Assembly (NCBI GenBank): GCA_910585615.1 | Contig: CAJUFO010000003.1 | Span: forward strand, 18,380 to 82,379 | Direction of reading: 5' to 3' | From: an uncultured Acetatifactor sp. | GTDB lineage: Bacteria; Bacillota; Clostridia; Lachnospirales; Lachnospiraceae | DNA: 64,000 nt | Part shown: one piece after another, positions 1 to 64,000 of the stretch | Layout of the letters: each line of letters opens with the position of its first letter | Numbering within the stretch: the first letter of the stretch is position 1 | Made by a program: the position numbers and the translations under genes | The notes under the pieces: generated by a model | The model's database searches: none | Told to the model about the DNA's origin: nothing | What the model saw: the letters and a program-made list of their open reading frames with translations, nothing else

Positions 1-2
1 AG

Positions 3-506
3 TTCACCGAGGCCATATACCATCTGACCAAGAGCATGGACGGCATGCGGCCCGTGGTCTCCAATGACGGCTGGGAGCACACGCTGACGGATATCCTGAC
101 GCTCCATGACTATGAGGAGGCAGGCAGCGTATTGAAGGCGCGGTATACGGAGCAAAAGGACGAGCTCCTGACGGCGGCCATATGCCACAACGGCTTCAAG
201 ACGGCTTTGGCGGACGGCTACGGATACTGTGGGCAGCCCGTCATCATCAGCGAGTACGGCGGCATCGCTTTCGACAACAATGGCGACGGATGGGGCTACG
301 GCAATCTGGTGAAGTCCAAGGAGGATTTCATCCGCAGATTCGACGATGTCACCACTGCCATCAAGGAACTGCCCTATGTATGCGGCTACTGCTACACCCA
401 GGTGACGGACGTGCAGCAGGAGGTGAACGGCCTGATGGACGAGGAGCGCAATTTCAAGGTAGAACCGGGAGTCATCCGAGAGATCAACGAGAGGAAGGTT
501 CTCTAA
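3..506 (+). CDS. Glycoside hydrolase family 2, C-terminal part (5' end lies outside the window)
   Basis: Frame is open from position 3. Motifs RPVVSNDGWEH, PVIISEYGG (nucleophile region) and GYCYTQVTDVQQEVNGL fit the GH2 TIM barrel. Confidence 0.85.
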   Translation, partial: FTEAIYHLTKSMDGMRPVVSNDGWEHTLTDILTLHDYEEAGSVLKARYTEQKDELLTAAICHNGFKTALADGYGYCGQPVIISEYGGIAFDNNGDGWGYGNLVKSKEDFIRRFDDVTTAIKELPYVCGYCYTQVTDVQQEVNGLMDEERNFKVEPGVIREINERKVL

Positions 507-630
507 GAGTGTATGGTTTTGTTTCCTGGCTTCCGGGCAAAAAGCATTTGAGCCATATTTTTCTCTTGCCGCTTTTGTGGTATATTTAGTGAAAATTCTT
601 GCATAATGCGGATTGCGGGAGGGTATGCGG

Positions 631-2205
631 ATGATCGATACGGGCGGACAGCCCTCAAAGCTGAGAAAGGAAGAGTGGCTGAGGGAAAACCCCATCTATC
701 AGAATACGGTTGCCTGCGAAAAGAGGTTCAATCCGGACTTTTCCCTGTCCCAGCTGCATTTCCATGAATTCCTGGAAGTCAGCATCATCGCGGAGGGCAG
801 CGGCATCCATCGCATCTGGAACAGGGTCCTTACATGCAGGAAGGGCGACGTCTATGTGCTGAACGCGGGCGTGCCCCACGAGTATTTCGTGAAGGACGGG
901 GAGGAAAAGCTGGTCATCCGGAACATCCTGTTCGATGTGGAGGACTGGTTCACAGGGGATCTGGCCTTGCCGGACAGCCCCCGGTTCTGCTACGGGATTT
1001 TCGACGAGGACATCCTGTCCGCCTATGTGTCCCTGAAGGGGCGCTCCATGGAGACGGTGGAGAGGATCTATCAGGCCATCGAAAAGGAGACTGTGGAAAA
1101 GGAACCTGAGTGGATGGAAGCCGTGAAGTCCCAGCTCGTCCTGCTTTTGATTGCCATAAGGCGGCATTTGGAGAAATCCTCCACGGATTCTTCTGTCACG
1201 CCCAGGGACAGGATGGTGGTGTCCACGGCCATGCGCCTGGTGAGGGAACAGTATTTCGATAAGGAACTGACGCTGGAGAGCATAGCAGATTCCCTGTACC
1301 TGAGCAAGTCTTATCTGAGCAAGCTGTTCTGCCGTGTCACGGGGGAGCATTTTTCCGAGTATCTCCGCAGCGTCCGGCTGCAGCAGGCCTGTAGGCTGCT
1401 GCGGGACACCCAGTTGACCAATGAGCAGATTGTATACGGATGCGGCTTAAAGGACGTGCCCTCCTTCTACCAGCTGTTCAAGGCGAAGCTATCCATGACG
1501 CCCAACAGATATCGGACGGAAACGAGAAAAACCATACAAAATAAAGAAGGAAAAGGAGAACCGAACATGAGCATTTTGACAGACATTTCAGAGAACCTGC
1601 AGCGGGGCAAGGCGAAGGTGGTAAAGGAGCTGGTACAGCAGGCAGTGGATGAGGGCATTCCTGTAGAGCAGATCCTAAGCGAAGGATTGCTGGACGGCAT
1701 GGGCATCATCGGCGAGAAGTTCAAGAACAACGAGGTGTATGTGCCGGAGGTGCTTGTGGCCGCCAGGGCCATGAACATGGGGGCGCAGGTGCTCAAGCCC
1801 CTGATGGCGGAGGCAGGCGTGAAGGCCACAGGAAAGGTCTGCATCGGCACCGTACAGGGCGACCTCCACGACATCGGCAAGAACCTGGTGAAGATGATGA
1901 TGGAGGGCAAGGGGCTGGAGGTAGTGGACCTGGGTACGGACGTGGCTCCGGAGACCTATGTGCAGACTGCCATCGAGCAGGGCTGCCAGGTGATTTGCTG
2001 CTCCGCGCTGCTGACCACCACCATGGGCGTCATGGAGGAAGTGGTGAAGAAGGCGGAGGAAGCCGGTATCCGGGACAAGGTGAAGATTATGGTCGGCGGA
2101 GCGCCGGTGACGGAGGAGTACTGCCGGAAAATCGGTGCGGACAAGTATACCCCGGATGCGGCCAGCGCGGCGGATGCCGCCGTGGAGCTCTGCGCCGCCT
2201 GCTGA
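631..2205 (+). CDS. AraC-family regulator (cupin + HTH) fused in frame to a corrinoid (B12-binding) methyltransferase protein
   Basis: N-terminal LHFHEFLEVSII cupin and C-terminal AraC HTH (LESIADSLYLSKSYLSKLF...LQQACRLL...F..TPNRYR), then a B12-binding domain with DLHDIGKNLV, SALLTTT and MVGG. RBS GGGAGGG precedes ATG 631. Confidence 0.85.
   Translation: MIDTGGQPSKLRKEEWLRENPIYQNTVACEKRFNPDFSLSQLHFHEFLEVSIIAEGSGIHRIWNRVLTCRKGDVYVLNAGVPHEYFVKDGEEKLVIRNILFDVEDWFTGDLALPDSPRFCYGIFDEDILSAYVSLKGRSMETVERIYQAIEKETVEKEPEWMEAVKSQLVLLLIAIRRHLEKSSTDSSVTPRDRMVVSTAMRLVREQYFDKELTLESIADSLYLSKSYLSKLFCRVTGEHFSEYLRSVRLQQACRLLRDTQLTNEQIVYGCGLKDVPSFYQLFKAKLSMTPNRYRTETRKTIQNKEGKGEPNMSILTDISENLQRGKAKVVKELVQQAVDEGIPVEQILSEGLLDGMGIIGEKFKNNEVYVPEVLVAARAMNMGAQVLKPLMAEAGVKATGKVCIGTVQGDLHDIGKNLVKMMMEGKGLEVVDLGTDVAPETYVQTAIEQGCQVICCSALLTTTMGVMEEVVKKAEEAGIRDKVKIMVGGAPVTEEYCRKIGADKYTPDAASAADAAVELCAAC
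1567..2205 (+). CDS. Stand-alone corrinoid protein (MtaC/MttC-like) from an internal start in the same frame
   Basis: AAAGGAG RBS 8 nt upstream of ATG 1567. MSILTDISENLQRGK... looks like a typical N-terminus of a complete ~210 aa corrinoid protein. Confidence 0.7.
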   Translation: MSILTDISENLQRGKAKVVKELVQQAVDEGIPVEQILSEGLLDGMGIIGEKFKNNEVYVPEVLVAARAMNMGAQVLKPLMAEAGVKATGKVCIGTVQGDLHDIGKNLVKMMMEGKGLEVVDLGTDVAPETYVQTAIEQGCQVICCSALLTTTMGVMEEVVKKAEEAGIRDKVKIMVGGAPVTEEYCRKIGADKYTPDAASAADAAVELCAAC

Positions 2206-2305
2206 GAAAATCTGTTGCACATAGCCTGCACCCGAAAGTGGGTTTCGATTGTAGATTTTCAATCGTAGATTTTGAGTGCGAGGGAGCGGGCATGGGGGAT
2301 AATGT

Positions 2306-3340
2306 ATGAAGAGAGATATGCGAAAATGGCTGGAGGAGCTTCAGGCTGCCCCAGTGAAAAAAGCCATGCCGGTTCTGTCCTTTCCGGCGGTGCAGCTCCT
2401 GGGAATCAGCGTGAAAGAGCTGATCTCCGACAGTGACAGACAGGCGGAGGGCATGAGGCTGGTGGCGCAGCGCACGGATGCCGCGGCGGCAGTAAGCCTG
2501 ATGGACCTCTCCGTGGAGGCTGAGTGCTTCGGCTCCGCCATCCGGGTGTCGGACAGGGAGGTCCCCACCGTCGTCGGCCGAATCGTGGAGGACGAGGAGG
2601 GAGCGAAAGCCCTGGCGGTTCCCAGGGTGGGGAGCGCCAGGAGCGGGCTGTATGTGGAGGCCATCAGGAAGGCCGTGGGGCTGATTGAAGACAGACCGGT
2701 CTTCGCTGGCGCTATTGGGCCGTTCTCCCTGGCAGCCAGGCTGCTGGACGTCACGGAGATCATGATGGAGTGCTATGACGAGCCGGACATGGTGCACATA
2801 GTGATGGAGAAGGCCACGTCCTTCCTGACAGAGTACTGTAAGGCTTATAAGGAGGCAGGGGCAAACGGCATCGTCCTGGCGGAGCCGGTGACAGGCCTGC
2901 TGTCCCCTGCCCTTGCGGAGGAGTTTTCCGCGCCCTATGTGAAGCGGCTGGTGGATGCCGTGCAGGATGACTCCTTTGTCATCATCTACCATAACTGTGG
3001 GAACAATACCATCCAGATGATAGATTCCATCCTGGACACGGGGGCCGCGGCCTACCATTTCGGAAATGCCATAGACATGGCCCAGATGCTGGCCCGCATC
3101 CCGGCCGGGACAGTGGCCATGGGAAATGTGGATCCCGCAGGAGAGTTCTGCCACGGCACGCCGGAATCCATCCGCAGGGCCACGCTGCAGGTGATGGAAA
3201 ACTGCTGCCCTTATCCGAATTTCGTCATTTCCTCCGGCTGCGATATCCCGCCCATGTCGAAATGGGAGAATATCGATGCTTTCTTCGGGGCCGTGGAGGA
3301 ATACTATGAACGCCGAGGCGCACAGGGGGTATCGAGATGA
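2306..3340 (+). CDS. Uroporphyrinogen decarboxylase family methyltransferase (MtaA/CmuA-like MT2)
   Basis: DLSVEAECFG, GPFSLA, Zn-ligand IYHNCG, MGNVDP and ISSGCDIPP motifs. Confidence 0.85.
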   Translation: MKRDMRKWLEELQAAPVKKAMPVLSFPAVQLLGISVKELISDSDRQAEGMRLVAQRTDAAAAVSLMDLSVEAECFGSAIRVSDREVPTVVGRIVEDEEGAKALAVPRVGSARSGLYVEAIRKAVGLIEDRPVFAGAIGPFSLAARLLDVTEIMMECYDEPDMVHIVMEKATSFLTEYCKAYKEAGANGIVLAEPVTGLLSPALAEEFSAPYVKRLVDAVQDDSFVIIYHNCGNNTIQMIDSILDTGAAAYHFGNAIDMAQMLARIPAGTVAMGNVDPAGEFCHGTPESIRRATLQVMENCCPYPNFVISSGCDIPPMSKWENIDAFFGAVEEYYERRGAQGVSR

Positions 3341-4455
3341 CAAACAGAGAACGAGCGATGAACATCCTGCATTACCAGCCGGCAGACCGGTTCCCGGCAG
3401 TCCATTTCGGCTACTGGAGCGAGCTGCTGGAGGAGTGGGCCGGACAGGGGAAGATTTCAAGAGAGCTGGCGGAGAGCGTGGCCGACGGGAACGAAGCCGA
3501 CAAGGAGCTGGACCGCATCATTGGCTGGGACTTCGACTGGTGCCGGACAGTGGGCCCCAGGAACGGCCTCTTCCCCTCCTTTGAGTACAGGATGCTGGAG
3601 ACCCTGCCGGACGGCACCCAGCGGGTCCAGAACGAATTGGGCCTGATAGAGCGGGTGAAGCCCGGAGTGGCCTCCATCCCCTCGGAGGACGATTATGTCC
3701 TGAAGGACAGAGAAGCCTTCGAGACCCTCTATAAGCCTAAGATGCTCTATGCGCCGGAGCGGATAGACCTGGAGTATTATAAGCATTTCAACGAGACCAG
3801 GCCTATGGACGTCCCGGTGGGGCTGGCCCTGGGCAGCGTGCTGGGGGATATCCGTAACATGGTCTCCGTGGTGGGGATGAGCTATCTGATTTATGACGAG
3901 GATGAAGAGCTGTTCGCGGACATCGTGGACACCTATGCGGAAATGCAGTACCAGTGCGTGAAAACGGTTCTGGAGACCGGCGCGAAGTTCGACTTTGCCC
4001 ATTACTGGGAGGACATCTGCTTCAAGAACGGCCCTCTGCTTTCGCCCGATATCTTTGAGGAGCTCTGCGCGAAGCACTATAAGAAGAGGAACGATCTGTG
4101 CCGTCAGTACGGAATCGATATCATTTCGCTGGATTGTGACGGGGTGACGGAAAAGCTCCTGCCCACATGGTTCGAAAACGGGGTGAATACCATGTTCCCT
4201 ATCGAGGTAGGCGTGTGGGGGGATCAGTTCGAGGCCGCCCGGGGCAGGTTCGGCAAGGGTATGCTGGGCGTGGGAGGCATGGACAAGACCGCGTTCCGCA
4301 AGGACAAGGCGGCTGTGGACGCGGAGATTGAGCGCATGAAGCGGCTGGCCTCCCTGGGCGGCTTCCTTCCGTGTCCCGACCACAGGATCATGCCCGGCTC
4401 CAGTTTCGAGCTGGTGCAGTACTATGCGGAGGAAATCAAGAGGATAAAGGTATGA
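3337..4455 (+). CDS. UroD-family corrinoid methyltransferase (putative substrate-specific MT1)
   Basis: Overlaps the upstream stop (ATGA). Motifs HYWEDICFKNGPLLSP, SLDCDG, FPIEV, GVGGMDK and GGFLPCPDHRI. Confidence 0.8.
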   Translation: MTNRERAMNILHYQPADRFPAVHFGYWSELLEEWAGQGKISRELAESVADGNEADKELDRIIGWDFDWCRTVGPRNGLFPSFEYRMLETLPDGTQRVQNELGLIERVKPGVASIPSEDDYVLKDREAFETLYKPKMLYAPERIDLEYYKHFNETRPMDVPVGLALGSVLGDIRNMVSVVGMSYLIYDEDEELFADIVDTYAEMQYQCVKTVLETGAKFDFAHYWEDICFKNGPLLSPDIFEELCAKHYKKRNDLCRQYGIDIISLDCDGVTEKLLPTWFENGVNTMFPIEVGVWGDQFEAARGRFGKGMLGVGGMDKTAFRKDKAAVDAEIERMKRLASLGGFLPCPDHRIMPGSSFELVQYYAEEIKRIKV

Positions 4456-4493
4456 CCTGGGAGCCTGCCCAATGGGATCCCTAAGGAGGCTGA

Positions 4494-5070
4494 ATGGTGA
4501 AAAAAATTGCAGATACCGAAATTTTAGAGAATTTGGTGAAGAAGGCGCTGGAGCTGGGGGCGGATCATGCTGCAGCGATCCCTGTATCCAAAATCGAGAC
4601 GGATGCCGGCTTCCGGAGCCTGTGCGAGCAGAACACCTGCGGGAGATACGGCAAATGCTGGACCTGTCCACCGGACGTGGGCGACATCGATACGCTGATG
4701 AAGACCATACGCACATTCGACTACGCGGTCGTCTACCAGACCATAGGGATGCTGGAGGACAGCTATGACATAGAAGGCATGGAGGAGGCCGCGAAGAAGC
4801 ACAACCTCCTGATCCGGAGGATGGCGGAAGCGGTGAATGAGGATTCCTTTGTGCGCATCCTGCACCTGGGGGCCGGGGGATGCAATATCTGCCCGGTCTG
4901 CGCCAGGGTGGAGAACCATCCATCCCTGCCGATTTCCGGACATGGCCATATCCTCGTTGGAGGCACATGGAATCAATGTGTCCAGGCTTGCTGCGGAATG
5001 CGGGATGAAGTATATTAATGGGCAGAATACCGTTACGTATTTTGGGGCTGTGCTTTGCTCTCCCATGTAG
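4494..5070 (+). pseudogene. DUF2284 metal-binding protein, frameshifted by a 4-bp duplication
   Basis: Frame 1 carries CEQNTCGRYGKCWTCPP...GAGGCNICPVC. The C-terminus HPCRFPD..SSLEAHGINV...KYINGQNTVTYFGAVL is in another frame. CCAT is duplicated at 4916-4923. Confidence 0.8.
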
Positions 5071-5090
5071 CCTGAATGGCTGAAAAATAA

Positions 5091-5237
5091 AATACCCCGC
5101 TGCAAGCAACGGGGTATCAAGCTTGCAACGCTGCAGAGCAGAAAGTGTCCTTCGGACACTTTGGTATTTGACCCTCGCGGCATTCGCCAACTGGCCGTGC
5201 AAGCACGGCCGCTTGGCTCATTGCCCGCGGGAATAAA
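5091..5237. repeat. Multi-hairpin intergenic element (REP/PATE-like)
   Basis: Stems ATACCCCG/CGGGGTAT (5092-5117), AAAGTGTCC/GGACACTTT (5142-5162) and GGCCGTGC/GCACGGCC (5193-5210). Confidence 0.6.
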
Positions 5238-5259
5238 GAAAAGCATTCATGAGGTATTT

Positions 5260-6840
5260 ATGGCGAAAGTCAAGATAAATGGAGTTGTCTATGATGCGGG
5301 GCTGGGGGTGTTGCTGGGGGATTTATTGACCGGGCAGCGCTCCGGGGAGAACCCTGCTTTTGGCCGTCAGGGGTCTGACGGGAATTCTGGGGGCTCTTTG
5401 ATGGGGTTACCCCATGATTCTTTGATGGGGTTACCCTGCGGAGGCCATGGGCGCTGCGGGAAGTGCAGGGTGCGTGCCCATGGAGCATTGAGCCCCCTTT
5501 CGGATGCGGAGAAGCGGCTTTTGTCCCCGGAGGATATAGCCAGGGGCATCCGCCTGGCCTGCTGCACTGCCGTGGAGGGGGACTGCAGCGTTGAGCTGGA
5601 GCAGCGGGGCAGCGGACAGATCCGGACTGCGGGGGATATGCCGGATATCCGGCTGAAGCCCTCCTTCCAGACCTATGGCTTTGTGCTGGATATCGGTACG
5701 ACCACGCTGGCGGCACGGCTTTATGACGCCGACGGAAGGGTGCTGGCTGAGGGGAGCGGGCTGAACCCACAGGCAGTCTGGGGGGCCGACGTGATTTCCC
5801 GCATCGAAGCGGATCTGCGTGGCGAGGGGCACAAGCTCGCACAGGCAATCCGCGGGGCAGTGGACGGCCTGGTGAGAGAGCTCTCCGGAAAGGCGGGGAT
5901 TGCGCCGGAGGACATTGACGGGATGGCGGTGACAGGAAATACGGTGATGCTCCATCTGCTCACCGGCACCTCCACAGAGCCCCTGTCCCACGCGCCCTTT
6001 GCGGCCGGGCGGCTGTTTGGGGAGACAGTGACGGCGAAAGGCCTGGGGCTTGCCGCCCTGTGCCCGGAAACCAATGTCTATCTGGCTCCCTGTGCGGCTG
6101 CGTTCGTGGGCGCGGATCTTATCACGGCGGTTCTGGCGGGGGCTCTGTGTGATACGCCGGGCACGCGGCTGCTGGCGGACATCGGCACCAACGGCGAGAT
6201 GGCCCTATGGCATGAAGGGGCGCTGTATTGCTGTTCCACCGCTGCCGGCCCTGCTTTTGAGGGCGCGGGAATCTCCATGGGAATGGGGGGGAGCGCAGGC
6301 GCGGTGGACAGGGTGGCCGTCAAGAACGGGAAGCTGAGCGCCCATGTAATCGGAGAGGGCACCGCCCTGGGGATTTGCGGAAGCGGCGTGGTGGACGCGG
6401 TGGCATGCCTGCTGGAGACAGGCCGGATGGACGATACGGGATACCTGGAAGAGGAGAGCGCAGTGGTCTGCGAACAGGTGGTCTTCACACAGAATGACGT
6501 AAGGATGGTACAGCTTGCCAAAAGCGCTATCCATGCCGGCATCAGGACCTTGTTGCACACGGCGGGGCTGGACTGCGCCCGGGTGGAGGCGCTGCTGATT
6601 GCGGGAGGCTTCGGCAGCTATCTGGATGTAGGGAATGCGGCGAAAATCGGCCTGTTCCCGGAGGAGTTGCTGCCCTGCATCCGGGTGGTGGGCAATGCCG
6701 CCCTGAGCGGGGCGTCCATGTTGCTGTTGAATACGGATTACAGATTTGTCTGCGAAAGCTATGCGAAAGGCGCAAAGCTTGTGGAGCTGTCCTCCAACTC
6801 GTATTTCGCGGACGAATATATGGAGAGGATGCTGTTCTGA
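5260..6840 (+). CDS. Reductive activator of corrinoid proteins (RACo/RamA-like; 2Fe-2S + ASKHA ATPase)
   Basis: CGGHGRCGKC...RLAC 2Fe-2S motif, DIGTTT, DIGTNGE, TAAGPAFEGA, GICGSG and AGGFGSY. GAGGT RBS before ATG 5260. Confidence 0.9.
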   Translation: MAKVKINGVVYDAGLGVLLGDLLTGQRSGENPAFGRQGSDGNSGGSLMGLPHDSLMGLPCGGHGRCGKCRVRAHGALSPLSDAEKRLLSPEDIARGIRLACCTAVEGDCSVELEQRGSGQIRTAGDMPDIRLKPSFQTYGFVLDIGTTTLAARLYDADGRVLAEGSGLNPQAVWGADVISRIEADLRGEGHKLAQAIRGAVDGLVRELSGKAGIAPEDIDGMAVTGNTVMLHLLTGTSTEPLSHAPFAAGRLFGETVTAKGLGLAALCPETNVYLAPCAAAFVGADLITAVLAGALCDTPGTRLLADIGTNGEMALWHEGALYCCSTAAGPAFEGAGISMGMGGSAGAVDRVAVKNGKLSAHVIGEGTALGICGSGVVDAVACLLETGRMDDTGYLEEESAVVCEQVVFTQNDVRMVQLAKSAIHAGIRTLLHTAGLDCARVEALLIAGGFGSYLDVGNAAKIGLFPEELLPCIRVVGNAALSGASMLLLNTDYRFVCESYAKGAKLVELSSNSYFADEYMERMLF

Positions 6841-6941
6841 GAGAGGCATGAAATAGAGAAGGAGGTTTGAAGCAAAAAATGACGAACCCCTGGCAAGGCC
6901 ACGTATGCCAGGGGTTCGAATCTAATATCAGAATCTGGAAT

Positions 6942-8474
6942 CTATTTTCCAAGCGCCGTCTTCTGAGCCACCTCCGTCTTTTTCTCATAGCATGCAAAGG
7001 CATTCTCCACCAGCTTCCTGTCCGGCTTCGGCGTGAACAGGCTCACCACAGGCACGATCACAAGTCCCGCCAGCATGGCGATGGCGCCGCAGTTGATAGG
7101 GGACTGCATGATAGCCGGGAAGGAGCTCCTGAAGAAGATATTGGCCACCATCAGCACAGAGCTGAAGAGGAAGCATACCCAGCAGGAAGCTTTCGTCACC
7201 CGTTTGGAGTATAGCGAATACAGGAATGGCGCCAGGAAGGAACCGGCCAGCGCCCCCCAGGACACGCCCATGAGCTGTGCGATGAAGGTCACGGAGCTCT
7301 TGTACTGAATCAGGGCCAGTATGGACGAGATGGCGATGAACACCACTATCAGTATCCGCATGGAGAGCACCTGCTTCCTGTCGTCCATCTTCCGGAAACA
7401 GACCTCCTTCAGGAAATCGATGGTCAGGGTGGAGCTGGAGGCCATGACCAAAGAAGACAGCGTTGACATCGAAGCGGACAGCACCAGAATCACCACCAGG
7501 GCGATCAGCAGGGGCGACAGGCCCGAGAGCATGGTGGGGATGATGGAGTCGAATCCGTTTGCCGCCACGTCGATCTGGTCTGAGAACAGCCTGCCGAAGC
7601 CCCCCAGGAAATAGCAGCCGCCTGCCACCACCAGCGCGAACAGGGTGGAGATGATCGTCCCCTTCTTGATGGACTCCTCGTTCTTGATGGCGTAGAACTT
7701 CTGCACCATCTGGGGCAGCCCCCAGGTGCCCAGGGAGGTGAGGATCACCACGAACAGGAGGTTCAGGGGATCCGGGCCGAAGAAGGACGCGAAGGTGCCA
7801 GGAGCCGTGGAGACTGTCTCGTCCGTAATCCTGGCCAGGCCGTCCAGAGCCGCCATGAAGCCGCCCTTGCTCTTCAGCACGGCAGCGATGATCGTACTGA
7901 TGCCGAACAGCATGATGATTCCCTGGATGAAGTCATTGATGGCCGTGGCCATGTACCCTCCGGCGATGACATAGACAGCCGTCAGCACAGCCATCAGGAT
8001 GATGCAGACGGAATAATCGATGTTGAACGCCATGCCGAACAGCCGGGAGAGGCCGTTGTACAGGGACGCTGTGTAGGGGATCAGGAAGATGAAGATGATG
8101 ACGGACGCGCCGATCTTCAGGGGGCGGCTGCCGAAGCGCTCCCCGAAGAACTGAGGCATGGTGGCAGAGTCCAGGTGCTGGGTCATGATGCGGGTCCTGC
8201 GGCCCAGCACCACCCAGGCCAGCAGCGAGCCGATGACGGCGTTCCCGATGCCCGCCCATGTGGCGGCGATGCCGTACTTCCAGCCGAACTGTCCGGCGTA
8301 GCCTACGAAGACCACGGCGGAGAAATAGGAAGTGCCGTAGGCGAAGGCTGTCAGCCAGGGTCCTACGGAGCGCCCTCCCAGGACGAATCCGTTGACGTCC
8401 GTGGCGTGCTTGCGGCAGTAGAGGCCGATGGCGATCAGCACCGCGAAATAGAGTATCAGTAAGATAAGTTTCAT
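6942..8474 (-). CDS. Sodium:solute symporter (SSS family)
   Basis: About 13 hydrophobic segments; F.LGGR.VGPW.TAF, FGERFGS, GGY.A....DFIQG and SASMSTLSS motifs. Start set at ATG 8474 after the RBS. Confidence 0.9.
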   Translation of the reverse strand: MKLILLILYFAVLIAIGLYCRKHATDVNGFVLGGRSVGPWLTAFAYGTSYFSAVVFVGYAGQFGWKYGIAATWAGIGNAVIGSLLAWVVLGRRTRIMTQHLDSATMPQFFGERFGSRPLKIGASVIIFIFLIPYTASLYNGLSRLFGMAFNIDYSVCIILMAVLTAVYVIAGGYMATAINDFIQGIIMLFGISTIIAAVLKSKGGFMAALDGLARITDETVSTAPGTFASFFGPDPLNLLFVVILTSLGTWGLPQMVQKFYAIKNEESIKKGTIISTLFALVVAGGCYFLGGFGRLFSDQIDVAANGFDSIIPTMLSGLSPLLIALVVILVLSASMSTLSSLVMASSSTLTIDFLKEVCFRKMDDRKQVLSMRILIVVFIAISSILALIQYKSSVTFIAQLMGVSWGALAGSFLAPFLYSLYSKRVTKASCWVCFLFSSVLMVANIFFRSSFPAIMQSPINCGAIAMLAGLVIVPVVSLFTPKPDRKLVENAFACYEKKTEVAQKTALGK

Positions 8475-8587
8475 AGTTTCATGCCCTCTCCTTTGTCGGT
8501 TTAAAGTGCTAAAGCGAGTATAGCACAGTTTGTCAAAATATGCAAACATAATTTTTCTTATAAATATTTGGAAAAATTTTAACCAGG

Positions 8588-8616
8588 TTGACAGTTTTTC
8601 TTATCAATAATAAAAT
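8588..8616 (+). promoter_or_regulatory. Sigma-70/A promoter for the two-component operon
   Basis: TTGACA-17 nt-TAAAAT. Confidence 0.6.
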
Positions 8617-8705
8617 GGAGATACAAAAAGGATACATTTCTGTTTTTTCATAGAAACTGAGATATCACATCATAAAGTCACACCATACAGAGATGAGGGG
8701 ATATT

Positions 8706-9377
8706 ATGCTGAAGATACTGATAGCGGAGGACGAAGAGCCCATCGCCAACCTGATTAAAATGAACCTGCGCAGGGCGGGATATTCCTGTGTCTGGGCGCC
8801 GGACGGGGAGAAGGCCGCCGACCTGATGGACACCGAGAAGTTCGACCTGGTGCTGCTGGACGTGATGCTGCCGGGCATCAACGGCTATGAGCTCATGGAG
8901 TACGCCAGGAGCCTGGAGCTGCCCGTCATCTTCCTGACGGCCCTGGGAAGCACGGAGAACAAGGTGAAAGGGCTGAAGATGGGAGCCGACGACTACCTGA
9001 CCAAGCCCTTTGAAATCGTGGAGCTCCTGGCCAGGGTGGAGGCCGTGCTGCGCCGGTACCACAAGACGGAGACGCTCCTCACCGTATTCGACGTGGTGAT
9101 CGACACGGCCTCCCGGTCGGTGACCCAGAACGGGGAGCCCGTGATGCTGACCATGAAGGAGTTCGAGCTTTTGCTGCTGCTGGCCAGGAACCGCAACATA
9201 GCCCTGTACAGGGAGACCATCTACGAGAATATCTGGGGCGGCGAGTACATGGGTCAGAGCAGGACAGTGGATCTCCATATCCAGCGGCTGAAAAAGAAGC
9301 TGAACTGGGACAATGAGATTGCGGCTGTCTACAAGGTGGGATACCGGCTGGAGGGAGAGGAAAAAATTACGAAGTAG
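8706..9377 (+). CDS. OmpR-family response regulator
   Basis: LIAEDE, DLVLLDVMLPG, GADDYLTKPF, winged helix LTMKEFELL...RTVDLHIQRL. Confidence 0.95.
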   Translation: MLKILIAEDEEPIANLIKMNLRRAGYSCVWAPDGEKAADLMDTEKFDLVLLDVMLPGINGYELMEYARSLELPVIFLTALGSTENKVKGLKMGADDYLTKPFEIVELLARVEAVLRRYHKTETLLTVFDVVIDTASRSVTQNGEPVMLTMKEFELLLLLARNRNIALYRETIYENIWGGEYMGQSRTVDLHIQRLKKKLNWDNEIAAVYKVGYRLEGEEKITK

Positions 9378-9391
9378 GGGATTGGGGATAC

Positions 9392-10831
9392 ATGAGATTC
9401 GCAGATAAACTGTTTCTGGTCATGACTGCGCTTCTGACAGTGATGTTCGCGGTGTTCGGCACCTGGATGCTCTCCTCGGATTTCTCCCAGCTTCTGAACA
9501 AGGAAATCGAACAGGGCAATAACGACAGCCGCACCTTCCTCTTCCTCTTTGAGATGGGATACCAGTCCACGGAGGAATACGGGGAGGACTATGCCATCAG
9601 CAGGACGCTGAACAGCATCGCGGGCAGCGTGGAGCGGGACGGGCGGCACATGTTCGTGATACGGGAGGACGGCACGCGCTTTTATGGGGGCGAATATCTG
9701 GAGAACATGGGTTTCATGGAGGAGGTGGAGGGTCTGATAGCGAATCTGGAGACCTCGGACGACGCTGACGGCAGCATCCGCAACATGGGCATCCGGCAGA
9801 TTGAAGGCAGCTATTACATGTTTGCAATCACGAAGTCCGGCGTCTCTGATAACGATGTGTACCTGGGTATGTGCAGGGAGCTGACGGACACCTACAGCGC
9901 CAGGGGGAACCTCCTGTCCCGATACCGCATCGCGCTTCTGTGCCTGCTGTCCGCAGGCGGCGTCAGCATCTATTTACTGTCCCGCTATATTACGAGGCCG
10001 ATCCGCAGCCTGGGAAGGCTGGCCAGCAGGATTGCCGACGGGGACTACACCCTGCGCTCCCAGAACAAAAGCGGCGATGAGATCGGAGCACTGGCCCGGG
10101 ACTTCAACCGCATGGCCGACCGCCTGGTGGAGGAGATGCAGGTGAAGATACTGGAGGCCAAGCAGAAGGAGGATTTCACCGCCGCCTTTGCCCATGAATT
10201 GAAGACGCCGTTGACTTCTATTATAGGCTACGCGGACATGCTCAACTCCCTGAAGCTCTCGGAGGAGGAGTGCCACGACGCCTATTTCTACATCTACAGC
10301 CAGGGCAAGCGCCTGGAGAGCCTGTCCCACAAGCTGCTGGAGCTGGTGAGCATGGACAAGAATCCCCTTACCTTCCGTCCCATCCCCACCAAGGAGCTGG
10401 AGCAGAACCTGAGGATCACAATGCGGCCAATCTGGAAGCAGCGGGGCGTCCGGGGAAAGGTGGAGCTGGAAAAGGCTGTCATCCAGGGGGACACGGAGCT
10501 GCTCCTGTCCCTTCTGTACAATCTGATGGACAATGCGGTGAAGGCGCTGGACAAGGGGGAGCAGAGCTTCATGCTCATGAAGGGTACCTGCCTGAAGGGC
10601 TTTTACGAGATCAAGGTGGTGGACAACGGCAGGGGTATCCCGGCGGAGGAGATCAGCCGCATCACGGAAGCCTTTTACATGGTGGACAAGTCCCGTTCCA
10701 GGAAGGAGGGCGGCGCCGGCATCGGGATGGCCCTATGCCAGAAAATCATCCAGCTCCACAACGGGACGATGGTGGTGGACAGCAGGCTGGGGGAGGGGAC
10801 AGTCATCAAGGTGACTTTTCCAAGAAGATAA
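9392..10831 (+). CDS. Sensor histidine kinase (2 TM, HAMP)
   Basis: HAMP domain DEIGALARDFN, H-box AHELKTPLT, NLMDNAVK, DNGRGI and GIGMAL. Confidence 0.95.
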   Translation: MRFADKLFLVMTALLTVMFAVFGTWMLSSDFSQLLNKEIEQGNNDSRTFLFLFEMGYQSTEEYGEDYAISRTLNSIAGSVERDGRHMFVIREDGTRFYGGEYLENMGFMEEVEGLIANLETSDDADGSIRNMGIRQIEGSYYMFAITKSGVSDNDVYLGMCRELTDTYSARGNLLSRYRIALLCLLSAGGVSIYLLSRYITRPIRSLGRLASRIADGDYTLRSQNKSGDEIGALARDFNRMADRLVEEMQVKILEAKQKEDFTAAFAHELKTPLTSIIGYADMLNSLKLSEEECHDAYFYIYSQGKRLESLSHKLLELVSMDKNPLTFRPIPTKELEQNLRITMRPIWKQRGVRGKVELEKAVIQGDTELLLSLLYNLMDNAVKALDKGEQSFMLMKGTCLKGFYEIKVVDNGRGIPAEEISRITEAFYMVDKSRSRKEGGAGIGMALCQKIIQLHNGTMVVDSRLGEGTVIKVTFPRR

Positions 10832-10858
10832 GTTTCGGGAAGGGGGAACCATACGGAC

Positions 10859-11935
10859 ATGGCAGACAGGAGGAAACCGTTCCAAAAGAGGAGGGGTCTG
10901 AACCGGAGGAGACAGGTCCGGTATTACGCGGCCATTTTTTCAGTGCTCGCGCTGCTCATAGCGGCGGCTTTCTTCGCGCCCCAGATCCTCTTCCAGGTGC
11001 AGGACGCCATCCTGTGCAGGGATACCGTCCTGACGCAGCAGGAAAGCCTGAACGTGGATACCCTCAGCACCACCTACGAGAAGTCCCTGGAGAAGCGGAT
11101 GCAGAACTTCGCGGAGGGGCTGGGGGAGGGCGACACCTTCTATACCACATCCCAGAGCCTGGCCCTGACCAGTGAGGTGAGGGAATACGTCTACTCGGAC
11201 AGAGGGCTGTTCAGCAACGTGGTGAACGAATTCGCCGAGAACGGCCTGCTGCCCTGGTATATCTGGGAAGGGGATTACACCATACTTCGGTGGAAGCAGT
11301 ACGTCATCTACAGCGACGACTTCGCCAAGGGCGTGAACTTCATCCTCTGGTACGTGGAGATGCAAGACCCAAACGGGGTCATAGTCAAGCTCCTGGCAGA
11401 CGCGGAGGATGGCACGATATATGCCATCAGGACCGAGTCGAACCGCTACGACGATTCGACAGAGAGTGCGGATGTATCAATAGAGGGGAGGAACTATATC
11501 GATGAAATCTACTGGAGCGACCGCGGCCCCACACAGATATGGGGCACTCTCGCTTACTGCTACGAGTGCCTGGATGATTCTGAGATAAAGGATTTCCATA
11601 TCATGGTTGATGAATATGGATGGACAGGCAATAGCATGAACAGCGCCGCCAATGGGGAGAGCTATGGGTACGACGCGGATAAGCCGGCGGCAAGGGAGGC
11701 AATGGACAAAGAGATGCTGGCCTTCCATGAGGAATGGGGAGCGCTCCAGGAGAAGGTCCGATACTACAGGGACGGCAACGATGCCATGGGCTTCCAGCTG
11801 ACCTATGGGGAGGCCAGGCTGGACGTGCTGCTGACGATTCCGCCGATGGACGACAAATCGGTATATGTGTACGGCTATCCGGACATCAGGATAGGGATAC
11901 GCCAGATTTATGAAATGATCCCGGAATTCTCATAA
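10859..11935 (+). CDS. Membrane-anchored hypothetical protein, co-oriented with the two-component system
   Basis: 358 aa ORF with host-like codon usage: basic N-terminus, one TM segment, acidic extracellular remainder. Confidence 0.7.
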   Translation: MADRRKPFQKRRGLNRRRQVRYYAAIFSVLALLIAAAFFAPQILFQVQDAILCRDTVLTQQESLNVDTLSTTYEKSLEKRMQNFAEGLGEGDTFYTTSQSLALTSEVREYVYSDRGLFSNVVNEFAENGLLPWYIWEGDYTILRWKQYVIYSDDFAKGVNFILWYVEMQDPNGVIVKLLADAEDGTIYAIRTESNRYDDSTESADVSIEGRNYIDEIYWSDRGPTQIWGTLAYCYECLDDSEIKDFHIMVDEYGWTGNSMNSAANGESYGYDADKPAAREAMDKEMLAFHEEWGALQEKVRYYRDGNDAMGFQLTYGEARLDVLLTIPPMDDKSVYVYGYPDIRIGIRQIYEMIPEFS

Positions 11936-11978
11936 ATGTTTCCTTGTACTAATATATTTAGAAAAACAGTATGGTCAT

Positions 11979-13538
11979 ATGAGGTTTTTCGTGGATATAA
12001 GGTACAGGATTCTTTGCGGGATTCTTGCGGAGGATATTTTCCTGGGGGCAAGCGGCTTCGGAGCCGTGGACGATTTCATCGCATGGCTGGACGACCTGGT
12101 GTGGGGGCCCTGGATGCTGGCCCTGCTTTTGGGATGCGGCTGCTATCTGATGGTCCGGATGGACTTCTTCCCGGTCAAAAACCTGAGGTTCGCTTTGAAG
12201 TGCGCTCTGGGGATGGAGGAGGCGGAAGGCGTCCCGGGAAAGAGGGGCAGGGCGGCGGGCGGGGAAGAGCGGCGCGGAAGGGGGCGTTCCGGTGCAGCCG
12301 GAGCCACAGGGAAGATTTCTTCCCTGTCCTCCCTGACTACGGAGCTGGCCACCACCTTAGGGATAGGGAATATCGTGGGGGTGGCCTCGGCCATGGTGCT
12401 GGGCGGGCCCGGGGCGCTGTTCTGGATGGTGGCCACCAGCGTCATAGGGCTGGCCACAAAGCTGGCGGAGAGCATGCTGGCCGTAAAATACAGGGGCAGG
12501 AACGACAGAGGGGAGATCGCGGGGGGCCCCATGTACACCTGCCGGAACGCTTTCCCGCATAAGAGGCTTGGCAGGATGCTGGGCTTCCTCTTCGCCCTGT
12601 TCGCGGTGACGGCCTCCATCGGCATGGGGAACATGACCCAGTCCAATTCCATCGCGGATGCCCTGTGGGTGGCCTTTTCCATACCAAAGGCAAAGACGGG
12701 GCTGTACCTGACGGTGCTCACTGTGCTGGTGGTGATAGGCGGCATCGGCGTCATCGGGAAGGTGACCCAGGTGCTGGTGCCCTTCATGGGGGTCTTCTAC
12801 CTCTGCGGGGCCTTTGCCGTGATACTGGTGCACTGGCGCAATGTCCCGGTGGCGGTGGGAGGGATCCTGACGGCGGCTTTCTGCCCCCAGGCAGTGTCCG
12901 GCGGCATCTTCGGCAGCGTCACGGCCACCATGTTCCAGTCCCTGCGCTGGGGCGTCTCCCGGGGCATCTTCTCCAACGAGGCGGGGCTGGGGGCCTCCGG
13001 CATCACGGCCGCGGCGGCGGACACGGAGGATTACATAAAGCAGGGCTGCATCAGCATGACGGGGGTGTTCCTGGACACGGTGGTTGTCTGTACCATCACG
13101 GGGCTTGCCTTCGCGGCCTCCGGCGTGCTGGGGACCGTGGATGCGAACGGGAAGCCCCTGACCGGCACGGCGCTGACCCTGGCGGCCTTCCGCACCGCTC
13201 TGGGGGACTGGGGCGGGAGCTTCGTCAGCGTCTGCATCGCCCTGTTCGCCTTCGCCACAGTGATTGGCTGGGCCTATCAGGGGGAGAAGGCCTTCGAATT
13301 CCTTATGGGGGGCCGGACGAAGTACAATCTGTGGTACAGGTTCTTCTATGGGCTGGCGGCTTTTCTGGGCTGCATCTGCTCCCTGGAGACCGTGTGGAAT
13401 TTCTCGGATATCTGCAATGCCCTGATGGCAGTGCCGAACCTGATCTGCGTGCTGGCGCTGTCGGGGAAGGCCTGTAAGGAGATACGGGAGTATCCGGTGC
13501 CGGGGGAGAGGCGGGCCAGGGGTTCCCGAAATCCATAG
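11979..13538 (+). CDS. Alanine/glycine:cation symporter (AGCS/AlsT family)
   Basis: LGIGNIVGVA...GGPGALFWM, GGPM, RGIFSNEAGLG and FAFATVIGW motifs. Start codon uncertain. Confidence 0.9.
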   Translation: MRFFVDIRYRILCGILAEDIFLGASGFGAVDDFIAWLDDLVWGPWMLALLLGCGCYLMVRMDFFPVKNLRFALKCALGMEEAEGVPGKRGRAAGGEERRGRGRSGAAGATGKISSLSSLTTELATTLGIGNIVGVASAMVLGGPGALFWMVATSVIGLATKLAESMLAVKYRGRNDRGEIAGGPMYTCRNAFPHKRLGRMLGFLFALFAVTASIGMGNMTQSNSIADALWVAFSIPKAKTGLYLTVLTVLVVIGGIGVIGKVTQVLVPFMGVFYLCGAFAVILVHWRNVPVAVGGILTAAFCPQAVSGGIFGSVTATMFQSLRWGVSRGIFSNEAGLGASGITAAAADTEDYIKQGCISMTGVFLDTVVVCTITGLAFAASGVLGTVDANGKPLTGTALTLAAFRTALGDWGGSFVSVCIALFAFATVIGWAYQGEKAFEFLMGGRTKYNLWYRFFYGLAAFLGCICSLETVWNFSDICNALMAVPNLICVLALSGKACKEIREYPVPGERRARGSRNP

Positions 13539-13570
13539 GAAAGCATAGGAAAATGGATTTACGGCTGACT

Positions 13571-13603
13571 GGCGGCAGAATCACGAAAAGGCAATCTGCC
13601 GTT
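13571..13603 (-). terminator. Hairpin between the AGCS gene and a small minus-strand ORF
   Basis: GGCGGCAGA...TCTGCCGTT stem. Confidence 0.45.
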
Positions 13604-13612
13604 GTTTAAATC

Positions 13613-13663
13613 TTACATCATACATCGGTGAGGCGCTGTGAAGGTGTAGGTTTCTCTGTCCAT
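13613..13663 (-). CDS. Putative 16-aa peptide MDRETYTFTAPHRCMM
   Basis: AAGGAG RBS 9 nt upstream and a hairpin downstream; not in the ORF track. Confidence 0.3.
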   Translation of the reverse strand: MDRETYTFTAPHRCMM

Positions 13664-13679
13664 GCAGCAGCACTCCTTG

Positions 13680-13726
13680 TATAAGACTGTTGTAGTCCCT
13701 GATAACCAGACTACTACAGTCTTATA
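13680..13726. promoter_or_regulatory. 18-bp inverted repeat, operator-like
   Basis: TATAAGACTGTTGTAGTC-11 nt-GACTACTACAGTCTTATA, one mismatch. Confidence 0.55.
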
Positions 13727-13895
13727 TTAATATCATAGACAAAAAAGAATTGTGGTTGATTCAGATTCATGGTATGATGGGACCAGACAGCGCAGAAGGG
13801 CATGGATTCCCGGAAATATATGATCCTGAGGCGACGTATGGATTCATGGCGATGCGCGAGCCCGCAGAAATGCAGAAAAGAGAGGTCAACAGAAC

Positions 13896-15137
13896 ATGTC
13901 AAAGACAATCGATTATTTTTTGCAGTACGTAAAGATCGACACCCAGTCCGACGAGACCACCGGAACATCGCCCAGCACGGCGAAGCAGCATGACCTGGCG
14001 AAGCTCCTGGCCGAGCAGCTTAAGGACATAGGAGCCACGGAGATCACCTACGACAGGGAGCATTGCTATGTATACGCCACCGTCCCCGCGTCAGAGAGCT
14101 GCGAGGACGCGCCGGTGCTGGGGCTGATCGCCCATATGGATACCTCTCCCGCAGTGTCCAACGAGAATACGAAGCCCCGAATCGTGGAGAACTATGACGG
14201 CGGGGACATCGTCCTGAACCAGGCGGAGAACATCGTGTTCAAACGGGCTGATTTTCCGGAGATGGCAGAGTATGTGGGCCATGATTTGATCGTGACGGAC
14301 GGCACCACGCTCCTGGGCGGGGACGACAAGTGCGGCATCGCTGAGATCATGGCGGCCAGCGAATACCTGCTGCAGCACCCGGAGATAAAGCACGGGAAGC
14401 TGCGCATCGGCTTCACGCCGGACGAGGAGATCGGAGAGGGCACGAAGCATTTCGATGTGGAGCTGTTCGGCGCGGATTTCGCCTACACCGTGGACGGCGG
14501 CGGGTTCGGCGGCCTGCAGGCGGAGACTTTCAACGCGGCGGGGGCGAAGCTCACCGTGAACGGCCGCAGCGTCCATCCCGGCGGCGCAAAGGGCAGGATG
14601 GTCAACTCCATGCTGGTGGCCTTTGAGTTCCAGAGCCTCCTTCCGGTGTTCGACAATCCCATGTACACCGAAGGGCGGGAGGGCTTCTTCCATCTGGACA
14701 ATATCCATGGCACCGTGGACAGGACAGTGTCGGATTACATCATCCGCGACCATGACCGGAAGCTGTTCGAGCACCGGAAAGAGGTCTTTAGACAGTGCGC
14801 GGACTTCCTGAATCAGAAGTATGGGGAGGGGACCGTGGAAGTGGAGATGAAGGACAGCTATTACAATATGTGGGAAATGCTGGAGCCCCATATGCATCTC
14901 ATAGACAATGCCTCTGAAGCCATCCGGGAGCTGGGCGGAGAGCCCGTGGTGAGCCCTATCCGGGGCGGCACGGACGGCGCCAGGCTGTCCTTCCAGGGCC
15001 TTCCCTGCCCCAACCTCTGCAATGGCGCGGGCAATGGCCACAGCCGCTTCGAGTTCGCCAGCGTGCAGTATATGGAGAAGGTGACGGAGCTGCTTTTGAA
15101 GCTGGCGGAGAAATATGCCGCATTCCGGCAAATGTGA
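13896..15137 (+). CDS. pepT: Peptidase T (M20B tripeptidase)
   Basis: AHMDTSP, TDGTTLLGGDDK, FTPDEEIG, AYTVDGG, VHPG.AK and IRGGTDG motifs. Confidence 0.95.
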   Translation: MSKTIDYFLQYVKIDTQSDETTGTSPSTAKQHDLAKLLAEQLKDIGATEITYDREHCYVYATVPASESCEDAPVLGLIAHMDTSPAVSNENTKPRIVENYDGGDIVLNQAENIVFKRADFPEMAEYVGHDLIVTDGTTLLGGDDKCGIAEIMAASEYLLQHPEIKHGKLRIGFTPDEEIGEGTKHFDVELFGADFAYTVDGGGFGGLQAETFNAAGAKLTVNGRSVHPGGAKGRMVNSMLVAFEFQSLLPVFDNPMYTEGREGFFHLDNIHGTVDRTVSDYIIRDHDRKLFEHRKEVFRQCADFLNQKYGEGTVEVEMKDSYYNMWEMLEPHMHLIDNASEAIRELGGEPVVSPIRGGTDGARLSFQGLPCPNLCNGAGNGHSRFEFASVQYMEKVTELLLKLAEKYAAFRQM

Positions 15138-15194
15138 CAGCGGTAAGAAATTCTTGGAGCCCCTGGCCTGGGAGGACCGGTGCGGTAAGTGTAG

Positions 15195-15242
15195 AATGGC
15201 ATACGCGCGGCGGGAAACCTGTCCCTGCACGTATGCCGTTTT
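15195..15242 (+). terminator. Probable intrinsic terminator after pepT
   Basis: ATGGCATACG...CGTATGCCGT stem followed by a T-run. Confidence 0.5.
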
Positions 15243-15377
15243 GCCTGCCGGTGTACTCAAATATATACTTGAAATATTGAATACTTTATCAGACAAATAG
15301 GATTAGAATCGGCATCTGGCTGACAGCACATTTCGTATTGAAAAACAGATAGGATTAAAGTATAATGACAAAAGATT

Positions 15378-15773
15378 TTGCATGGAATCCCGGCAAGGGA
15401 GATTGAGAGCTGGGCAGTGCAGGGAGGGCATTCCGGGACGGACGGTATGGCGCTGGCCAGGAAGCTGCGGCAGATGGGAGATTCCGTCAGCATCATCTTC
15501 GTGACAGGCAATCCGGATTTCGCGCTGGAGGGATACGACCTGGAGGCCGTGTCCTATATCGTGAAGCCTGTGAAAAGGCAGAGACTGTGGGCTGCGCTGG
15601 ACAGGGCCAGGGAGCGCATCGTCCACAGGGCGGCAATCATCGTGGGACGGATAGGGGAGCGGGGCAGTCATGAGGAGCTTCTGGCAAGGCAGGGGCAGTA
15701 CGCCGGGATGTGGCATGCCCAGGCAAAGTATTATGTGGAGCAGGAGCCCGGGGTTCCCGTAAATTCATTCTGA
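15378..15773 (+). pseudogene. Chimeric remnant: LytTR-type receiver fragment joined to an ABC-transporter C-terminal tail
   Basis: GTDGMALARKLR...IIFVTG..DFALEGYDLEAVSYIVKP (receiver lacking its N-terminal acidic residues), followed by GRIGERGSHEELLARQGQYAGMWHAQAKYY. Confidence 0.65.
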
Positions 15774-15843
15774 AGAAGGAGCCGGACTTCCTCCTGCGTA
15801 TTGGCCGCGCAGGAGGAAGCCCGGCTTCTCTGGCATATAGGGC

Positions 15844-15896
15844 TTGACAAAAGGATGACACAGTGTTATATTTTAATAGTCAACATTATGTCATAC
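15844..15896 (+). promoter_or_regulatory. Promoter with two palindromic operator-like sites
   Basis: TTGACA-17 nt-TATATT with extended TG; overlapping ATGACA-cag-TGTTAT and downstream CAACA-tta-TGTCAT. Confidence 0.6.
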
Positions 15897-15913
15897 ATAA
15901 AGGAGGGCAAAAT

Positions 15914-16297
15914 ATGGCGCAACAGATATCCGATGCCGAGCTTGAAATCATGAAAATCGTGTGGGCAAACCCCGAGGAGGTGACTCTGTTCTCCTATATC
16001 ATGGAGGGGCTGGCGGCCAGGGGCAAGCACTGTCAGAAGAACACACTGATCGTGCTGCTGTCGAGGCTGATGAACAAGGGCTTTCTCGGCGCCAGGAAAA
16101 TCGGACGCCGCAACGAATATACCGCGCTTGTCTCCGAGGCGGAGTACCAGACGGCGCAGACGAAGAACTTCCTGGATAAAATCTATGAGGGGAGCGCCAA
16201 AGGCCTGGTCTCCAACCTGATTTTGGGCGACCTGCTAGCAGAGGAGGAATACGAAGAACTGAAAAGGCTGCTGGAGGAAGGGAGAGGACGATCATGA
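15914..16297 (+). CDS. BlaI/MecI/CopY family repressor
   Basis: ISDAELEIMKIVW...LLSRLMNKGFL...Y.ALVS....F....Y.GSAKGLV; GGAGG RBS. Confidence 0.9.
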   Translation: MAQQISDAELEIMKIVWANPEEVTLFSYIMEGLAARGKHCQKNTLIVLLSRLMNKGFLGARKIGRRNEYTALVSEAEYQTAQTKNFLDKIYEGSAKGLVSNLILGDLLAEEEYEELKRLLEEGRGRS

Positions 16298-18441
16298 ACC
16301 AGATTTTGAAACTCTTCCTGTCCATGTCTTTTTCCGGCAGTCTGCTCATATTGTTCCTGCTTTTGGGAAAAAGATTCCTGAAAGACAAAATCAATCGACA
16401 GTGGCAGTATTACATCTGGGCCGTTGTGGTTTTGCGGCTGCTGCTCCCTTTCGGGCCGGAGGCAAGCCTGCTGGGAAGAACCTATCAGGCTGTGGACCGT
16501 GCCGTCGCCCGGACCGTCCCGCTGCGGCAACAGTCCCTGCCGGATGCTCCGGAAAGCGTTCCGGCCCCTGCCGCGGGGAGAGGAACGGATAATGTGCATG
16601 GGGACAGCCCGGCAGGCGATTTTGCAGCGTTCCACCCGTTTCAGGACATTGGGACGCTGCTGATGGACCACATCTGGCTGGTCTGGCTGATGGCCGCGCT
16701 GGGGCTGATGATACGAAAGGCGACCATCTACCAGGGCTTTATACGGTATATCAAAGCCGGTTCCGTCCCTGTTTCTGATATGGAAATGCTGGACCGGCTT
16801 TCCATGGCGGCGGAGCAGGCATCCGTAAAAAGGCCCATTGATTTATGGGTCAATCCACTGGTCTCTTCTCCGTTGCTGATCGGTTTTTTCCGTCCATGTA
16901 TCGTACTGCCAGGTACAGATGTTTCTGAAAAGAATTTTCAGTACATCCTCATGCATGAGCTGACGCACTATAGGCGGCGGGATATGTTCTACAAATGGCT
17001 GGTGCAGTTTACGGTCTGTCTGCACTGGTTCAACCCGCTTGTCCATCTGATGGGCCGGGAGATTACAAGAGCGTGCGAATTTTCCTGCGATGAAGCTGTC
17101 CTGGCCAGAATGGGATACGAAAACGCACAGGATTATGGGCAGACCCTGCTGGACGCCATGGCGGCGGTCTGGAGATACCGGGAAAACCCGGGAGCCGTCA
17201 CGTTAAGCGAAAACAAACGGCTGTTGAAAGAGAGGTTGAGCGCTATCGTGAATTTCAGGGAGAAGTCAAAGGCGATGCGGTTTCTGACGGGGGCGCTGAC
17301 GCTGTTGGTGATATCCGGGGCGGCTTTCATCGGCGTTTATCCCGTTGTCCAGGCAGGCAGTCCCGAGGGCGGCAATCCGGCGGCATATGATTCACAGGCA
17401 GTCAGTCCCCGGGCGGAAAAGGGCGGGCAGGGGGACATGGATGGGGTCGGCATCCAGTATTCTCAGATGGCGGAGAAGGGCTATGAAGCGTACAGCCTGC
17501 CGTTGTTTCAATTGGCGTTCTGCAGGCTGGACGAGGCGGAACAGGGCGAGTGGCTGGACAGGATTTACGCGGATGGGGAGATCGCGTTCATGGGGGCCGC
17601 TGTCGCTGTGGCGGAGGAGGACTGCGCCGCAATCCGGAATTTGGCAGAGCGGATATATGAGGATGGGGAGATTGCTTTTTTCTCCGTGCTGGCACCGCAC
17701 ATGAGCGAGGAGACATTGCTGGCCTGGCTGGACAGGGCCCTGGAGGACGGGGACATATCTTTCCAGTCCGTCCTGTTTGATGCCCTGGATCGGGACGAGG
17801 AATATGACGAGCTGAAGGAAGCGCAGGAGGAAGCATGGGACGAAGCGCAGGCGGCGGAATACCGGGCGGCAGGCGTTACAATGGACGGAAAGGATTATTA
17901 CTACCGGGAGCAGCTTGTGGACATCTTTTTGGATATGCGCCCCGGCAAAGCCTTTTACACGCTGAGTATGAATCCGGAGGGAACCGTCAATATCAGGATC
18001 CTGCGCAATGATGAGAATGAAATCACAGGCGTTGCCTATATGACGGAGGCGGAAGTGGCGGAGCTGCTGGGAGAGAGCGGGGAGGATTCGGACGATGAAG
18101 CCGATGCGGAAACCATCCCTGTGGATTTGGATACCATAGCGGCCGGGGAGTCTGTCTGCCTGGGGGAATACACGCTGGCCTTTGGGGACCGGATCAGGTA
18201 TGATATTTTAGCGGAGACAGGAACGGGAATGACAGTCTTCTTCGACAGGGGCGAGAAGAACACGGTATACTGGGCCGCGCACAATCTGCGGCAGGAGGAT
18301 GAACCGCTGAAATGTAGCGCGGAGTTTACCGTTGAGCCTCCGATAAAGCCCGGAACTTTTAAACTGTACATCCAGGCCACGTACGACACGCTGGAGGAGG
18401 TGAAAGGCAGTATTTCCATTGTGCCGGCAGACGCGTCCTGA
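16294..18441 (+). CDS. BlaR1-like M56 metallopeptidase with an uncharacterised C-terminal region
   Basis: N-terminal TM segments, SPLLIGFFRP, HELTHYRRRD zinc motif, HWFNPL and CEFSCDE. Confidence 0.9.
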   Translation: MNQILKLFLSMSFSGSLLILFLLLGKRFLKDKINRQWQYYIWAVVVLRLLLPFGPEASLLGRTYQAVDRAVARTVPLRQQSLPDAPESVPAPAAGRGTDNVHGDSPAGDFAAFHPFQDIGTLLMDHIWLVWLMAALGLMIRKATIYQGFIRYIKAGSVPVSDMEMLDRLSMAAEQASVKRPIDLWVNPLVSSPLLIGFFRPCIVLPGTDVSEKNFQYILMHELTHYRRRDMFYKWLVQFTVCLHWFNPLVHLMGREITRACEFSCDEAVLARMGYENAQDYGQTLLDAMAAVWRYRENPGAVTLSENKRLLKERLSAIVNFREKSKAMRFLTGALTLLVISGAAFIGVYPVVQAGSPEGGNPAAYDSQAVSPRAEKGGQGDMDGVGIQYSQMAEKGYEAYSLPLFQLAFCRLDEAEQGEWLDRIYADGEIAFMGAAVAVAEEDCAAIRNLAERIYEDGEIAFFSVLAPHMSEETLLAWLDRALEDGDISFQSVLFDALDRDEEYDELKEAQEEAWDEAQAAEYRAAGVTMDGKDYYYREQLVDIFLDMRPGKAFYTLSMNPEGTVNIRILRNDENEITGVAYMTEAEVAELLGESGEDSDDEADAETIPVDLDTIAAGESVCLGEYTLAFGDRIRYDILAETGTGMTVFFDRGEKNTVYWAAHNLRQEDEPLKCSAEFTVEPPIKPGTFKLYIQATYDTLEEVKGSISIVPADAS

Positions 18442-18478
18442 GTTATATGTAAGACTATCTGTAATAGCCGTCATAAAA

Positions 18479-18512
18479 GAAGCCGCCCAGTGGGATTTCC
18501 CGGGGCGGCTTC
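18479..18512 (+). terminator. Intrinsic terminator-like hairpin
   Basis: GAAGCCGCCC...GGGCGGCTTC stem. Confidence 0.55.
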
Positions 18513-18654
18513 CGGGTTTGTTTTTGAAATTGTGGTTTTTGAAATTGTATGCAGATTATCATTGTAATGGCTCGGATAATCCGTTATACTAGGAAATACA
18601 GAGGACGGATGGATGGCGAGGTTCCGGGCAGGGATTTTGCGGAAGGAGGCGCTT

Positions 18655-19207
18655 ATGGAATGGAATAATAGCATTCCACGGACAGTGGGTATCGGGATAC
18701 AGGATTTCGCAAAGGTGGTCACAAACAATTCTGATCCGGGAGGGCAGCCCGAAGCTCAAGACAGTGATGGAAGGGCTGTTGCAGGGAAGGACTTTCCGTA
18801 CCCTGCTTGACGAGCAGGTTGTGTTCAGTGAGCTGAATCAGGGTGAGGAGGCGGTTTGGAGCCTGCTGCTCGCCAGCGGATATTTAAAAGCAGTACAGGC
18901 GGAGTTCAACACGGAATGCCTGGAGATGGAGTACGAGCTGAAGCTGACCAACCTGGAAATCCGCATCATGTTCCTGCATATGATCAGGGGGTGGTTCGGA
19001 GGCTGCCGCATGGAGCACAATGCCTTTCTGCAGGCGCTGCTTTCCGAGCCAAAGGAGACTTTGGAGGACGCCGTCAGGTCGGCCTTGCAGCAGATTGAGG
19101 AGAAGCAGTATGAGACGGCTCTGCTAAGCAGAGGGATAGCGCCGGAACGAATCAGGAAATACGGCTTCGCCTTTGAGGGGAGCAGTGTGCTGATTGGGAA
19201 AGGGTAA
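18655..19207 (+). pseudogene. AAA-ATPase-like / PD-(D/E)XK_9 protein with internal deletions
   Basis: AAGGAGG RBS and VGIGIQDFAK N-terminus jump (with frameshift) to DEQVVF...AVWSLLLASGYLK, then jump to ALQQIEEKQY...RKYGFAFEG. The ATPase core and nuclease catalytic motifs are missing. Confidence 0.8.
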
Positions 19208-19210
19208 TCA

Positions 19211-19282
19211 GAAAAAGACAACCTGGCTATGCAGAGAGTGATTGAGAGGCTCGGCTTTACCAGGTGTGGACTTGATATATGA
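19211..19282 (+). pseudogene. GNAT acetyltransferase C-terminal remnant
   Basis: Translates EKDNLAMQRVIERLGFTRCG, the N-x-x-M...GF...G GNAT tail; no start codon. Confidence 0.5.
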
Positions 19283-19320
19283 AAGGAAGTGAAAAGTCGG
19301 GCCGCCCCGCCCGCTGAGGA

Positions 19321-19884
19321 ATGCTGGATATCGTACAGGATAAAATCAGGATAAGAACCATGGCTTCCGATGATGCCGTTGTGCTGCTCAAATGGATGAC
19401 GGATATGCGCGTGCTGGAGTTCTATGAGGGGAGAGACAAGAGATATACGCCGGAACTGATACAGGAAGATTTTTTTAGGCGTGATGAAGAAGGTGACGGA
19501 AATGTGATAAAAGCCATACTGGAATACGATGGCAAGCCCATTGGATATGGGCAGATATATAGCATCACAGGTGAAGCCTACGAAGAATACGGATATGAGA
19601 ACCGAAATGAGACCGTATACGGCATCGACCAGTTCATCGGGGAGCCAGATTATTGGAACAGAGGAATCGGGACGGAGTACCTGAAGCTTGTCCTGAAGTT
19701 CCTGCGGGAAGAAAAGCGGGCTGATGCCGTCATCTTGGATCCACATCAGGATAACGCCAGGGCAATCAGATGTTATCAAAAGGCCGGTTTCCGCATCATA
19801 AAAAGCTTGCCGGAGCATGAGCTGCACGAAGGGAAGATGAGAGACTGTTATTTGATGGAGTATCGCTATGAGGACAAGGCATAA
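19321..19884 (+). CDS. Aminoglycoside 6'-N-acetyltransferase, AAC(6')-Ie/Im subfamily homolog
   Basis: VLEFYEGRDKRYT, PIGYGQIY, YGIDQFIGEPDYWNRGIGTEY, AVILDPHQDNARAIRCYQKAGFRII and LPEHELHEGK..DCYLMEYRY match the AAC(6')-Ie domain as I recall it. Confidence 0.85.
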   Translation: MLDIVQDKIRIRTMASDDAVVLLKWMTDMRVLEFYEGRDKRYTPELIQEDFFRRDEEGDGNVIKAILEYDGKPIGYGQIYSITGEAYEEYGYENRNETVYGIDQFIGEPDYWNRGIGTEYLKLVLKFLREEKRADAVILDPHQDNARAIRCYQKAGFRIIKSLPEHELHEGKMRDCYLMEYRYEDKA

Positions 19885-20017
19885 GGATGTGGAGGAAGTA
19901 CGTTTCATCATAGAGGGCAGCTTTGAGCATTTACATGTCGATAACATCCGGTTTATGGGCCATGGGAATGACTGTGATGCATATGAGATAAACGGCAGTA
20001 TGATATTTAAATTTCCA
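19883..20017 (+). pseudogene. APH(2'')-like phosphotransferase N-terminal stub
   Basis: KDVEEVRFIIEGSFEHLHVDNIRFMGHGNDCDAYEINGSMIFKFP resembles the APH(2'') N-lobe start (G.G.D..AY..N...IFK); truncated after about 45 codons. Confidence 0.7.
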
Positions 20018-20457
20018 AATATTGATTGGGATGAGGTTGAGCAGTATTTAAACAATATGTTGGAGAATTTGTAGAAATTGCTGAAAGCAAAGAAATCATA
20101 TACATAGGCAATGATCTTCCTGATGAATACACAGGTTCCAATTATACGGCAAAGTTGAAAGGTGCTCTTGCAAAGGCAAAAGCAAATGCCACACAAGGAA
20201 TTCCTGAAATCATAGAAATTGCCGAAAATAAGCGATTTCGGGAGAATCTAGCGAAAAAGCATGATAAAAATGCCAGGTTTGGATGGTATCGGTATGATTC
20301 TCGTTTTGCCCTTCCGATTTTTGATGACGATGGAGAGGTTTTGCGTTATAATGTGTTCTATGTGGAGATTGTCATAAGACATGCAGAGGATAGGAAGTTG
20401 TATTTATATGACATCATAAACATAAAAAAAGAAACGAGTACCCCGCTTGAGCAATAA
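20018..20457 (+). pseudogene. 5'-truncated, frameshifted conserved hypothetical gene (possibly LPD3-like)
   Basis: IDWDEVEQYL, then a frameshift near 20050 to KQYVGEFVEIAESKEIIYIGNDLPDEYTGS...KAKANATQGIPE...GWYRYDSRFALP...YLYDIINIKKETSTP. AT-rich. Family name is from memory. Confidence 0.6.
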
Positions 20458-20525
20458 AGCTGTACGGTTAAAAACTCATTTCTTTCTTTAATTATATGAC
20501 AACTAAGGGAGAATGTCAAGAAAAA

Positions 20526-21992
20526 ATGTATAATGAAATTGATTTCGATAAAATAGATATAGCTTTATGCCCGCCGATAGAGGAGCCCGCTAGGCAATAC
20601 TACTTCATGGCGAAATGCCGCAAATGGGTAAGCGCTTTTACACAGAAAAACGGTCGTCCGCCCAAAGCCTGTGTGACTACCTTCGGTTGCCAGATGAACG
20701 CCCGGGACTCCGAGAAGCTCATGGGCATCCTGGAGGTCATAGGTTATGTCCCTACCGACAGCGAGCAGGCGGACTTCGTCATCTACAACACCTGCACCGT
20801 CCGCGACAACGCCAATCAGCGCGTTTACGGCAGATTAGGAGAGCTGAACCGCTACAAAAAGCAGAACCCCCAAATGAGGATAGCCCTCTGCGGCTGCATG
20901 ATGCAGGAGCCCACGGTCATCGAAAAACTGAAGAAAAGCTATTCCTTCATAGACCTGATCTTCGGCACCCACAATATCTATAAATTTGCCGAGCTCCTCT
21001 GGGCATCCTTCGAGACGGAGGGCATGCTGATTGACATCTGGGGGGAAACGGATAAAATCGTAGAAGACCTGCCGGTAGAGCGCAAATACCCCTTCAAGTC
21101 CGGCATAAACATCATGTTCGGCTGCAACAATTTCTGCAGCTACTGCATCGTCCCCTACGTAAGAGGCCGGGAGCGCAGTAGGCAGCCCAGGGAGATTCTC
21201 CGCGAGATAGAGCGCCTGGTGGCGGACGGCGTGGTGGAGGTGATGCTCCTGGGCCAGAACGTGAATTCCTACGGAAAAAATCTGAAGGAGCCCGTCACCT
21301 TCGCCCAGCTTTTGCGGGAGGTGGAGAAGATAGAGGGCCTGCGGCGCATCCGCTTCATGACCTCCCACCCCAAGGACCTGTCGGAGGAGCTGATAGAGGT
21401 CATGAAGCAGTCGAAGAAAATCTGCCGCCACCTCCACCTGCCCCTGCAGTCCGGCTCCACCCGCATCCTGCAGCAGATGAACAGGCGCTACACCAAAGAG
21501 CAGTACCTGGAGCTGGCGGAGCGCATCCGCAGGGAGATACCGGATATCGCCATCACCACGGACATCATCGTGGGCTTCCCGGGGGAGACGCCGGAGGATC
21601 TGGAGGAGACCCTTGACGTGGTGCGCAGGGTGAAATACGACAATGCCTTTACCTTCATCTATTCCAAGCGCACAGGCACCCCCGCGGCGGCCATGGAGAA
21701 CCAGGTGCCCCCGGAGCAGGTGAAGGAAGGCTTCGACAGGCTCCTGAAGCTGGTGCAGGAGACTGCCAGGGAGCAGGTGGCGAAATACCAGGGGCAGGTC
21801 ATGGAGGCGCTGATCGAGGAAGTCAACGAGAGCGACGCATCCTTGGTCACCGGCAGGCTGTCCAACAACACCATCGTCCATTTGCCCGGGGACGCTTCCT
21901 TGATTGGGAAAATCGTACCGGTTTCGTTAGATGAATGCCATGGATTTTATTATATTGGGCATTGCATTTTGGACGAAACAGGTGCAGAATAG
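20526..21992 (+). CDS. miaB: tRNA-2-methylthio-N6-dimethylallyladenosine synthase
   Basis: TFGCQMN, NTCTVR, radical SAM GCNNFCSYCIVPYVRG, TTDIIVGFPGET and a C-terminal TRAM domain. Confidence 0.95.
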   Translation: MYNEIDFDKIDIALCPPIEEPARQYYFMAKCRKWVSAFTQKNGRPPKACVTTFGCQMNARDSEKLMGILEVIGYVPTDSEQADFVIYNTCTVRDNANQRVYGRLGELNRYKKQNPQMRIALCGCMMQEPTVIEKLKKSYSFIDLIFGTHNIYKFAELLWASFETEGMLIDIWGETDKIVEDLPVERKYPFKSGINIMFGCNNFCSYCIVPYVRGRERSRQPREILREIERLVADGVVEVMLLGQNVNSYGKNLKEPVTFAQLLREVEKIEGLRRIRFMTSHPKDLSEELIEVMKQSKKICRHLHLPLQSGSTRILQQMNRRYTKEQYLELAERIRREIPDIAITTDIIVGFPGETPEDLEETLDVVRRVKYDNAFTFIYSKRTGTPAAAMENQVPPEQVKEGFDRLLKLVQETAREQVAKYQGQVMEALIEEVNESDASLVTGRLSNNTIVHLPGDASLIGKIVPVSLDECHGFYYIGHCILDETGAE

Positions 21993-22018
21993 AATAAACT
22001 GGAAAGTACAGGGACGGG

Positions 22019-22783
22019 ATGGAGATGACGGGACAGTTTGCAAGGACTCAGCTTCTGCTGGGAGAAGTGGCGATGGAGCGGCTGCGCAGGTCGAGAGTGG
22101 CCGTGTTCGGCATAGGCGGCGTGGGCGGGCATGTATGCGAGGCCCTTGCCCGCAGCGGCATCGGGGCATTTGACCTGGTGGATGACGACAGGGTAAGCCT
22201 GACGAACCTGAACCGGCAGATCATCGCTACCACGAGCACCATTGGACGCTGCAAGGTGGACGTGATGCGGGAGCGCATCCTGGACATCAATCCGGAGGCA
22301 GAGGTTCGGGTATATCAATGCTTCTTCCTGCCGGAAAACGCCGCATCCTTTCCCTTCGAGGAATACGACTATGTAGTAGACGCGGTGGACACCGTCACCG
22401 CCAAGCTGGCGCTGGTCATGCGCGCAAAGGAAATCGGCATCCCCATCATCAGCAGCATGGGAGCCGGGAACAAGCTGGATGCCACCGCTTTCCGCGTGGC
22501 GGATATCTACGACACAAAGGTCTGCCCCCTGGCGAAGGTCATGCGCCGGGAGCTGAAGAAGCGGGGCGTGGAGAGCCTGAAAGTGGTATACTCGGAGGAG
22601 GTTCCCGTCAGCCCCGATGGAAACGCGATGGAAGCTTTGAGAGACGGCGAAAACCCGGCAGATACCCTGAACCGGGACGCAAGACGGCGCAGCATCCCCG
22701 GAAGCGTCGCCTTTGTACCCTCCGTGGCGGGGCTGATCATCGCGGGCGAGGTGATAAAGGATTTGTCAATGAAGCCGTTGTAG
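22019..22783 (+). CDS. tcdA: ThiF/E1-family tRNA threonylcarbamoyladenosine dehydratase
   Basis: VFGIGGVGG, DDDRVSLTNLNRQ, DAVDTVTAK, SSMGAGNKLD and PGSVAFVPSVAG. Confidence 0.85.
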   Translation: MEMTGQFARTQLLLGEVAMERLRRSRVAVFGIGGVGGHVCEALARSGIGAFDLVDDDRVSLTNLNRQIIATTSTIGRCKVDVMRERILDINPEAEVRVYQCFFLPENAASFPFEEYDYVVDAVDTVTAKLALVMRAKEIGIPIISSMGAGNKLDATAFRVADIYDTKVCPLAKVMRRELKKRGVESLKVVYSEEVPVSPDGNAMEALRDGENPADTLNRDARRRSIPGSVAFVPSVAGLIIAGEVIKDLSMKPL

Positions 22784-22798
22784 AAAGGAAGCTACAAT

Positions 22799-23101
22799 AT
22801 GAATGACAATGTATTTACACTAAATGATATTGTGAGCCTGGTAAAACCAATCGTAGAAAAGTATGGTGTGGAAGAGATGTACCTATTCGGATCTTATGCA
22901 AGGGGAGATGCTGATAAAGACAGTGATTTAGATTTTCTCGTATTTGGTGGCGCGAATTTTAAGCTTACTATGATTTTTGCGCTTGCAGAAGAACTGCGCG
23001 AGGTACTGAAAAAGGAAGTGGATGTCTTTGAAATTAGCGAAATCAATAGGGACAGCGATTTTTATCATACCATCATGAAAGAGAGGCTGCTTGTGGCATG
23101 A
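22799..23101 (+). CDS. Minimal nucleotidyltransferase (MNT antitoxin-like)
   Basis: YLFGSYARGDADKDSDLDF...EVDV motif; AT-rich. Confidence 0.9.
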   Translation: MNDNVFTLNDIVSLVKPIVEKYGVEEMYLFGSYARGDADKDSDLDFLVFGGANFKLTMIFALAEELREVLKKEVDVFEISEINRDSDFYHTIMKERLLVA

Positions 23102-23166
23102 AGTATTCGGATCAACAGCGCGTTCAGAAGATATATAGGTTGTCTTTGAAGAATTGCCTGTTTTGA
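23098..23166 (+). pseudogene. Probable stub of a HEPN/DUF86 partner gene
   Basis: ATGA overlap with the MNT stop. MKYSDQQRVQKIY resembles clostridial DUF86 N-termini; stops after 22 codons. Confidence 0.5.
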
Positions 23167-23274
23167 TAGGCCAATTAAAAAAACTCGTATGAATATTTAG
23201 TCTGGCGTCCAAGGCAGAGATTTTGCCAGGATGAACGAAACGAGAACATTCCATGCAGGACAAGGAGATACCCC

Positions 23275-24384
23275 ATGAAAGTAGTATTGCGGAATCTGAC
23301 GAAAAAGTTCCCCAGCCGGGACAAAAAGAACAAGACGGACGTGGTCGCCGTCAGCAACTTCAATTTTGAGATTCCGGATGGCAAGCTCATCGGATTGCTT
23401 GGCCCCTCCGGCTGCGGCAAGAGCACTACGCTGAACCTGATCAGCGGCCTGGAGAAGCCCACGGAGGGCCAGGTCTTCTTTGGGGAGGACGATGTCACCA
23501 ACCTGCCGCCGGAGCACAGGGGCATCGGCCTGGTGTTCCAGAACTACGCCCTGTACCCTCACCTGACCGTCAGGCAGAACATCCTCTTTCCCCTGGAGAA
23601 CCTGAAAGGCAAGGACAAGCTCTCCAAGGAAGAAATGCTGGAAAAAGCTACAGAAGCCGCAAAGCTGGTACAGATCGACGAGCTCATGGAGCGCAAGCCC
23701 GGAGAACTCTCCGGGGGCCAGCAGCAGCGTGTGGCAATCGCCAGGGCTCTGGTGAAGCGCCCCAAAGTGCTCCTCCTGGACGAGCCCCTCTCCAACCTGG
23801 ACGCCCGCCTGCGGCTTCAGACCAGGGAAGAAATCAAGCGGATCCAGAAAGAGACCGAAATCACCACCATCTTCGTCACCCATGACCAGGAGGAGGCCAT
23901 GAGCATATCTGACATAATCGTAGTCATGAAGGACGGCACGGTACAGCAGATTGGCAGGCCCCAGGAGGTCTACGACAATCCGGCGAACCTGTTCGTGGCG
24001 AAATTCCTGGGGACTCCGCCCGTCAATATTTTCCAGGGACAGGTGAAGGACGGTCAGCTCGTCCTTGGCGGGGATGCCGTCCTGCCGGTAAAGGGAGCGC
24101 CGGACGGCCCTGTCCTCGCAGGCATCCGGCCCGAGGGCTTCCTGCTGCGCAAAAGCGGAGCCTTTCGGTGCCAGCTCGACAGTGTAGAGGTCATGGGGCG
24201 GGATATCAGCGTAGTGGCCTCTAACAAGGCTGCCATGTCGCCTATGATTCGGGCCATCATAGGCTCTGAAAATCTGGCGGAGGTATCTGTGGATGCCAGC
24301 CAGGTCAGCTTTGACCTGAAGCCGAACAAGGTGCTCCTCTTCGATAGGGAGACGGAAGAACGATTGCATTTTAACACAAAATAG
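23275..24384 (+). CDS. Carbohydrate ABC transporter ATP-binding subunit (MalK-like)
   Basis: [39 protein letters not shown] and a TOBE tail. Confidence 0.95.
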
Positions 24385-24401
24385 CTGATGAGGGTGCGGA
24401 C

Positions 24402-25307
24402 ATGATTAAATGGAAATCCTGTTTCAACAATATAAAGGGCTGGCTGTACCTCCTGCCGGCAATCCTTTTTCTCGGCTTTTTTATGGTATATCCACTGATA
24501 GACGTATTCGTCTATTCCTTTGAGGAGGGCTACAATTCCGCGTCCCAGACCTATTTCGGCATGGGAACCTATAACTATTCCTATGTCCTCCACGACCCCT
24601 ATTTCCTGCAGGCCCTGAAGAACACCTTCCTGCTGGTGATCATCACAGTGCCCCTGTCCACGGGAATCGCCCTGCTGATTTCCGTGGGGCTGAATTCCAT
24701 AAAACCCCTGCGGAACCTTTTACAGACCATCTATTTCCTGCCCTATGTGACAAACACCCTGGCAGTGGGCCTGGTATTCATGATTCTGTTCAAGAAGACC
24801 GCCTATTCCGACGGTCTGGTGAACCTGCTCATCCAGTGGTTCGGCGGGGAATCTGTGGACTTCATCGACGGGCCCTACTGGGCGAAGATGTTCGTGCTGT
24901 GCCTTTATACCATTTGGGTGGTGATGCCTTTCAAGATTCTGATTCTCACCAGCGCGCTGGCTTCCGTCAACCAAGACTATTACAAAGCCGCGAAAGTGGA
25001 CGGAACATCGAAATTCCGTACATTCATGCGCATCACGCTGCCCATGATATCGCCTATGATCTTCTACCTGGTCATCACGGGCTTCATCGGGGCCTTCAAG
25101 GCGTACAGCGATGCCGTGGCACTGTTCGGCACGAACCTGAACGCGGCGGGGATGAATACCATAGTGGGTTATGTCTACGACATGCTGTACGGGGACAGCG
25201 GCGGCTATCCGTCCTACGCCTCCGCGGCGGCCATCATCCTGTTCGCCATCGTCCTCACCATTACCTGCATCAACCTGCTGATCAGCAGGAAGAACATGCA
25301 TTATTGA
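24402..25307 (+). CDS. Carbohydrate ABC permease
   Basis: Six TM segments; EAA-like loop YKAAKVDGTS. Confidence 0.92.
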   Translation: MIKWKSCFNNIKGWLYLLPAILFLGFFMVYPLIDVFVYSFEEGYNSASQTYFGMGTYNYSYVLHDPYFLQALKNTFLLVIITVPLSTGIALLISVGLNSIKPLRNLLQTIYFLPYVTNTLAVGLVFMILFKKTAYSDGLVNLLIQWFGGESVDFIDGPYWAKMFVLCLYTIWVVMPFKILILTSALASVNQDYYKAAKVDGTSKFRTFMRITLPMISPMIFYLVITGFIGAFKAYSDAVALFGTNLNAAGMNTIVGYVYDMLYGDSGGYPSYASAAAIILFAIVLTITCINLLISRKNMHY

Positions 25308-25337
25308 TTCCTTTTCGGAGGAGAGGAGGAGCATCCC

Positions 25338-26225
25338 ATGAAAGAAGCGCATCCGGGAGAAGCAAGATATTCCAAGATAGAACAGACAGCCGAAAGGCGC
25401 AGTACGGCGGCCAGAGCCGTTACATATTTCTTCCTGATTCTATGGGCCGTCATCGTGCTGTTCCCCTTTTACTGGATGATACTGACATCCTTGAAGAGCT
25501 ACGGCGCATATAACTCGGAAAGCATCCCGAAATTCTTCACCCTGTCGCCGACGCTGCAAAATTATGTGGATGCCTTTACGGCGGTTCCTCTTGCACGTTA
25601 TTTCGCAAATACGGTCATCTTCACCCTGCTGACCACGGCTGTCATGATCGTGGTAATCACCCTGGCGGCCTTCGCCTTTGCCAGGCTGGAGTTCCGGGGG
25701 CGGAATGGGGCTTTCCTCCTGTTCCTGTCCCTGATGATGATTCCGGGCGAGCTGGTAATCATCACCAATTTCGTGACCATCACCAATCTGGACATGCGCA
25801 ATACCTTTCAGGGACTGATACTGCCCTCCGTCACATCGGTCTTCTACATCTATCTGCTGAAGGAGAATTTCGAGCAGGTGCCGGACAGCCTGTACAAGGC
25901 GGCCAAGGTGGACGGCACCTCGGACATGAAGTATCTGCTGAAGGTCCTGGTGCCCATATCCAGGCCCACGCTGATTACCGTGACGATTCTGAAGGTGATT
26001 GAATGCTGGAATTCCTATGTGTGGCCCAGGCTGATTACGGATGACGAGAACTACTATCTGGTGTCCAACGGAATCCAGGAGATCCGGGAGAACGGCTTCG
26101 GCCGGGAGAACATCCCGGCCATGATGGCAGCGGTGGTGGTGATCTCCCTGCCATTGATCGGGCTGTTCCTGATTTTCCACAAGAAGATCATGGCGGGCGT
26201 GTCAAGGGGAGGGACCAAGGGATGA
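25338..26225 (+). CDS. Carbohydrate ABC permease
   Basis: FARLEFRG, LYKAAKVDG and WNSYVWP. Confidence 0.92.
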   Translation: MKEAHPGEARYSKIEQTAERRSTAARAVTYFFLILWAVIVLFPFYWMILTSLKSYGAYNSESIPKFFTLSPTLQNYVDAFTAVPLARYFANTVIFTLLTTAVMIVVITLAAFAFARLEFRGRNGAFLLFLSLMMIPGELVIITNFVTITNLDMRNTFQGLILPSVTSVFYIYLLKENFEQVPDSLYKAAKVDGTSDMKYLLKVLVPISRPTLITVTILKVIECWNSYVWPRLITDDENYYLVSNGIQEIRENGFGRENIPAMMAAVVVISLPLIGLFLIFHKKIMAGVSRGGTKG

Positions 26226-28018
26226 AGGACGAGGAGATGAGGAGCCAAGGCGCGGCGGGCCGGAGGGCAGAAGCCCGGGAAGCGAGCAGCCAGGGCGCGG
26301 CGGGACAGAGGATGGAAGCCCGGAAGCGCAGGAACCGAAGAGCGGAAGCACGAAAAGTCAGAAACCAAAGCAGGGTGGATTGGCGGATGGAAAGGCCGGA
26401 ACAGGGAAGGAGTCGGCGCTGCGCCCGCCCGCTTCTGGCGGCGCTGGCGGCCCTCATGGTCTGCATGCTCCTGCTCACCGGCTGCCACGGCTCCAGGGGG
26501 CTGGACGCTTTCGTCATGCCGGAGAGCTTTGACATGGCGGCAGAGCACGAAATCACCTTCTGGGCCAAGAACGACACCAACAAGACCCAGACCGCCATCT
26601 ATGAACAGGCCATCGCGGATTTCGAGAAGCTGTACCCGAACATCCATGTGAACCTGCGTCTGTATACGGATTATGGGAAAATCTATAACGATGTGATAAC
26701 GAACATCGCCACCCATACCACGCCCAATGTGTGCATCACCTATCCGGACCACATCGCCACATATCTCACCGGCGTCAACCAGGTCGTCCCGCTGGAGGAG
26801 CTGTTCGGCGATGAAAGGTACGGCCTGGGCGGCAGCGAAGTGAAGTACGACTCCCCCGGGAAGGACGAAATCATACCCCAATACCTGGAGGAGTGCGCGT
26901 TCGGCGGCCATTATTACGCCATCCCCTACATGCGTTCCACTGAAAGCTGCTATATCAACAAGACTTATGTGGAAAAGCTGGGCTTTCAGATGCCGGATGC
27001 CCTGACATGGGATTTCGTTTGGGAGGTGTCCGAGGCCGCAATGGCCATGGACGGGGAGGGCAACTTCCTGGTGAACGGCCAGAAAGTGCTGATTCCCTTC
27101 ATCTATAAGTCTACGGACAACATGATGATACAGCAGATCAGGCAGAAGGGCATCGGATACTCCACCGAGGAAGGGGAGATTCTGCTTTTCTCCGATGCCA
27201 CCAAAGAGCTGCTGGAGACCATAGCGGAGCATACCCGGACCGGGGCCTTCTCCACCTTCAAGGTTTCCAGCTACCCGGCCAACTTCCTGAACGCGGGACA
27301 GTGCATCTTCGCCATCGACTCCACCGCTGGCGCCACCTGGATGGGATGCGACGCCCCCCTGATAGACATCAGCCCCGACAAGCTGGTGGAATTCGAGACG
27401 GAGGTCCTGCCCATCCCCCAGTTCGACCCAGCGAACCCCCAGATGATATCCCAAGGCCCCTCGGTGTGCGTCTTTAATAAGGAGGATCCTCAGGAGGTGC
27501 TGGCTTCCTGGCTGTTCGCCCAGTATCTGCTGACCGACGAAGTGCAGATTGCCTATGCCCAGACGGAAGGGTACGTGCCCGTGACCACCAAGGCCAGGCA
27601 GTCGCAGGCGTATCAGGACTATCTCTCCAGAAGCGGCGAGGACAATGCCCTCCACTACGATGTCAAGATCAAGGCCACGAAGCTCCTGCTGGAGAACGTG
27701 GATCACACCTTCGTCACGCCGGTGTTCAACGGCTCCGCCTCCCTGCGGGACGCCGCGGGCCAGCTGATTGAGGAGACGGTGAAATCCATCCGCCGCTCCC
27801 AGACAGTGGACGATGCGTACTACGGGAAGCTTTACGAGGATTTGAACGCGCGCTACCATCTGGATCAACTGTCTCGACAGGACGGCTCCGCCCAGAAGGA
27901 GAAAGCCGACCTGGGGCCGCTTCCCAGGCCTGCCATACTGCTTCTGGCCGGACTGGCCGTAGCCTGGGCGCTGATGCTTTTCTATGTACTTTTTGAAAAA
28001 ACAAAGCAAAGGAAATGA
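26222..28018 (+). CDS. ABC solute-binding lipoprotein (family 1) with a C-terminal TM segment
   Basis: Lipobox LLLTGC, SBP fold motifs (YAIPYMRSTE..Y.NK, ISQGPS) and a hydrophobic C-terminus. True start may lie downstream of the repetitive N-terminus. Confidence 0.85.
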   Translation: MKDEEMRSQGAAGRRAEAREASSQGAAGQRMEARKRRNRRAEARKVRNQSRVDWRMERPEQGRSRRCARPLLAALAALMVCMLLLTGCHGSRGLDAFVMPESFDMAAEHEITFWAKNDTNKTQTAIYEQAIADFEKLYPNIHVNLRLYTDYGKIYNDVITNIATHTTPNVCITYPDHIATYLTGVNQVVPLEELFGDERYGLGGSEVKYDSPGKDEIIPQYLEECAFGGHYYAIPYMRSTESCYINKTYVEKLGFQMPDALTWDFVWEVSEAAMAMDGEGNFLVNGQKVLIPFIYKSTDNMMIQQIRQKGIGYSTEEGEILLFSDATKELLETIAEHTRTGAFSTFKVSSYPANFLNAGQCIFAIDSTAGATWMGCDAPLIDISPDKLVEFETEVLPIPQFDPANPQMISQGPSVCVFNKEDPQEVLASWLFAQYLLTDEVQIAYAQTEGYVPVTTKARQSQAYQDYLSRSGEDNALHYDVKIKATKLLLENVDHTFVTPVFNGSASLRDAAGQLIEETVKSIRRSQTVDDAYYGKLYEDLNARYHLDQLSRQDGSAQKEKADLGPLPRPAILLLAGLAVAWALMLFYVLFEKTKQRK

Positions 28019-28111
28019 CATGCCGATAATACGCCATGGCCATGTCCCCGGTTAAAATCCCGGCGGATGTCCATGCTATTACTATAAATTCATTAAAGGA
28101 GGAAATCGATT

Positions 28112-29692
28112 ATGATTACCTGGAAAAATCTGGACACTGCGTCCGCATATCAGGAGCTGCTGAACGTGGCACCTGTAGACCTGAAAGAGGCAATGACAGG
28201 AGAGGGCGGTGCGGAGCGCGTGAAGAAGTACAGCGTTCCCATGGCGGCCGGGCTGGCATTCAACTATGCGGCGAAGCAGGTGGACGACAAGGCTCTGGAG
28301 GCTTTCACGAAGCTGGCGGCGGAGATGCAGCTGGCGGAGAAGTTCGAAGCTCTCTATAATGGCGAAGTGATCAATACCGGCGAGAAGCGCATGGTGCTCC
28401 ACCATCTGACGAGAGGGCAGCTGGGGGAGGCTGTTGTGGCTGACGGCGTGGACAAGCGCGGCTTCTATGTGGAGCAGCAGAAAAAGATAGCGGAGCTGGC
28501 GAACAAAGTCCACAGCGGCGAGATCACCAATGCCGCAGGGGAGAAATTCACCACGGTAGTCCAGATCGGCATCGGCGGCAGCGACCTGGGCCCCCGGGCC
28601 ATGTACCTGGCCCTGGAGAACTGGGCCAAGGTGAACGATACCTTCAAGATGGAAGCCCGGTTCATCAGCAACGTGGATCCCGACGACGCGGCGGCGGTGC
28701 TGAACACCATCGACGTGGCCCATTCCATTTTCGTGCTGGTATCCAAATCCGGCACCACCCTGGAGACCTTGACTAACGAGTCCTTCGTGAAGAATTCGCT
28801 GAAGAACGCGGGGCTGGATCCCTCCAGGCATATGATCGCCGTCACCAGCGAAACCTCCCCCCTGGCCAAGAGCGACGACTATCTGGCGGCGTTCTTCATG
28901 GACGACTACATCGGCGGCCGGTTCTCCTCCACCTCCGGCGTAGGCGGAGCGGTTCTGTCCCTGGCTTTCGGCCCGGAGGTATTCGCCCGGTTCCTGGAGG
29001 GCGCGGCAGAAGAAGACAAACTTGCCTGCAATAGGGACATCCTGAAGAACCCTGCCATGCTGGATGCCCTGATCGGCGTCTACGAGCGCAATGCATTGGG
29101 CTATCAGAATACGGCGGTGCTGCCTTATTCCCAGGCCCTGAGCCGCTTCCCGGCCCATCTGCAGCAGCTCGACATGGAGTCCAACGGAAAATCCGTGAAC
29201 CGCTTCGGCGAGCCCGTGAGCTACCCCACAGGCCCCGTCATCTTCGGCGAGCCCGGCACCAACGGCCAGCATTCCTTCTACCAGCTCCTGCACCAGGGCA
29301 CGGACATCATCCCCCTGCAGTTCGTGGGCTTTCGGAAGAACCAGATGGAGCGGGACGTGGTGATCCAGGACAGCACCAGCCAGCAGAAGCTCTGTGCCAA
29401 CGTGGCGGCCCAGATTGTGGCCTTCGCCTGCGGCAAGGCTGACGAGAACCGCAACAAGAACTTTGAAGGCGGACGCCCCTCCAGTATCATCGTGGGCGAC
29501 CGGCTCACCCCTGAGGCCCTGGGTGCGTTGTTGTCCCATTTCGAGAACAAGGTCATGTACCAGGGCTTCGTCTGGAACATCAACAGCTTCGACCAGGAGG
29601 GTGTGCAGCTGGGCAAGGTCCTGGCCAAGAAGGTGCTGGCCCACGACACGGAAGGCGCGCTGAAGGCATACAGCGACCTGCTGGATATCTGA
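28112..29692 (+). CDS. pgi: Glucose-6-phosphate isomerase
   Basis: GIGGSDLGP, SKSGTTLET, GGRFS, QQLDMESNGK, GTNGQHSFYQLLHQG and FDQEGVQLGK. Confidence 0.97.
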   Translation: MITWKNLDTASAYQELLNVAPVDLKEAMTGEGGAERVKKYSVPMAAGLAFNYAAKQVDDKALEAFTKLAAEMQLAEKFEALYNGEVINTGEKRMVLHHLTRGQLGEAVVADGVDKRGFYVEQQKKIAELANKVHSGEITNAAGEKFTTVVQIGIGGSDLGPRAMYLALENWAKVNDTFKMEARFISNVDPDDAAAVLNTIDVAHSIFVLVSKSGTTLETLTNESFVKNSLKNAGLDPSRHMIAVTSETSPLAKSDDYLAAFFMDDYIGGRFSSTSGVGGAVLSLAFGPEVFARFLEGAAEEDKLACNRDILKNPAMLDALIGVYERNALGYQNTAVLPYSQALSRFPAHLQQLDMESNGKSVNRFGEPVSYPTGPVIFGEPGTNGQHSFYQLLHQGTDIIPLQFVGFRKNQMERDVVIQDSTSQQKLCANVAAQIVAFACGKADENRNKNFEGGRPSSIIVGDRLTPEALGALLSHFENKVMYQGFVWNINSFDQEGVQLGKVLAKKVLAHDTEGALKAYSDLLDI

Positions 29693-29903
29693 CCGTATTG
29701 ACAGGAAACTGCCGCTTTTGTATGCGATAACTATCACTTTTTACTATTGATTTATTGGAAAATTCTTGTATAATAATCTTCGATGTATTGAGAATGGAAG
29801 AAGGACAGAGCCTTTTTCCGTCAATAATACGCAGGAGGGACGTTCCGGAAAACGGATACCCCCGGGGAAGCCGGGCATGCGCCTTCCGAAAGAGGAGGAT
29901 AAC

Positions 29904-30644
29904 ATGAAAAAAATCACATCGTTACTATTGGCGGCAGTTTTGGCAGTTGCCTGTGCAGGCTGCGGCTCCAAAGGGGGCGACACGGATGCCAAGTCCGAGG
30001 GCGTCATGACCTACGCGGAGTATGACAGCGCGGCGCTGGAATCCGAGGTGGTCATCGAGGCCTATGTCCAGGCGAAGCAGTCCTGGTGGGATAACAAGGC
30101 CACCGTCTACGCCCAGGACAAGGAGGGCGGCTACTTCATCTACAACATGGCCTGCTCTGAGGAGGACTACGCGAAGCTCACCACCGGAACCAAAATCAAG
30201 GTCACAGGCTACAAGACAGAGTGGTCCGGCGAGGTGGAGATTGCCGAGGGCGCTACCTTTGAAATCGGAGAGGGGAATTACGTAGCTTCCGCGGAGGATG
30301 TCACCTCCCTGCTGGGAAGCGATGACCTGATCAAGCACCAGAACAAGTTCGTGGCATTCAAGGGCATGACCGTGGAGGCCAGCAAGGATGCGGACGGCAA
30401 TGACGCGGCATTCCTTTACAACTGGGACGGTTCCGGCCAGGAGGGCGACGACCTGTACTTCAATGTCTCCCTGAACGGCAATACATATACCTTCACCGTG
30501 GAGTCCTATCTGTGCGACAGCAGCACCGAGGTCTACAAGGCGGTGCAGGCCCTGAACATCGGGGACAAAATCGACATGGAGGGCTTCCTGTACTGGTACG
30601 AGGGCGTGAATCCCCACATCACTTCTGTGAAGGCGGCAAAATAG
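29904..30644 (+). CDS. Uncharacterised lipoprotein with two putative OB-fold-like repeats
   Basis: GGAGG RBS, signal peptide with lipobox CAGC, and two beta-rich units each ending G.KI.V/M.G. Confidence 0.8.
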   Translation: MKKITSLLLAAVLAVACAGCGSKGGDTDAKSEGVMTYAEYDSAALESEVVIEAYVQAKQSWWDNKATVYAQDKEGGYFIYNMACSEEDYAKLTTGTKIKVTGYKTEWSGEVEIAEGATFEIGEGNYVASAEDVTSLLGSDDLIKHQNKFVAFKGMTVEASKDADGNDAAFLYNWDGSGQEGDDLYFNVSLNGNTYTFTVESYLCDSSTEVYKAVQALNIGDKIDMEGFLYWYEGVNPHITSVKAAK

Positions 30645-30673
30645 CCGGACAAGACAGCAGAATATTCCTAAAA

Positions 30674-30715
30674 ACAGCCGGTCAGCGGATTTCGTTGAAC
30701 CGGCTGTCTTTTTTT
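30674..30715 (+). terminator. Intrinsic terminator
   Basis: ACAGCCGG...CCGGCTGT stem followed by T7. Confidence 0.8.
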
Positions 30716-30736
30716 ACGAATTTTGGAAAAAAGGTG

Positions 30737-30765
30737 TTGACATTCCCCGCAGATGTGCTTATACT
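30737..30765 (+). promoter_or_regulatory. Sigma-70/A promoter
   Basis: TTGACA-17 nt-TATACT. Confidence 0.75.
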
Positions 30766-30806
30766 AGACAATAGTCTGAAAACAAATTTATGGAAAGGAG
30801 GCAGTC

Positions 30807-30893
30807 GTGATGACGTTCAGAGTTGGAAATTTGCAGACAGCATTACAGGAAAACAGAATCAGGAAATTGTCTCCCGGGAATATAGTAGATTGA
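30807..30893 (+). CDS. Putative 28-aa leader peptide (M)MTFRVGNLQTALQENRIRKLSPGNIVD
   Basis: AAAGGAGG RBS right after the promoter, then GTG/ATG; followed by hairpins and a terminator. Confidence 0.55.
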   Translation: MMTFRVGNLQTALQENRIRKLSPGNIVD

Positions 30894-30942
30894 GTTTATC
30901 AATGCATTATGTTTTGTGACCAGAACAAAACGCGTGGAATAG

Positions 30943-30986
30943 ACCATGGCTGCCTGCTATCTGCCTGCAGGTATCATGGTTTTTTT
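30943..30986 (+). terminator. Attenuator-type terminator upstream of the ABC operon
   Basis: ACCATGGCTGCCTGC...GCAGGTATCATGGT stem followed by T7, about 50 nt before the ABC start codon. Confidence 0.7.
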
Positions 30987-31033
30987 GCGTCCGGGGCTGG
31001 TCTGTACGGGAGCGGAGACGGGAGGAGAGTGGA

Positions 31034-33373
31034 ATGAAGTTACCGAAAAGTTTTGTCAGCATAGCCGGGAAGTATGGCGTAAAGCAGGAGGATGTCATCT
31101 TTGCGGCCATGGCTGACTTTGATATGGAATACCGGTTCGCGGATACCATCGTGGCCCTCACGAAGGAGAAGCTGCTGGTGGCCGCCTACCCTTACCAGGA
31201 AAGAACGGAGAAGGGGAGGGCCGTGGAATACCACTTCGGCGGGTACGGCGGATGGCAGTTGAACGAGGAGGCCGCCCTGACGGAGGAGCCCGCGCTGCAG
31301 ATTTACGAACTGGACAAGGTGGAGAAGATGGAGGTGCTGCGCCAGGTGGCCACAGGCGTGCTGATGGCGGAAATCGACGGCGTGGAGCGGAACCTATGCC
31401 ATTTCTCCAATACCAGGATGGGAACCTTCCTGAAGGTATGCAGCATCTTCGGGAAGCTGAAGAAGGCGGAGGAAATCACCGGGGAGGATCTGAACGTGGA
31501 GAAAGGAAAGGAGTGCTGCCCCAAGTGCGGCATGATCTATCCTGACCAGGAGCGGAAGGTCTGCCCCAAGTGCATGGACAAGAAGTCCATCCTGTTCCGG
31601 GTGCTGTCCTATTTTAAGCCTTATATGAAATATCTGGTCATCATGGTCCTGTGCTATATCGGCTCGGCGGTGCTGAACCTGGTGTGGCCGTACCTAAGCG
31701 GAACCATCCTGTACGATCAGGTGCTGGCCCGCAACGAGGAGTTCCTGGCGCTGCTGCATCTGCCGGCCGGACGCTTCGTGACCGCATTGACCGTGTTGGT
31801 CATCTCCATGATCGTCACAAAGGTGATTCTCCAGGGGCTGGCCGTGCTCCAGGGCGTGCTGGCCGCGCGGATTGCACCGTCGGTGGTGGCTACGCTGAAG
31901 AGCCAGGTGTTCTCCTCCATGGGGCGGCTGTCCATCAGCTTCTATTCCAAGAGGCAGACCGGCGGCCTGATGACCCGGGTGTCCGACGACGCGGAGGAGA
32001 TTTCCGGCTTCCTGATAGACGGCATCCCGAATTTCTTCGTCAATGTGGGGACCATACTGGCTACGATTGTCATCATGTTCCTGCTGGATCCCCTGCTTGC
32101 GCTGATGTCCGTCATCCTGATGCCGGTGCTGGTGGTGATCAGCTACCGGATGATGCCCCATCTGTGGCATTATTACGGGAAGCGGCACCGGGCCAACCGC
32201 CGCCTGAAGGGGCAGATGAACGAGAACTTCACGGGAGCCCGGGTGGTGAAGGCCTTTGGCCAGCAGGAGCAGGAGATGACCCGCTTCAAGAAGAACAACG
32301 GCAAGGTGCGCACGGCAGAGATGGACCTTGCCCGGTATGACAACAAATTCTATGCGCTGTACCGCTCCGTGGAGGATACCATCAGCTTCCTGGTGTGGGC
32401 CGTGGGCGGCGCTATGATCATCGGCGGCGCGGACATCGAGCTGGGGCTGCTGATCACGTTTTCCGGCTATGTGGGACAGCTCCAGTGGCCCCTGGACTTT
32501 TTCTCCCGGGCCATCCGCTGGTACACCCAGTGCATGAACTCCGCCCAGCGCATGTTCGAGATCATCGACGCGGTGCCGGAGGTGAAGGAGGTGCCGGATC
32601 CCCTGCGGCCCGGGGAGCTGCGGGGCGAGATCGAGCTGCGGAACGTGACCTTCGGCTATGAGGCCCACAAGCCTATCCTGAAGGATATCAGCTTCCATGT
32701 GGAGGCGGGGGAGGTGTTCGGCATCGTGGGGCGCTCCGGCGCCGGCAAGTCCACGCTGGTGAACCTGATCTCCAGGCTCTATGATACCCAGGAAGGGGAG
32801 GTGCTGGTGGACGGGGTCAACGTGAAGCGCTACGGCTTCCAGGAGCTGCGCAGGAATGTGGCCATGGTATCCCAGGAGACCTACATCTTCATGGGCACGG
32901 TGGCGGAGAACATCGCCTACGCCAGGCCGGACGCTACCAGGGAGGAGATTATCCACGCGGCGGTACAGGCCAATGCCCATGACTTCATCTGCAAGATGCC
33001 GGAGGGGTACGATACCCTGCTGGGTTCCTCCAGCCGCTCGCTTTCGGGAGGTGAAAAGCAGCGGATCTCCATCGCCAGGGCCATCCTGGCGGATCCGAAG
33101 ATACTGATTCTGGACGAGGCCACCTCCGCGGTGGATACGGAGACGGAGCTGGCCATCCAGAAATCCCTGGAGAAGCTGGAGAAGGGCAGGACGGTGCTGT
33201 CCATCGCCCACAGGCTCTCCACCCTGCGAAACGCCACCCATCTGATCGTGCTAGACGACGGGAGGCTTACGGAGTCGGGCACCCATGAGGAGCTGCTGGC
33301 GAAGAAGGGAACATTCTATAAGCTGAGCGAGCTGCAGACCAAAGCGCTGGCCATGCGGGGGATTGAAGTGTGA
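31034..33373 (+). CDS. ABC exporter (TMD+NBD) with a ~170-aa N-terminal extension ending in CPKC...CPKC
   Basis: GRSGAGKS, LSGGEKQR, ILDEATS and AHRL. Confidence 0.92.
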   Translation: MKLPKSFVSIAGKYGVKQEDVIFAAMADFDMEYRFADTIVALTKEKLLVAAYPYQERTEKGRAVEYHFGGYGGWQLNEEAALTEEPALQIYELDKVEKMEVLRQVATGVLMAEIDGVERNLCHFSNTRMGTFLKVCSIFGKLKKAEEITGEDLNVEKGKECCPKCGMIYPDQERKVCPKCMDKKSILFRVLSYFKPYMKYLVIMVLCYIGSAVLNLVWPYLSGTILYDQVLARNEEFLALLHLPAGRFVTALTVLVISMIVTKVILQGLAVLQGVLAARIAPSVVATLKSQVFSSMGRLSISFYSKRQTGGLMTRVSDDAEEISGFLIDGIPNFFVNVGTILATIVIMFLLDPLLALMSVILMPVLVVISYRMMPHLWHYYGKRHRANRRLKGQMNENFTGARVVKAFGQQEQEMTRFKKNNGKVRTAEMDLARYDNKFYALYRSVEDTISFLVWAVGGAMIIGGADIELGLLITFSGYVGQLQWPLDFFSRAIRWYTQCMNSAQRMFEIIDAVPEVKEVPDPLRPGELRGEIELRNVTFGYEAHKPILKDISFHVEAGEVFGIVGRSGAGKSTLVNLISRLYDTQEGEVLVDGVNVKRYGFQELRRNVAMVSQETYIFMGTVAENIAYARPDATREEIIHAAVQANAHDFICKMPEGYDTLLGSSSRSLSGGEKQRISIARAILADPKILILDEATSAVDTETELAIQKSLEKLEKGRTVLSIAHRLSTLRNATHLIVLDDGRLTESGTHEELLAKKGTFYKLSELQTKALAMRGIEV

Positions 33374-33490
33374 GAAGAAGTTCTAGGGTGTCAAAGTACG
33401 CCACCCAAGAACTTCTAGGCTCGGCTTGCGAACAAGTTCGCTTTGCTCGCCGGTTCTCACAGGTCAGAATGCCCAAAGTGCGGGCATTCT
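33369..33490. repeat. Cloverleaf-like palindromic intergenic element
   Basis: Outer TGTGAGAA/TTCTCACA stem; inner AGAAGTTCT.GGGTG/CACCC.AGAACTTCT, GCGAAC-AA-GTTCGC and AGAATGCCC/GGGCATTCT. Confidence 0.6.
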
Positions 33491-33566
33491 TCCAGGATTG
33501 CACCAGCTTGCTGAAACTGAAATATAGGCGCTCTAAGCTTTGGGGTGCAGAAAGGGACGGATATTT

Positions 33567-34184
33567 ATGGAAGGACAGGAAAATAACAGACAAGACCTAT
33601 TAGATCTCCAGGAATTTGACGAGGAGGCTCTGAAGAAGGAATCGGAGGAGCTTCTGGAGATGCATTTCCTCACGGGGGAGAACGCCAGGTTCCGCAGGAC
33701 GGAGGGCGGATTTGTGGCGTTGACGGTAAAGGAAGCAGGGGAAGAGAAGCATTCCGAAACCGAAGCAGGCACCAGGGAATACGACCGTGTGGGCGTGTAT
33801 CTGACATTCCCGCTGACAAACCCGGAGGAATTCATCTCCATCCGGGAGGCGGACGAGAAGGCGAAGGAGATCGGCATCATCGAGAAACTCTCCCAGCTTG
33901 AGAAAGACCAGCAGGAGATGCTGCGGGAGCAGATCAAGCTCCGCTATTTCAGGCCCGTCATCACCAAGGTGCTGGACGTGAAGGACGAGTACGGATACGC
34001 CTACTGGAATGTAGTCACCACCTTTGGGGCCTGCCGCTTTACCACCCAGATGAGTGGTGATGCCGTGATTCATCTGAGCGACTCCAGGTTGTTGGTGACG
34101 GACATCGACGGAAACCGGTATGAGATTCCCGATTTCTACCAGTTGGGCGTCATGGAGCGCAAGAAGCTGGATCTCTTCATATAA
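33567..34184 (+). CDS. DUF1854-family protein
   Basis: FPLTNPEEFISIRE...EIGIIE.L..L....LRYFRP.I..V..V..EYG..YW.V.T..G...F...D.DGNRYEIPD...L...LDLFI. Confidence 0.8.
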   Translation: MEGQENNRQDLLDLQEFDEEALKKESEELLEMHFLTGENARFRRTEGGFVALTVKEAGEEKHSETEAGTREYDRVGVYLTFPLTNPEEFISIREADEKAKEIGIIEKLSQLEKDQQEMLREQIKLRYFRPVITKVLDVKDEYGYAYWNVVTTFGACRFTTQMSGDAVIHLSDSRLLVTDIDGNRYEIPDFYQLGVMERKKLDLFI

Positions 34185-34310
34185 GTATCAGGAACTGTTG
34201 AGTAAGGTTTCTTGCGCATCCAGGACATGAAACGGCCAGCTGCGCTGGCTATGGGAAAATTTACGGATGGCCCGGCTGATTTCGGGCCATGGAAAGGCAT
34301 GTAGGATTTT

Positions 34311-36533
34311 ATGAAACTTTTGTATACATTGACGGGATCCCAACGGGAGGCCCTGGGGCTGGAAGCCGGGGAAGAGGTGCTGTACTGTGTGCCTGTAGAC
34401 CTGGAATTCGACAGCCGGAGGATGCAGGCCAGGGAGGCTTACGCCGGGACGATTTTCCTGGTGGTGACAGGGACGCGTTTCCTGGTGCTGCAGGGGGATG
34501 AGCTCTCCGCACAGTTTCCGCTGGCGGAATGCGAGAAGATTAAGTGCGAGCATCAGGTACACAGCGGCATTGTCATCGTGACGAAAAAGGACGGCCAGGT
34601 CATCTGCGCGGCGCGCTTTTCCATGCGGCACATCGTCCGCGTGGCCTATCTGGCAAGAGGGGCACAGTCCGTCATCGAGTCCCTTGGGACAGGGGAGAAG
34701 CCGGAGCAGGTGGTGAGCCTGGAATATGAGAAATACTGCGAGAAATGCGGCCGGGCCCTCCCCGGCACCAGCAAATGCCCCTACTGCGAGGGCAAGGCGG
34801 ACATTTTGAAGAAATTCATGGCCCTCTGCGGGGAATATGTGGGGAAGCTGCTGCTGATCTCCCTGCTGATGGCCCTGATCTCCGCCATGAACATGGCCAT
34901 ACCTCTGGTACAGCGTGAATTCATTGACGGCACGCTGTCTACCGGGGACGGCGGCTGGCGGGAGCTGTGGATCTTCATCGGCATCACCTTTGCCATGCTC
35001 ATCGGCCGCATCCTGCTGGATGTGTACCGCTACTGGCAGTGCGTGTCCCTGGGGAGCGCCCTGAGCATGAGCCTGCGGCGCAAGCTCTACTATAAGATAC
35101 AGTCCCTCTCCCTGTCCTTCATCAACAACAGGAAGCCGGGAGAGCTGCTCAACCGCGTCTCCCGGGACACCAACCAGATCCGCGGCTTCATGGAAGAGGT
35201 GTTCGGAGACATGTTCTCCACGCTGCTGACCATGGTGGTGTCCCTGATTGTGATGTTCATGATCAGCTGGAAGATGACGCTGCTGTCCACCCTTTTCATC
35301 ATTATCGTGTTCGTGGTGACCAAGGCTTTCTGGCACCATATCCACAGCATCTACCACAAGCAGTGGCTGAAGTCGGACGATTTGGCCAGCAGCCTGCAGG
35401 ACATCATCTCCGGCATGCGGGTGGTGAAGTCCTTTGGAAAAGAGGAGAGGGAGGCAGCCCGCTTTCAGAAGAAGACGGAGGAGTATGCTGACATCAGCAG
35501 GCGCAACGAGACCTTCTGGGCCATCTTTTTCCCCATACTGACCTTCCTGCTGGGGGCGGGGTCATACATCGCCGTGTATTTCGGCGGCATTGATGTGCTG
35601 AACGGAGACATGAGCCTGGGTGAGCTGGTGCAGTTCGTCACCTACTGCGGGTATCTCTTCGGGCCGCTGAGCTGGATGACCCACCTTCCCAGGATGGTCA
35701 TGCAGATGATCACCAGCCTGAACCGCATCTACGACGTGCTGGACGAGGAGCCTGTCATCAAGGACAAAGAGGACAGCAAGGAATTCCTGATCGAGGGCGC
35801 CTTCGACTTCCAGCGGGTGTCCTTCGGCTACCACACCTATGAGCCGGTGCTGGAGAACATCAGCTTCCAGGTGAAACCCGGGGAGATGATCGGGCTGGTG
35901 GGCGCTTCCGGCACGGGGAAATCCACTTTAATCAACCTGATCATGCGGCTGTATGATGTGGATCAGGGAAAGATTACGCTGGACGGCGTGGACCTGCGGG
36001 ACGTGAAGGCCGAGAGCCTGCATTCCCAGATCGGCGTGGTGCTCCAGGAGACCTTCCTGTTCTCCGGCAGCATCCTAGCCAACATCCGCTTCGCCAGACA
36101 GGACGCCACCATGGCGGAGGTCATCCAAGCGGCCAAGGCGGCCAATGCCCATGACTTCATCTGCAAGACGCCGGACGGCTACAACACCTACGTGGGAGAG
36201 CACGGCTACAACCTCTCCGGCGGAGAGCGGCAGAGAATCGCCATCGCCAGGGCCATCCTGAACAACCCAAGGCTGTTGATTCTGGACGAGGCCACCTCGG
36301 CCCTGGACACGGAGAGCGAGTTCCTGATCCAGCAGGCCCTTGACCGGCTGGTGAAGGGGAGGACGACCTTTGCCATCGCCCACAGATTGTCCACTCTGCG
36401 GAATGCCGACAGGCTCGTGGTAATCGATAAGCACGGCATCGCGGAGATTGGGACGCACAATGAGCTGCTGGAGAAGAAAGGGATTTACTACGGGCTGGTG
36501 ACGGCCCAGCTGAAGATGGCGGAAGGGAAGTAG
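34311..36533 (+). CDS. ABC exporter (TMD+NBD) with an N-terminal extension ending in CEKC...CPYC
   Basis: GASGTGKS, LSGGERQR, ILDEATS and AHRL. Confidence 0.92.
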   Translation: MKLLYTLTGSQREALGLEAGEEVLYCVPVDLEFDSRRMQAREAYAGTIFLVVTGTRFLVLQGDELSAQFPLAECEKIKCEHQVHSGIVIVTKKDGQVICAARFSMRHIVRVAYLARGAQSVIESLGTGEKPEQVVSLEYEKYCEKCGRALPGTSKCPYCEGKADILKKFMALCGEYVGKLLLISLLMALISAMNMAIPLVQREFIDGTLSTGDGGWRELWIFIGITFAMLIGRILLDVYRYWQCVSLGSALSMSLRRKLYYKIQSLSLSFINNRKPGELLNRVSRDTNQIRGFMEEVFGDMFSTLLTMVVSLIVMFMISWKMTLLSTLFIIIVFVVTKAFWHHIHSIYHKQWLKSDDLASSLQDIISGMRVVKSFGKEEREAARFQKKTEEYADISRRNETFWAIFFPILTFLLGAGSYIAVYFGGIDVLNGDMSLGELVQFVTYCGYLFGPLSWMTHLPRMVMQMITSLNRIYDVLDEEPVIKDKEDSKEFLIEGAFDFQRVSFGYHTYEPVLENISFQVKPGEMIGLVGASGTGKSTLINLIMRLYDVDQGKITLDGVDLRDVKAESLHSQIGVVLQETFLFSGSILANIRFARQDATMAEVIQAAKAANAHDFICKTPDGYNTYVGEHGYNLSGGERQRIAIARAILNNPRLLILDEATSALDTESEFLIQQALDRLVKGRTTFAIAHRLSTLRNADRLVVIDKHGIAEIGTHNELLEKKGIYYGLVTAQLKMAEGK

Positions 36534-36743
36534 GATAAATTTCGGGCAGATTTGGGGGCATTCTTTCGAGACGGGAGGATATGTCCCCATATTTCGTTGT
36601 GATAAAGCGCCGTTTCATTCCATTTTGCTATAGGACATAGCTGCCATGCCGATAATACAAAGAGAACTTTCCAATGGGAAAAGAACAGGCTGTACGCCAG
36701 CCACGCTTACCAACATAAATCAAGCCTTTTTGCCCGGAAATGA

Positions 36744-36772
36744 TTGCAATCGGTCCCGGGATATTATATACT
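36744..36772 (+). promoter_or_regulatory. Sigma-70/A promoter
   Basis: TTGCAA-17 nt-TATACT. Confidence 0.55.
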
Positions 36773-36823
36773 TACACTATCATTTCCCGCATGACGGGAT
36801 TACCGATGGAAAGGAGATTTCAG

Positions 36824-37891
36824 ATGTTCGACTTATCCACACTGTGTCAGGTGGTTGACATTAAATCACGCTCCATCAGCCCGGAGAATTATACCGGAGA
36901 GCCGGGGAAGGGCGGCATGTGCCCGCCGGAGCAGGGAATCGCCAGCCATGCGTGCAGGGATCTGGGCATGGGCTGGAAGGTGAATCCCTGCGTCCGCATC
37001 GAAGGCGGGAGCATCTTTGAGATGGCCGATATCCAGGGCCCGGGTATGATCCGTCATATCTGGCTGACGCCTCAGGGGCGCTGGAGGGATTTGATCCTGC
37101 GCATCTATTGGGACGATCAGGCCCATCCTTCCGTGGAATGCCCGGTGGGCGACTTCTTCTGCATGGGATGGAACGAGTATTCCCAGATCAGTTCCATGGC
37201 TGTCTGCGTGAATCCGGGCAGCGCCTTCAACTGCTACTGGCAGATGCCCTTTCTGACCAGGTGCCGCATCACCCTGGAGAACCTTGCGGACAAGGAGACC
37301 ATCGTGTATTACCAGGTTGACTATACCCTCCAGACGCTGCCGGACACCATCGCCTATTTCCATGCCCAGTTCCACCGGACAAACCCCCTGCCCTACAAGG
37401 AGGTCTATACCATCGTGGACGGAATCCGGGGCAAGGGCCAATACGTCGGCACCTACATGGCCTGGGGCGTGAACAACAGCAACTGGTGGGGCGAGGGAGA
37501 AATCAAGTTCTATATGGATGGCGACAGGGACTATCCCACCATCTGCGGCACGGGCACCGAGGATTATTTCTGCGGCTCCTACAATTTCGAAGACCCTCTG
37601 ACCCATGACAGATACGCGGCATTCTCCACGCCTTATACAGGGCTGCAGGTGCTGGCGCCCGATAAGCTGTACCGCAGCCAGTTCCGCTTCGGCATGTACC
37701 GCTGGCATATTCCGGATCCCATCTATTTCGACAGCAGCCTAAAGGTGACTATACAGGCCCTGGGATGGAGGAGCGAAGGGCGCTATCTGCCTCTACAGGA
37801 CGATATCGCCTCCGTGGCCTACTGGTATCAGACCCTGCCCACGGTGGAATTCCCGCCTCTTCCGGACAGGGATTATCTGGAAATCATCTGA
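36824..37891 (+). CDS. DUF2961 / glycoside hydrolase family 172 protein
   Basis: SRSISPENYTGEPGKGG, GPGMIRHIWLT, CPVGDFF, WWGEGEIKFYMDGD and GTGTEDYF; AAGGAG RBS. Confidence 0.88.
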   Translation: MFDLSTLCQVVDIKSRSISPENYTGEPGKGGMCPPEQGIASHACRDLGMGWKVNPCVRIEGGSIFEMADIQGPGMIRHIWLTPQGRWRDLILRIYWDDQAHPSVECPVGDFFCMGWNEYSQISSMAVCVNPGSAFNCYWQMPFLTRCRITLENLADKETIVYYQVDYTLQTLPDTIAYFHAQFHRTNPLPYKEVYTIVDGIRGKGQYVGTYMAWGVNNSNWWGEGEIKFYMDGDRDYPTICGTGTEDYFCGSYNFEDPLTHDRYAAFSTPYTGLQVLAPDKLYRSQFRFGMYRWHIPDPIYFDSSLKVTIQALGWRSEGRYLPLQDDIASVAYWYQTLPTVEFPPLPDRDYLEII

Positions 37892-38026
37892 ACGCGCATG
37901 ACTATGTTGGAAAGACATGTATGGAAAGGCATCCGGTTTCAGTAAAGCCGGCTGCCTTTCCTGTCAGCAGATTTGGTCCGGTTACAGGACTGATAGGCCC
38001 GGAAGCGCCGCATGGCTCTGGCGCGG

Positions 38027-38068
38027 AAAAAGGCTGACCGGAAACGGTATCTCCAGTCAGCCCTTTTT
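38027..38068. terminator. Bidirectional terminator between convergent genes
   Basis: AAAAAGGCTGAC...GTCAGCCCTTTTT. Confidence 0.7.
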
Positions 38069-38074
38069 CGGCGT

Positions 38075-38557
38075 TTATGCCAGTTTTTGAAGTCTTTCGC
38101 TATGTTCCATGATAATCGCCTTCATGATTTCGTTGTCAGCCTGTAGGGCCTCGTACCCTTCCGTTGAATCTTTATACCTCTCATAGGTTGAGAGATAGCA
38201 GGATTCAATCGTGTTCAGGCGCAGCATTATCACATTTTCCTGGAACAATTTTATCTTGTGTATTTCGGCTTCCAAGCTTGCTTTTACGGCTTGAAGTTCA
38301 GCCCAAAGAGCCTGCATTTCAGCTTGCAGCTCAGCCCTGAGAGCCTGCATTTCAGCCAACAGCTCGGCTTTAAGGGCCTGCATTTCAGCCAGCAGCTCGG
38401 CTTTAAGGGCCTGCATTTCAGCCAGCAGCTCTGTCTTAACGGACTGTACATCGCTTTTCAAGGATTGTATTTCATTTTTTATCGGTTGTATCTCTGCTTT
38501 CAGCTTCACATCCAATAACTGTGAAATTGCCAGCAAATCGTCCTGTGTCAACGCCAT
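38075..38557 (-). CDS. Coiled-coil hypothetical protein with 11-aa repeats
   Basis: GGAGG RBS; MALTQDDLLAISQLLD...(AELLAEMQALK)n...RLNTIESCYLSTY. Confidence 0.75.
   Translation of the reverse strand: MALTQDDLLAISQLLDVKLKAEIQPIKNEIQSLKSDVQSVKTELLAEMQALKAELLAEMQALKAELLAEMQALRAELQAEMQALWAELQAVKASLEAEIHKIKLFQENVIMLRLNTIESCYLSTYERYKDSTEGYEALQADNEIMKAIIMEHSERLQKLA
38290..38440 (-). repeat. 33-bp in-frame tandem repeat (four or more copies)
   Basis: GCCTGCATTTCAGC recurs at 38310, 38343, 38376 and 38409. Confidence 0.9.
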
Positions 38558-38773
38558 AATCAGAAACCTCCTTTCAAAGACTACCTCCAGCATATCACAT
38601 GAAAGGTAGATTGTCACGGTTTATTTTCAGGTTTTCTAAAATTCCGACTTTATTCGACAAACGATAAACCAGCCCTCAGATGCCATCACTTTCACAAACC
38701 CCTTTCATTTTCCCCGGCGGAATGGTATAATGTCTTTGCCAATCCCTTAAATATAAGAAAGGAAACGAAGAAT

Positions 38774-40204
38774 ATGAAGGTAAAAGCAAGCAAATATCTG
38801 CACGATATAAAGCCGATCCTGCTCCGCCTGCGGGACAGGCTGCTGGAGGAGTTCCCATACGCCTCCATACTGGCCACCGACTCCCAGGCAAAGCAGTATT
38901 CCGTATCCAGGACCGCCACGAACATCGGCATGGTGGGCCTGTGGTCCGGCAGGGGATTTGTAGTGAAGGTCTACGACGGCTCCGGCTACGGAGAGTATTC
39001 CTTCAATGAGATTTCCGAGGACCAGGTGGAGGAAATCGTTGCGAAGGTAAAGGGCGACCTCATCCCCATGTCCGGGCATCTCCCAGAGGGCGTGGAGCGC
39101 AGCGTCTATGCCATGCTGGAGGATGAGCCTCTGGTGTTCGCTGACAGCACGGAATACGAAATCGACCCGGCGGAATACGGCGACGAGAAAATCATCAGGG
39201 AGCTGACGCGGATCAGCGAGACGGGCAGAGCGCACGACGAGAGGATCCTGGACTGTGGGGCGTTCCTGAATTATCAGAAATACAGCAAGCTCTTCCTGTC
39301 CAGGAACCGGGACATGGAGCAGAACGTGCTCTGGACGGCAGGTGGCTTCAGCGTCATGGCATCCAGGGGACAGGAGATTAAGAGAAGCTATAAGGGCTTC
39401 TCCAATCTGGGCGGAGCGGAGCTTCTGGAACGGATGCGGGACGGCGTGCGGGACGCGGCGAAGGTGACGCTGGAGCTTCTGGAGAGCGAGACCATCACGC
39501 CCGGCGAGTACGACTGTATCTGCACGCCGGAGGCCACTGGCATGATCGTGCACGAGGCCTTCGGCCACGGCGTGGAGATGGACATGTTCGTGAAGAAGCG
39601 GGCGCTGGCGGAGCAGTTCGTGGGCAAGCAGGTGGCCTCGGAGCTGGTCACCATGCATGACGGGGCCAGCGCGGCGAAAGAAGTGGCCACCTATTTCTTC
39701 GACGATGAGGGCGTTCTGGCGAAAGACACGGTCGTCATCGACAGGGGCATCTTAAAGGCCGGCATCAGCGATGCCCAGTCCGCCATGCACCTGGGCACGG
39801 TTCCCACAGGCAACGGCAGGCGGGAGAGCTATCAGCGCAAGGCCTACACCAGGATGACCAACACCTTCTTCCAGGGCGGGACGGACAAGCTGGATGACAT
39901 GATTGCCTCCATCTCCTACGGCTTCCTGCTGGAAGAGCCCTCCAGCGGCATGGAGGACCCCAAGAACTGGGGCATCCAGTGCATGGTCAGCATCGCCAGG
40001 GAAATCCGGGACGGGAAGCTCACCGGGAAGATCTTCTCCCCCGTGGTGCTCACAGGCTATGTGCCGGATCTCCTGAAATCCATCAGCATGGTATCGGAGA
40101 AGGTGGAGCTGGGCGGCGGAGGCATGTGCGGCAAGGGCTACAAGGAGTGGGTGAAGGTGTCCGACGGTGGCCCCTACATTAAGGCAAGGATACGGCTGGG
40201 CTGA
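38774..40204 (+). CDS. tldD: TldD-family metalloprotease
   Basis: GMIVHEAFGHGVE zinc motif, FDDEGV, TGNGRRESY and RMTNT. Confidence 0.88.
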   Translation: MKVKASKYLHDIKPILLRLRDRLLEEFPYASILATDSQAKQYSVSRTATNIGMVGLWSGRGFVVKVYDGSGYGEYSFNEISEDQVEEIVAKVKGDLIPMSGHLPEGVERSVYAMLEDEPLVFADSTEYEIDPAEYGDEKIIRELTRISETGRAHDERILDCGAFLNYQKYSKLFLSRNRDMEQNVLWTAGGFSVMASRGQEIKRSYKGFSNLGGAELLERMRDGVRDAAKVTLELLESETITPGEYDCICTPEATGMIVHEAFGHGVEMDMFVKKRALAEQFVGKQVASELVTMHDGASAAKEVATYFFDDEGVLAKDTVVIDRGILKAGISDAQSAMHLGTVPTGNGRRESYQRKAYTRMTNTFFQGGTDKLDDMIASISYGFLLEEPSSGMEDPKNWGIQCMVSIAREIRDGKLTGKIFSPVVLTGYVPDLLKSISMVSEKVELGGGGMCGKGYKEWVKVSDGGPYIKARIRLG

Positions 40205-40350
40205 ATGCAGTGTACAGCGATTTTCTGAGCGGTCAAAAAACGCCCACCAGGAAAATCTATGCTCACGAGCGATGATATTTGCCGCAAGGTCCCCATTGAC
40301 TTTCGCTCGCGAGTCGGGCTGCTTGGCAGATTTTGATGATTGTCGGGCGG
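40205..40350. repeat. Palindrome-rich intergenic element between the tldD and tldE-like genes
   Basis: GATTTTC/GAAAATC (40219-40257), GCTC-AC-GAGC, GAGCGA/TCGCTC (40267-40308) and CTCGCGAG. Confidence 0.45.
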
Positions 40351-40379
40351 CATGTTGGATAGTATTGGAGGAGGTAACA

Positions 40380-41690
40380 ATGACAGAAAAAGTGCATTTT
40401 ATAGAAAAAATATTGTCGGCTCTGGAAAAGAGCGGCGTGGCGCTGTATCAGATTACGGAGACCAGGGAGGAGTCCGCGGAGTTGTTCTTCATCCGCAGGG
40501 CCCTGGACATGCAGCGCCAGAAGGAAATCCGCCAGGCGGCGGTGACGGTGTACAGGGAGTTTTCCGAGGGTGAGGACCGTTACCTGGGCTCTGCGGCGGT
40601 ACAGGTACAGGACAGCTTCACGGAGGAGCAGCTGGAGCAGATGTTCCGGGACGCCCTGTATGCCGCGGGATTCGTAAAGAATCCTTACTATGAGCTGTAC
40701 CATGGGACAGGGGAGCCTTCCCCGCAGGTTCTGGAGAAGGCGAAACATCTTTCGGACAGATCCCTGGCGGAGGTGGCGGGCTGCTTTGCGGACGCCCTGT
40801 TCGCGGAGGATACGGAGAAGGATGTGTTCCTGAACTCCGCAGAAATCTTCGCTACCAGGACCACATGCCATATCGTGAACGCAAAGGGCGTGGACGTATC
40901 CTACTGCAAGGGCAGGGTAACGGGCGAGTTCGTGGCCCAGTGCACCGCGGGACAGGATGTGGAGACCTATGAGGATTTCGCCTATGATGACATGGACACC
41001 CAGGCCCTGCGCAGGAAGGTGCGGGATACCCTTGAGATGACCCGTGCCAGGGCACAGGCAGTGACGGCTCCACCCGCCGGGGAATACCGCGTGATTCTCT
41101 CCGGATCCTATGTGAAGGAGATCTTCAGCTATTATGTAATGCGCTCCGACATGTCCATGGTCTACCCCAAATATTCCACCTTCCGGCCCGGCTGCGACGT
41201 ACAGGACGGGGAAGTGGAAAAAGACCGGATCAACCTGACCCTGAAAGCCACCGTGCCTTACAGCCCGGAGGGCATTCCCATGCGGGACAGGGAGCTGGTG
41301 AAGGAGGGGGAGCTCAAGCTGCTCCACGGCGGCAACCGCTTCGCGTATTATCTGGAGCAGGAGCCCACGGGAAACTACAGCAGCTACCAGGCTCCCGCGG
41401 GGCAGGTGTCCCTGGAGGAGATGCGGCAGGCCCCCTGCCTGGAAATCGTGAATTTCTCCGACTTCCAGATGGATTCCTACAGCGGGCATTTCGGCGGCGA
41501 GATAAGGCTGGCTTTCCTGTATGACGGGGAGAAGAGGATTCCGGTCACAGGCGGCTCCATCAACGGCAGCATCCTGGAGGCTCAGAAGAACCTGATTTTT
41601 TCCAGGGAGACCCAGGTGGACAAAGAATTTGAAGGCCCGGCTGCCGTCTGCCTGACAGGGGTGAAAGTGGCTGGCAGCACAGAGGAATAG
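40380..41690 (+). CDS. TldE/PmbA-family protein
   Basis: Lacks HExxxH; has the PmbA C-terminal fold (PYSPEGIP, SGHFGGEIRL, PVTGGSINGS). GGAGG RBS. Confidence 0.8.
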   Translation: MTEKVHFIEKILSALEKSGVALYQITETREESAELFFIRRALDMQRQKEIRQAAVTVYREFSEGEDRYLGSAAVQVQDSFTEEQLEQMFRDALYAAGFVKNPYYELYHGTGEPSPQVLEKAKHLSDRSLAEVAGCFADALFAEDTEKDVFLNSAEIFATRTTCHIVNAKGVDVSYCKGRVTGEFVAQCTAGQDVETYEDFAYDDMDTQALRRKVRDTLEMTRARAQAVTAPPAGEYRVILSGSYVKEIFSYYVMRSDMSMVYPKYSTFRPGCDVQDGEVEKDRINLTLKATVPYSPEGIPMRDRELVKEGELKLLHGGNRFAYYLEQEPTGNYSSYQAPAGQVSLEEMRQAPCLEIVNFSDFQMDSYSGHFGGEIRLAFLYDGEKRIPVTGGSINGSILEAQKNLIFSRETQVDKEFEGPAAVCLTGVKVAGSTEE

Positions 41691-41730
41691 GCCCTGTGGG
41701 CAACAGGCTGGGATCATTACGCCACATAGT

Positions 41731-41763
41731 TTCAGGGGAGGAAAGCCATTTTCCTCCCCTGAA
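41731..41763. terminator. Perfect 14-bp hairpin after the tld pair
   Basis: TTCAGGGGAGGAAA/TTTCCTCCCCTGAA. Confidence 0.55.
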
Positions 41764-41809
41764 CGCCGGAGAGCAGGAGGGTGAAGAGCAGAGGGAGGAT
41801 GGCAGCTTT

Positions 41810-42493
41810 ATGGAGCGCTTGCTGATCATAGAAGACGATGCGGACAACAATCAGATGATAAAGGAATACCTGGAGGCCCAGGGCTATGCCTGTACCCAGG
41901 CCTACTCCGGCAGCGAGGGGAGGCTCCTGTTCTCCATGGAGAGATTCGACCTGGTGTTATTGGACTTGATGCTGCCCGGGGTGACGGGGGAGGAACTGGT
42001 GAAGCAGTTCGCCGGGAAGGCACCTGTCATCGTGCTGTCGGCCAAGAGCGGGCTGGACAGCAAGGTGAAGGTATTGTCCGATGGGGCGGAGGACTATATC
42101 TGCAAGCCCTTCGAGCTGCGGGAGCTCCTGGTGCGGATCCAGGTGCAGCTGCGCAGACGGGAGCGGGGAGCGGATTCCGGGGACAGGCCTCCGGAGGGGC
42201 GGGTCTACACCTACCGGGAATGGACGCTGCACCCGGACAGGCAGGAGATGACTGCCGCAGGGATGCCGATCCTGCTGACGCGGCATGAGTTCCTGATATT
42301 AGAGCTGCTGATCCGGAATCCCAAGAGGGTATTCTCCAAGCAGATGATTTATGAGTACGCCTGGGGGGAGGAATACCTGGCTGAGGACAAGACCATCAAT
42401 GTCCACATCAGCAATATCCGCGCGAAGCTGAAGGAGAGCGGTACGGACAGCTATATCCAGACCGTCTGGGGGATGGGCTTCAAGCTGAGCTGA
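41810..42493 (+). CDS. OmpR-family response regulator
   Basis: IIEDD, DLMLPG, GAEDYICKPF, LTRHEFLIL and TINVHISNIR. Confidence 0.95.
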   Translation: MERLLIIEDDADNNQMIKEYLEAQGYACTQAYSGSEGRLLFSMERFDLVLLDLMLPGVTGEELVKQFAGKAPVIVLSAKSGLDSKVKVLSDGAEDYICKPFELRELLVRIQVQLRRRERGADSGDRPPEGRVYTYREWTLHPDRQEMTAAGMPILLTRHEFLILELLIRNPKRVFSKQMIYEYAWGEEYLAEDKTINVHISNIRAKLKESGTDSYIQTVWGMGFKLS

Positions 42494-42495
42494 AA

Positions 42496-42520
42496 CTTTA
42501 CCCTTTCTTAACTCTTTCTG
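42496..42520 (+). promoter_or_regulatory. 11-bp direct repeats, candidate response-regulator binding site
   Basis: CTTTACCCTTT / CTTAACTCTTT / CTGA, upstream of the ABC ATPase gene. Confidence 0.45.
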
Positions 42521-42582
42521 AGCGCTTTTTGAAATCTTATGGTTCAGAATAGAGGGCAGATCAGGAAAGGAGAGTTTCAGGA

Positions 42583-43530
42583 ATGGCAAAAGAAAAGGAA
42601 AAGCTGGCCGTAGAGACCCTGTCGCTGACCAAGTCCTACAACGGGAAAGCGGTAGTGAAACACCTGAGCATGCAGGTGAGGCAGGGAGCCATCTACGGAT
42701 TCATCGGAAGGAACGGAGCCGGGAAGTCCACCACGCTGAAGATGCTCTGCGGGCTGGCGAAGCCCACGGAGGGGGAAATCAGGCTCTTCGGGAAGCCGGC
42801 GGAGGATTCTTACATGGCCAGGCGGCTGGGGTGCCTGATAGAGTCCACGGGCCTCTACCCTAACATGACCGCCAGTCAGAACATGATGATGAAAGCCAAA
42901 TGCATGGGGCTGACAGACGAAAAGAGCGTGGACAGGGCGCTGGCCTCCACAGGGCTTGCGGACACGGGGAGCAAGAAGGCGCGCTATTTTTCCATGGGCA
43001 TGAAGCAGCGGCTGGGAATCGGCCTTGCGCTGCTGGGGAATCCGGATCTGTTGATTCTGGATGAGCCGATCAACGGCCTGGACCCGGAGGGCACCAGGGA
43101 GGTCCGCGAGCTTCTGCTTGCGCTTTCACAGGAGGGAAAGACTCTCATTATCAGCTCCCACATCCTGGGAGAGCTGAGCAAGATAGCCACCCATTACGGC
43201 ATCATCAAGGAGGGGAACCTGGTAGAGCAGATTGACAGGGAGACATTGGAGGGCAACTGCAGGGATTATTTCCAGATAGAGGTGGATGACAGCAAACGCG
43301 CGCTGCCGCTGATTCTGGAGCATGCCCCGCAGATGCAGGCAGAGGTCATGGACGATAGGATAATACGCCTCTATGACCTGAAGGACGGCGCATGGCTGAA
43401 CCACCTTCTCATCGAAAACCGGGTACAGGTCTATTCCTCCGGATTCCATCACATGGATCTGGAAGAGTATTTTCTGAACCGAATGGACAATCTGGCGGAA
43501 GGCAGGAAGGGAGGCGAGGAGCATGTTTAA
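42583..43530 (+). CDS. ABC transporter ATP-binding protein (BcrA/lantibiotic-immunity type)
   Basis: GRNGAGKS, FSMGMKQRLGI, LDEPINGLDP and ISSHILGE. Confidence 0.92.
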   Translation: MAKEKEKLAVETLSLTKSYNGKAVVKHLSMQVRQGAIYGFIGRNGAGKSTTLKMLCGLAKPTEGEIRLFGKPAEDSYMARRLGCLIESTGLYPNMTASQNMMMKAKCMGLTDEKSVDRALASTGLADTGSKKARYFSMGMKQRLGIGLALLGNPDLLILDEPINGLDPEGTREVRELLLALSQEGKTLIISSHILGELSKIATHYGIIKEGNLVEQIDRETLEGNCRDYFQIEVDDSKRALPLILEHAPQMQAEVMDDRIIRLYDLKDGAWLNHLLIENRVQVYSSGFHHMDLEEYFLNRMDNLAEGRKGGEEHV

Positions 43531-44329
43531 TCTGCTGTGCATGGACTTATATCGTATCAAAAGGAGCAAGTTTGCTTATGTATGCTTTGGGTGCCTCCTG
43601 GGGGTCATTTTCTTAAGCTACCTGATGGTCTGGCTGATGGCTACGCCCAAGGGGCAGGAGACCGCGCTGAAGCTGGGGATGCTGCCGCTCAACGAGCTGG
43701 AGGAGGGCAGGGCCCTGCTGGCGGAGGCGGATGTCCTGGCGATGTTCCGGGAAAGCGGCATGGACGGCGGGATGTACAGCCTCATCTTCGGCGTTGCGGT
43801 GGCATTGCTGGTATGCGGGGATTATCAGGGAGGCTTCATGAAGAACATCATGAGCCTGCACAGGCAGCGCCAGGTCTATATCGGCAGCAAGCTGATGGCG
43901 GCGGGCATCCTGAATTTCCTGTATCTGGCGCTCGGCTTCGCGTTCAATATGCTGATGAATCAGCTATTCCAGCATATGGTCCCCGCATCCGACTGGAGGG
44001 CCACCCTGTTCTATCTGGGATGGGCCTGGGTGCTGACCACGGGCTTCGCCGCTTTGATCATCCTGCTCTGCGTGCTGAGCCGGAGCACTACCATAGGTGT
44101 ACTGGGGGCCGTGTTTGGCGGCAGCGGCCTGATTGTGATGCTGCTCCACAGTATCACCAGCCAGTTCCATCTGGGCGGCTGGGTGGAGTATACCATCTAT
44201 TATAATCTGACCTATGGACCCTCCTCCTATGCGTCTGTGAGAGACCTGAGAGGGGCGGCTGTGGGGCTTGCGTTCCTGGCGCTTTACTCTGCCGCGTCAG
44301 TGGTGGCCGTCAGGAAGCGCGATATCTGA
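43523..44329 (+). CDS. ABC-2 type permease
   Basis: Six TM segments with a GDYQGGFMKN motif. Confidence 0.85.
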   Translation: MFNLLCMDLYRIKRSKFAYVCFGCLLGVIFLSYLMVWLMATPKGQETALKLGMLPLNELEEGRALLAEADVLAMFRESGMDGGMYSLIFGVAVALLVCGDYQGGFMKNIMSLHRQRQVYIGSKLMAAGILNFLYLALGFAFNMLMNQLFQHMVPASDWRATLFYLGWAWVLTTGFAALIILLCVLSRSTTIGVLGAVFGGSGLIVMLLHSITSQFHLGGWVEYTIYYNLTYGPSSYASVRDLRGAAVGLAFLALYSAASVVAVRKRDI

Positions 44330-44401
44330 GGCTGAGAAGGAAAGAAAGCCGAGGACAGAGAAAGAAGGCTGAGGCCGAGGAAGGAAAGGGCAAGGGGTGA
44401 C

Positions 44402-45292
44402 ATGGAGATTATTCTGGCGGTTGTCTGCGTGCTGTGTCTCTGTCTGGGGTTCGCATGTATCCGTTACAGGGCTGAGCTGAAATCCCTCTACCGGCAGCTG
44501 GAGGAAGTGGCGGCGGGGAGCCATATAGAGCTGACACTGAACAGCCGCTGCAAGCCCCTGCTGGGCCTCTGCCGGATGCTGAACCATGTCCTGCAGGCCA
44601 GGGACAGGGACTATCTTCAGTACGACCAGGCCGAGAAGCGGCTCAAACAGGACATCACCAGCCTGGCCCACGATATCCGGACGCCCCTCACTGGGGCGTT
44701 CGGGTACGTCCAACTGGCCCAGGAGTGCGCAGACACCGAAAAGCGGCAGCATTACCTGGATGCCGTGGAGAGGCGGCTGCGGGAGCTGGAGGACATGCTG
44801 GAGGAATTGTTCCTGTATACAAAGGTCACTGGCGAGGATTTCCGCCTGTCCCCGGAGAGCCTCCAGGTGCTGCCCCTCCTGGGGGAATGCCTGCTTGGCC
44901 TGTATGCCAGGTTCCAGGAAGCGGGCACGGCCCCCGCAGTGAGCTTCGAGACGGAAGACTTCAGGGTCATGGCAGACCAGGAGGCCCTGCGGCGGGTGTT
45001 CCTGAATCTGATTACAAACGCACTGGTGCACGGCACGGGCGATATTTCCATTCTCCAGACAGGGAACCGGATAGCCTTCGAAAATCCCATACCGGAGGGG
45101 AACCCGCCAAATCCGGAACAGCTCTTCGACAGATTCTATAAAAGCGACCCCGCCCGACGGAAGGGCTCCTCCGGCCTGGGGCTGTTCATTGTCCGGGAGC
45201 TGATGCGGAAGATGGGCGGAGAGACCGGGGCGCAGCTGGAGGAAGGAAAGCTGCGAATCACGTTGTATTTCCCTGAAGACCTATCCTTGTAA
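44402..45292 (+). CDS. Intramembrane-sensing histidine kinase
   Basis: Short N-terminal TM, AHDIRTPLT, NLITNAL, FDRFYK and SGLGL. Confidence 0.92.
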   Translation: MEIILAVVCVLCLCLGFACIRYRAELKSLYRQLEEVAAGSHIELTLNSRCKPLLGLCRMLNHVLQARDRDYLQYDQAEKRLKQDITSLAHDIRTPLTGAFGYVQLAQECADTEKRQHYLDAVERRLRELEDMLEELFLYTKVTGEDFRLSPESLQVLPLLGECLLGLYARFQEAGTAPAVSFETEDFRVMADQEALRRVFLNLITNALVHGTGDISILQTGNRIAFENPIPEGNPPNPEQLFDRFYKSDPARRKGSSGLGLFIVRELMRKMGGETGAQLEEGKLRITLYFPEDLSL

Positions 45293-45387
45293 TCAAATGG
45301 GCCACGCAAAAAAGCATACTATAATGCAATGCCTGCCATGGACAGGAACGCTGTTAAAGGGACGCTTTCGCAATTGAAGACATCCCT

Positions 45388-45777
45388 CTACAACCAGCTC
45401 CTCTCCACATTCTCCTTCAACGAACAGAACATCCCGCAGAATAGCTCCCGCGTCTGCCGTATGATATCCAAAGCAATCGCCTTATTATAGGAATGGGCCA
45501 CATTGTTCCGCGCCTGCAGCGCTGCCAGCCATACATCCTCGTCTATTATCATGGATGCCTGAAATGCGGTTTTGATAATCAGCTTTGGCGACCCGGTGGA
45601 GGCCCCCTCATAGCCATGCAGCTCCAATATCTCCTTCATCATTTTCCATGCCTGCTCAAAACATATCTCATATAATCCGACCAATCCAGTCATTGTCACA
45701 TTGTCATAGGGCTCATGGTAATGCTCGATATCCATAAGGTTATTCAGAGCCGCACAAAAGTTCTCATATTTTCTCAT
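45388..45777 (-). CDS. HI0074-family (HEPN-like) nucleotidyltransferase substrate-binding protein
   Basis: YEICFEQAWKMMK, SPKLIIKTAF and ARNNVAHSY (R-X4-H); AT-rich. Confidence 0.88.
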   Translation of the reverse strand: MRKYENFCAALNNLMDIEHYHEPYDNVTMTGLVGLYEICFEQAWKMMKEILELHGYEGASTGSPKLIIKTAFQASMIIDEDVWLAALQARNNVAHSYNKAIALDIIRQTRELFCGMFCSLKENVERSWL

Positions 45778-46057
45778 ATAAAACCTTCCCTTCCTTTTCA
45801 ATCGAGGACATGAGCTCATCATGCACAGGTCGATTGAGATTTACGATATCGAATTTCAGCAATGTCGAAGTTTCTTCTTCCACATCCAGCGCAAACCTTG
45901 CTATATCCCCGCCCATGACTGCCAAATCGATGTCGCTAGTCCGTTTGTAGTCGCCCCGCGCTCTGGAGCCGAACAGGATTATTCTCTGTATATGATATTT
46001 ATGTGCCAAATCAAGGATTTCTGCTATGACCGAGGATCTGATTCCGGTTCCGTCCAC
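45764..46057 (-). CDS. Minimal nucleotidyltransferase (MNT)
   Basis: ILFGSRARGDYKRTSDIDLAV...KFDIV. GTG start follows AGAAAGGG; overlaps the partner gene. Confidence 0.88.
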   Translation of the reverse strand: MDGTGIRSSVIAEILDLAHKYHIQRIILFGSRARGDYKRTSDIDLAVMGGDIARFALDVEEETSTLLKFDIVNLNRPVHDELMSSIEKEGKVLYEKI

Positions 46058-46255
46058 AATGATTCCCTTTCTGCTATTCTCGTTTTGCAATAAGCATAGG
46101 CTGCTATGGTTACTTTAACATGGAAGCGGTTTTTTCACAACCATAAATTGCAGGAATCGCCTGATTTATAGCTGCACAAAGACGCGCCCCGCCCCACCCG
46201 CCGAAAGCCCACAAAATTTTTGTTGAAATTTTATCCTAAAAACTGTAAAAAACAG

Positions 46256-46283
46256 TTGACGCACAGAAGTTTTATGATATAAT
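46256..46283 (+). promoter_or_regulatory. rpsU promoter
   Basis: TTGACG-16 nt-TATAAT with extended TG. Confidence 0.7.
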
Positions 46284-46371
46284 AAAACTTGTGTATGGGC
46301 TATATGCGATACATAAAAAATAACCCAATCAGTCATGTTGCTTGAGGGACTGAAGGGAGGGTCGGGTGGAC

Positions 46372-46548
46372 ATGTCGAACGTAATCGTAAAAGAGAACGA
46401 AACATTGGACAGCGCATTGCGCCGTTTCAAGAGAAGTTGTGCGAAAGCTGGAATCCAGCAGGAGATTCGCAAGCGCGAGCATTACGAGAAGCCAAGCGTC
46501 AGACGTAAGAAGAAGTCTGAAGCTGCCAGGAAGCGCAAATATAATTAA
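46372..46548 (+). CDS. rpsU: 30S ribosomal protein S21
   Basis: [43 protein letters not shown]. Confidence 0.98.
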
Positions 46549-46555
46549 CCAGCTT

Positions 46556-46586
46556 ATCCCCAGCCCCTTAAAGGCTGGGGATTTCG
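46556..46586 (+). terminator. rpsU terminator
   Basis: ATCCCCAGCC...GGCTGGGGAT stem followed by T residues. Confidence 0.6.
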
Positions 46587-46692
46587 TGTCCGGGGTATCC
46601 TGCCCGCCGCTATTTCTGAGCCACAGGCATATATTCGGCTGCATCTTCATATTCTAGTGACAAAGATATGGAATATGGAGTGTGGCATTTTT

Positions 46693-47853
46693 ATGTTAAG
46701 AAAGAAGACTTTTGTGGCAGCCGTTCTGTCGCTTATGCTTTTCTTGACCACAGGACGGCCCGTAAGCGCCAATGTGGCGGTCTCTTCCCCATCCGTCATT
46801 CTGATAGAGAGCTCTACCGGCGAGGTGATTTACGAGCTGGACGCCACGGAGCGGAGGAGCCCTGCCAGCATTACGAAAATCATGACGCTCCTGCTCACCT
46901 TCGAAGCCATCGACAGCGGCAAGATAAGCCTGACAGACCAGGTAATCACCAGCGAGCATGCCAGTTCCATGGGTGGATCCCAGGTGTATCTGGCAGAAGG
47001 AGAGACCCAGACCCTGGACACCATGATCAAATGCATCGCTGTCTCCTCCGGAAATGACGCCAGCGTGGCGGTGGCGGAGCATATAGCGGGAAGCGAGGAG
47101 GCTTTCGTGGCCCTGATGAACGAGAAGGCCGCGGAACTGGGCATGGCGGACACGCATTTCGAGGACTGCTGCGGCTTAAGCGACTCAGACAACCACTATA
47201 CCTCCGCAAAGGACGTGGCAATCATGTCCAGGGAGCTGACCGTGAAGTATCCGGACATCTTCCACTATACCACCATCTGGATGGAGGACATCACCCATGA
47301 GACCAGGCAGGGCACGTCGTACTTTACCTTGAGCAGCACCAACAAGCTGCTGAAGCAGTACCAGTGGACCACCGGGTTGAAGACAGGATCCACCTCAAAG
47401 GCGAAGTACTGCATCTCCGCCACGGCATCCAAGGACGGCATCGACCTGATTGCGGTGGTGATGGGCGCGCCGGATTACAAGGCGCGCTTTGGGGACGCGC
47501 AGGCCCTACTCACCTACGGCTTCAGTGTGTGCAAGCTGTACATAGACGAAAACCAGGAGCCCCTTTCTCCTCTGCCCGTGGAGGGCGGCGTATCGGAGGA
47601 GGCGGGAATCGCTTATCAGGGAGAATTCCGTTTCCTGGATACAGCAGGCAGCGACCTGGAGGCGGTGGAGAAGGTACTGGAACTGCCGGAAGCGGTGCAG
47701 GCTCCCGTGGAAAAGGGGACGGAGGCCGGCAGGGCGCGCTATATGCTGAATGGCACGGAAATCGGCAGCACTCCCATCCTGTATGCGGAGGATGTGGAAA
47801 AGGCCAGCTATCCAGATTATCTGAGAAAAATATTTGGCTTTTTCCTTTTGTGA
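46693..47853 (+). CDS. D-alanyl-D-alanine carboxypeptidase (S11, DacF-like)
   Basis: PASITKIMT (SxxK), SGN and GLKTGST. Confidence 0.93.
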   Translation: MLRKKTFVAAVLSLMLFLTTGRPVSANVAVSSPSVILIESSTGEVIYELDATERRSPASITKIMTLLLTFEAIDSGKISLTDQVITSEHASSMGGSQVYLAEGETQTLDTMIKCIAVSSGNDASVAVAEHIAGSEEAFVALMNEKAAELGMADTHFEDCCGLSDSDNHYTSAKDVAIMSRELTVKYPDIFHYTTIWMEDITHETRQGTSYFTLSSTNKLLKQYQWTTGLKTGSTSKAKYCISATASKDGIDLIAVVMGAPDYKARFGDAQALLTYGFSVCKLYIDENQEPLSPLPVEGGVSEEAGIAYQGEFRFLDTAGSDLEAVEKVLELPEAVQAPVEKGTEAGRARYMLNGTEIGSTPILYAEDVEKASYPDYLRKIFGFFLL

Positions 47854-47962
47854 TATGCTATAATGTTCTAGACTCCGGTCTTTGGAGACTAAGGCCGGAG
47901 GGATGGAGAAAGGGCGGAAGGGCAATTCTTCATCCCTCCGGCGGATTCAGGAAAGGGAATAC

Positions 47963-48838
47963 ATGACGGACATCTTGTTCACCATCATCGTGGCAGCGGC
48001 ACTGGTGCTGTTCTGGGTGATGCTATATGACACGAACCGCTTTGTGGTCAGGAACCATGTGGTGACAGACCTCCGAATCAGGCGCGGATGCAGGGCAGTG
48101 CTCCTGACGGATCTGCACAATAAATGTTACGGAAAAGGGAACGAAAGGCTTCTTGCGGCGATTCGCGGCCAGAAGCCGGATTTCATATTGATTGCCGGCG
48201 ATCTTCTGACTGCCAATGCCAAGACGCCGCTTGATCCTGTGCTGCAGCTCCTGGAAAAGCTGGTCGAAATGTGCCCCGTCTACTACGCCAATGGGAACCA
48301 TGAGCAGCGACTGCGGGAACACACCGAATACTATGGGAACATGGCGGAGCAGTATAGGGTGGCCCTGAAGAGAATCGGCATAGAGCCCATGGTGAACAGC
48401 CATGTGAATCTGCCGGAGCTTGGCCTCGCCGTTTATGGGGCCGAACTTGATATGGAATATTATAAGCGCTTCCACATTGGGCATATGCCGCCGGACTATC
48501 TGCCGCGTATTCTGGGACAGGCCTCCAAGGATATGTACACCGTGCTGCTGGCCCACAATCCGGATTATTTTCCACAGTACGCCGCATGGGGGGCCGATTT
48601 GACGCTCTCCGGCCATGTGCATGGGGGCGTGGCCCGGGTGCCGTTTTGGGGCAAGGGGGTGCTTGCGCCCTCCTGGCATGTTTTCCCGAAATATGACGGC
48701 GGCGTCTTCAAAGAAGGAGATGCGTTCATGGTTCTGAGCAGAGGGCTGGGGAGCCATACCATTCCCGTAAGGGTCTTCAACCCCGGAGAACTGTGGGTAG
48801 TAGACTTCCGGCCTGGGGAAACGGATGTTCTTTCTTGA
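47963..48838 (+). CDS. Metallophosphoesterase (YkuE-like)
   Basis: TDLH, AGD, GNHE, LAHNP, LSGHVHGG and SRGLG. Confidence 0.92.
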   Translation: MTDILFTIIVAAALVLFWVMLYDTNRFVVRNHVVTDLRIRRGCRAVLLTDLHNKCYGKGNERLLAAIRGQKPDFILIAGDLLTANAKTPLDPVLQLLEKLVEMCPVYYANGNHEQRLREHTEYYGNMAEQYRVALKRIGIEPMVNSHVNLPELGLAVYGAELDMEYYKRFHIGHMPPDYLPRILGQASKDMYTVLLAHNPDYFPQYAAWGADLTLSGHVHGGVARVPFWGKGVLAPSWHVFPKYDGGVFKEGDAFMVLSRGLGSHTIPVRVFNPGELWVVDFRPGETDVLS

Positions 48839-48909
48839 AAAGCCGCGGTAAAAGCGTTAAAATGATGTCCTGGGCCGTGTGTAGAGAAAGGGCCCTGAGT
48901 GAGGAGACA

Positions 48910-49662
48910 ATGGCGATACCGATAAAGCTGGAAGCTTTCGAAGGCCCGCTTGACCTTCTGCTTCATCTGATAGAAAAGAATAAGATTGACATCTATGATA
49001 TCCCCATCGTGGAAATCACGGCGCAGTATCTGGACTACATCAGGCAGATGGAGACCAACGACATGAACGTGATGAGCGAGTTCCTGGTGATGGCGGCTAC
49101 CCTGATTGACATCAAGTGCAGGATGCTGCTGCCCAAGGAAGTGGACGAGGAGGGCGAGGAGGAAGACCCCAGGGCCGAGCTGGTGCAGAAGCTATTGGAG
49201 TACAAGCTCTATAAATATATGTCCCTGGAGCTGCGGGACCGCCAGGTGGACGCGGCCAAGAACCTGTACCGGGAGCAGAAGCTTCCGCCGGAGGTGGCAT
49301 TGTACAAGCCTCCGCTGGACTACGACCAGCTTATAGGAGATATGACGCTGAGCCGTCTGCATGAGATCTTCAAGACGATTATCCGCCGTCAGGAGGAGAA
49401 AATCGACCCCATCCGGAGCCGCTACGGCAATATCGAAAAGGAGGAGATCGATATGGACGTGAAGCTCCTCTATGTGGAGGCCTACGCCCGGGAACACAGA
49501 CATTTCAGCTTCCGGAGGCTCCTGGAGAAGCAGGCCAGCAAGATGGAGATCATCGTCACCTTCCTGATCGTCCTGGAGCTGATGAAGACGGGACGGATTT
49601 CCATCAATCAGGAAAATCTTTTTGACGATATCATGATAACGTGGATGCCGGTTCCGGCCTAG
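48910..49662 (+). CDS. scpA: Segregation and condensation protein A
   Basis: FEGPLDLLLHLI...DIPI and EIIVTFLIVLELMK. Confidence 0.96.
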   Translation: MAIPIKLEAFEGPLDLLLHLIEKNKIDIYDIPIVEITAQYLDYIRQMETNDMNVMSEFLVMAATLIDIKCRMLLPKEVDEEGEEEDPRAELVQKLLEYKLYKYMSLELRDRQVDAAKNLYREQKLPPEVALYKPPLDYDQLIGDMTLSRLHEIFKTIIRRQEEKIDPIRSRYGNIEKEEIDMDVKLLYVEAYAREHRHFSFRRLLEKQASKMEIIVTFLIVLELMKTGRISINQENLFDDIMITWMPVPA

Positions 49663-49743
49663 CCGGGGCGGAGGATTTCGCCCGTGTGGCGCAGGTCCCT
49701 GCAGGGCATCCGGCAATGTCCGGGACAGGAAGGAGCGGCGGGA

Positions 49744-50313
49744 ATGAAGAGGAAGAGAGCGGAAGCGGTCATCGAGGCGGTGCTGTTCACCATGGGGGAA
49801 TCCGTGGAGATCGGCCGCCTGGCCGATGTGATAGAAGAGGACGTGAAGACGTTGACGGATATCCTGAAAGGCATGGAGGAGCGCTATGCCAGGGAAGACA
49901 GGGGCATCACGCTGGTGCGGTTCGAGGATTCCGTCCAGCTGTGCACCAAGGAGGACATGTACGAATATCTGGTGAAGATCGCCAAGGTGCCGAAGAAGAT
50001 GAGCCTCACCGATACGGTGCTGGAGACCCTCTCCATCATCGCCTACAAGCAGCCCGTGACCAGGGCGGAGATAGAGCGGGTGCGGGGCGTAAACTGCGAT
50101 CATGCCATCAACAAGCTGCTGGAATACGACCTGATCGCGGAGCTGGGAAGGCTGGACGCGCCGGGCAGGCCCCTGCTCTTCGGCACCACGGAACAGTTCC
50201 TGCGCTGCTTCGGCGTGGGGAAGCTGGAGGAGCTGCCGGAGCTGAACCCTGTCCAGATAGAGGAGTTCAAGCAGCAGGCCGAGGCCGAGGTGCAGCTCCA
50301 GCTGGATGTCTGA
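49744..50313 (+). CDS. scpB: Segregation and condensation protein B
   Basis: IEAVLF, LETLSIIAYKQPVTRAEIERVRGVN and GRPLLFGTT. Confidence 0.96.
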   Translation: MKRKRAEAVIEAVLFTMGESVEIGRLADVIEEDVKTLTDILKGMEERYAREDRGITLVRFEDSVQLCTKEDMYEYLVKIAKVPKKMSLTDTVLETLSIIAYKQPVTRAEIERVRGVNCDHAINKLLEYDLIAELGRLDAPGRPLLFGTTEQFLRCFGVGKLEELPELNPVQIEEFKQQAEAEVQLQLDV

Positions 50314-50389
50314 GATTGGGCCATGCCTACAAACATAAAACGGAAACAAAGCCTCATATATTATTAAAAATCCCATTGGAAGTAAGACC

Positions 50390-51763
50390 ATGAAAATGCG
50401 GATGAAGAAAATAATAGGGGGCTTTTTCTGCGCCTGCTGCCTGCTGCTCTCAGACATGGGCCTTCGGGCGGACGCGGCGGAGGGCGCCCCCGGGGAGCTG
50501 TACGCCACCGCCGCGGTCCTGATGGACGCCGATTCCGGGCGGGTGCTCTACGGCAAGAACGAGGAGGCCGTCATGGCCATGGCCAGCACGACGAAGATCA
50601 TGACCTGCATCCTGGTCCTGGAGAACGCCTCCCCCGATGACACCCTCACCGTGTCCGCCTATGCCGCCAGCATGCCCAAGGTCAAGTTGTACATACAAAA
50701 GGGGGAGCAGTATACCGTCCACGACCTGCTGCACTCCCTGATGCTGGAGTCCCATAACGACACGGCGGTGGCCCTGGCCGAATACATAGGCAAGCAGCAT
50801 CTGCCGGAGCAGCTTCGGGAAAAGGACACCGCCGAATATACGGCGGAGGAGAGCAAGGCGGCCGTGGCGGCCTTCGCTGCCCTGATGAACAGGAAGGCGG
50901 CAGAGCTGGGCTGTGAGGACACCTGGTTCATCACGCCCAACGGCCTGGACGCCACCGAGACGCTTAGACTTGCGGACGGCAGCACGGTGCAGAAGGAGCA
51001 CTGCACCACGGCCAGGGAGCTGGCCAGGATTCTGGCATACTGCATCAGGCAGTCGCCCAAGAGGCAGGAGTTCCTGGACATCACAAGGGCCCCGAGCTAC
51101 GGCTTTTCCGCCAATGGGCGCAGCTTCTCCTGCACCAACCACAATGCCTTCCTCACCATGATGGACGGGGCCCTCACCGGGAAGACCGGCTTCACCAACA
51201 AGGCCGGATACTGCTACGTGGGCGCGCTGGAGCGGGACGGCAGGACCTTCGTGGTGGCGCTACTGGCCTGCGGCTGGCCGAACAACAAGGGATATAAATG
51301 GACGGATACTCGCAAGCTCATGCAGTACGGCATCGACAATTATTTTTACAGGAGCTTTTCCGACCAGGGAGTGGCCTTTGACGAAAGCAGGCTGAAGCCC
51401 ATTCCCGTGCAGAACGGTCGGACGGATCTCCTGAACGCCATAGCCTACACGGACGTAGTGATTTCCGGAAGGACAGAGGGCCAGAATGGCGGCCCCGGCC
51501 AGGGCGAAGCGGCTGCAGAAGAGGGCGGCGGGGGCCTGGACGGGCTGCTCCTGCGCCCGAACGAGAAGATTCAGGTAAGGTACAGCATGAAGGACTCCCT
51601 GACAGCCCCTGTGGAGGCGGGGAGCGTAGTGGGGAAGGTGGAATATATGGTGGACGGCATCCTGTATAAGCAGGAGAGCATCGTCACCGAGGACGCGGTG
51701 GAGGCCATCGACCTTAGATGGTGCGCCGAGCAGATCTGGCGGCGTTTTCTGTGCACAGGATAA
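50390..51763 (+). CDS. D-alanyl-D-alanine carboxypeptidase (S11, DacB-like)
   Basis: MASTTKIMT, SHND, TPNGLD and GKTGFT. Confidence 0.92.
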   Translation: MKMRMKKIIGGFFCACCLLLSDMGLRADAAEGAPGELYATAAVLMDADSGRVLYGKNEEAVMAMASTTKIMTCILVLENASPDDTLTVSAYAASMPKVKLYIQKGEQYTVHDLLHSLMLESHNDTAVALAEYIGKQHLPEQLREKDTAEYTAEESKAAVAAFAALMNRKAAELGCEDTWFITPNGLDATETLRLADGSTVQKEHCTTARELARILAYCIRQSPKRQEFLDITRAPSYGFSANGRSFSCTNHNAFLTMMDGALTGKTGFTNKAGYCYVGALERDGRTFVVALLACGWPNNKGYKWTDTRKLMQYGIDNYFYRSFSDQGVAFDESRLKPIPVQNGRTDLLNAIAYTDVVISGRTEGQNGGPGQGEAAAEEGGGGLDGLLLRPNEKIQVRYSMKDSLTAPVEAGSVVGKVEYMVDGILYKQESIVTEDAVEAIDLRWCAEQIWRRFLCTG

Positions 51764-51786
51764 TCTCCGTAATGCTCCGTGAGTTA

Positions 51787-51817
51787 TCTCCTGGCCCGCT
51801 CCGTCGCGGGCAGGAGA
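51787..51817. repeat. REP-like palindrome
   Basis: TCTCCTG(G)CCCGC-TCCGTC-GCGGGCAGGAGA. Confidence 0.55.
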
Positions 51818-51824
51818 GTCTGCG

Positions 51825-51950
51825 ATGCTGAAGGCCCATGCTAATCCGAACAGCACTTCCGACCTAGTGGTGCGGGTGACAGGATATTCCGCTTTCTTCT
51901 CTTCTCTGTTGCCGAATACAGGTAACAGACCATGGACAGGAGCCGGCCCT
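51825..51950 (+). pseudogene. Glycyl-radical enzyme C-terminal remnant
   Basis: LKAHANP...DLVVRVTGYSAFFSSL (RVxGY motif, Gly codon at 51882-51884), followed by a frameshift and an in-frame stop in the expected PEYRQQ.VDR tail. Confidence 0.7.
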
Positions 51951-52237
51951 GACAAGTCCCAGGGCCTCGAACTTACGTCCGTCTGGCTTGACGACGATTC
52001 TATCGTCTATATGGATGCCAGGGTCATGCGAGGCCTGCCTGCGGACAAAGGACGATAGGATTTCAGGGCCTTTTGGGGAAAGCCTTTTTTCAGGTGTCTG
52101 GTGAGGCGCTCTACGTAATTGACTTTTTGGGGCTTTTCATGGAGCTGGTCCAGAAAGGATTCCTTATATTTTTTTGGTTTTTGGTTAATCAGTACCTCTA
52201 ATCCGTATTCATGTGGATAAAGCTGCGGAAACTCAAG

Positions 52238-52277
52238 GAAATTCATGCTTGCCTGTCACCTCATTATGATATATAAT
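52238..52277 (+). repeat. Left 40-bp direct repeat (copy of the zapA promoter)
   Basis: GAAATTCATGCTTGCCTGTCACCTCATTATGATATATAAT; 38/40 identical to 61446-61485; contains TTGCCT-17 nt-TATAAT. Confidence 0.9.
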
Positions 52278-52456
52278 CAAAAAAATCGAGGCTGTAAAGA
52301 TTGTGGCGTTAGCTTCTGAAGGTGGGACGTTCTATAATTACCAGAAAGGACTCGCGGAGGCACTGACTATAGCTATGTGGGAATCCGGGAAGCACAAGGC
52401 CGGTGTGGGGGTGCGGACAGGAATAGGTGGGGACAATTATGGCATGTGCAGGTAAA

Positions 52457-54094
52457 ATGAAGGAACTGGCAAATTCCGTTGTCACGAAAATCACCCTGCT
52501 CATCATAGGGATTGTGTTCCCCATGAATATTTTGCTGATAGTGGTTACGAAAAATTCCATAGACACCATTACAAGCCAGACCATTACTGCAAATGAGAAT
52601 ATGCTGAACAACTACCAGATGCAGATTGATAAGGACATGGAGGCCATAGACAGGTTCCTCTACAGCATGACCAAAGACGGAACCCATTTCCTGCGCCTGA
52701 CGCAGGCCAAGGGGGAGGATGAGAAGAAGCTGACCAGGTACAACCTAAACAATGAATTCGGGAATCTGCTCTATCTGTATGACAGGGCAGGAGGGGTATT
52801 CTGTGTGAAAGAGGAGGAGATTCTGCTCCATGTGAGAAGCTCTCTTTTGATGGAGGAAGAAGTACTGCAATCTTATCTTGCTGCGGCAGAGCATCTGGAA
52901 ACGGCACGGCAGTGGACCATTCTGCAGATCGGGGACAGGCAGTATCTGGTTCATGTCTTCAAACAGAACAATGCCTATGTAGGCGCTCTGATATTTGTGG
53001 AGTATGTGGTGGGGGAACTGGAGGCCTTGATAGAGTACAGGGATAAGCAGGTATATCTGATGCCAGAGCAGGCAGCCTGCCAGAAGGATACAGAACTTGG
53101 CATTTATTCCAGCTCCAGACTGAACCAGACGGGAATCTGTTTTTCCGTGATTCTAAAGCGGAGTGAAATACTGGAAAATCTGCCTATGTTGCAAAAGCTG
53201 AATTATTACCTCGCCATTGTATTGCTTTTTTCCGTGCCCCTGCTCTTGGTCATGCTGTACAAGATTTTGATTCAGCCGCTTCAGAGAATTAACCGTGCCT
53301 TGGACAGCATCCAGGATGAATCTATGGACTACCGGATTCGGGCCTGTAAGACTTCGGCGGAATTCGACCATATTAACCAGGCATTCAACCTGATGATGAA
53401 CAGAATCGTCTACCTAAAGATACAGAACTATGAGCAGATGATGGAGAAGCACCAGGTGGAGACCACAAATATGCTGTTGCAGGTGAGGCCTCATTTCTTG
53501 CTGAATGCCTTCCATCTAATCTATAACTTGGCGCAGATGGAAGATTACGTGGGAGTACAGAAGATGGCTGCATGTCTGACTACGTATTACCGGGAAGGGG
53601 TGCGGGAGAAGGTGGACTTCAGGACGGTGGGGGCCGAGATGGCCTTTGTGGAAAATTACCTGGAGATTGCGCGGATGCGGTATCCGGACTGTTTCGAAGT
53701 GGAGGAACAGATAGAGGACAGCGTCAGGGAAAAAAATATTCCTGTCATGCTGATTTATACCTTTGTGGAGAATGCCATATCCCACCTGGTGAGTTTCGGC
53801 AGCTTCCTTACCATCCGTATACAAGTTATCTGGCGGAACGGAAAAATATGGATTGAGGTGTGTGATGACGGGGAGGGAATCCCGGAGGACATCCTGGAGC
53901 AGATCAACCGTGGAGATGTCATTGTAAAGAACGGGGAACAACATATCGGATATTGGAATTGTAGGAAACGCCTTGCCATGCTCTATGGCAAGGAGGCCGT
54001 GCTGGCGGTGGAATCTGTCCGGTCGCAGGGGACCAGGGTCCGGATTGAGCTTCCGAATCAGACGGAGTATGCAGATACAGGAGGACATGTATGA
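52457..54094 (+). CDS. YesM-like sensor histidine kinase (HAMP, His_kinase)
   Basis: LQVRPHFLLNAF, ENAISH, DDGEGIP and HIGYWN. Alternative GTG start at 52427. Confidence 0.9.
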   Translation: MKELANSVVTKITLLIIGIVFPMNILLIVVTKNSIDTITSQTITANENMLNNYQMQIDKDMEAIDRFLYSMTKDGTHFLRLTQAKGEDEKKLTRYNLNNEFGNLLYLYDRAGGVFCVKEEEILLHVRSSLLMEEEVLQSYLAAAEHLETARQWTILQIGDRQYLVHVFKQNNAYVGALIFVEYVVGELEALIEYRDKQVYLMPEQAACQKDTELGIYSSSRLNQTGICFSVILKRSEILENLPMLQKLNYYLAIVLLFSVPLLLVMLYKILIQPLQRINRALDSIQDESMDYRIRACKTSAEFDHINQAFNLMMNRIVYLKIQNYEQMMEKHQVETTNMLLQVRPHFLLNAFHLIYNLAQMEDYVGVQKMAACLTTYYREGVREKVDFRTVGAEMAFVENYLEIARMRYPDCFEVEEQIEDSVREKNIPVMLIYTFVENAISHLVSFGSFLTIRIQVIWRNGKIWIEVCDDGEGIPEDILEQINRGDVIVKNGEQHIGYWNCRKRLAMLYGKEAVLAVESVRSQGTRVRIELPNQTEYADTGGHV

Positions 54095-54900
54095 AGCTGC
54101 TGCTGGTAGATGATGAACCCATATCCATGAACCAGATAATCCAGGGGGTGGACTGGGCTTCCTGCAATGTCAATGCGGTCTACATTGCGTACAATGCCAG
54201 GGAGGCCAGGGAAATCTGCGCCAGAGAGCAGATACACATCCTGTTGTGTGACATTGAGATGCCAGGGGAAAACGGGATAGAGCTGGTGCGCCATGTCAGG
54301 GAACAGTACCCAGAGATTGTCTGTCTCTTTCTCACCTGCCATGCGGATTTTGCATATGCCAGGGAGGCCGTCCGCTTAGGCTGCAGCGAGTATTTTGTAA
54401 AGCCGGCTCCCTATGAGGAGATTGCCCGGACCCTTCTTCGGATATCCAGGGAAATCCGGGATGCGGAGGAATACAGACAGCTGGTCATCTATGGCAGACA
54501 ATGGGTGGCCAGCAAAAAAGAGGAAATTGTTGCTGGGACTACCAGAAAGATGGAACCGGCTGAAATCGTGGAGAAGGTAGAGCGCATGGTGTTGGAGCAT
54601 CTGTCTGGAGAAATCTATGTGGAGAAAATCGCAGGAGAGATTTTCCTGTCTCCAGACCATCTGAACCGCATCTTCAAAAAGGAGAAGGGCATCTCCATTA
54701 ATAAATTCATCATCGGGGAGCGGATGAAGATGGCGGCCCGTATGCTCCGGGAGACGGATGTGACGGCCTACATGATTGCAGAGGCTGTCGGTTATGCAAA
54801 TTACCCGAATTTTGTGAATATGTTTAAGAAATTTTACGGGATTTCCCCTATGGGATATAAAGAACAGATGGAAAAAGGAAAAAATGTCGGAAATGAATAA
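54091..54900 (+). CDS. YesN-like response regulator with an AraC HTH
   Basis: LLVDDE, CDIEMPG, FLTCHADF.YA..A and the AraC HTH LSPDHLNRIFKKE...FKKFYGISP. Confidence 0.93.
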   Translation: MKLLLVDDEPISMNQIIQGVDWASCNVNAVYIAYNAREAREICAREQIHILLCDIEMPGENGIELVRHVREQYPEIVCLFLTCHADFAYAREAVRLGCSEYFVKPAPYEEIARTLLRISREIRDAEEYRQLVIYGRQWVASKKEEIVAGTTRKMEPAEIVEKVERMVLEHLSGEIYVEKIAGEIFLSPDHLNRIFKKEKGISINKFIIGERMKMAARMLRETDVTAYMIAEAVGYANYPNFVNMFKKFYGISPMGYKEQMEKGKNVGNE

Positions 54901-55046
54901 GCAGATAACGGATAGGGATATGGTAAAATTGCCATGTCCCTTTTATGATGGAGGTGTAACAGTAAAACTCCATATGCACGGGTATACTAGATGACGGCAA
55001 ATCTTCATGCATCTTGTATATGGATTGGAAAAACGGAGGATGAACA

Positions 55047-56630
55047 ATGAGAAAACGGTGGTTTGCAATGTGTCTGGCCGGGATGATGACCGTGATGACG
55101 GCGCTCACTGGCTGTGGGACGGATGGGGGAAAGGAGGAATCTGATTCCGCGCAGCAAAGCAGTGCGGAAACCGGACAGAGCAGCGAAGAAAGCCAGGAAG
55201 ACGTATCGGATACCGATGCCGGAGAGGAACCTTTTGAGATGGTAATGTCATATATCCATCCGGGTACCATCCCAAAAGATCTGCAGATGGTGGAAGATGC
55301 TTTGAACGAGATTACCATACCTGAGATCAATGTAAAGGTCACATTATATCCCATCTCTATCGGGGAACACCAGTCTAAGTACAACATGATGATCTCTTCC
55401 GGGGAAAAACTGGATTTGATTTGCGTCCTGTTTGACGGAGGCCCGGGCATCTATGTGAACAAGGGACAACTTCTGGAACTGGATGAATTGTTTGAAAAGT
55501 ACGGTGCGGATGTGGAGGCTGCCGAGGGCGTTGCCATGGCGGGAGGATATTTCAATGGCAAACTGTATGCCATTCCTGATGAGGAATTTATGGGAAGACG
55601 CTATGGATTTGTAGGAAGGCAGGATATCCTGGACAAGTATGAATTTGACGAATATGAGGATGCCACATATGAAGATCTGGATGCTTTCTTTGCCAGAGTG
55701 AAGGCGGGGGAAGGGGAGGATTTCTATATCTTCAACAATGTGGGCGGTGTCAGTACCATTGGCAATTTCATGCTGACAGATAAGCTTGGGGCCTCCACTG
55801 CCTCGGGAGTATTGATGAATGGCGGCAGGGATGACACCCAGATTACAAACCTGTATGCCACAGAGGAATATAAGGAACATCTGAAATGGATGCGGAAATG
55901 GTACGAGGCAGGATATTTCCCAAAGGACTGCATCACCATGACAGACAGCCAGGTGGATCTGATGCGGTCGGGGCATTACCTAGGATGCTTTAACTCTGTG
56001 AGCCCCATTATGGATTCCCTCTGTACCCAGGACTATGGGTACTTAATGAAGTCAATCTATATCACGGATATCTATGCGGCGACAGAGCTTTACCAGATTT
56101 CCCAGTGGGGTCTGCCAATTACCTGCGAGAATCCAGAGAAGACCATGGAATTTGTGAATCTCATGTTCAAGGATGTGAATGTGGCAAATCTTCTGCGGTA
56201 TGGCATTGAGGATGTCCACTGGGTGAAGACGGACAAGGAAGGAATCATCACTTTCCCGGAAGGGCTGGATGCCAATACCTGCGGGTATGTGAATACTCTG
56301 GGACTGTATGGAGACAAGAGCCGGATTTATCAGTGGGAACCTGCTGAGCCAGAAATTTTCGAAGACCTGAGGGAATATAATGCCCAGATTCTGAACAGTG
56401 CAGATAAGCAGTCCAAAGCTCTGGGATATTGTTTCAATACAGAGCCGGTACAGGCAGAATATGCGGCAGTTTCCACAGTAGTGGGCCAGTACGTGCCTGC
56501 CTTAGAAACAGGGAGCGTGAATCCGGATGTAGTGCTTCCGGAATTCCTGGAGGCTCTGGAGGCAGCGGGAATCCAGGAATGTATCGCGGAGAATCAGAAG
56601 CAGCTGAATCAGTGGCTGGAGGCAAGATAA
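55047..56630 (+). CDS. Sugar ABC substrate-binding lipoprotein (DUF3502-type)
   Basis: Lipobox ALTGC, ISSGEKLDL, NLLRYGIEDVHW and the C-terminal L..AG...IAE.QKQLN.W tail. Confidence 0.9.
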   Translation: MRKRWFAMCLAGMMTVMTALTGCGTDGGKEESDSAQQSSAETGQSSEESQEDVSDTDAGEEPFEMVMSYIHPGTIPKDLQMVEDALNEITIPEINVKVTLYPISIGEHQSKYNMMISSGEKLDLICVLFDGGPGIYVNKGQLLELDELFEKYGADVEAAEGVAMAGGYFNGKLYAIPDEEFMGRRYGFVGRQDILDKYEFDEYEDATYEDLDAFFARVKAGEGEDFYIFNNVGGVSTIGNFMLTDKLGASTASGVLMNGGRDDTQITNLYATEEYKEHLKWMRKWYEAGYFPKDCITMTDSQVDLMRSGHYLGCFNSVSPIMDSLCTQDYGYLMKSIYITDIYAATELYQISQWGLPITCENPEKTMEFVNLMFKDVNVANLLRYGIEDVHWVKTDKEGIITFPEGLDANTCGYVNTLGLYGDKSRIYQWEPAEPEIFEDLREYNAQILNSADKQSKALGYCFNTEPVQAEYAAVSTVVGQYVPALETGSVNPDVVLPEFLEALEAAGIQECIAENQKQLNQWLEAR

Positions 56631-56730
56631 GGAATCATCCAGAGAGTAGCGTCTGACGGTGCCTAAAAAAGAAGTTCAGGGGTGTTGCAGGCTGTACCTG
56701 TAATCCCCCTGGCCCGGGAGGGAGGAATCA

Positions 56731-57636
56731 TTGAAGAGAATCAGGAAATACATACCTTTGTACATTATGGCAATTCCAGGGCTGGCCTATCTGGTAGTCA
56801 ACAATTATCTGCCCATGTTCGGCCTGGTGATTGCCTTTAAAAAGCTGGATTTCAGGCTGGGAATCTGGGACAGCCCCTGGGCCGGACTCCAGAATTTCAG
56901 CTTTCTGTTTCGGACAAAAGATGCCTTTATCATCACACGGAACACCATCCTTTATAATGCTGCGTTTATAGTGGTGGGTACAGTGCTGGCAATAGCCATT
57001 GCCATATTGCTCAATGAAATCAGAAGCAGACTGGCTTCCAGGCTCTATCAAAGCATTCTTCTGATACCATATCTGATGAGCTGGGTTGTGGTAGGATACC
57101 TGGCGTTTGCGTTCCTGTCCTCTGATACAGGTTATCTGAACAAGGCCCTTTTAAGGCCCCTAGGCCTTCAGGAAGTCTCATGGTATATGGAGAAGAAATA
57201 CTGGCCATTTATCCTCATCCTTGTGAATCAGTGGAAAAATATCGGTTTTACTATGGTAGTATACCTGGCCAGTATTGTAGGAATCAATAAGGAATATTTT
57301 GAGGCAGCCCGGATTGATGGGGCGGGCAAGTGGAAGCAGGTGCGGTATATTACACTGCCGCTTCTGAAACCCACAGTAATCACTCTGACCCTGCTCAATA
57401 TCGGTCGTATTTTCTATTCGGATTTCGGGCTGTTCTATCAGGTTCCCCGTAATTCGGGGATGCTCTATGATGTCACCAGGACCATAGACGTGTATGTCTA
57501 CAATGCCCTGATGAAGAATACGGATTATGCCATGGCCTCCGCCGCCAGCTTCTATCAGTCGGTGGTGGGATTTGTACTGATTATAGGGGCGAATCTGGTA
57601 ATCCGGAAAGTAAACAGAGAGAACGCTCTGTTCTAG
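56731..57636 (+). CDS. Sugar ABC permease (LplB-like)
   Basis: YLPMFGLVIAFK, EAARIDGA and DFGLFYQVP; TTG start after GGAGG. Confidence 0.92.
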   Translation: MKRIRKYIPLYIMAIPGLAYLVVNNYLPMFGLVIAFKKLDFRLGIWDSPWAGLQNFSFLFRTKDAFIITRNTILYNAAFIVVGTVLAIAIAILLNEIRSRLASRLYQSILLIPYLMSWVVVGYLAFAFLSSDTGYLNKALLRPLGLQEVSWYMEKKYWPFILILVNQWKNIGFTMVVYLASIVGINKEYFEAARIDGAGKWKQVRYITLPLLKPTVITLTLLNIGRIFYSDFGLFYQVPRNSGMLYDVTRTIDVYVYNALMKNTDYAMASAASFYQSVVGFVLIIGANLVIRKVNRENALF

Positions 57637-57655
57637 GAAGGGAGGTATCGCGGGA

Positions 57656-58555
57656 ATGTATACACGACAAGACAAGATAGCAGAAAGAATAGCCCATGTG
57701 GTCCTGGCGCTGGCATCCGCCTTGGCATTGCTGCCTTTTCTGCTGCTGGTGATGGCTTCTTTTACGGACAATAGCGTGGCAGTGGTGGAGGGCTACCGCT
57801 TTTTCCCGAAAAAATACAGCCTGGAGGCCTACGCCTACATTCTCCAGGAGTGGACAACCATAGGACGTGCCTATGGGGTAACAATCTTCGTGACGGTAGC
57901 GGGAACTGCCGTGAGCCTGTGTATCTCCTCCATGCTGGCCTATGTGCTGTCCCGGCGGGATCTGCCCGGTGGGAGGATATTGAATTTCCTAGTGGTATTT
58001 ACCATGCTGTTTAACGGTGGAATCGTATCCAGCTATTTCCTGTATACCAATGTGTTCCATATCAAGAATACCATTTTTGCACTGCTGGTACCAGGGCTGC
58101 TGATGGGAGCTTTTAACCTGGTCCTCATGAGGAATTACTTTACCACCAATATCCCGGAGGCCTTGACGGAAGCGGCCAGGATAGACGGGGCCTCAGAGTG
58201 GACTGCATTTGCCAGGGTAGTCATGCCGCTTTCCATGCCCATCCTAGCCACCATAGGGCTGATGACAGCCATCGGATACTGGAATGACTGGACCAATGGG
58301 TTATATTATCTGGATGATCGGAATGGCAGCCACTTATATAGCATACAGAATGTACTGAATCGGATGAATGAGAATATCAGTTTCCTGGCCAATAATTCTT
58401 CCCAGATGGGAGGGGTGATGCAGACGGGCAACCTGCCCACCACGACCATGCGCATGGCTATCGCGGTGGTGGGAATTCTCCCTATCCTGGCGGCATATCC
58501 CTTTTTCCAGAAGTATTTTGTGAAGGGGATTATCATAGGATCTGTGAAGGGATGA
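57656..58555 (+). CDS. Sugar ABC permease (LplC-like)
   Basis: TMLFNGGIV, EAARIDGAS, YWNDW and YPFFQKYFVKGI..GSVKG. Confidence 0.92.
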   Translation: MYTRQDKIAERIAHVVLALASALALLPFLLLVMASFTDNSVAVVEGYRFFPKKYSLEAYAYILQEWTTIGRAYGVTIFVTVAGTAVSLCISSMLAYVLSRRDLPGGRILNFLVVFTMLFNGGIVSSYFLYTNVFHIKNTIFALLVPGLLMGAFNLVLMRNYFTTNIPEALTEAARIDGASEWTAFARVVMPLSMPILATIGLMTAIGYWNDWTNGLYYLDDRNGSHLYSIQNVLNRMNENISFLANNSSQMGGVMQTGNLPTTTMRMAIAVVGILPILAAYPFFQKYFVKGIIIGSVKG

Positions 58556-58603
58556 AAAAGGGCAGGTAGGGATGCCTTTTGGGGACATGTGCGGAGGTAT
58601 GAT

Positions 58604-61360
58604 ATGGAATATGGCAGTAGAAGGAACCGGCTTCTGGAGGTGCTATCGGGAAAGGCAGAGAATTATCTGTATCCGCTGTTCTGGCAGCATGGGGACCAGA
58701 AGGAGGTTCTGGAAGAATATGTGGAGAAAATCAAGGAAAGCGGTTGTGGGGCTTTCTGTGTGGAGTCCAGGCCCCATCCGGACTTCCTGGGGGAAGGCTG
58801 GTGGCGTGACCTGGGGATTCTCCTTGGGAAGGCAGAGGAGCTTGGCATGAAGGTGTGGATTCTGGATGATTCCCATTTTCCCACAGGATATGCAGGTGGC
58901 AGAGTAAAAGAAGCGCCGGAGAACCTGCGGCAGTGGTTCCTGAGACACCGGGAGATGGACATTCCCGGGCCAGTGGACGGGAAAATTGCCATAGGGCCGT
59001 TCTCGGGCGAGCGGCAGGGGATAGTAGGAGACGGCGAGCAGCTAGTATCTGCTGTATTGGTAAAGCGGTGCGGCGGGAAGGATTTCGCCTCTGATGGGAG
59101 ATTCTGGAATCTGACCGGACAGGTGAGGGACGGATGGCTTCTTTTGAAACTGCCCAAAGGACAGTACAGGCTTTATGTAATTGTCCGGTGCAGAGGGGAG
59201 GAGGGGCCTTTTGCGGACTATATAGACATGACAAATCCGGAATCAGTCAAGATACTGCTTGCGGAGACTTATGAAAAGCACTATCAGCATTTCGGCCATG
59301 AATTTGGCAGGACAATCACCGGATTTTTCTCGGATGAGCCGGGTTTCTACAATTCGGACCACTGGAGCGGGTATTCCTTCCGCTGCCAGATTGGCGCCGA
59401 TATGCGCATCCCTTGGAACCCCTATATCAGCCAGGCTTTCCAGGAGAAGCTGAAAAAAGAAAAGATACTCAAAAAGGCCCTGGTCTATCTGCCGAAAGGG
59501 GATGTCCCCGGGAGCATTGGAAGTAAAGAAGAATCCAGGATGCAGGCGCTTCTGCCCTGCCTGTGGTTTCCCTGCGGAGGGTATACCGAGGAAATCCGGG
59601 CAGCCTATATGGATGTCCTGACTACTCTTTACCAGGAAAATTTTACCGGGCAGCTGGCGGCATGGTGCAGACAGCATGGCGTGGAATATGTGGGGCATGT
59701 GATTGAGGACAATAACGCGCATTGCAGGCTGGGATCTGGACCAGGACACTATTTCCGTGCTGTGGGTGGCCAGGATATAGCAGGAATTGATGTGGTGTTA
59801 CAGCAGGTACTTCCCGGGCAGGACTACCTGCAATTCGGCATGTCTTCCAGAGGCGTACAGGATGGAGCTTTCCAGCACTACGGACTGGGAAAGCTGGGCG
59901 CTTCCCTGGCGCACCAGGCACTTCACACCAGGGGACGGGCAATGTGCGAGATTTATGGGGCCTATGGGTGGGCGGAGGGGATTGGACGGATGAAATGGCT
60001 GGCAGACCATATGCTGGTGCGGGGAATCAACCTGTTTGTACCCCATGCCTTTTCGGAGAAAGCTTTTCCGGATCCGGATTGTCCCCCTCATTTTTATGCA
60101 CATGGCCACAATCCCCAATACCCATACATAAAGGAACTGTTTCCTTATATGAACAGGATGTGCCATCTGCTAAGCGGCGGGAAGCCGATGATTCGTGTAG
60201 GCGTCCTGTACCATGGGGAGTCGGAATGGCTTGGCAGGAGCGTATATTTCCATACCATCGGGCAGGTTCTGATGCAGCATCAGATTGACTATGACGTGGT
60301 CTGGATGGATCAGCTGGAGCATGCGGTGGCTGAAAACGGGGTAATCAAATCCGGTCTGCTGGAGATTACTTGTCTGTTGATTCCCCTGGCGGACCGGTAT
60401 CCGGACAAAGTTAAAGTTTATGTGGCAGACTGTGCTCAAAAAGGCGTACAGGTGTATCAGGTGCTGGATGAACTGCCCGGGAACAGCAGGGAGGGAGAGT
60501 TGTGGGACTTCTCTGACGACAGGGAGGGGGAGCGGCTGATAAACTGTATCCAGATAGGCCTGGATCAGTTGGCGGATACCTTATACGCAAAAGCAGGGGA
60601 ACTGCACTTGGAGGCAGAAGGACAGGAGGATGCCGCAAAATGGCTCAGGTATTACCACTATATCATGGAGGACGGAAGGCATTGTTACATGCTGTTCCAG
60701 GAGTCCATGACAGAGGGCATATGCGGTTGGGCGAGACTGCCGGTGATGGAGTGCCTGAAACGCTACGACGGCATGGCAAACAGGCTGTACCAGGTCTCCT
60801 GCCATGGGGAGAGATTCTTCTTAAAGCTGTTTCCAGGGGAGGCGGCGGTATACCTGGCTGGTCGTCCGGATTCCGTTTCCGCACAGGAGGAACACGAAAG
60901 TACCTACAGGAATATGGACGCAGCCATACAGGCAGACTTGGGGACATGGCAGACCCCTGACTGTATAGTCAGGATTTCCCTGGCAGAGTACAGGAATCCA
61001 GAGACATTTTATATGGTGGAGGATGTGGAGAATGCGCTTCTCTCACAGACACACAGTATCCCTCTCGATTTCTCCGGGATGATTCGCTATGAGACAGAGT
61101 GGGATATGACAGGGGAGGAACTGGGAATCCTCCATCTGGGGCAGTGCAGGGAGGCCGCCAGGGTATGGGTCAACGGCAGGGACGTGGGAGTGCGTATGGG
61201 ATACCCCTACTATTATGAGATGGCAGATGCCTGGGTACCTGGCAGGAACCGGATTCGGGTAGAGGTGCCCACCACTCTGGCCCATGCCCTGTGTGACTGC
61301 TTTTCCAGGAATATGGTGGTAGTTTCCGAAGGGCTGGACGGTCCTATGCAATTCAAATAG
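58604..61360 (+). CDS. Glycoside hydrolase, GH106-like (putative alpha-L-rhamnosidase)
   Basis: YPLFWQHG, VESRPH, WILDDSHFPTG, GFFSDEP, AMCEIYGAYGW, DHMLVRGIN..VPHAF and a C-terminal beta-sandwich. Confidence 0.7.
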   Translation: MEYGSRRNRLLEVLSGKAENYLYPLFWQHGDQKEVLEEYVEKIKESGCGAFCVESRPHPDFLGEGWWRDLGILLGKAEELGMKVWILDDSHFPTGYAGGRVKEAPENLRQWFLRHREMDIPGPVDGKIAIGPFSGERQGIVGDGEQLVSAVLVKRCGGKDFASDGRFWNLTGQVRDGWLLLKLPKGQYRLYVIVRCRGEEGPFADYIDMTNPESVKILLAETYEKHYQHFGHEFGRTITGFFSDEPGFYNSDHWSGYSFRCQIGADMRIPWNPYISQAFQEKLKKEKILKKALVYLPKGDVPGSIGSKEESRMQALLPCLWFPCGGYTEEIRAAYMDVLTTLYQENFTGQLAAWCRQHGVEYVGHVIEDNNAHCRLGSGPGHYFRAVGGQDIAGIDVVLQQVLPGQDYLQFGMSSRGVQDGAFQHYGLGKLGASLAHQALHTRGRAMCEIYGAYGWAEGIGRMKWLADHMLVRGINLFVPHAFSEKAFPDPDCPPHFYAHGHNPQYPYIKELFPYMNRMCHLLSGGKPMIRVGVLYHGESEWLGRSVYFHTIGQVLMQHQIDYDVVWMDQLEHAVAENGVIKSGLLEITCLLIPLADRYPDKVKVYVADCAQKGVQVYQVLDELPGNSREGELWDFSDDREGERLINCIQIGLDQLADTLYAKAGELHLEAEGQEDAAKWLRYYHYIMEDGRHCYMLFQESMTEGICGWARLPVMECLKRYDGMANRLYQVSCHGERFFLKLFPGEAAVYLAGRPDSVSAQEEHESTYRNMDAAIQADLGTWQTPDCIVRISLAEYRNPETFYMVEDVENALLSQTHSIPLDFSGMIRYETEWDMTGEELGILHLGQCREAARVWVNGRDVGVRMGYPYYYEMADAWVPGRNRIRVEVPTTLAHALCDCFSRNMVVVSEGLDGPMQFK

Positions 61361-61445
61361 AACATATACCAGCCCAAGGGGAGATACAGCTATTTTCGCT
61401 ATTCTGGCTTTTCCCCTTTCCGAAAGTAAATTGGCACTGCCACCC

Positions 61446-61485
61446 GAAATTAATGCTTGCCTGTCACCCCATTATGATATATAAT
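61446..61485 (+). promoter_or_regulatory. zapA promoter / right 40-bp direct repeat
   Basis: GAAATTAATGCTTGCCTGTCACCCCATTATGATATATAAT, 46 nt upstream of the zapA ATG. Confidence 0.85.
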
Positions 61486-61531
61486 ATGGATGGACAAAAG
61501 GGAAACATATTTTCACAAAAGGGGTGGGGGC

Positions 61532-61939
61532 ATGGCTTCGTCTTCCAAGACAGATACAGAGGTAATCATCGGCGGCAAGGTATTCACTCTGAGCGGTTAC
61601 GAAAGTGAAGAGTATTTACAAAAGGTAGCGTCCTATATCAACAACAAGATAAACGAGTACAGCAAGCTGGACGGGTTCAAGAGGCAGCCTGCGGATACCC
61701 AGGGGGTGCTGCTCCAGCTGAACATCGCCGATGACTATTTCAAGGCGAAGAAGCAGATATCCGCCCTGGAGGAGGACCTGGCGGCCAAGGACAAGGAGCT
61801 GTACGACCTGCGGCATGAGCTGATATCCACCCAGATTAAGCTGGAGGGCGTGGAGGAGCAGGTAAAGGCGCTCCAGAAGGCCCAGAACGAGGGCGAGAAA
61901 GAAATCGTGCGGCTGGAAACAGAGTTAAAGAAAAAGTAA
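61532..61939 (+). CDS. zapA: Cell division protein ZapA
   Basis: VIIGGKVFTLSGYESEEYLQKVASYIN...LNIADDYFK plus a coiled-coil tail. Confidence 0.9.
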   Translation: MASSSKTDTEVIIGGKVFTLSGYESEEYLQKVASYINNKINEYSKLDGFKRQPADTQGVLLQLNIADDYFKAKKQISALEEDLAAKDKELYDLRHELISTQIKLEGVEEQVKALQKAQNEGEKEIVRLETELKKK

Positions 61940-61941
61940 TA

Positions 61942-61973
61942 GGGGGCTGTCCGAATCCCGGACAGCTTCTTTC
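61942..61973 (+). terminator. Terminator-like hairpin after zapA
   Basis: GGGCTGTCCG...CGGACAGCTT stem followed by TCTTTC. Confidence 0.5.
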
Positions 61974-62014
61974 ATTATAGGTTGCCATAGGCTGCTGATG
62001 CAGGGGAGTTTTTT

Positions 62015-64000
62015 ATGGAAAAGAATGACAGAGTCGAACTGCTTTCGCCCGCCGGGAACGCGGCCGGGTTCTACGGGGCTGTCCATGCGGGCGCGGATGC
62101 CGTCTATCTGGCTGGAAACCAGTTCGGGGCCAGGGCCTACGCCGAGAATTTTGCCACAGAGGAGCTTCTGGAGTGCATCCGCTACGGACATCTCCTCGGG
62201 CGGAAAATCTATCTCACTGTGAACACGCTGCTGAAGAATCAGGAGATGAAGCAACTCCATGATTACCTGGCCCCCTTTTACGAAGCCGGGCTGGATGCGG
62301 TGATTGTTCAGGACTTAGGGGTCTTGCGCTTTATCCGGGAACATTTCCCCGGGCTGAAGCTCCATGTGAGCACGCAGATGACCATCTGCTCCCGCTGGGG
62401 AGCCTCTCTGCTGAAAGACATGGGCGCAATCCGCATCGTCCCCGCCAGGGAGTTGGGCCTGGAGGAGCTTATAACCATGAGGAAGGATTCCGGCATCCAG
62501 GTGGAGGCATTCGTCCATGGCGCCATGTGCTACTGCTATTCGGGACAATGCCTGTTCAGCAGCATCCTGGGGGGACGCAGCGGCAACAGAGGCCGCTGCG
62601 CCCAGCCCTGCCGTCTGCCCTATACGATAAGCGATGGGACAGGCTGCAAGGAATGTTATCCGCTGAGCCTGAAGGATATGTGCACTGTCGGGCATATCCC
62701 CCGGCTGATAGAGGCGGGCATCGATTCCTTCAAGATAGAAGGACGCATGAAGCGGCCGGAGTATACCGCCGGTGTGACGTATATCTATAGACGCTGCATC
62801 GACAATTATTATGCGCTGAGGAGCAGGATGGGGCCTCGGGAGGCCGCGGAAGCCTACGGCGTCAGCGAGGAAGACAGGAGGGCGCTGGCTTCCCTTTATG
62901 TGCGGGACGGCCTTCAGGACGGCTACTATTTCAGGCGTAACGGCCGGGATATGGTCAGCATCGACAGCCCCGCCTACCGCGAGAGCGATGAGCAGGCGCT
63001 GTCCCGGATACGGGAGAGATACCTGAATGCCCATTTGAAGCTGCCTGTGACGGTCAGGGCCTTTTTCCATGTGGGCAGGCCTGCGAAGGTAATTCTGGAA
63101 ACGGAATGCCCCTCTTCCATGGGACGTCTGTCTGCCGGGGCGGAGGGCGAGCCTGTGACACAGGCCATGAAGCAGCCCATCACAGAGGAAAATGTCCGAA
63201 AGCAGCTCTGCCGGCTGGGGGACAGCGCCTTTTACGCGGCCGGGGTCGAGGTTTCCATGGATCAGGACAGCTTCTACCCGCTGAAGCAGATCAATGAGCT
63301 GCGCAGGATGGCCGTGGCGCAGCTGGAGCGGGAAATCCTCCGGGCAAGAGGTTATCGGGAGAACGGACAGGGGGAAAGGACGGAGGAGGGCATGGCGGAA
63401 AAAATTGCCATGGCGGAAAAAATTGCCACGGCGGAAGAATGCACCACGGAATCGTCTTCGGATGCCGAACCGTCGAGCAGCAAGTCCGGAGACCCCTCTC
63501 CCCACAGCTATGCTTTCTATATCCGCACTGTGGGGCAGCTGAAGGCGCTGGGAGAATGGATTGGCGCAAATCCTCTGAATCGTCCCTGGCGAATCTATGT
63601 GGACGGCGACCTGCTCGCAGAGAGATGGACCGAGACAGCGGACCTTTGCCAGGGGCTTTCCGGCAGCGGGGCGCTGTTCGCGGCGCTTCCCTATATCCTG
63701 CGGGAGACGGACGGGGGATATCTGGAGGAATTGTATGAAAAAGTGAAGGAAAGCTGTCTTTTCCAAGGCTTCCTGGTCCGCTCCATGGATGGGCTGGGCT
63801 TTCTGCGGGAGAAGAAGAGCATTCCCAGGGAGAGGCTGCGTCCCACGGAAGGAGCCGCCCTGTCTGTCAGGACGGACGCAGGTGTCTACGTGTGGAACGA
63901 TTCCGCCCTGGAGGAGCTGTCCGGCCTGGCGGAGGGCTTTTGTCTGCCTTATGAGCTGAACGCCTCCGCCCAGAGGCATCTCTGCCAGGAGCTTCGTCAA
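62015..64000 (+). CDS. U32-family protein with DUF3656 region (RlhA-like), runs off the window
   Basis: ELLSPAGN...GADAVY...FGARA, HVSTQM, CYCYSGQC..SS..GGRSGNRGRCAQPCR and KIEGRMKRPEY. Absent from the ORF track because the stop lies outside the window. Confidence 0.92.
   Translation, partial: MEKNDRVELLSPAGNAAGFYGAVHAGADAVYLAGNQFGARAYAENFATEELLECIRYGHLLGRKIYLTVNTLLKNQEMKQLHDYLAPFYEAGLDAVIVQDLGVLRFIREHFPGLKLHVSTQMTICSRWGASLLKDMGAIRIVPARELGLEELITMRKDSGIQVEAFVHGAMCYCYSGQCLFSSILGGRSGNRGRCAQPCRLPYTISDGTGCKECYPLSLKDMCTVGHIPRLIEAGIDSFKIEGRMKRPEYTAGVTYIYRRCIDNYYALRSRMGPREAAEAYGVSEEDRRALASLYVRDGLQDGYYFRRNGRDMVSIDSPAYRESDEQALSRIRERYLNAHLKLPVTVRAFFHVGRPAKVILETECPSSMGRLSAGAEGEPVTQAMKQPITEENVRKQLCRLGDSAFYAAGVEVSMDQDSFYPLKQINELRRMAVAQLEREILRARGYRENGQGERTEEGMAEKIAMAEKIATAEECTTESSSDAEPSSSKSGDPSPHSYAFYIRTVGQLKALGEWIGANPLNRPWRIYVDGDLLAERWTETADLCQGLSGSGALFAALPYILRETDGGYLEELYEKVKESCLFQGFLVRSMDGLGFLREKKSIPRERLRPTEGAALSVRTDAGVYVWNDSALEELSGLAEGFCLPYELNASAQRHLCQELRQ

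Follow-up and report, generated by a model that had tools for sequence, protein, structure and literature searches.

The three- and four-component O-demethylase and dehalogenase systems of anaerobes include OdmABCD/Vdm of Acetobacterium dehalogenans, MtvABC of Moorella, MtoABCD and CdmBCA. In these systems, a UroD-superfamily methyltransferase I is clustered with a small corrinoid protein carrying a DxHxxG motif and with an ATP-dependent activating enzyme, and the methyl group moves from the substrate onto Co(I), from where an acceptor receives it. OdmB, VdmB, MtvB and MtoB, the characterized O-demethylating methyltransferases I of this superfamily that the cited papers name, are all described as acting on methoxylated aromatics (PMC13222342, PMC10418091). 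Type 1 mlp clusters, described in a preprint by Kountz and Balskus, occur in non-methanogenic anaerobes, including gut ones. As outlined there, they combine UroD-type MtaA homologues with a corrinoid protein and RACE/RACo and have no H4folate methyltransferase; a sulfur-type acceptor or donor was deduced from a His-Cys-Cys site (PMC10418091). For a corrinoid methyltransferase operon that begins with the gene of an AraC-type activator, MtaR is a precedent (PMC13602510).

The locus analyzed here comes from a mouse-gut Lachnospiraceae bacterium, Acetatifactor-like, represented by a MAG (97% complete, 210 contigs). It lies at the start of a 64,000-nucleotide stretch, referred to as the window, and is a real corrinoid (vitamin-B12) methyl-transfer operon, of an uncharacterized kind that is common among Clostridia of the gut and the rumen.

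Gene content of the locus

The six genes that a preliminary description had placed on one strand were all recovered in position and on the plus strand. The features of the locus are as follows.

3..506, plus strand: 3' part of the GH2 gene, coding for the last 167 of the protein's 593 aa (whole gene C3:17104-18885)
507..624, plus strand: gap between genes, about 100 nt of which are conserved before AraC-corrinoid genes of other lineages
625/631..2205, plus strand: AraC regulator (cupin and HTH) fused to a corrinoid protein, all Pfam scores above the cut-offs
2306..3340, plus strand: MtaA-like UroD-family methyltransferase (MT2), URO-D 183.3 bits
3337..4455, plus strand: divergent UroD-fold methyltransferase (MT1), URO-D 28.8 bits (cut-off 23.9)
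4494..5071, plus strand: DUF2284 metal-binding protein (ORF 4494-5018), 98.6 bits over profile positions 2-115 of 161
5086..5240, no strand given: copy of a dispersed intergenic repeat (about 150 nt), inserted between DUF2284 and RACo
5161-6840, plus strand, likely start 5260: RACo-type activase, RACo_C_ter 215 bits, Raco_middle 133, Fer2 22
6942..8549, minus strand: SSF-family sodium:solute symporter, convergent with the operon, SSF 186 bits

The fusion protein matched B12-binding (86.6 bits), B12-binding_2 (63.7), HTH_18 (65.1) and AraC_binding (37.0), and its corrinoid part contains the DxHxxG motif. Its B12-binding domain was the sole strong methyltransferase-type match found in the genome. 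Inside the gene, AAGGAG and an ATG at 1568 mark the start of the corrinoid part. A search at E<=1e-30 reached 2971 proteins, and 119 of the 120 matches listed have the fused architecture.

Mouse-gut RNA-library contigs from three studies cover the operon. The DUF2284 gene is frameshifted in the assembly by a 4-nt CCAT duplication (about 4916-4923), and all four RNA-library runs left out the 4 nt at this site. Translated in another frame, 4924-5071 shares 59% identity with residues 134-177 of an intact homologue; the true C terminus lies in this frame, extending to 5071. DUF2284 also weakly matched NCBIfam selenoprotein models containing this domain. The repeat that follows has 47 matches in the source genome and no match to an Rfam family; X9 and X10 have contigs that leave out 130 nt at this place, and many loose ends fall at its borders. 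The activase at 5260..6840 has a 2Fe-2S ferredoxin-like N-terminal part, and no second RACo was found in the genome. Downstream, the symporter is a conserved neighbor in Acetatifactor, found in the same place at L072, L073, L076, L080, L081 and L088 (94-99% identity), and is a candidate importer only.

The preliminary description had assigned this set to the architecture of acetogen O-/N-demethylases. That assignment did not hold: the second enzyme is MtaA-like, with a His-Cys-Cys site, and the cluster encodes no pterin-binding or H4folate methyltransferase. None was found elsewhere in the genome either, where the sole PF00809 match found was FolP, inside a folate-synthesis operon. Nor was acetyl-CoA synthase (CdhC/AcsB) found in the genome. 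MetH appears fragmented, with an S-methyl_trans piece on C148; given this and the completeness and contig number of the MAG, a pterin-binding gene may have been missed.

The two UroD-type enzymes

Domain matches and ligand patterns bore out that the cluster serves corrinoid-based methyl transfer and that its MT1 is O-demethylase-like. In MT2, the zinc site reads His229-x-Cys231...Cys312. An alignment showed that the HxC and third Cys of MtaA (4ay7) are retained, and the His, Cys and Cys are invariant in 36/36 family members. This pattern is reported as the mark of S-methyltransferases in the UroD superfamily (PMC10418091). NCBIfam models of the MtaA/CmuA type matched MT2 under their cut-offs, every MtaA/MtbA model falling below its curated value. 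Based on its ligands, MT2 probably moves a methyl group from the corrinoid to a thiol. The name MT2 denotes homology only; the zinc site is of the thiol type, and there is no tie to folate. In two relatives without MT2 (L092 and L147), the cluster contains or adjoins a gene for a stand-alone homocysteine S-methyltransferase domain.

The MT1 gene overlaps the stop of the MT2 gene by 4 nt, and at L082 the two are fused in one 715-aa ORF. MT1 had no NCBIfam match, and phmmer found no solved relative. Its AlphaFold model (pLDDT 92.4) had MtaA (4ay7/4ay8) as the best fold, followed by UroD. In an hhalign comparison with the MT2 family (95% probability), Leu265, Cys267 and His349 occupied the His/Cys/Cys positions. 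Around these positions Asp266, Asp268, Asp348, Glu225 and Asp226 are invariant, and the invariant residues of the pocket are mainly charged or polar, plus Trp. O-demethylases are described as having carboxylates or other residues in place of the Cys ligands (PMC10418091), and MT1 is presumed to be the substrate-specific O-demethylase. Since some UroD-family methyltransferases I, such as CdmB, need no zinc (PMC13222342), ligand-based reasoning may mislead.

The GH2 gene and the neighborhood in relatives

The GH2 protein contains the Pfam domains Glyco_hydro_2_N, Glyco_hydro_2 and Glyco_hydro_2_C. Among solved structures, its best matches are 7xyr (7.8e-91) and the beta-D-galactofuranosidase 9j6n/9j6m (about 1e-75), and 7XYR and 9J6M are assigned to the furanose-acting group III of GH2 (PMC12243196). 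The protein resembles GH2_18/GH2_19 (beta-D-galactofuranosidase, alpha-L-arabinofuranosidase; 9J6M, 7XYR) in its length of about 590 aa, in the NE and EYG catalytic motifs found by eye and at E values of 1e-75 to 1e-90. We regard it as furanosidase-like, of group III and, putatively, of subfamilies GH2_18/19. No signal peptide was seen by eye, and the product is predicted to be cytoplasmic.

The GH2 and AraC-corrinoid genes are separated by 118 nt on the same strand. The conserved stretch in this gap is common, by alignment, to the window and L075, where it lies behind GH2, and to L082, L086 and L087, where it lies behind a UroD gene. The region 507..624 is probably the operon's own operator and promoter. 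A hairpin at 567-582 is weak and terminator-like, and such sites were not commoner than in shuffled sequence. RNA-library contigs from two studies (X10 record 4, X9 record 26, X5 record 17) bridge the GH2 junction; such libraries may hold DNA, and contigs cannot prove single transcripts. There may be read-through from GH2 into the operon.

We compared 80 species-level genomes with MT1 relatives 77-97% identical. Near MT1, these loci encode a corrinoid protein (61), DUF2284 (50), MT2 (46) and RACo (42), and the full-length AraC-corrinoid fusion occurs in 31/80. In the DNA fetched, 17 of the 80 loci, several of them with full 10-kb flanks, lacked all the partner genes. GH2 accompanies the operon in only 4 loci, all in close Acetatifactor relatives and at least 94% identical in MT1, so the arrangement is not syntenic in relatives, contrary to the functional link proposed earlier. 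A. aquisgranensis, with an MT1 87% identical, has the operon without GH2. The GH2 gene is a lineage-specific, recent local neighbor and no defining part of the operon, and the tie between the two is weak.

The sugar-uptake and glycosidase genes anticipated around the cluster are indeed present. The sister species G004 has SBP and ABC permease genes upstream of GH2, and A. aquisgranensis has an ABC permease gene upstream of the operon. Tight beside MT1 relatives lie genes for GH3 (L061), RhaA with a GH78-like protein (L064), UxuA (L059), GH95 (L147), GH127 (L142) and, two genes past RACo, GH28 (L082). A glycoside hydrolase lies within three ORFs of the core in 25/72 loci. The rate near the core (31-33/310, about 10%) was not significantly higher than further out in the same loci (8/120, 6.7%; Fisher p 0.27-0.35). 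At least 15 GH families were seen and none is common to the loci, though MT1 is 77-85% identical across bacterial families.

Proposed methyl relay and nearest known systems

We favor, with a probability of about 0.6, a self-contained, folate-independent corrinoid methyl relay in a non-acetogenic gut Lachnospiraceae. MT1 (3337-4455) would take an oxygen-bound methyl group off its donor and load it onto the corrinoid protein's Co(I), and MT2 (2306-3340) would use its His-Cys-Cys zinc site to pass it to a thiol-type acceptor, not tetrahydrofolate, with homocysteine as the leading guess. RACo would re-reduce oxidized corrinoid in an ATP-driven reaction, and DUF2284 may serve as a metal-binding helper. 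The AraC part fused to the carrier most likely activates the operon through the conserved region that the operon itself has upstream, and the internal ribosome-binding site may yield free carrier. The analysis establishes which genes are present, their domain and ligand patterns, their distribution and synteny, and their occurrence in gut RNA libraries; we infer the regulatory role, as well as the direction of methyl flow, the O-type donor and the thiol acceptor, the last three from ligand patterns and context. As for the donor, we would give aryl methyl ethers some two chances in five, O-methyl sugars or uronate methyl groups about three in ten, and other compounds about as much.

Tentatively, the operon could be an aryl methyl ether O-demethylase for compounds such as ferulate, syringate and methoxyflavonoids, like those of Blautia or Eubacterium, its nearby glycosidases being chance neighbors in glycan-rich genomes or enzymes that free aglycones. 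The described substrates of OdmB, VdmB, MtvB and MtoB are in line with this, the hosts live in the guts of mice and ruminants on diets rich in plants, and the variety of GH families fits a single aglycone carried in various glycosides. However, MT1 lacks a solved relative or NCBIfam match, and the known acetogen systems pair methyltransferase I with the H4folate methyltransferase that is lacking here. It is unlikely that, as first proposed, GH2 is a functional member that frees a methylated sugar or glycoside from polysaccharide in the diet, which the operon then demethylates. The short same-strand gap with no convincing terminator, the contigs spanning it, the transporter genes ahead of GH2 in G004, the sugar genes beside MT1 relatives, the 25 loci with a nearby glycoside hydrolase and the polar, Trp-containing MT1 pocket all speak for it. 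Against these stand the restriction of GH2 to near-identical relatives, its absence from the A. aquisgranensis operon, the lack of a shared GH family or of significant enrichment, and a conserved region ahead of the AraC-corrinoid gene that is independent of GH2; moreover, our literature search found no paper on corrinoid-dependent demethylation of a sugar methyl ether. Quite improbable is a relative of mlp in methyl-sulfur or -selenium metabolism, with MT2 as methylthio/methylseleno demethylase and MT1 as an acceptor-side or second donor-side enzyme. The outline is alike (UroD-type enzymes, corrinoid protein and RACo/RACE, with no H4folate methyltransferase in the account of PMC10418091), and the MT2 site and the weak selenoprotein matches of DUF2284 agree with it. 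Yet type 1 clusters are defined there by two His-Cys-Cys Mlps (Mlp2 and Mlp3), and only one is found here; in MT1, which is conserved and under strong constraint, the site is not of the thiol type, and no sulfur or selenium genes were seen in the flanks of the window.

The proposed relay shares with the Odm, Vdm, Mtv, Mto and Cdm systems its clustered components and the route from substrate through Co(I) to acceptor. In those systems methyltransferase II is an H4folate-binding TIM barrel (as in 4O1E or MtqA), whereas the second enzyme here is MtaA-like with a His-Cys-Cys site, and their hosts run the Wood-Ljungdahl pathway, whereas here neither a pterin-binding methyltransferase nor acetyl-CoA synthase was found. 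The carrier here is also fused to an AraC regulator, and MT1 belongs to an uncharacterized clade. The mlp clusters, as described in PMC10418091, have two or three His-Cys-Cys Mlps and links to sulfur/selenium genes; this operon has one such enzyme, next to a strongly conserved Cys/His/Asp-type enzyme, an AraC-fused carrier and DUF2284, in glycan-utilization neighborhoods. In the MtaABC/MtaR system of methylotrophic acetogens, an AraC-type regulator heads the operon, as it does here, and MtaB differs in fold from MT1. MtaR is described as a separate protein with a PocR sensor (PMC13602510), whereas the regulator of this operon has a cupin sensor and is fused to the carrier.

Gene content and surroundings of the operon

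Genes in the window (G000:C3:18380-82379) were called from an ORF listing combined with Pfam and NCBIfam scans; the host genome (G000) comprises 4.94 Mb in 210 contigs and is 96.9% complete. All six genes named in the preliminary description were found in their places on the + strand.

Features of the operon and its 3' neighbor (window coordinates)
3-506, +: tail of GH2, the glycosidase gene in front of the operon; the whole gene encodes 593 aa and starts 1,276 nt before the window
625/631-2205, +: AraC-corrinoid fusion, with cupin AraC_binding, HTH_18, B12-binding_2, and B12-binding domains and DxHxxG
2306-3340, +: MT2, an MtaA-like UroD protein (344 aa; URO-D, 183 bits)
3337-4455, +: MT1, the second UroD protein (372 aa; URO-D, 28.8 bits; cut-off, 23.9)
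4494-5018, true C terminus to 5071, +: DUF2284 protein, frame broken in the assembly
5161-6840, likely start 5260, +: RACo, the reductive activase (RACo_C_ter, 215 bits; Raco_middle, 133 bits)
6942-8549, convergent with the operon: sodium:solute symporter, with a two-component system beyond

The fusion begins 118 nt after GH2 and ends 100 nt before MT2. MT2 and MT1 overlap by 4 nt, DUF2284 follows MT1 after 38 nt, and the 188 nt between DUF2284 and RACo consist mainly of a repeat element. An Rfam search of window positions 1-9000 returned neither a cobalamin riboswitch nor any other family at E<=0.1. Contigs from mouse-gut RNA libraries contain this stretch.

The genes 5' of GH2 are, in order, a prophage end, a TIR-domain protein, miaA, a NAGLU_C fragment, a 788-aa SBP-like protein, and an AraC-HTH/GGDEF-like protein. 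The prophage end (L001:1539-8601, upstream of the window) encodes a holin, an amidase/glucosaminidase lysin, and two large serine recombinases; next come an HTH protein and then the TIR protein, whose domain is of the CAP12/Pycsar effector type. The gene nearest to GH2 (L001:15871-16677), 426 nt 5' of it, encodes 268 aa with an AraC-type HTH and a partial GGDEF domain.

The DUF2284 frame (4494-5071) is broken in this assembly by a 4-nt duplication, CCAT, at 4916-4923. The normal C terminus is encoded in the other frame, with 59% identity to an intact homologue, and the 4 nt are missing from the contigs of all four RNA-library runs; the frameshift reflects either a mistake in assembly or a break particular to this strain. 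Positions 5086-5240 contain a dispersed repeat, about 150 nt long and with two hairpins, which has 47 matches across the genome and no match to an Rfam family. Its summed contig depth is very high, and contigs in two RNA-library runs skip 130 nt of it; therefore, this copy is absent from some strains.

Part of the cluster occurs a second time on a 5.9-kb contig of the same genome (G000:C142; L070:156-1237). DUF2284 of this copy shares 98.9% identity, and the frame, with that of the window, and the C-terminal part of the copy's MT1 is only 83% identical. Between G000 and its sister species G004, DUF2284 and RACo are 76% and 83% identical, respectively, and the remaining operon genes are 97-99% identical. 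Together, the C142 copy and the G004 identities suggest an exchange of the operon's 3' half by recombination. Between RACo and the symporter, G004 also has a 1,084-aa ORF (L072:13845-17099) that matches no Pfam family; it is missing from G000, and its own family was found in about five Acetatifactor loci.

The fused carrier and the two methyltransferases

The N-terminal half of the fusion has the AraC-type double HTH and the cupin-type ligand domain of AraC/XylS regulators, with HTH_18 (65.1 bits), HTH_AraC (44.5 bits), and AraC_binding (37.0 bits) all over their cut-offs. The other part is a dedicated corrinoid protein, as indicated by matches to B12-binding (86.6 bits) and B12-binding_2 (63.7 bits) and by DxHxxG; against TIGR02370, the fusion scored 181 bits, under the cut-off of 215. 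A start codon inside the fusion gene, at 1568, might additionally allow production of a free carrier. The scores of RACo identify it as an ATP-dependent activating enzyme. A search of the G000 genome returned a single RACo and a single methyltransferase-type corrinoid domain, the fused one.

About 100 nt 5' of the AraC-carrier gene (window about 512-612) are common to the GH2-bearing loci and to three other loci with MT1 relatives (L082, L086, and L087). This conservation points to an operator and promoter belonging to the AraC-carrier operon itself. A parallel for such regulation is the AraC-type MtaR, given in PMC13602510 as the first gene of the mta operon. A literature search for published AraC-corrinoid fusions found nothing relevant; the joining of regulator and carrier would be a new means of coupling cofactor state to transcription.

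MT2 aligned to Methanosarcina MtaA (4ay7) with the His-x-Cys and the third Cys kept, and these His-x-Cys...Cys zinc ligands were invariant in 36 of 36 relatives. Its scores fell under every curated MtaA/MtbA cut-off in NCBIfam (NF004889, 138.8 versus 244; TIGR01463, 130.4 versus 235.4; NF040654, 100.2 versus 400). His-Cys-Cys is the mark of S-methyltransferases in the UroD superfamily, according to Kountz and Balskus (PMC10418091). Stand-alone genes for a homocysteine S-methyltransferase domain (PF02574) were seen at L092:10547-11398 (- strand) and L147:13680-14510 (+ strand), where they adjoin or sit inside clusters without MT2, which suggests that they may stand in for the acceptor-side enzyme. 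Because of the His-Cys-Cys site of MT2 and these PF02574 genes, our best guess, and only a guess, is that the methyl acceptor would be a thiol, homocysteine foremost.

MT1 belongs to the UroD superfamily by its Pfam score and is divergent. No NCBIfam model matched it, phmmer against PDB chains gave nothing at E<=1 except chance bacterioferritin matches, and the protein atlas returned only 'URO-D family protein' clusters. Its structure model is confident (pLDDT 92.4), with MtaA and then UroD as the best solved folds (TM 0.60-0.66). When the profile of 33 MT1 relatives was compared with that of the MtaA-like family of MT2 (hhalign probability, 95%), Leu265, Cys267, and His349 of MT1 fell on the three ligand positions, surrounded by the invariant residues Asp266, Asp268, Asp348, Glu225, and Asp226. 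In O-demethylases of this superfamily, the cysteines are swapped for carboxylates or non-ligands (PMC10418091). Since Leu/Cys/His with invariant Asp/Glu is the expected pattern, we infer that MT1 acts on an oxygen-bound rather than a sulfur-bound methyl group. We hold the oxygen assignment at that strength because some UroD-type MT I enzymes, such as CdmB, need no zinc (PMC13222342).

In one Acetatifactor MAG, a single 715-aa ORF (L082:8972-11119) spans MT2 and MT1, apparently as a naturally fused pair of methyltransferases. Many related clusters contain one to three extra UroD-type genes (e.g., L081:6309-7349, L102:11146-12246, and L094:3672-4724), whose identity to MT1 is either 23-27% or about 66%, suggesting that several donors may share one carrier.

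GH2, neighboring glycan genes, and the substrate

The preliminary description had drawn its substrate from the position of GH2, a position that is not kept among relatives. GH2 (at least 80% identical) lies ahead of the operon in 4 of 80 loci (L071, L072 of G004, L073, and L075), all of them near relatives with MT1 at least 94% identical. In Acetatifactor aquisgranensis DSM 110981 (L076; MT1 87% identical), GH2 is absent, the symporter and two-component genes follow the operon, and an ABC permease gene precedes it; in L081, L082, and L086, the place ahead of the operon is taken by one more UroD gene. The proximity of GH2 to the operon is thus a recent, lineage-specific association. A complete split between the two is opposed by RNA-library contigs from two studies that bridge the junction (X10 record 4, X9 record 26, and X5 record 17). 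Such bridging is no proof of a single transcript, and RNA libraries can contain DNA. Promoter and terminator scans gave counts not over those of shuffles and nothing convincing between GH2 and the operon. In X5 and X9, GH2 and the operon were covered, with little or no contig cover over the SBP and AraC/GGDEF genes 5' of GH2; contig depth cannot rank genes, and gaps prove nothing. Against a single unit, the conserved stretch of about 100 nt argues for a separate promoter.

The best PDB matches of GH2 were 7xyr (7.8e-91) and 9j6n/9j6m (about 1e-75). The latter are a Streptomyces beta-D-galactofuranosidase. PMC12243196 assigns 7XYR, which it calls uncharacterised, and 9J6M to GH2 group III (GH2_18/19), whose substrates are furanoses. 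Because of these solved relatives, the kept catalytic NE and EYG motifs, and the absence of a signal peptide (motifs and signal peptide judged by eye), GH2 is probably a cytoplasmic furanosidase, a candidate member of group III, and not a glucuronidase. The beta-glucuronidase assignment was set aside in favor of the furanosidase group, with 121.8 bits for NCBIfam PRK10150 against a cut-off of 544.

Other glycan genes lie close to the core elsewhere: a GH3 38 nt 5' of the carrier (L061), a GH78-like gene and then RhaA 22 nt ahead of a 50%-identical MT1 (L064), UxuA directly 3' of MT1 (L059), a GH95 3 nt 3' of MT1 (L147), a GH127 42 nt 5' of MT1 (L142/L145), a GH28 two genes past RACo (L082), and MFS_2 with a sulfatase 5' of MT1 (L121/L122). 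Among ORFs of at least 170 aa inside the core or within three ORFs of it in 72 loci, 31-33 of 310 were GHs, spread over 25 of the 72 loci and at least 15 GH families. For the control, 120 ORFs were drawn at random from the 208 more distant ones of these loci, and 8 of them were GHs. The enrichment near the core over this control was not significant (Fisher p 0.27-0.35), and spurious antisense ORFs from the ORF caller dilute both counts. The operon is set in glycan-utilisation neighborhoods, without any glycosidase as a constant partner. A literature search on corrinoid demethylation of O-methyl sugars found nothing relevant; a methylated-sugar substrate is a live but minority reading.

Distribution and comparison with known corrinoid systems

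Two genomes of a genus-weighted sample of 61 carried the whole fusion: G000 and the sister G004, at 99% identity. Stand-alone carriers (58-75% identical) occurred elsewhere. Across 401 genomes from the order, 34 contained MT1 relatives at E<=1e-20, and 12 of the 34, G000 included, had a full-length match at 45% identity or more. A scan of 185,579 species, one genome each, confirmed 451 places with MT1 relatives. The best 80 of the 451 are 76-97% identical, and their hosts are mouse-gut Acetatifactor/Lachnospiraceae and ruminant Oscillospiraceae, Acutalibacteraceae, and Ruminococcus MAGs.

Operon parts at the 80 loci
Full AraC-carrier fusion: 31/80
Carrier only: 32/80
Both fusion and separate carrier: 2/80
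Carrier in either form: 61/80
MT2: 46/80
RACo: 42/80
DUF2284: 50/80
None of carrier, MT2, RACo, or DUF2284 in the DNA covered: 17/80

The fusion family has 2,971 members at E<=1e-30, with the fused architecture in 119 of the 120 matches listed, under generic names. Protein clusters matched MT1 in 4,837 cases at E<=0.001 among 8,000 candidates scored, the best 120 being 77-97% identical and bearing generic names only. The module is widespread and common in gut Clostridia.

The preliminary description had taken the cluster for an acetogen demethylase set. Pfam found no pterin-binding protein (PF00809) in the cluster, and the sole PF00809 match in the 96.9%-complete genome is FolP (TIGR01496, 316 bits), in a folC-folE-folP-folBK operon. 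Acetyl-CoA synthase (CdhC/AcsB, PF03598) gave 0 matches in the same genome. With neither a pterin-binding MT II nor CdhC/AcsB, the operon is not the acetogen set. MetE was not found in G000, and MetH is probably merely fragmented in the assembly; since a homocysteine-domain fragment lies on the small contig C148, absence of MetH was dropped as support for a methionine-forming role.

Of the original interpretation, the corrinoid methyl-transfer operon remains, and the acetogen set and GH2 as a fixed partner fall away. The operon is a folate-independent corrinoid methyltransferase variant with a regulator-fused carrier and an MT1 of an uncharacterised clade. In known corrinoid demethylases, the methyl groups go to acetogenesis or methanogenesis; neither was found in the bacteria that carry this operon, and the folate step is missing from it. 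We give a probability of roughly 0.2 to the full reading, in which gut and rumen Clostridia that are not acetogens would have an oxygen-free B12 route: methyl groups from O-methyl plant sugars or uronic acid methyl esters, imported with glycan fragments, would pass to homocysteine or another thiol without folate, and the AraC-fused B12 carrier would signal its loading state to the promoter. Which compound is demethylated, and what receives the methyl group, bears on the handling of methoxylated dietary and drug compounds by gut microbes, on the fate of methylated plant sugars, and on whether dietary methyl groups can give methionine directly.

The operon shares with the Odm, Vdm, Mtv, Mto, and Cdm systems a UroD-superfamily MT I, a dedicated corrinoid protein, and an ATP-dependent activase, but it lacks their H4folate-methylating MT II, and its host has no acetyl-CoA synthase match. 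In outline, it is nearer to the mlp clusters of Kountz and Balskus than to the acetogen set. As in type 1 mlp clusters, a corrinoid protein and a RACE-type protein are present and an H4folate methyltransferase is absent. Type 1 clusters are defined by Mlp2 and Mlp3, both His-Cys-Cys proteins, whereas the operon has one such protein and a second UroD protein with Leu/Cys/His, and would thus differ from mlp in pairing one thiol-type with one oxygen-type enzyme.

Follow-up and report, generated by a model that had tools for sequence, protein, structure and literature searches.

A cupin-AraC regulator fused to a corrinoid protein in a methyltransferase operon of gut Clostridia, with a probable second product from a conserved internal start

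The 64-kb window, i.e. the whole stretch of DNA that was analysed, contains on its plus strand an ORF that runs without a stop codon from TTG613/ATG631 to TGA2203-2205 and encodes 524 aa when counted from ATG631. Its product begins with a cupin-AraC regulator (aa 1-296), which an A-rich linker of 16 aa connects to a complete corrinoid protein (CP, aa 313-524), and the ORF is followed by genes for putative methyltransferases (MTs) and a corrinoid activase. The features at the locus are as follows.

507-630 (+): upstream non-coding region with conserved blocks, presumed promoter/operator; contigs of RNA run X33 start in bin 524-747
617-623 (+): Shine-Dalgarno (SD) sequence of the long form, GGGAGGG, read from the sequence, with a 7-nt spacer to ATG631
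631-2205 (+): fused ORF, long form: cupin-AraC regulator, linker and corrinoid protein; kept as a single ORF across 53 loci and no fewer than 119 protein clusters
745-942 (+): cupin/AraC-type ligand-binding domain for sensing and dimerisation, aa 39-104 (PF02311 E 3e-9; PF07883 E 7e-5)
1258-1518 (+): C-terminal DNA-binding region with two HTH motifs, aa 210-296 (PF12833 E 7e-18 over aa 218-296; PF00165 E 1.5e-11)
1519-1566 (+): A-rich linker, aa 297-312, about 60 % A and variable among homologues, doubling as predicted translation-initiation region of the short form
1552-1558 (+): internal SD sequence AAAGGAG, encoding K308-G309-E310, 8 nt before the in-frame ATG1567
1567-2205 (+): short-form ORF, predicted free corrinoid protein of 212 aa from M313, co-linear with stand-alone corrinoid proteins
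1579-1797 (+): B12-binding_2 four-helix cap, aa 317-389 (PF02607 E 2e-17)
1834-2151 (+): B12-binding Rossmann domain, aa 402-507, with DxHxxG (nt 1861-1878), SxL and GG (PF02310 E 1e-24)
2306-3340 (+): MtaA/CmuA-family methyltransferase of the URO-D fold, putative methyl-corrinoid:acceptor MT2 (PF01208 E 9e-54)
3337-4455 (+): divergent URO-D-like protein, putative substrate:corrinoid MT1 (weak PF01208 match, E 8e-7)
4494-5070 (+): frameshifted gene for a DUF2284 metal-binding protein (PF10050 matches split over two frames)
5260-6840 (+): RACo/AcsV-type reductive activator of corrinoid proteins (PF14574, PF17651, Fer2)

Translation and Pfam analysis bear out the sequence-only reading of this locus, which had described a single ORF joining an AraC regulator to a complete corrinoid protein. 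The MIDxGGQP N-terminus is the common start of the homologues in an alignment of 28 proteins (alignment A1), in which C69 and C120 of the cupin-AraC half are invariant as well. As in AraC/XylS regulators, the first half consists of a cupin-type N-terminal domain (PF02311, 37 bits against a cut-off of 21.1), whose fold resembles the N-terminal domains of ToxT and Rns with the full-length proteins as Foldseek matches, and an HTH region that scores 65 bits with PF12833 (cut-off 33.6) and 44.5 bits with PF00165 (cut-off 26.6). The linker stands out by its A content from a surrounding window of 55 % GC. AF2 modelled two confident modules with pLDDT values below 50 at aa 304-313, and the linker is accordingly predicted to be a flexible tether. 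The model (pTM 0.54) provided no confident inter-domain geometry or contact, so we do not propose an allosteric path, and Foldseek found no single chain matching both halves of the fusion.

In the corrinoid half, the motifs D411-x-H413-x-x-G416, S458-x-L460 and G489-G490 are evident from the sequence itself and invariant across the 28 homologues, and the cap and Rossmann domains typical of corrinoid proteins score above their cut-offs with 63.7 bits (PF02607) and 86.6 bits (PF02310). It is a relative of the methyltransferase-cognate subfamilies but a member of no named one, as it misses the cut-offs of TIGR02370 (181 vs 215 bits) and MtgC_2 (204 vs 370 bits); its best PDB relatives are 1y80, MttC (7xcn), MtmC (3ezx) and 4jgi. 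The start at 1567 aligns with the N-terminus (MSILT...) of stand-alone corrinoid proteins in loci L052 and L054-L080. Corrinoid halves are 78-100 % identical among the homologues and change as slowly as free catalytic CPs. A tblastn search of the entire 64 kb with the corrinoid half as query returned the fused copy only, and the earlier statement that it is the only corrinoid protein of the cluster thus holds for the window. Locus L052 carries the same MT genes (99 % identity) together with a free CP gene that matches the one in the window exactly over its 3' half. Because nearly identical methyltransferases are served by this free CP, the corrinoid half of the fusion is likely to be the catalytic carrier.

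The genes downstream of the fusion are those of an MT1/MT2/activase system, and the same partners are found at homologous loci. The putative MT2 gene, which adjoins the fusion in most loci, reaches 130 bits with TIGR01463, under the cut-off, and matches MtaA (PDB 4ay7) with E 3e-15. No sequence match to the URO-D-like putative MT1 was found in NCBIfam or PDB; its gene occurs alongside that of the fusion, which it immediately precedes in about 14 loci. The activator scores 301 bits with NF040756, again under the cut-off. The frameshift in the DUF2284 gene is a 4-nt duplication (CCATCCAT, 4916-4923), and the additional 4 nt are absent from the contigs of runs X3, X26 and X30. Upstream of the fusion, region 507-630 shares the blocks TGGTTTTGTTTCC, GGCAAAnGGCAATATTACCATATT and TGAAAAT with loci L005 and L006 (alignment A2, three relatives only). 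Footprinting of this upstream region identified no operator, the blocks being kept in these three relatives only, and a consensus promoter scan of 400-7000 found no site. The spacer between CP and MT2 contains a GTAGATTTT direct repeat that is not conserved beyond L052, and Rfam detected neither a cobalamin riboswitch nor any other RNA family over 1-9000.

RNA contigs of run X33 (1288-2453) and run X30 (300-1816) cross the linker, i.e. one transcript spans it, with X33 covering 733-4778 only. This RNA-seq evidence consists of assembled contigs that are a poor measure of abundance, carry no 5' ends and are also compatible with an internal promoter. Four runs labelled metatranscriptomic (X3, X5, X8 and X11) were excluded from the RNA evidence, as their flat depth and contigs of 80-180 kb are DNA-like.

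The search for AraC plus B12-binding architectures in related genomes revealed that the fusion is conserved. The same fusion occurs in at least 119 protein clusters of 56-99 % identity, and the best-matching 120 clusters display the AraC plus B12 architecture throughout, contig-end fragments aside. Short cluster members of 213, 296, 311 and 323 aa were considered as cases of a stop codon in the linker and dismissed, being either fragments at contig ends or genes called from the internal start on short contigs. Among GTDB species representatives of gut Clostridia, of which the best 80 of at least 578 loci were analysed, 53 loci carry the fusion with AraC halves that are 34-98 % identical. Wherever an AraC regulator of this type lies directly upstream of a CP gene in these loci, the two are fused (53/53, no stop). 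The linker extends 9-25 aa after the HTH and varies in sequence and in length, and every one of its 14 different lengths is in frame. The arrangement AraC-stop-CP was not found for the cupin-AraC subfamily among the loci examined, and the unfused members of the AraC subfamily that we examined have no CP gene downstream. These comparisons indicate that the fusion is old and selected, and the alternative of a recently lost stop codon, which had been raised from the sequence, is refuted by the number of clusters and loci as well as the in-frame linker lengths; none of 54 fused genes has a linker stop. The family is widespread among uncultured Clostridia from the guts of mice and ruminants, and the cultured relative Acetatifactor aquisgranensis possesses an ortholog (WP_330640274.1, in a cluster with an 88 %-identical representative).

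Equally conserved is the internal translation start. The sequence-only reading was right about an A-rich linker with AAAGGAG 8 nt before an in-frame ATG1567. M313 is invariant in alignment A1, and 47 of 54 fused genes possess the internal ATG; 46 of these 47 have an SD sequence of at least 4 nt placed 5-11 nt upstream (at least 5 nt in 42 genes). The glycine codon within the SD sequence is GGA in 34/34 cases compared to 28 % elsewhere (p = 2e-19, no phylogenetic correction), and the SD motif persists in codon phase 2 as well, i.e. in another reading frame. The 30 nt before the internal ATG contain 57 % A and 27 % GC, whereas the averages over the fused genes are 28 % and 49 %. Across homologues, the minimum folding energy (MFE) at the internal start is -2.2 kcal/mol versus -9.7 kcal/mol for the genes; the corresponding values for the gene in the window (-30 to +20 of ATG1567) are -1.5 kcal/mol and a gene mean of -12.0 kcal/mol. 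Outside this position, 81 kb of homologous ORFs contain only 10 combinations of a strong SD sequence with ATG (4 in frame), as opposed to about 42 of 54 genes at the internal start, and judged by these counts the placement is more than chance. The ORF hence contains what is looked for in dual-isoform genes, an in-frame start with its own ribosome-binding site that is conserved among homologues. The earlier proposal of two products, a free CP and a long form, is strongly supported by this comparative evidence, and the gene probably also makes a free carrier from the internal start.

A further line of comparison is provided by loci that harbour a second CP gene. There, 5 of 6 fused genes lack the internal ATG, in contrast to 2 of 48 in loci with no such gene (Fisher p = 4e-5, no phylogenetic correction). 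The ATG-less genes have lost the SD sequence and the A-rich, unstructured signature too, and the losses fall at no fewer than 4 separate places of the AraC tree, as far as the poorly resolved NJ trees tell. Exceptions exist in both directions: in L021 and L048 the ATG is missing although the surrounding +/-10 kb contain no second CP, and L078 kept its ATG though a free CP is nearby. ATG-less fused copies retain DxHxxG, SxL and GG, have the conserved residue at 89-93 % of the positions with a conservation of 95 % or more and show omega values of approximately 0.07-0.16, of which few were usable since dS is saturated and thereby undefined for most distant pairs. By these measures, the fused B12 domain is under purifying selection even where a free copy has become the carrier. 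As the internal start is mostly lost where a free CP is present while the fused B12 domain is kept, both forms, the short carrier and the long regulator-carrier, appear functional. Subfunctionalisation after duplication into a sensor copy and a carrier copy would thereby be directly readable from genomes.

With reasonable though far from complete confidence, we regard the fusion, part of a corrinoid methyltransferase operon, as a conserved gene with two products: a free carrier, and a long form that most likely regulates the operon via its own corrinoid module. In the proposed operon, ordered fusion, MT2, MT1, DUF2284 and RACo, initiation at ATG631 would yield a 58-kDa cupin-AraC factor tethered to the corrinoid module via the flexible linker, while initiation at the internal SD sequence and ATG1567 of the same mRNA would yield a free corrinoid protein of approximately 22 kDa. 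The latter is probably the major product because the internal site is the stronger and unstructured one, and it would shuttle methyl groups between MT1 and MT2 with RACo as reactivating enzyme. The long form most likely acts as operon regulator whose own module reports holo versus apo state and possibly also reads methyl-Co(III) versus Co(I)/Co(II), and binding of a small-molecule effector by the cupin domain would result in an AND-type control with a logic comparable to EutR. We infer that both forms build up in the cell and that the long form is a corrinoid- and DNA-binding protein whose activity depends on the cofactor state. By analogy to CarH and EutR, the long form may couple the occupancy, methylation or redox state of the corrinoid to transcription, a coupling that is supported by the retention of the fused B12 domain under purifying selection beside a free copy. 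A more specific version, which we put forward only tentatively, is that the long form reads substrate supply and pathway flux through the B12 states methyl-Co(III)/Co(I)/Co(II) and not through a ligand pocket, its module, the same polypeptide as the methyl carrier, being methylated by MT1 in the presence of substrate, demethylated by MT2 and re-reduced by RACo. If true, a shared reading frame would ensure that the sensor's specificity for cofactor and partners stays in step with the enzyme system.

Several other explanations have to be weighed against such a regulatory dual-product gene. That the ORF is a sequencing or assembly error or a recent accident between two ordinary genes might be suspected from the 4-nt frameshift in the DUF2284 gene of the same window. 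This explanation is refuted, since the same uninterrupted ORF recurs in dozens of independent assemblies and runs with homologues down to 34 % AraC identity and the short cluster members reflect contig ends instead of stops. An unlikely scenario is that regulator and carrier work independently of each other, the missing stop merely letting upstream ribosomes run on and the attached B12 module having no regulatory role. The cell's need for a free CP, to which the internal start testifies, and an AF2 model without confident inter-domain contact would fit this scenario, and so would the unfused regulators in the same kind of operon, namely PocR-AraC proteins in L052, L054 and L055 and MtaR in E. 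limosum (PMC13602510). A linker stop, however, is a single mutation away (AAA, GAA or AAG to TAA or TAG), yet it occurs in 0 of 54 genes with 14 linker lengths, and in several lineages the fused B12 domain stays intact beside a free CP gene, with its motifs kept and omega at about 0.1.

The remaining two explanations concern whether and how the short form arises. The fusion could be a single bifunctional product of 58 kDa, regulator and catalytic carrier at once, with the internal SD sequence and ATG as relic of a former gene boundary; the fused CP being the only one in the window and a CP half that evolves as slowly as free catalytic CPs would agree with it. We deem this very unlikely, for a relic should decay, yet the SD sequence is fixed at a synonymous site in 34/34 cases and kept in a different frame, the A-rich unstructured region is maintained, and decay of SD and ATG is seen in 5/6 loci with a free CP gene. 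Carrier proteins are moreover needed in amounts far greater than typical AraC regulators, which also counts against a single product. Highly improbable in our view is a short form translated from a separate mRNA, with a promoter in the 3' end of the AraC part or in the linker and an upstream promoter giving a rare long transcript, so that two products would arise under transcriptional control. A -10-like element might be present in the A/T-rich linker, additional promoters are conceivable in the roughly 14 loci with the fusion in mid-operon behind MT1, and contigs of run X26 break at 1431-1557. Against this stand the lack of promoter-like sites in 400-7000, the X30 and X33 contigs that cross the linker with similar depth on either side, and the nature of the conserved elements, SD and ATG, as translational signals.

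A regulator bearing the pathway's carrier would be relevant beyond this operon. Corrinoid methyltransferase systems demethylate dietary methylated compounds, and the fusion offers a system for asking how anaerobes match the expression of corrinoid-hungry methyltransferases to cofactor supply or methyl flux, with the A. aquisgranensis ortholog in a cultured relative making experiments feasible. As far as comparative data can tell, it would also be a clean example of a gene selected for two products. Annotation of such genes as 'helix-turn-helix domain-containing protein' or 'cobalamin-dependent protein' lets clusters of this kind seem to have no corrinoid protein. No description of an AraC-corrinoid fusion was found in the literature searched, which left most subscription journals outside its scope, so that this absence is not proof.

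Among known systems, CheA-L/CheA-S, IF2 alpha/beta and ClpB are comparable to what is predicted for the fusion: two in-frame isoforms, the shorter of which starts at an internal SD sequence and ATG and corresponds to the C-terminal part of the longer one. They differ in that here the short form would be a complete, independently known type of carrier and the long form a regulator carrying it, as judged from comparative evidence. The C-terminal 212 aa share length, two-domain layout, motifs and MT1/MT2/RACo context with MtgC, MttC, MtmC, MtaC, the Moorella protein 1y80 and the Desulfitobacterium protein 4jgi. To our knowledge, methyltransferase-cognate corrinoid proteins occur free or fused to methyltransferase domains as in CmuA and MetH, never to a transcription factor. 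The operon layout is reminiscent of MtaR from Eubacterium limosum (PMC13602510), a PocR-AraC activator whose gene opens the mta operon for methanol methyltransferase, as in both cases an AraC-family regulator heads a corrinoid methyltransferase operon directly before the corrinoid-protein genes. In L054 and L055, a PocR-AraC gene is likewise followed by a stop codon and then the CP, and L052 has a divergent PocR-AraC version. MtaR differs, however, by its PocR sensor in place of a cupin and by being a separate protein without a B12 domain.

A likeness in architecture is found in CarH/LitR, where one polypeptide likewise contains a DNA-binding domain and the two-part B12 module of four-helix bundle and Rossmann domain and where, as known for CarH, transcription is controlled by the cofactor state. 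Similarity of the B12 half to these proteins is weak but significant, with E 1.5e-4 to 5c8a at sequence level and fold matches to 5c8d, 5c8f and 3whp. CarH/LitR nevertheless use a MerR-type HTH, for which the fusion has no Pfam match, while here an AraC/XylS regulator with cupin is placed N-terminal to the B12 module via a disordered linker. The B12 module is furthermore methyltransferase-cognate (best matches MtgC, MttC and 1y80) and encoded in a methyltransferase operon, aa 313-400 contain no tryptophan, and the W-x9-E-H AdoCbl pocket of CarH is absent from the cap. CarH is not known to have an internal-start short form, and light sensing by the fusion in gut anaerobes is implausible. In terms of function, EutR offers an analogy: this AraC-family activator of the eut operon requires both ethanolamine and AdoCbl and thus integrates substrate and cofactor of a B12-dependent pathway, which is the logic proposed here, but it is not known to have a canonical B12-binding domain and is unfused to a pathway component. 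B12-domain transcription factors are known mainly as light sensors (CarH/LitR, AerR), and we know of no AraC regulator of a B12 pathway, be it EutR, PocR or MtaR, that bears a B12 domain. On sequence grounds, the fusion is an uncharacterised type of B12-linked regulator and a real variant of the B12-domain regulators, and it would represent a third design, an AraC regulator bearing the pathway's own corrinoid carrier.

The fused gene joins two complete halves in one ORF across an A-rich linker that holds an internal Shine-Dalgarno (SD) site ahead of ATG1567. A tblastn search of the whole 64 kb returned no second copy of the corrinoid half, so that every element of the sequence-only reading's description, including that of the only corrinoid protein (CP), held.

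617-623, + strand: SD of ATG631, GGGAGGG, spacer 7 nt
631-2205, + strand: fused ORF, ATG631 to TGA2205, 524 aa, no stop between
aa 41-104, + strand: AraC-type cupin (Pfam)
aa 210-296, + strand: AraC/XylS double HTH (Pfam)
1519-1566, + strand: linker, about 60 % A (window 55 % GC)
1552-1558, + strand: internal SD, AAAGGAG, 8 nt ahead of in-frame ATG1567
aa 317-389, + strand: B12-binding_2 cap (Pfam)
aa 402-507, + strand: B12-binding Rossmann domain (Pfam)

The corrinoid motifs are D411-x-H413-x-x-G416, S458-x-L460 and G489-G490, and a TTG at 613, upstream of ATG631, is a possible alternative start. An AF2 model computed from a 28-sequence alignment (pLDDT 81, pTM 0.54) consists of two confident modules with a low-confidence joint at aa 304-313. 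Foldseek matched each half separately, the corrinoid half to MttC, MtmC and 4jgi and the AraC half to ToxT and Rns, with no structure chain covering both. C69 and C120 (835-837 and 988-990) of the cupin sensor half are invariant in 28 homologues, although identity over the rest of this half is only ~40 %, and may form a thiol-based site or one that contacts a metal or ligand; the classical cupin histidines (H43, H45) are not conserved in this set.

A recently lost stop codon, put forward earlier as the alternative to a functional fusion, is refuted by the spread of the architecture. Among 5.8 billion proteins, AraC and B12 domains occur together in all of the top 120 clusters (56-99 % identity) except for one 323-aa fragment from a 1.5-kb contig; short cluster members were rejected as stop-codon variants, being contig-end fragments or internal-start gene calls. 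With one genome per GTDB species, both halves share one frame in 53 of the best 80 of at least 578 homologous loci, distributed over Lachnospiraceae, Oscillospiraceae, Acutalibacteraceae, Pumilibacteraceae and unclassified Clostridia from mouse and ruminant guts, at 34-98 % identity to the window in the AraC half and 62-100 % in the corrinoid half. The closest locus (L002, 99 % identity) belongs to an uncultured Acetatifactor sp. MAG of a mouse gut catalogue, and the window sequence itself was found in many mouse gut metagenomes. From the HTH end to the corrinoid methionine there are 14 different lengths of 9-25 aa with little sequence conservation, and none of the 54 fused genes (the window plus 53 loci) carries a stop or frameshift in the linker. 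A single substitution would create a stop in this A-rich sequence, so that the lack of one in all 54 speaks for selection to keep the long product.

A search of 1.84 billion representative proteins with the AraC half only also revealed unfused proteins of this cupin-AraC subfamily (~296-312 aa, 37-50 % identical), and we found no AraC-stop-CP order for the subfamily. In their contexts (L081-L085; protein matches P0121, P0122, P0126 and P0127), a URO-D-type methyltransferase gene adjoins the regulator in two of four (P0121, P0126), by which the subfamily appears tied to corrinoid methyltransferase systems more generally, and a corrinoid gene lies directly downstream in none of the four. A regulator-stop-CP order is known for another regulator type, the PocR-AraC of loci L054 and L055, and corresponds to the arrangement of MtaR in the mta operon of Eubacterium limosum (PMC13602510). 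This comparative record indicates an old, selected fusion.

Nucleotide-level comparison strongly supports selection on the internal start as well. In the alignment of 28 fused proteins only the last six linker codons, [K/R]-G-[E/D]-x-x-M, are conserved, with M313 invariant. Across the fused genes the internal ATG is present in 47 of 54, preceded at 6-11 nt (typically 8) by an SD match of at least 4 nt in 46 and at least 5 nt in 42 of these 47, mostly AAGGAG. Where codon -4 specifies glycine, all 34 distinct sequences use GGA, a codon that accounts for 28 % of the glycines in the rest of these genes (binomial p = 1.7e-19, phylogeny not accounted for). Four genes carry GGAG in another codon phase and consequently different peptides (e.g. 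PED, KEE, QKE, EKE), which indicates that an RNA motif is conserved and not a peptide. The 30 nt ahead of the ATG contain 57 % A and 27 % GC (genes: 28 % and 49 %), and the region -30 to +20 folds at -2.2 kcal/mol versus -9.7 for windows elsewhere in these genes, of which 2.3 % are as weak; the window's own gene gives -1.5 versus -12.0 kcal/mol. Comparable SD and ATG pairs occur only 10 times elsewhere (4 in frame) in 81 kb of these ORFs. In L052 and L054-L080 the stand-alone CPs begin exactly at this position (MSILT...), with the same SD.

Loss of the internal ATG goes with the presence of a second corrinoid gene (Fisher p = 3.8e-5, phylogeny not accounted for). Six loci combine a fused gene with a separate CP gene (L018, L030, L036, L041, L051, L078). 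In L018, L030, L041 and L051 this gene lies directly downstream of the fusion with its own AAGGAG and ATG, and all four fused copies have lost both the internal ATG (ACG, AAT, GGA, GAG) and the SD, as has the fused copy of L036; L078 retains its ATG. Without a second CP in the locus, merely 2/48 fused genes lack the ATG (L021, L048). The seven ATG-less genes are neither A-rich nor unstructured here (39 % A; folding -8.66 vs -8.68 kcal/mol). They occupy at least four separate places in a neighbor-joining tree of AraC halves, and their free CP partners cluster with different fused lineages, both in poorly resolved trees, which makes the losses look repeated.

ATG-less copies nevertheless keep DxHxxG, SxL and GG, apart from the partly altered L051, and retain 89-93 % of those positions at which the other copies show at least 95 % conservation. 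Their omega is ~0.07-0.16 where dS is measurable versus 0.03-0.07 for window-type genes, and their identity to the window's CP half is 62-72 %, that of free or dual-purpose copies mostly 72-100 % (66 % in the distant free L066). The four tandem loci can be described as a sensor copy beside a carrier copy, the free ones being 78-82 % identical to the window's corrinoid half. In the fused L051 copy SxL and GG read SAPL and ARGAP, changes that may mark the onset of decay. ATG loss with B12 retention is what one would expect if a two-function gene had undergone subfunctionalisation: the internal start would serve free-carrier supply, while the fused B12 module would have a second role, kept after a paralogue becomes the carrier. 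For the two products proposed from the sequence, a free CP and a long form, the comparative case is strong, resting on the conserved ATG and SD, the invariant GGA and the losses beside free CPs.

The corrinoid half itself is probably a catalytic carrier. Its rate of evolution is as low as that of free carriers, and the nearest relatives with solved structures are Moorella 1y80, MttC, MtmC and 4jgi, a Desulfitobacterium protein of the O-demethylase type. In ~14 loci the position of the fused gene, immediately after an MT1-like (putative substrate:corrinoid) and before a putative MT2 (methyl-corrinoid:acceptor) methyltransferase gene, is the one where a carrier gene is usually found. Locus L052 (8576-12406) shares its methyltransferase genes with the window at 99 % identity, but pairs them with a free CP that matches the window's exactly in its 3' half and has diverged in its 5' half; the regulator there is a 451-aa PocR-AraC, transcribed divergently. 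This suggests that the regulatory module was exchanged by recombination, with a breakpoint within the carrier gene.

Downstream of the fusion the window encodes the following genes:

2306-3340, + strand: MtaA/CmuA-type methyltransferase (putative MT2 gene)
3337-4455, + strand: divergent URO-D-like methyltransferase (MT1-like), no family or PDB match
4494-5070, + strand: DUF2284 metal-binding protein gene, split across two frames
5260-6840, + strand: RACo/AcsV-type activase (reductive activator)

Metatranscriptome contigs cross the linker in runs X30 (300-1816) and X33 (1288-2453). X33 contigs cover 733-4778, running from the fusion through both methyltransferase genes into DUF2284 with both flanks uncovered, which fits a single operon from fusion to DUF2284. 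Neither a promoter scan of 400-7000 nor these contigs gave any sign of an internal promoter, which assembled contigs cannot exclude. The RACo gene and the upstream gene lie outside X33 coverage, and RACo, which follows an intergenic element with several hairpins (5086-5240), may have a transcript of its own. This element reaches ~60x the contig depth of its flanks, with many alternative junctions, in every metagenome and metatranscriptome examined, and looks like a short dispersed, MITE/REP-like repeat; it occurs once in the window and once, at 78 %, in L006, and has no Rfam match. The DUF2284 gene is broken by a 4-nt tandem duplication (CCATCCAT, 4916-4923). Contigs of runs X3, X26 and X30 lack the 4 nt, which would restore a single ORF; the window's copy is thus either misassembled or a strain-level pseudogene. 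The spacer between fusion and MT2 contains a direct repeat, GTAGATTTT ... GTAGATTTT (2246-2275), within hairpin-like sequence, identical in L052 and absent from other relatives, whose spacers measure only 31-72 nt.

We propose that a single mRNA with two start sites would yield a long form, the regulator tethered to a corrinoid module, and a short form acting as methyl carrier between MT1 and MT2 and held active by RACo. The upstream initiation region folds at -5.9 kcal/mol versus -1.5 for the internal one, which leads us to expect more of the short form than of the long one. Most likely, the long form regulates the operon by the state of its own corrinoid module. In the simplest version it would distinguish holo from apo, following the logic of EutR, and adjust the output of a system with high cofactor demand to the supply of usable corrinoid; in a bolder version the tethered module would be a target of MT1, MT2 and RACo just like the free one, and its methylation or redox state would thereby report substrate and flux. 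Both versions are inferred, and the putative sensing mechanism is directly testable. The cultured relative Acetatifactor aquisgranensis has an ortholog, which belongs to a cluster represented by a sequence with 88 % identity to the window's protein.

In the full-text literature searched, which contained few subscription journals, we found no account of an AraC-corrinoid fusion, and databases list these proteins under generic names ("helix-turn-helix domain-containing protein", "cobalamin-dependent protein"). By domain criteria the protein is a bona fide AraC/XylS member and a relative of methyltransferase-cognate corrinoid proteins, below their curated cut-offs. As in CarH/LitR, a DNA-binding domain is linked to a B12 module, yet the MerR domain and the W-x9-E-H motif of those proteins are both missing, there being no Trp in the cap. 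The functional analogues EutR and MtaR/PocR lack a B12 domain. Precedents for the coding trick are the internal-start isoforms of CheA, IF2 and ClpB. The feature is real, conserved and uncharacterised, a variant of the B12-domain regulators combined with selected dual-product coding.

Follow-up and report, generated by a model that had tools for sequence, protein, structure and literature searches.

AAC(6')-Ie-APH(2'')-Ia is the bifunctional enzyme of enterococci and staphylococci, in which an N-terminal AAC(6') domain of the GNAT type is followed by a short linker and a C-terminal APH(2'') kinase; PDB structures of its domains are 4QC6 for AAC and the 5IQA family for APH. AAC(6')-Im (6BFF and 6BFH) is a monofunctional acetyltransferase of about 180 amino acids in the same subfamily, whereas a stand-alone kinase is represented by APH(2'')-IVa, deposited as APH(2'')-Id (4N57, 3SG8 and other entries). 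The roles of Tyr34, Trp54, Asp99 and Asp136 in the AAC(6') enzymes have been described, Trp54 being a residue that stacks on kanamycin (ring C) in both solved enzymes, Ie and Im (PMC5722643). A literature search found no paper linking Acetatifactor or Lachnospiraceae to an AAC(6')-APH(2'') fusion.

The locus described here lies in a stretch of 64,000 nucleotides from an uncultured Acetatifactor sp., analysed as a whole and referred to as the window; related loci carry L numbers and individual proteins P numbers. The locus is almost certainly the relic of a fusion with the domain order given above. Taken in its entirety, the explanation that we consider probable is that mouse-gut Lachnospiraceae of the Acetatifactor type have a resident chromosomal aac(6')-aph(2'') fusion, of which the window carries a degraded allele. 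Relative to AAC(6')-Ie-APH(2'')-Ia, the fusion in the window is broken and its kinase almost wholly gone; the gene is without Trp54, and it is chromosomal and syntenic, not transposon-borne. The features of the locus are as follows.

18764..19207, plus strand: C-terminal remnant of an AAA-ATPase-like/PDDEXK_9 gene, with a weak Pfam PDDEXK_9 match
19208..19282, plus strand: 3' remnant of a small GNAT gene, its last ~24 codons, ending in translation ...EKDNLAMQRVIERLGFTRCGLDI and a stop
19298..19313, no strand assigned: GC-rich hairpin, CGGGC-loop-GCCCG, 8 nt 5' of the AAC start codon
19321..19884, plus strand: aac(6') half, an intact ORF of 187 amino acids encoding an AAC(6')-Ie/Im-family GNAT acetyltransferase
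19882..19882, plus strand: +1 nucleotide at the AAC/APH junction, most simply an inserted T, which makes the TAA stop and puts the kinase out of frame
19883..20017, plus strand: aph(2'') stub of 45 codons in the +1 frame, with an N-terminal helix, the Gly-rich loop GHGNDCDAY and the strand IFKFP
20017..20020, no strand assigned: deletion junction, kinase end (TTTCCAAA) joined to TATTGATTGGG of an unrelated downstream fragment
20020..20457, plus strand: low-GC (37%) gene fragment with its own frameshift near 20070, entered by the stub frame, which stops at 20072-20074
20496..21992, plus strand: miaB-like radical-SAM methylthiotransferase gene, the conserved chromosomal anchor immediately 3' of the locus

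The acetyltransferase half

By direct reading of the sequence, the product of 19321-19884 ends in ...MEYRYEDKA and is followed by TAA at 19882-19884. The ORF was matched by the NCBIfam AAC(6')-Ie family NF033693 (E 1.6e-78, 262.9 bits; cutoff of 340 not reached), by NF000507 (246.9 bits, under the cutoff of 450) and by the AAC(6')-Im family NF000016 (225.5 bits, under the cutoff of 350), as well as by Pfam Acetyltransf_8, 1 and 3 and by the PDB entries 4QC6 (AAC(6')-Ie; E 1e-69) and 6BFF (AAC(6')-Im; E 7e-65). The sequence shares 59% identity with Ie, 57% with Im and 30% with Ib, and in the tree it formed a clade, with 100% bootstrap support, inside the AAC(6')-Ie/Im group. A reading of the sequence without database searches (the sequence-only reading) had proposed an AAC(6')-Ie-like domain, and this placement, together with the identities, bears it out against a generic GNAT. 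Judged by the tree, the ORF is a member of the AAC(6')-Ie/Im subfamily, yet too diverged to be named automatically by curated cutoffs.

An AlphaFold model of the protein (pLDDT 92) superposed on 4QC6 with a TM score of 0.94-0.98 and an rmsd of 1.0 Å, and on 6BFF with a TM score of 0.90; the structural neighbours that came after the AAC(6') enzymes included SpeG polyamine acetyltransferases (TM ~0.75). The GNAT acetyl-CoA pyrophosphate-binding loop (Q/R-x-x-G-x-G/A) is present as WNRGIGT, with G111 and G113 invariant, and further conserved acetyl-CoA- or aminoglycoside-binding residues are Y34, Y96, D99, D136, E81 and E85. Im-like residues occur at position 35 (acidic), at 80-81 and at 85 (Glu). 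The protein departs from AAC(6')-Im at W54, which every clade member replaces by Asp or Asn in a loop that is acidic and variable. This loop (residues 56-59, pLDDT <50) was the sole part predicted with low confidence. Another difference from AAC(6')-Im is that the acetyltransferase of the window stands alone through decay of a fused kinase, with the linker and stub still attached.

The start codon of the ORF is kept in 11 loci, and changes in codons 8-13 are all synonymous; a second in-frame ATG lies at 19360, where some gene callers start the gene. A Shine-Dalgarno-like GAGGA directly abuts the ATG with zero spacer, and a scan for a promoter-like site directly upstream of the ORF did not find one. 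The stem of the hairpin at 19298..19313 is conserved and its loop variable in L005 and L007; in the scan it was terminator-like on the minus strand only. Mouse-gut metatranscriptome contigs span 19268-20310, these being assembled contigs, which can contain DNA.

The domain junction and the kinase remnant

DNA alignment placed one extra base at the junction in the window and in both L005 and L007, a base that L001, L021, L004 and L006 lack; L022 and L025 also have it. The junction reads GCA-T-AAG in the window and GCT-T-AAG in L005, and insertion of T19882 is the most economical description, the alignment alone being unable to say which neighbouring base was inserted. Contigs from four independent public mouse-gut runs and studies matched the window over 19200-20500 with 0 differences and 0 gaps, a comparison of assembled contigs in which minority variants would not show. 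The extra base called in the sequence-only reading is confirmed by these contigs and by its presence in the relatives: the junction frameshift is genuine and old, not an error. That it stems from sequencing or assembly, and that the organism really has an intact fusion, has next to no probability, given the four sets of contigs and the same extra base in L005, L007 and L022/L025; moreover, the kinase would still be truncated by a large deletion if the base were removed. Programmed frameshifting at the AAC stop was likewise rejected as unlikely, because the GCA-TAA-G site contains no slippery sequence.

From 19883 the shifted frame reads KDVEEVRFIIEGSFEHLHVDNIRFMGHGNDCDAYEINGSMIFKFP (45 codons, to 20017) and then NIDWDEVEQYLNNMLENL, with its stop at 20072-20074. 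The linker of AAC(6')-Ie-APH(2'')-Ia, EYRYEDKA(K)DVEEVRFIIE, aligns without gaps to EYRYDDNATNVKAMKYLIE of the window, and residues 179-231 of the read-through match, again gap-free, the first 53 residues of the construct crystallised for APH(2'')-Ia (E 2e-7); the linker alignment of the sequence-only reading thus holds. Against NF000507, a model that takes in the linker, the read-through covers model positions 2-199 of 201 and raises the score from 246.9 to 257.6 bits. The stub scored E 9e-8 and 31.7 bits with the NCBIfam APH(2'')-Ie/IVa family, E 1e-3 and 18.3 bits with APH(2'')-Ia/If/Ih and E 2e-5 with APH(2'')-IVa in the PDB. It is also 100% identical to the start of a near-complete kinase pseudogene in L022. 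With the NCBIfam Ie/IVa match and the PDB match at E 2e-7, the proposal that the downstream stub is a true APH(2'') N terminus was upheld.

The kinase ends after codon 45, where ~250 of roughly 295 codons are deleted after FKFP. The joint at 20017..20020 contains a short microhomology; past this point L022 runs on as TTTCCAAAGCATGACTGGG... into the remaining kinase, and L020 matches the window from 20017 on. Both the catalytic H-N-D-x4-N and the Mg-binding D-F-G-D motifs are missing from the window kinase, and no further APH remnant was found anywhere in the 64-kb window. The earlier description of a gene split by a single base was accordingly right about the extra base and the TAA stop and wrong in that the gene is not merely split: removing T19882 restores nothing, because ~250 kinase codons are gone. 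The two domains do not share one frame in the window, as they do in L028 and L029.

The sequence-only reading had also taken the gene for a diverged member of the lineage of AAC(6')-Ie-APH(2'')-Ia, and an Ia-type kinase partner did not hold, since the stub, L020, L022 and L028 all score best with Ie/IVa-type APH(2''). The L022 kinase read-through gave 234 bits with APH(2'')-IVa, 151 with IIa and 126 with Ia; the L020 remnant gave 80.5 bits with the Ie/IVa family against 33.8 with Ia/If/Ih, and 87 bits with APH(2'')-IVa; and the L028 kinase gave 245.5 bits with the Ie/IVa family against 161 with Ia/If/Ih. The clade kinase shares no more than 30-33% identity with Ia-type domains, and it groups with APH(2'')-IVa, its best characterised match, with which it has in common the motif GxGNDCxAYEIN...IFKFPKH. 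Unlike that stand-alone enzyme, the window keeps 45 kinase codons only. Scores of 245-250 bits for the clade kinase compare with a family cutoff of 600, and both halves are under every named NCBIfam cutoff.

Intact fusions and other lesions in related loci

A word-indexed protein search, in which all matches of at least 75% identity were at most 238 amino acids long, had suggested that the clade held no intact fusion, a view overturned by P0272 and P0273, which were found with the L022 kinase read-through as query. L022 itself had been reached through P0122, one of three matches to the L020 remnant; an exhaustive representative search gave P0124 and P0125. The search for intact fusions in relatives, proposed as a check in the sequence-only reading, was successful: L028 encodes a fusion of 486 amino acids at the same chromosomal site and L029-L032 one of 477 amino acids. 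These fusions, in the same clade and with a homologous linker, bear out the suggestion that what the window carries is left over from an AAC(6')-APH(2'') fusion of a gut Lachnospiraceae. L028 and L029 represent the living form of the window gene, both being intact where the window is not. The AAC domain is 76-92% identical to that of the window, the stub region is the same, and the kinases have LVHNDFSCGN and IDFGD; L022 also has these motifs, but not in frame. The neighbours of the gene are unchanged in L028, in the order BlaI-BlaR1-AAA_ATPase-FUSION-...-miaB-thiF; the L029 contig stops before miaB.

Wherever the contig of an Acetatifactor-type locus extends far enough downstream, miaB directly follows the fusion locus, with miaB synteny in L001, L002, L005, L006, L020 and L028 and partial miaB matches in L004 and L007. 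L022 and L025, 97% identical to the window, combine the junction frameshift with about 299 kinase codons spread over four frames. L001/L021, L020, L005, L004/L006 and L007 each have a different deletion and retain recognisable APH pieces, e.g. LVHNDFSCGN and YADWIHEGLEKLKEL; the stub is wholly deleted in L002, L003, L007 and L008. Twelve of the 13 related loci retain an intact AAC half, and that of L020 is internally deleted.

Gene fragments surround the locus. The AAA-ATPase-like gene, full length in L022 (570 amino acids) and L028 (583 amino acids), has suffered two deletions in the window (joints at 18730/18731 and 19047), which lacks L022 positions 2651-3546 and 3864-4126. The small GNAT gene is complete (143 amino acids) just 5' of the intact fusion in L029-L032, ending ...EEDNLAMQRVIEKLG in L029, and its L021 product has 97 amino acids. 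The low-GC fragment at 20020..20457 also stands directly before miaB in L020, L004 and L006; Pfam searches gave no family and plasmid searches no match for it, and a supposed resemblance to a conjugative-element protein was dropped.

A fusion of the same architecture with a kinase on the IVa-like branch occurs in other gut anaerobes (L010-type; 483 amino acids); its kinase is 52% identical to that of L022 and its AAC domain 61% identical to that of the window. It differs in being AT-rich (GC 23.5%) and in lying on a 2.4-3.9 kb module beside a MobV-like gene. This module is 97-100% identical across six unrelated contigs, and for that reason, together with the MobV-like neighbour, the L010-type fusion is regarded as mobile. 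No shared two-gene module is claimed, because the small GNATs beside the Acetatifactor and L010-type fusions are only 25-28% identical. The AAC tree disagrees with kinase type, and one stand-alone kinase retains the AAC C-terminal strand, which suggests that domains were repeatedly swapped and split at the conserved linker.

Selection and composition

Across nine relatives (45 pairs, dS 0.4 to about 2), dN/dS of the AAC half was 0.05-0.13, with a three-fold excess of third-position changes. The corresponding value for miaB was 0.10-0.11, and AAC dS was of the same order as miaB dS; the AAC half is under purifying selection at a miaB-like level. A recombination breakpoint lies near 19620. The idea that the stop leaves a working stand-alone acetyltransferase is, on these dN/dS values, the best reading, and the acetyltransferase half is very probably still a functional protein. 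Between L028 and L029, dN/dS was 0.073 in the AAC domain and reached 0.136 in the APH domain (dS >1); the kinase was therefore once a selected function. For the stub, dN was six times that of the adjacent 3' part of AAC at equal dS. Its dN/dS against L005, both loci having the frameshift, was 0.32 over 45 codons only (95% bootstrap 0.11-0.95; 2% of replicates reach 1), and its changes were distributed 10/5/17 over the codon positions (p 0.03). The kinase half is relaxed or dead in the window, with a stub dN/dS that is not clearly 1.

The window gene has a GC content of 47.5% and a GC3 of 57%, the host genes have a GC3 of 68-77%, and mobile intact fusions have a GC content of 23-27% and a GC3 of 10-15%. 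Because the gene lies below the host genes and far above the mobile fusions, its low GC speaks for an import long ago from a donor of low GC, with Acetatifactor as recipient, not originator. Its conserved place by miaB, its miaB-like dS and a GC content partly adjusted toward the host would fit long residence. The locus is chromosomal, kept beside miaB and not on a mobile element. The suggestion that it might be relevant as a reservoir or to the origin of the bifunctional enzyme found no support, given a kinase that is dead here, a non-mobile chromosomal locus and a composition suggestive of old import.

Discussion

The ancestral gene, as the relatives show, was a single ORF of ~480 amino acids just upstream of miaB, made up of an AAC(6')-Ie/Im domain, a short linker of the form [RDE]D[NK]x[KT][ND][IV]... 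and an IVa-like APH(2''). A +1 base at the domain junction, common to L005, L007 and L022, would have placed TAA exactly at the end of AAC; more frameshifts would then have built up in the kinase, a stage visible in the sister strain L022; and a microhomology-associated deletion past kinase codon 45 would have fused the stub to the neighbouring gene fragment. The 187-amino acid product is predicted to be an acetyl-CoA-dependent N-acetyltransferase, acting most probably, like AAC(6')-Ie and -Im, on the 6'-amine of aminoglycosides. It may differ in substrate profile, as an acidic loop of variable sequence takes the place of the Trp54 loop, which stacks on kanamycin ring C. The 2''-phosphorylation, hence protection against gentamicin, is lost with the kinase.

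Whether aminoglycosides are still the substrate is less secure than that the protein is functional; we lean towards it. Strict anaerobes are regarded as intrinsically resistant to aminoglycosides for lack of uptake (PMC5745468), and the agent that keeps the gene under selection is for this reason not obvious. The acetyltransferase might instead be functional but taken over for a physiological, non-antibiotic substrate (e.g. another aminosugar, a polyamine or a cell-envelope amine), with the kinase dispensable, an explanation that we regard as unlikely. It would account for constraint at the level of miaB in a strict anaerobe that is not expected to need aminoglycoside protection (PMC5745468), for the change of Trp54 to a variable acidic loop in every clade member, and for a kinase lost independently many times while AAC was retained; the SpeG polyamine acetyltransferases, moreover, are among the next structural neighbours of the model. 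The predicted fold is, however, far closer to AAC(6')-Ie/Im than to SpeG, the contact residues Y34, D99, D136, E81 and E85 are conserved, and the APH(2'') half of the intact fusions is also under purifying selection. Kinases of the APH(2'') type are not known to have substrates other than aminoglycosides, and selection on this half argues that aminoglycoside-like compounds are, or recently were, a selective agent in the clade.

Two further explanations concern what is translated. The whole locus, acetyltransferase ORF included, might be a dead relic whose frame is open by chance or recency and which yields no useful protein; the gene fragments all round (AAA-ATPase remnant, small-GNAT remnant, APH stub and low-GC fragment), the poor ribosome-binding-site spacing, the lack of a promoter-like site directly upstream and the internal deletion in the L020 AAC half would all fit. 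We consider this improbable, because an unconstrained frame of 187 codons would neither stay open nor show a third-position excess; dN/dS is low over species at dS of 0.4 to 2, AAC is intact in all but one of the related loci, and its sequence is present in metatranscriptome contigs. Still more improbable is a residual role for the stub, through bypass of the stop by frameshifting at GCA-TAA-G or translation from the out-of-frame ATG at 19868. The ORF 19868-20074 does begin with ATG and has been annotated as a gene in relatives (P0122), and the stub dN/dS and codon-position bias lean that way, in a sample of 45 codons only. Such a stretch of N-lobe cannot form a kinase, however, as HNDxxxxN and DFGD are lost; the ATG is a by-product of conserved Tyr-Glu/Asp codons, the site is not slippery, and four related loci have deleted the stub.

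In annotation, resistance-gene pipelines would either miss the window gene, which is below their cutoffs, or over-call it as a gentamicin-resistance fusion, and it is at most an acetyltransferase, the gentamicin-defeating kinase activity having been lost. Should the acetyltransferase have been domesticated, i.e. an AAC(6') from a resistance fusion kept for a physiological acetylation unrelated to the drugs, with the acidic Trp54 loop remodelled and the kinase repeatedly discarded, which we consider unlikely, Acetatifactor would be a natural experiment in the fission of a bifunctional enzyme, and the AAC-APH(2'') architecture would have a long history and a wide distribution among strict anaerobes with no need of it for aminoglycoside resistance. 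Besides its fusion to the Ia-type kinase, the AAC(6')-Ie-type domain is joined to an IVa-like kinase branch, on the chromosome of an Acetatifactor lineage (intact in some genomes, decayed in others) and, in other gut anaerobes, within a small mobile module, and both halves of the intact fusions are under selection in strict anaerobes. The question of origin becomes easier to test, since composition argues that the donor pool would be AT-rich Bacillota, with Acetatifactor as a recipient.

A frameshifted and truncated AAC(6')–APH(2'') fusion

Upstream of miaB, the window contains the following features:

19321–19884, + strand: AAC(6') ORF, 187 aa, ending ...DCYLMEYRYEDKA and then TAA
19883–20017, next frame: APH(2'') stub, 45 codons, translation KDVEEVRFIIEGSFEHLHVDNIRFMGHGNDCDAYEINGSMIFKFP
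20020–20457: gene fragment of low GC (37%; GC3 30%) with its own frameshift near 20070

The 187-aa protein matched NCBIfam NF033693 (E 1.6e-78) with a score of 262.9 bits, which falls under the curated cutoff of 340. Acetyltransf_8/1/3 were the Pfam domains detected, and PDB matches were AAC(6')-Ie (4QC6, E 1e-69) and AAC(6')-Im (6BFF, E 7e-65); the product is assigned as an AAC(6')-Ie/Im-type GNAT. The frame of the stub runs on as NIDWDEVEQYLNNMLENL, with a stop codon at 20072–20074. The stub matched the NCBIfam APH(2'')-Ie/IVa family (E 9e-8), and its read-through aligned without gaps to residues 1–53 of the crystallised APH(2'')-Ia construct (E 2e-7), identifying it as an APH(2'') N-terminus. 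These frames and family matches confirm what had been noticed in the sequence-only reading, namely an intact AAC(6')-Ie-like domain closed by a stop codon and, once a single base is removed, the linker and start of an APH(2'').

When the clade was aligned at the DNA level, the window and the related loci L005 and L007 proved to carry one additional junction base (GCA-T-AAG in the window, GCT-T-AAG in L005) relative to the in-frame loci L001, L021, L004 and L006; the base is also found in the sister-strain pseudogene loci L022/L025. Over 19200–20500, the assembled contigs of four independent mouse-gut runs differed from the window at no position, which excludes assembly error as its source. T19882, proposed earlier for confirmation in reads, is thus present in independent data and is judged to be both genuine and old.

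The claim that the gene is split by a single base did not survive comparison with L022 (97% identity to the window). In L022, TTTCCAAA is followed by GCATGACTGGG... and the remaining kinase; in the window it is followed by TATTGATTGGG..., part of the low-GC fragment. The deletion joint (20017–20020) shows short microhomology, and ∼250 kinase codons beyond it are missing; tblastn of full fusions found no other kinase remnants in the 64-kb window. Removal of the base would not bring back the enzyme. The low-GC fragment is kept directly upstream of miaB in L020, L004 and L006, and had no Pfam or plasmid match. One metatranscriptome contig has an extra A after 20049.

Against its L005 counterpart, the stub gave a dN/dS of 0.32 (bootstrap 95% interval 0.11–0.95), though both are frameshifted, with mild codon-position bias. 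With dS the same, its dN was six-fold that of the adjacent 3' part of AAC, indicating relaxed, though not necessarily absent, constraint. The value may be noise from 45 codons; it may also reflect a frameshift that arose after the species split and was passed on by recombination, base insertions that occurred independently, or some residual translation.

Intact fusions and fate of the kinase half in relatives

A search with the L022 kinase pseudogene read-through recovered the proteins P0273 and P0272. P0273 lies on a 93-kb contig (L028) with the order ABC-ABC-BlaI-BlaR1-AAA_ATPase/PDDEXK_9-fusion-178 aa-GNAT-miaB-thiF, which is the undamaged form of the window neighbourhood. Intact fusions, which the sequence-only reading had suggested looking for, were found in two relatives, counted from a conserved upstream ATG:

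L028:7962–9419: intact fusion, 486 aa
L029:4588–6018: intact fusion, 477 aa

Both contain the kinase motifs LVHNDFSCGN and IDFGD. Between them, dS exceeded 1, and dN/dS was 0.073 (AAC half) and 0.136 (APH half). Where the fusion is intact both halves are predicted to be functional genes, and the fusion is taken as the ancestral state. Scores of both domains fell under each named NCBIfam cutoff (AAC 248–254 versus 340, APH 245–250 versus 600), so that the type would be a bifunctional enzyme without a name in that library.

Fate of the kinase half in related loci
L028, L029–L032: intact fusion
L022/L025: the window's junction frameshift, and about 299 kinase codons over four frames
L001/L021: in-frame stub, then internal deletion; ...LVHNDFSCGN remains out of frame
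L020: AAC with internal deletion; kinase leftovers are the N-terminal 80 aa and C-terminal 25 aa
L005: the window's frameshift plus deletions
L007: the window's frameshift, then a deletion reaching miaB
L004/L006: about ten linker codons, then deletion
L002/L003: another GNAT gene in place of the kinase
L008: stop immediately after EYRYQ

Of the 13 distinct related loci, 12 have an intact AAC half and two an intact kinase half.

Relationships of the two domains and direction of transfer

The L020 remnant scored 87 bits against APH(2'')-IVa and 40 against Ia; the L022 read-through scored 234 (IVa), 151 (IIa), 126 (Ia) and 107 bits (IIIa), and L028 scored 245.5 bits against the Ie/IVa family NF000076 (cutoff 600). 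By these longer remnants and intact relatives, the kinase of the clade groups with APH(2'')-IVa and not with Ia. The L022 kinase is 52–54% identical to the 483-aa fusion of other gut anaerobes (L010 type) and to the stand-alone kinase P0124, and 30–33% to Ia-type fusions. Neighbour-joining grouped the Acetatifactor AAC domains in a single clade (100% bootstrap), a deep branch inside the Ie/Im group; identity is 59% (Ie), 57% (Im) and 30% (Ib). The outcomes that would have spoken against the sequence-only reading, a stub that does not align to APH(2'') or an AAC domain grouping with non-aminoglycoside GNATs, were thus not seen. Membership in the same fusion lineage as AAC(6')-Ie-APH(2'')-Ia therefore stands for architecture and linker but not for kinase subclass.

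One AAC cluster with 95% bootstrap support unites the domains of two fusions of the Ia type (L014, L015) with that of an IVa-like fusion (L016). The AAC tree is therefore at odds with kinase type, suggesting that domains were exchanged at the conserved linker. At its N-terminus P0124, a 305-aa APH from a metagenome, carries MEYTYERNVDNIEAVKQII, which aligns with the final AAC strand and linker of the fusions, MEYRYRDNGKNIQAVRFLI; P0124 therefore looks like a fission product keeping a relic of its lost acetyltransferase.

L010:9515–13404 (also L009, L011, L012, L013, L019): L010-type fusion, intact, 482–483 aa

In this fusion an AAC(6')-Ie-family domain, which scores over the cutoff (390 bits), is joined to an IVa-like APH(2'') that has no name (226 bits versus a cutoff of 600). 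It lies on a 2.4–3.9-kb segment that is 97–100% identical across six otherwise unrelated contigs, assigned to Anaerofustis, Thomasclavelia, Ruminococcus, Muribaculaceae, Mucispirillum and Onthocola. Next to it are genes for a 143-aa GNAT, a 268-aa APH-like protein and a weakly matching MobV-like relaxase; GC is 23.5%. Among plasmids, the best match over the full length was AAC(6')-Ie-APH(2'')-Ia, with an identity of only 55%.

Base composition
Window AAC gene: GC 47.5%, GC3 57%
Host genes: GC3 68–77%
Intact mobile fusions: GC 23–27%, GC3 10–15%

These values suggest that the gene entered Acetatifactor long ago from an AT-rich donor and has since moved part of the way towards host composition; they do not suggest Acetatifactor as the source of the clinical gene. 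The suggested role as reservoir or origin was not borne out: the kinase is dead, the setting is not mobile, and GC3 lies between those of mobile fusions and host genes. The window allele is no meaningful gentamicin-resistance reservoir.

Chromosomal setting

In a species-representative genome set, the closest loci came from nine Acetatifactor or Lachnospiraceae genomes (75–93% protein identity), and many mouse-gut metagenomes contain the exact sequence of the locus. Every Acetatifactor-type locus with its downstream flank covered has miaB directly downstream. The window flanks are ordinary chromosomal genes, and the gene is therefore a chromosomal resident rather than a mobile element; its dS (0.4 to 2) is comparable in magnitude to that of miaB (0.46–0.76). 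The locus is a mosaic, codons 1–100 being L001-like (dS 0.115) and codons 101–186 plus the stub nearer L005.

Stretches 15645–19047, which includes a BlaR1-like M56 gene (16294–18441), and 24411–27298 are about 97% identical to L001/L002/L022/L028. For miaB, the thiF-like gene and the other core genes that separate the two stretches, identity is only 82–89%. Position 15645 is a junction where L004 and L007 have different cargo; together with the identity contrast, this points to recombination or islet exchange among Acetatifactor species.

18731 and 19047: deletion joints, 896 bp and 263 bp lost relative to L022

These joints disrupt an AAA-ATPase-like/PDDEXK_9 gene, 570–583 aa in L022 and L028. 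A GC-rich hairpin (19298–19313) that may act as a regulatory element or terminator lies 8 nt 5' of the AAC start codon; L005 and L007 keep its stem but vary in the loop. Within miaB (21274–21354), contigs from three RNA-type runs have joints skipping 70–79 nt, which could be strain variation, assembly artefact or a repeat.

Function of the surviving acetyltransferase

The AAC half gave dN/dS values of 0.05–0.13 in 45/45 pairs, the same as miaB, with third-position changes in excess (21/18/54 by codon position). The start ATG is kept, with synonymous changes in codons 8–13, as are Y34, Y96, D99, D136, E81 and the G-x-G loop, whose roles have been described (PMC5722643). An AlphaFold model (pLDDT 92) superposed on 4QC6 with an rmsd of 1.0 Å, and metatranscriptome contigs span the gene.

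Set against this evidence, Trp54, which stacks on kanamycin ring C in both solved enzymes (PMC5722643), is Asp or Asn here, unlike in Ie and Im, within a variable acidic loop that is the sole low-confidence part of the model. A Shine–Dalgarno-like GAGGA directly abuts the ATG, no promoter-like site was found directly upstream, and strict anaerobes are considered intrinsically aminoglycoside-resistant (PMC5745468). Weighing the two, we consider the surviving half very probably functional, and aminoglycosides as its predicted substrates only somewhat favoured. The main rival is domestication of the AAC half for a non-antibiotic role, against which the kinase half is under selection too where the fusion is intact; aminoglycosides are the only known substrates of this kinase type. 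A stand-alone AAC(6')-Ie/Im-family acetyltransferase, a possibility already raised from the sequence, is most likely the present product.

The sequence-only interpretation holds in part. The feature belongs to the AAC(6')–APH(2'') fusions as a member that has partly decayed and has had no name so far, and its main interest lies in what the relatives show more than in the single base: a lineage on the chromosome whose kinase half is intact in some loci, a pseudogene in others and deleted in others again, and a second partner class, the IVa-like kinase, for the Ie-type acetyltransferase domain.
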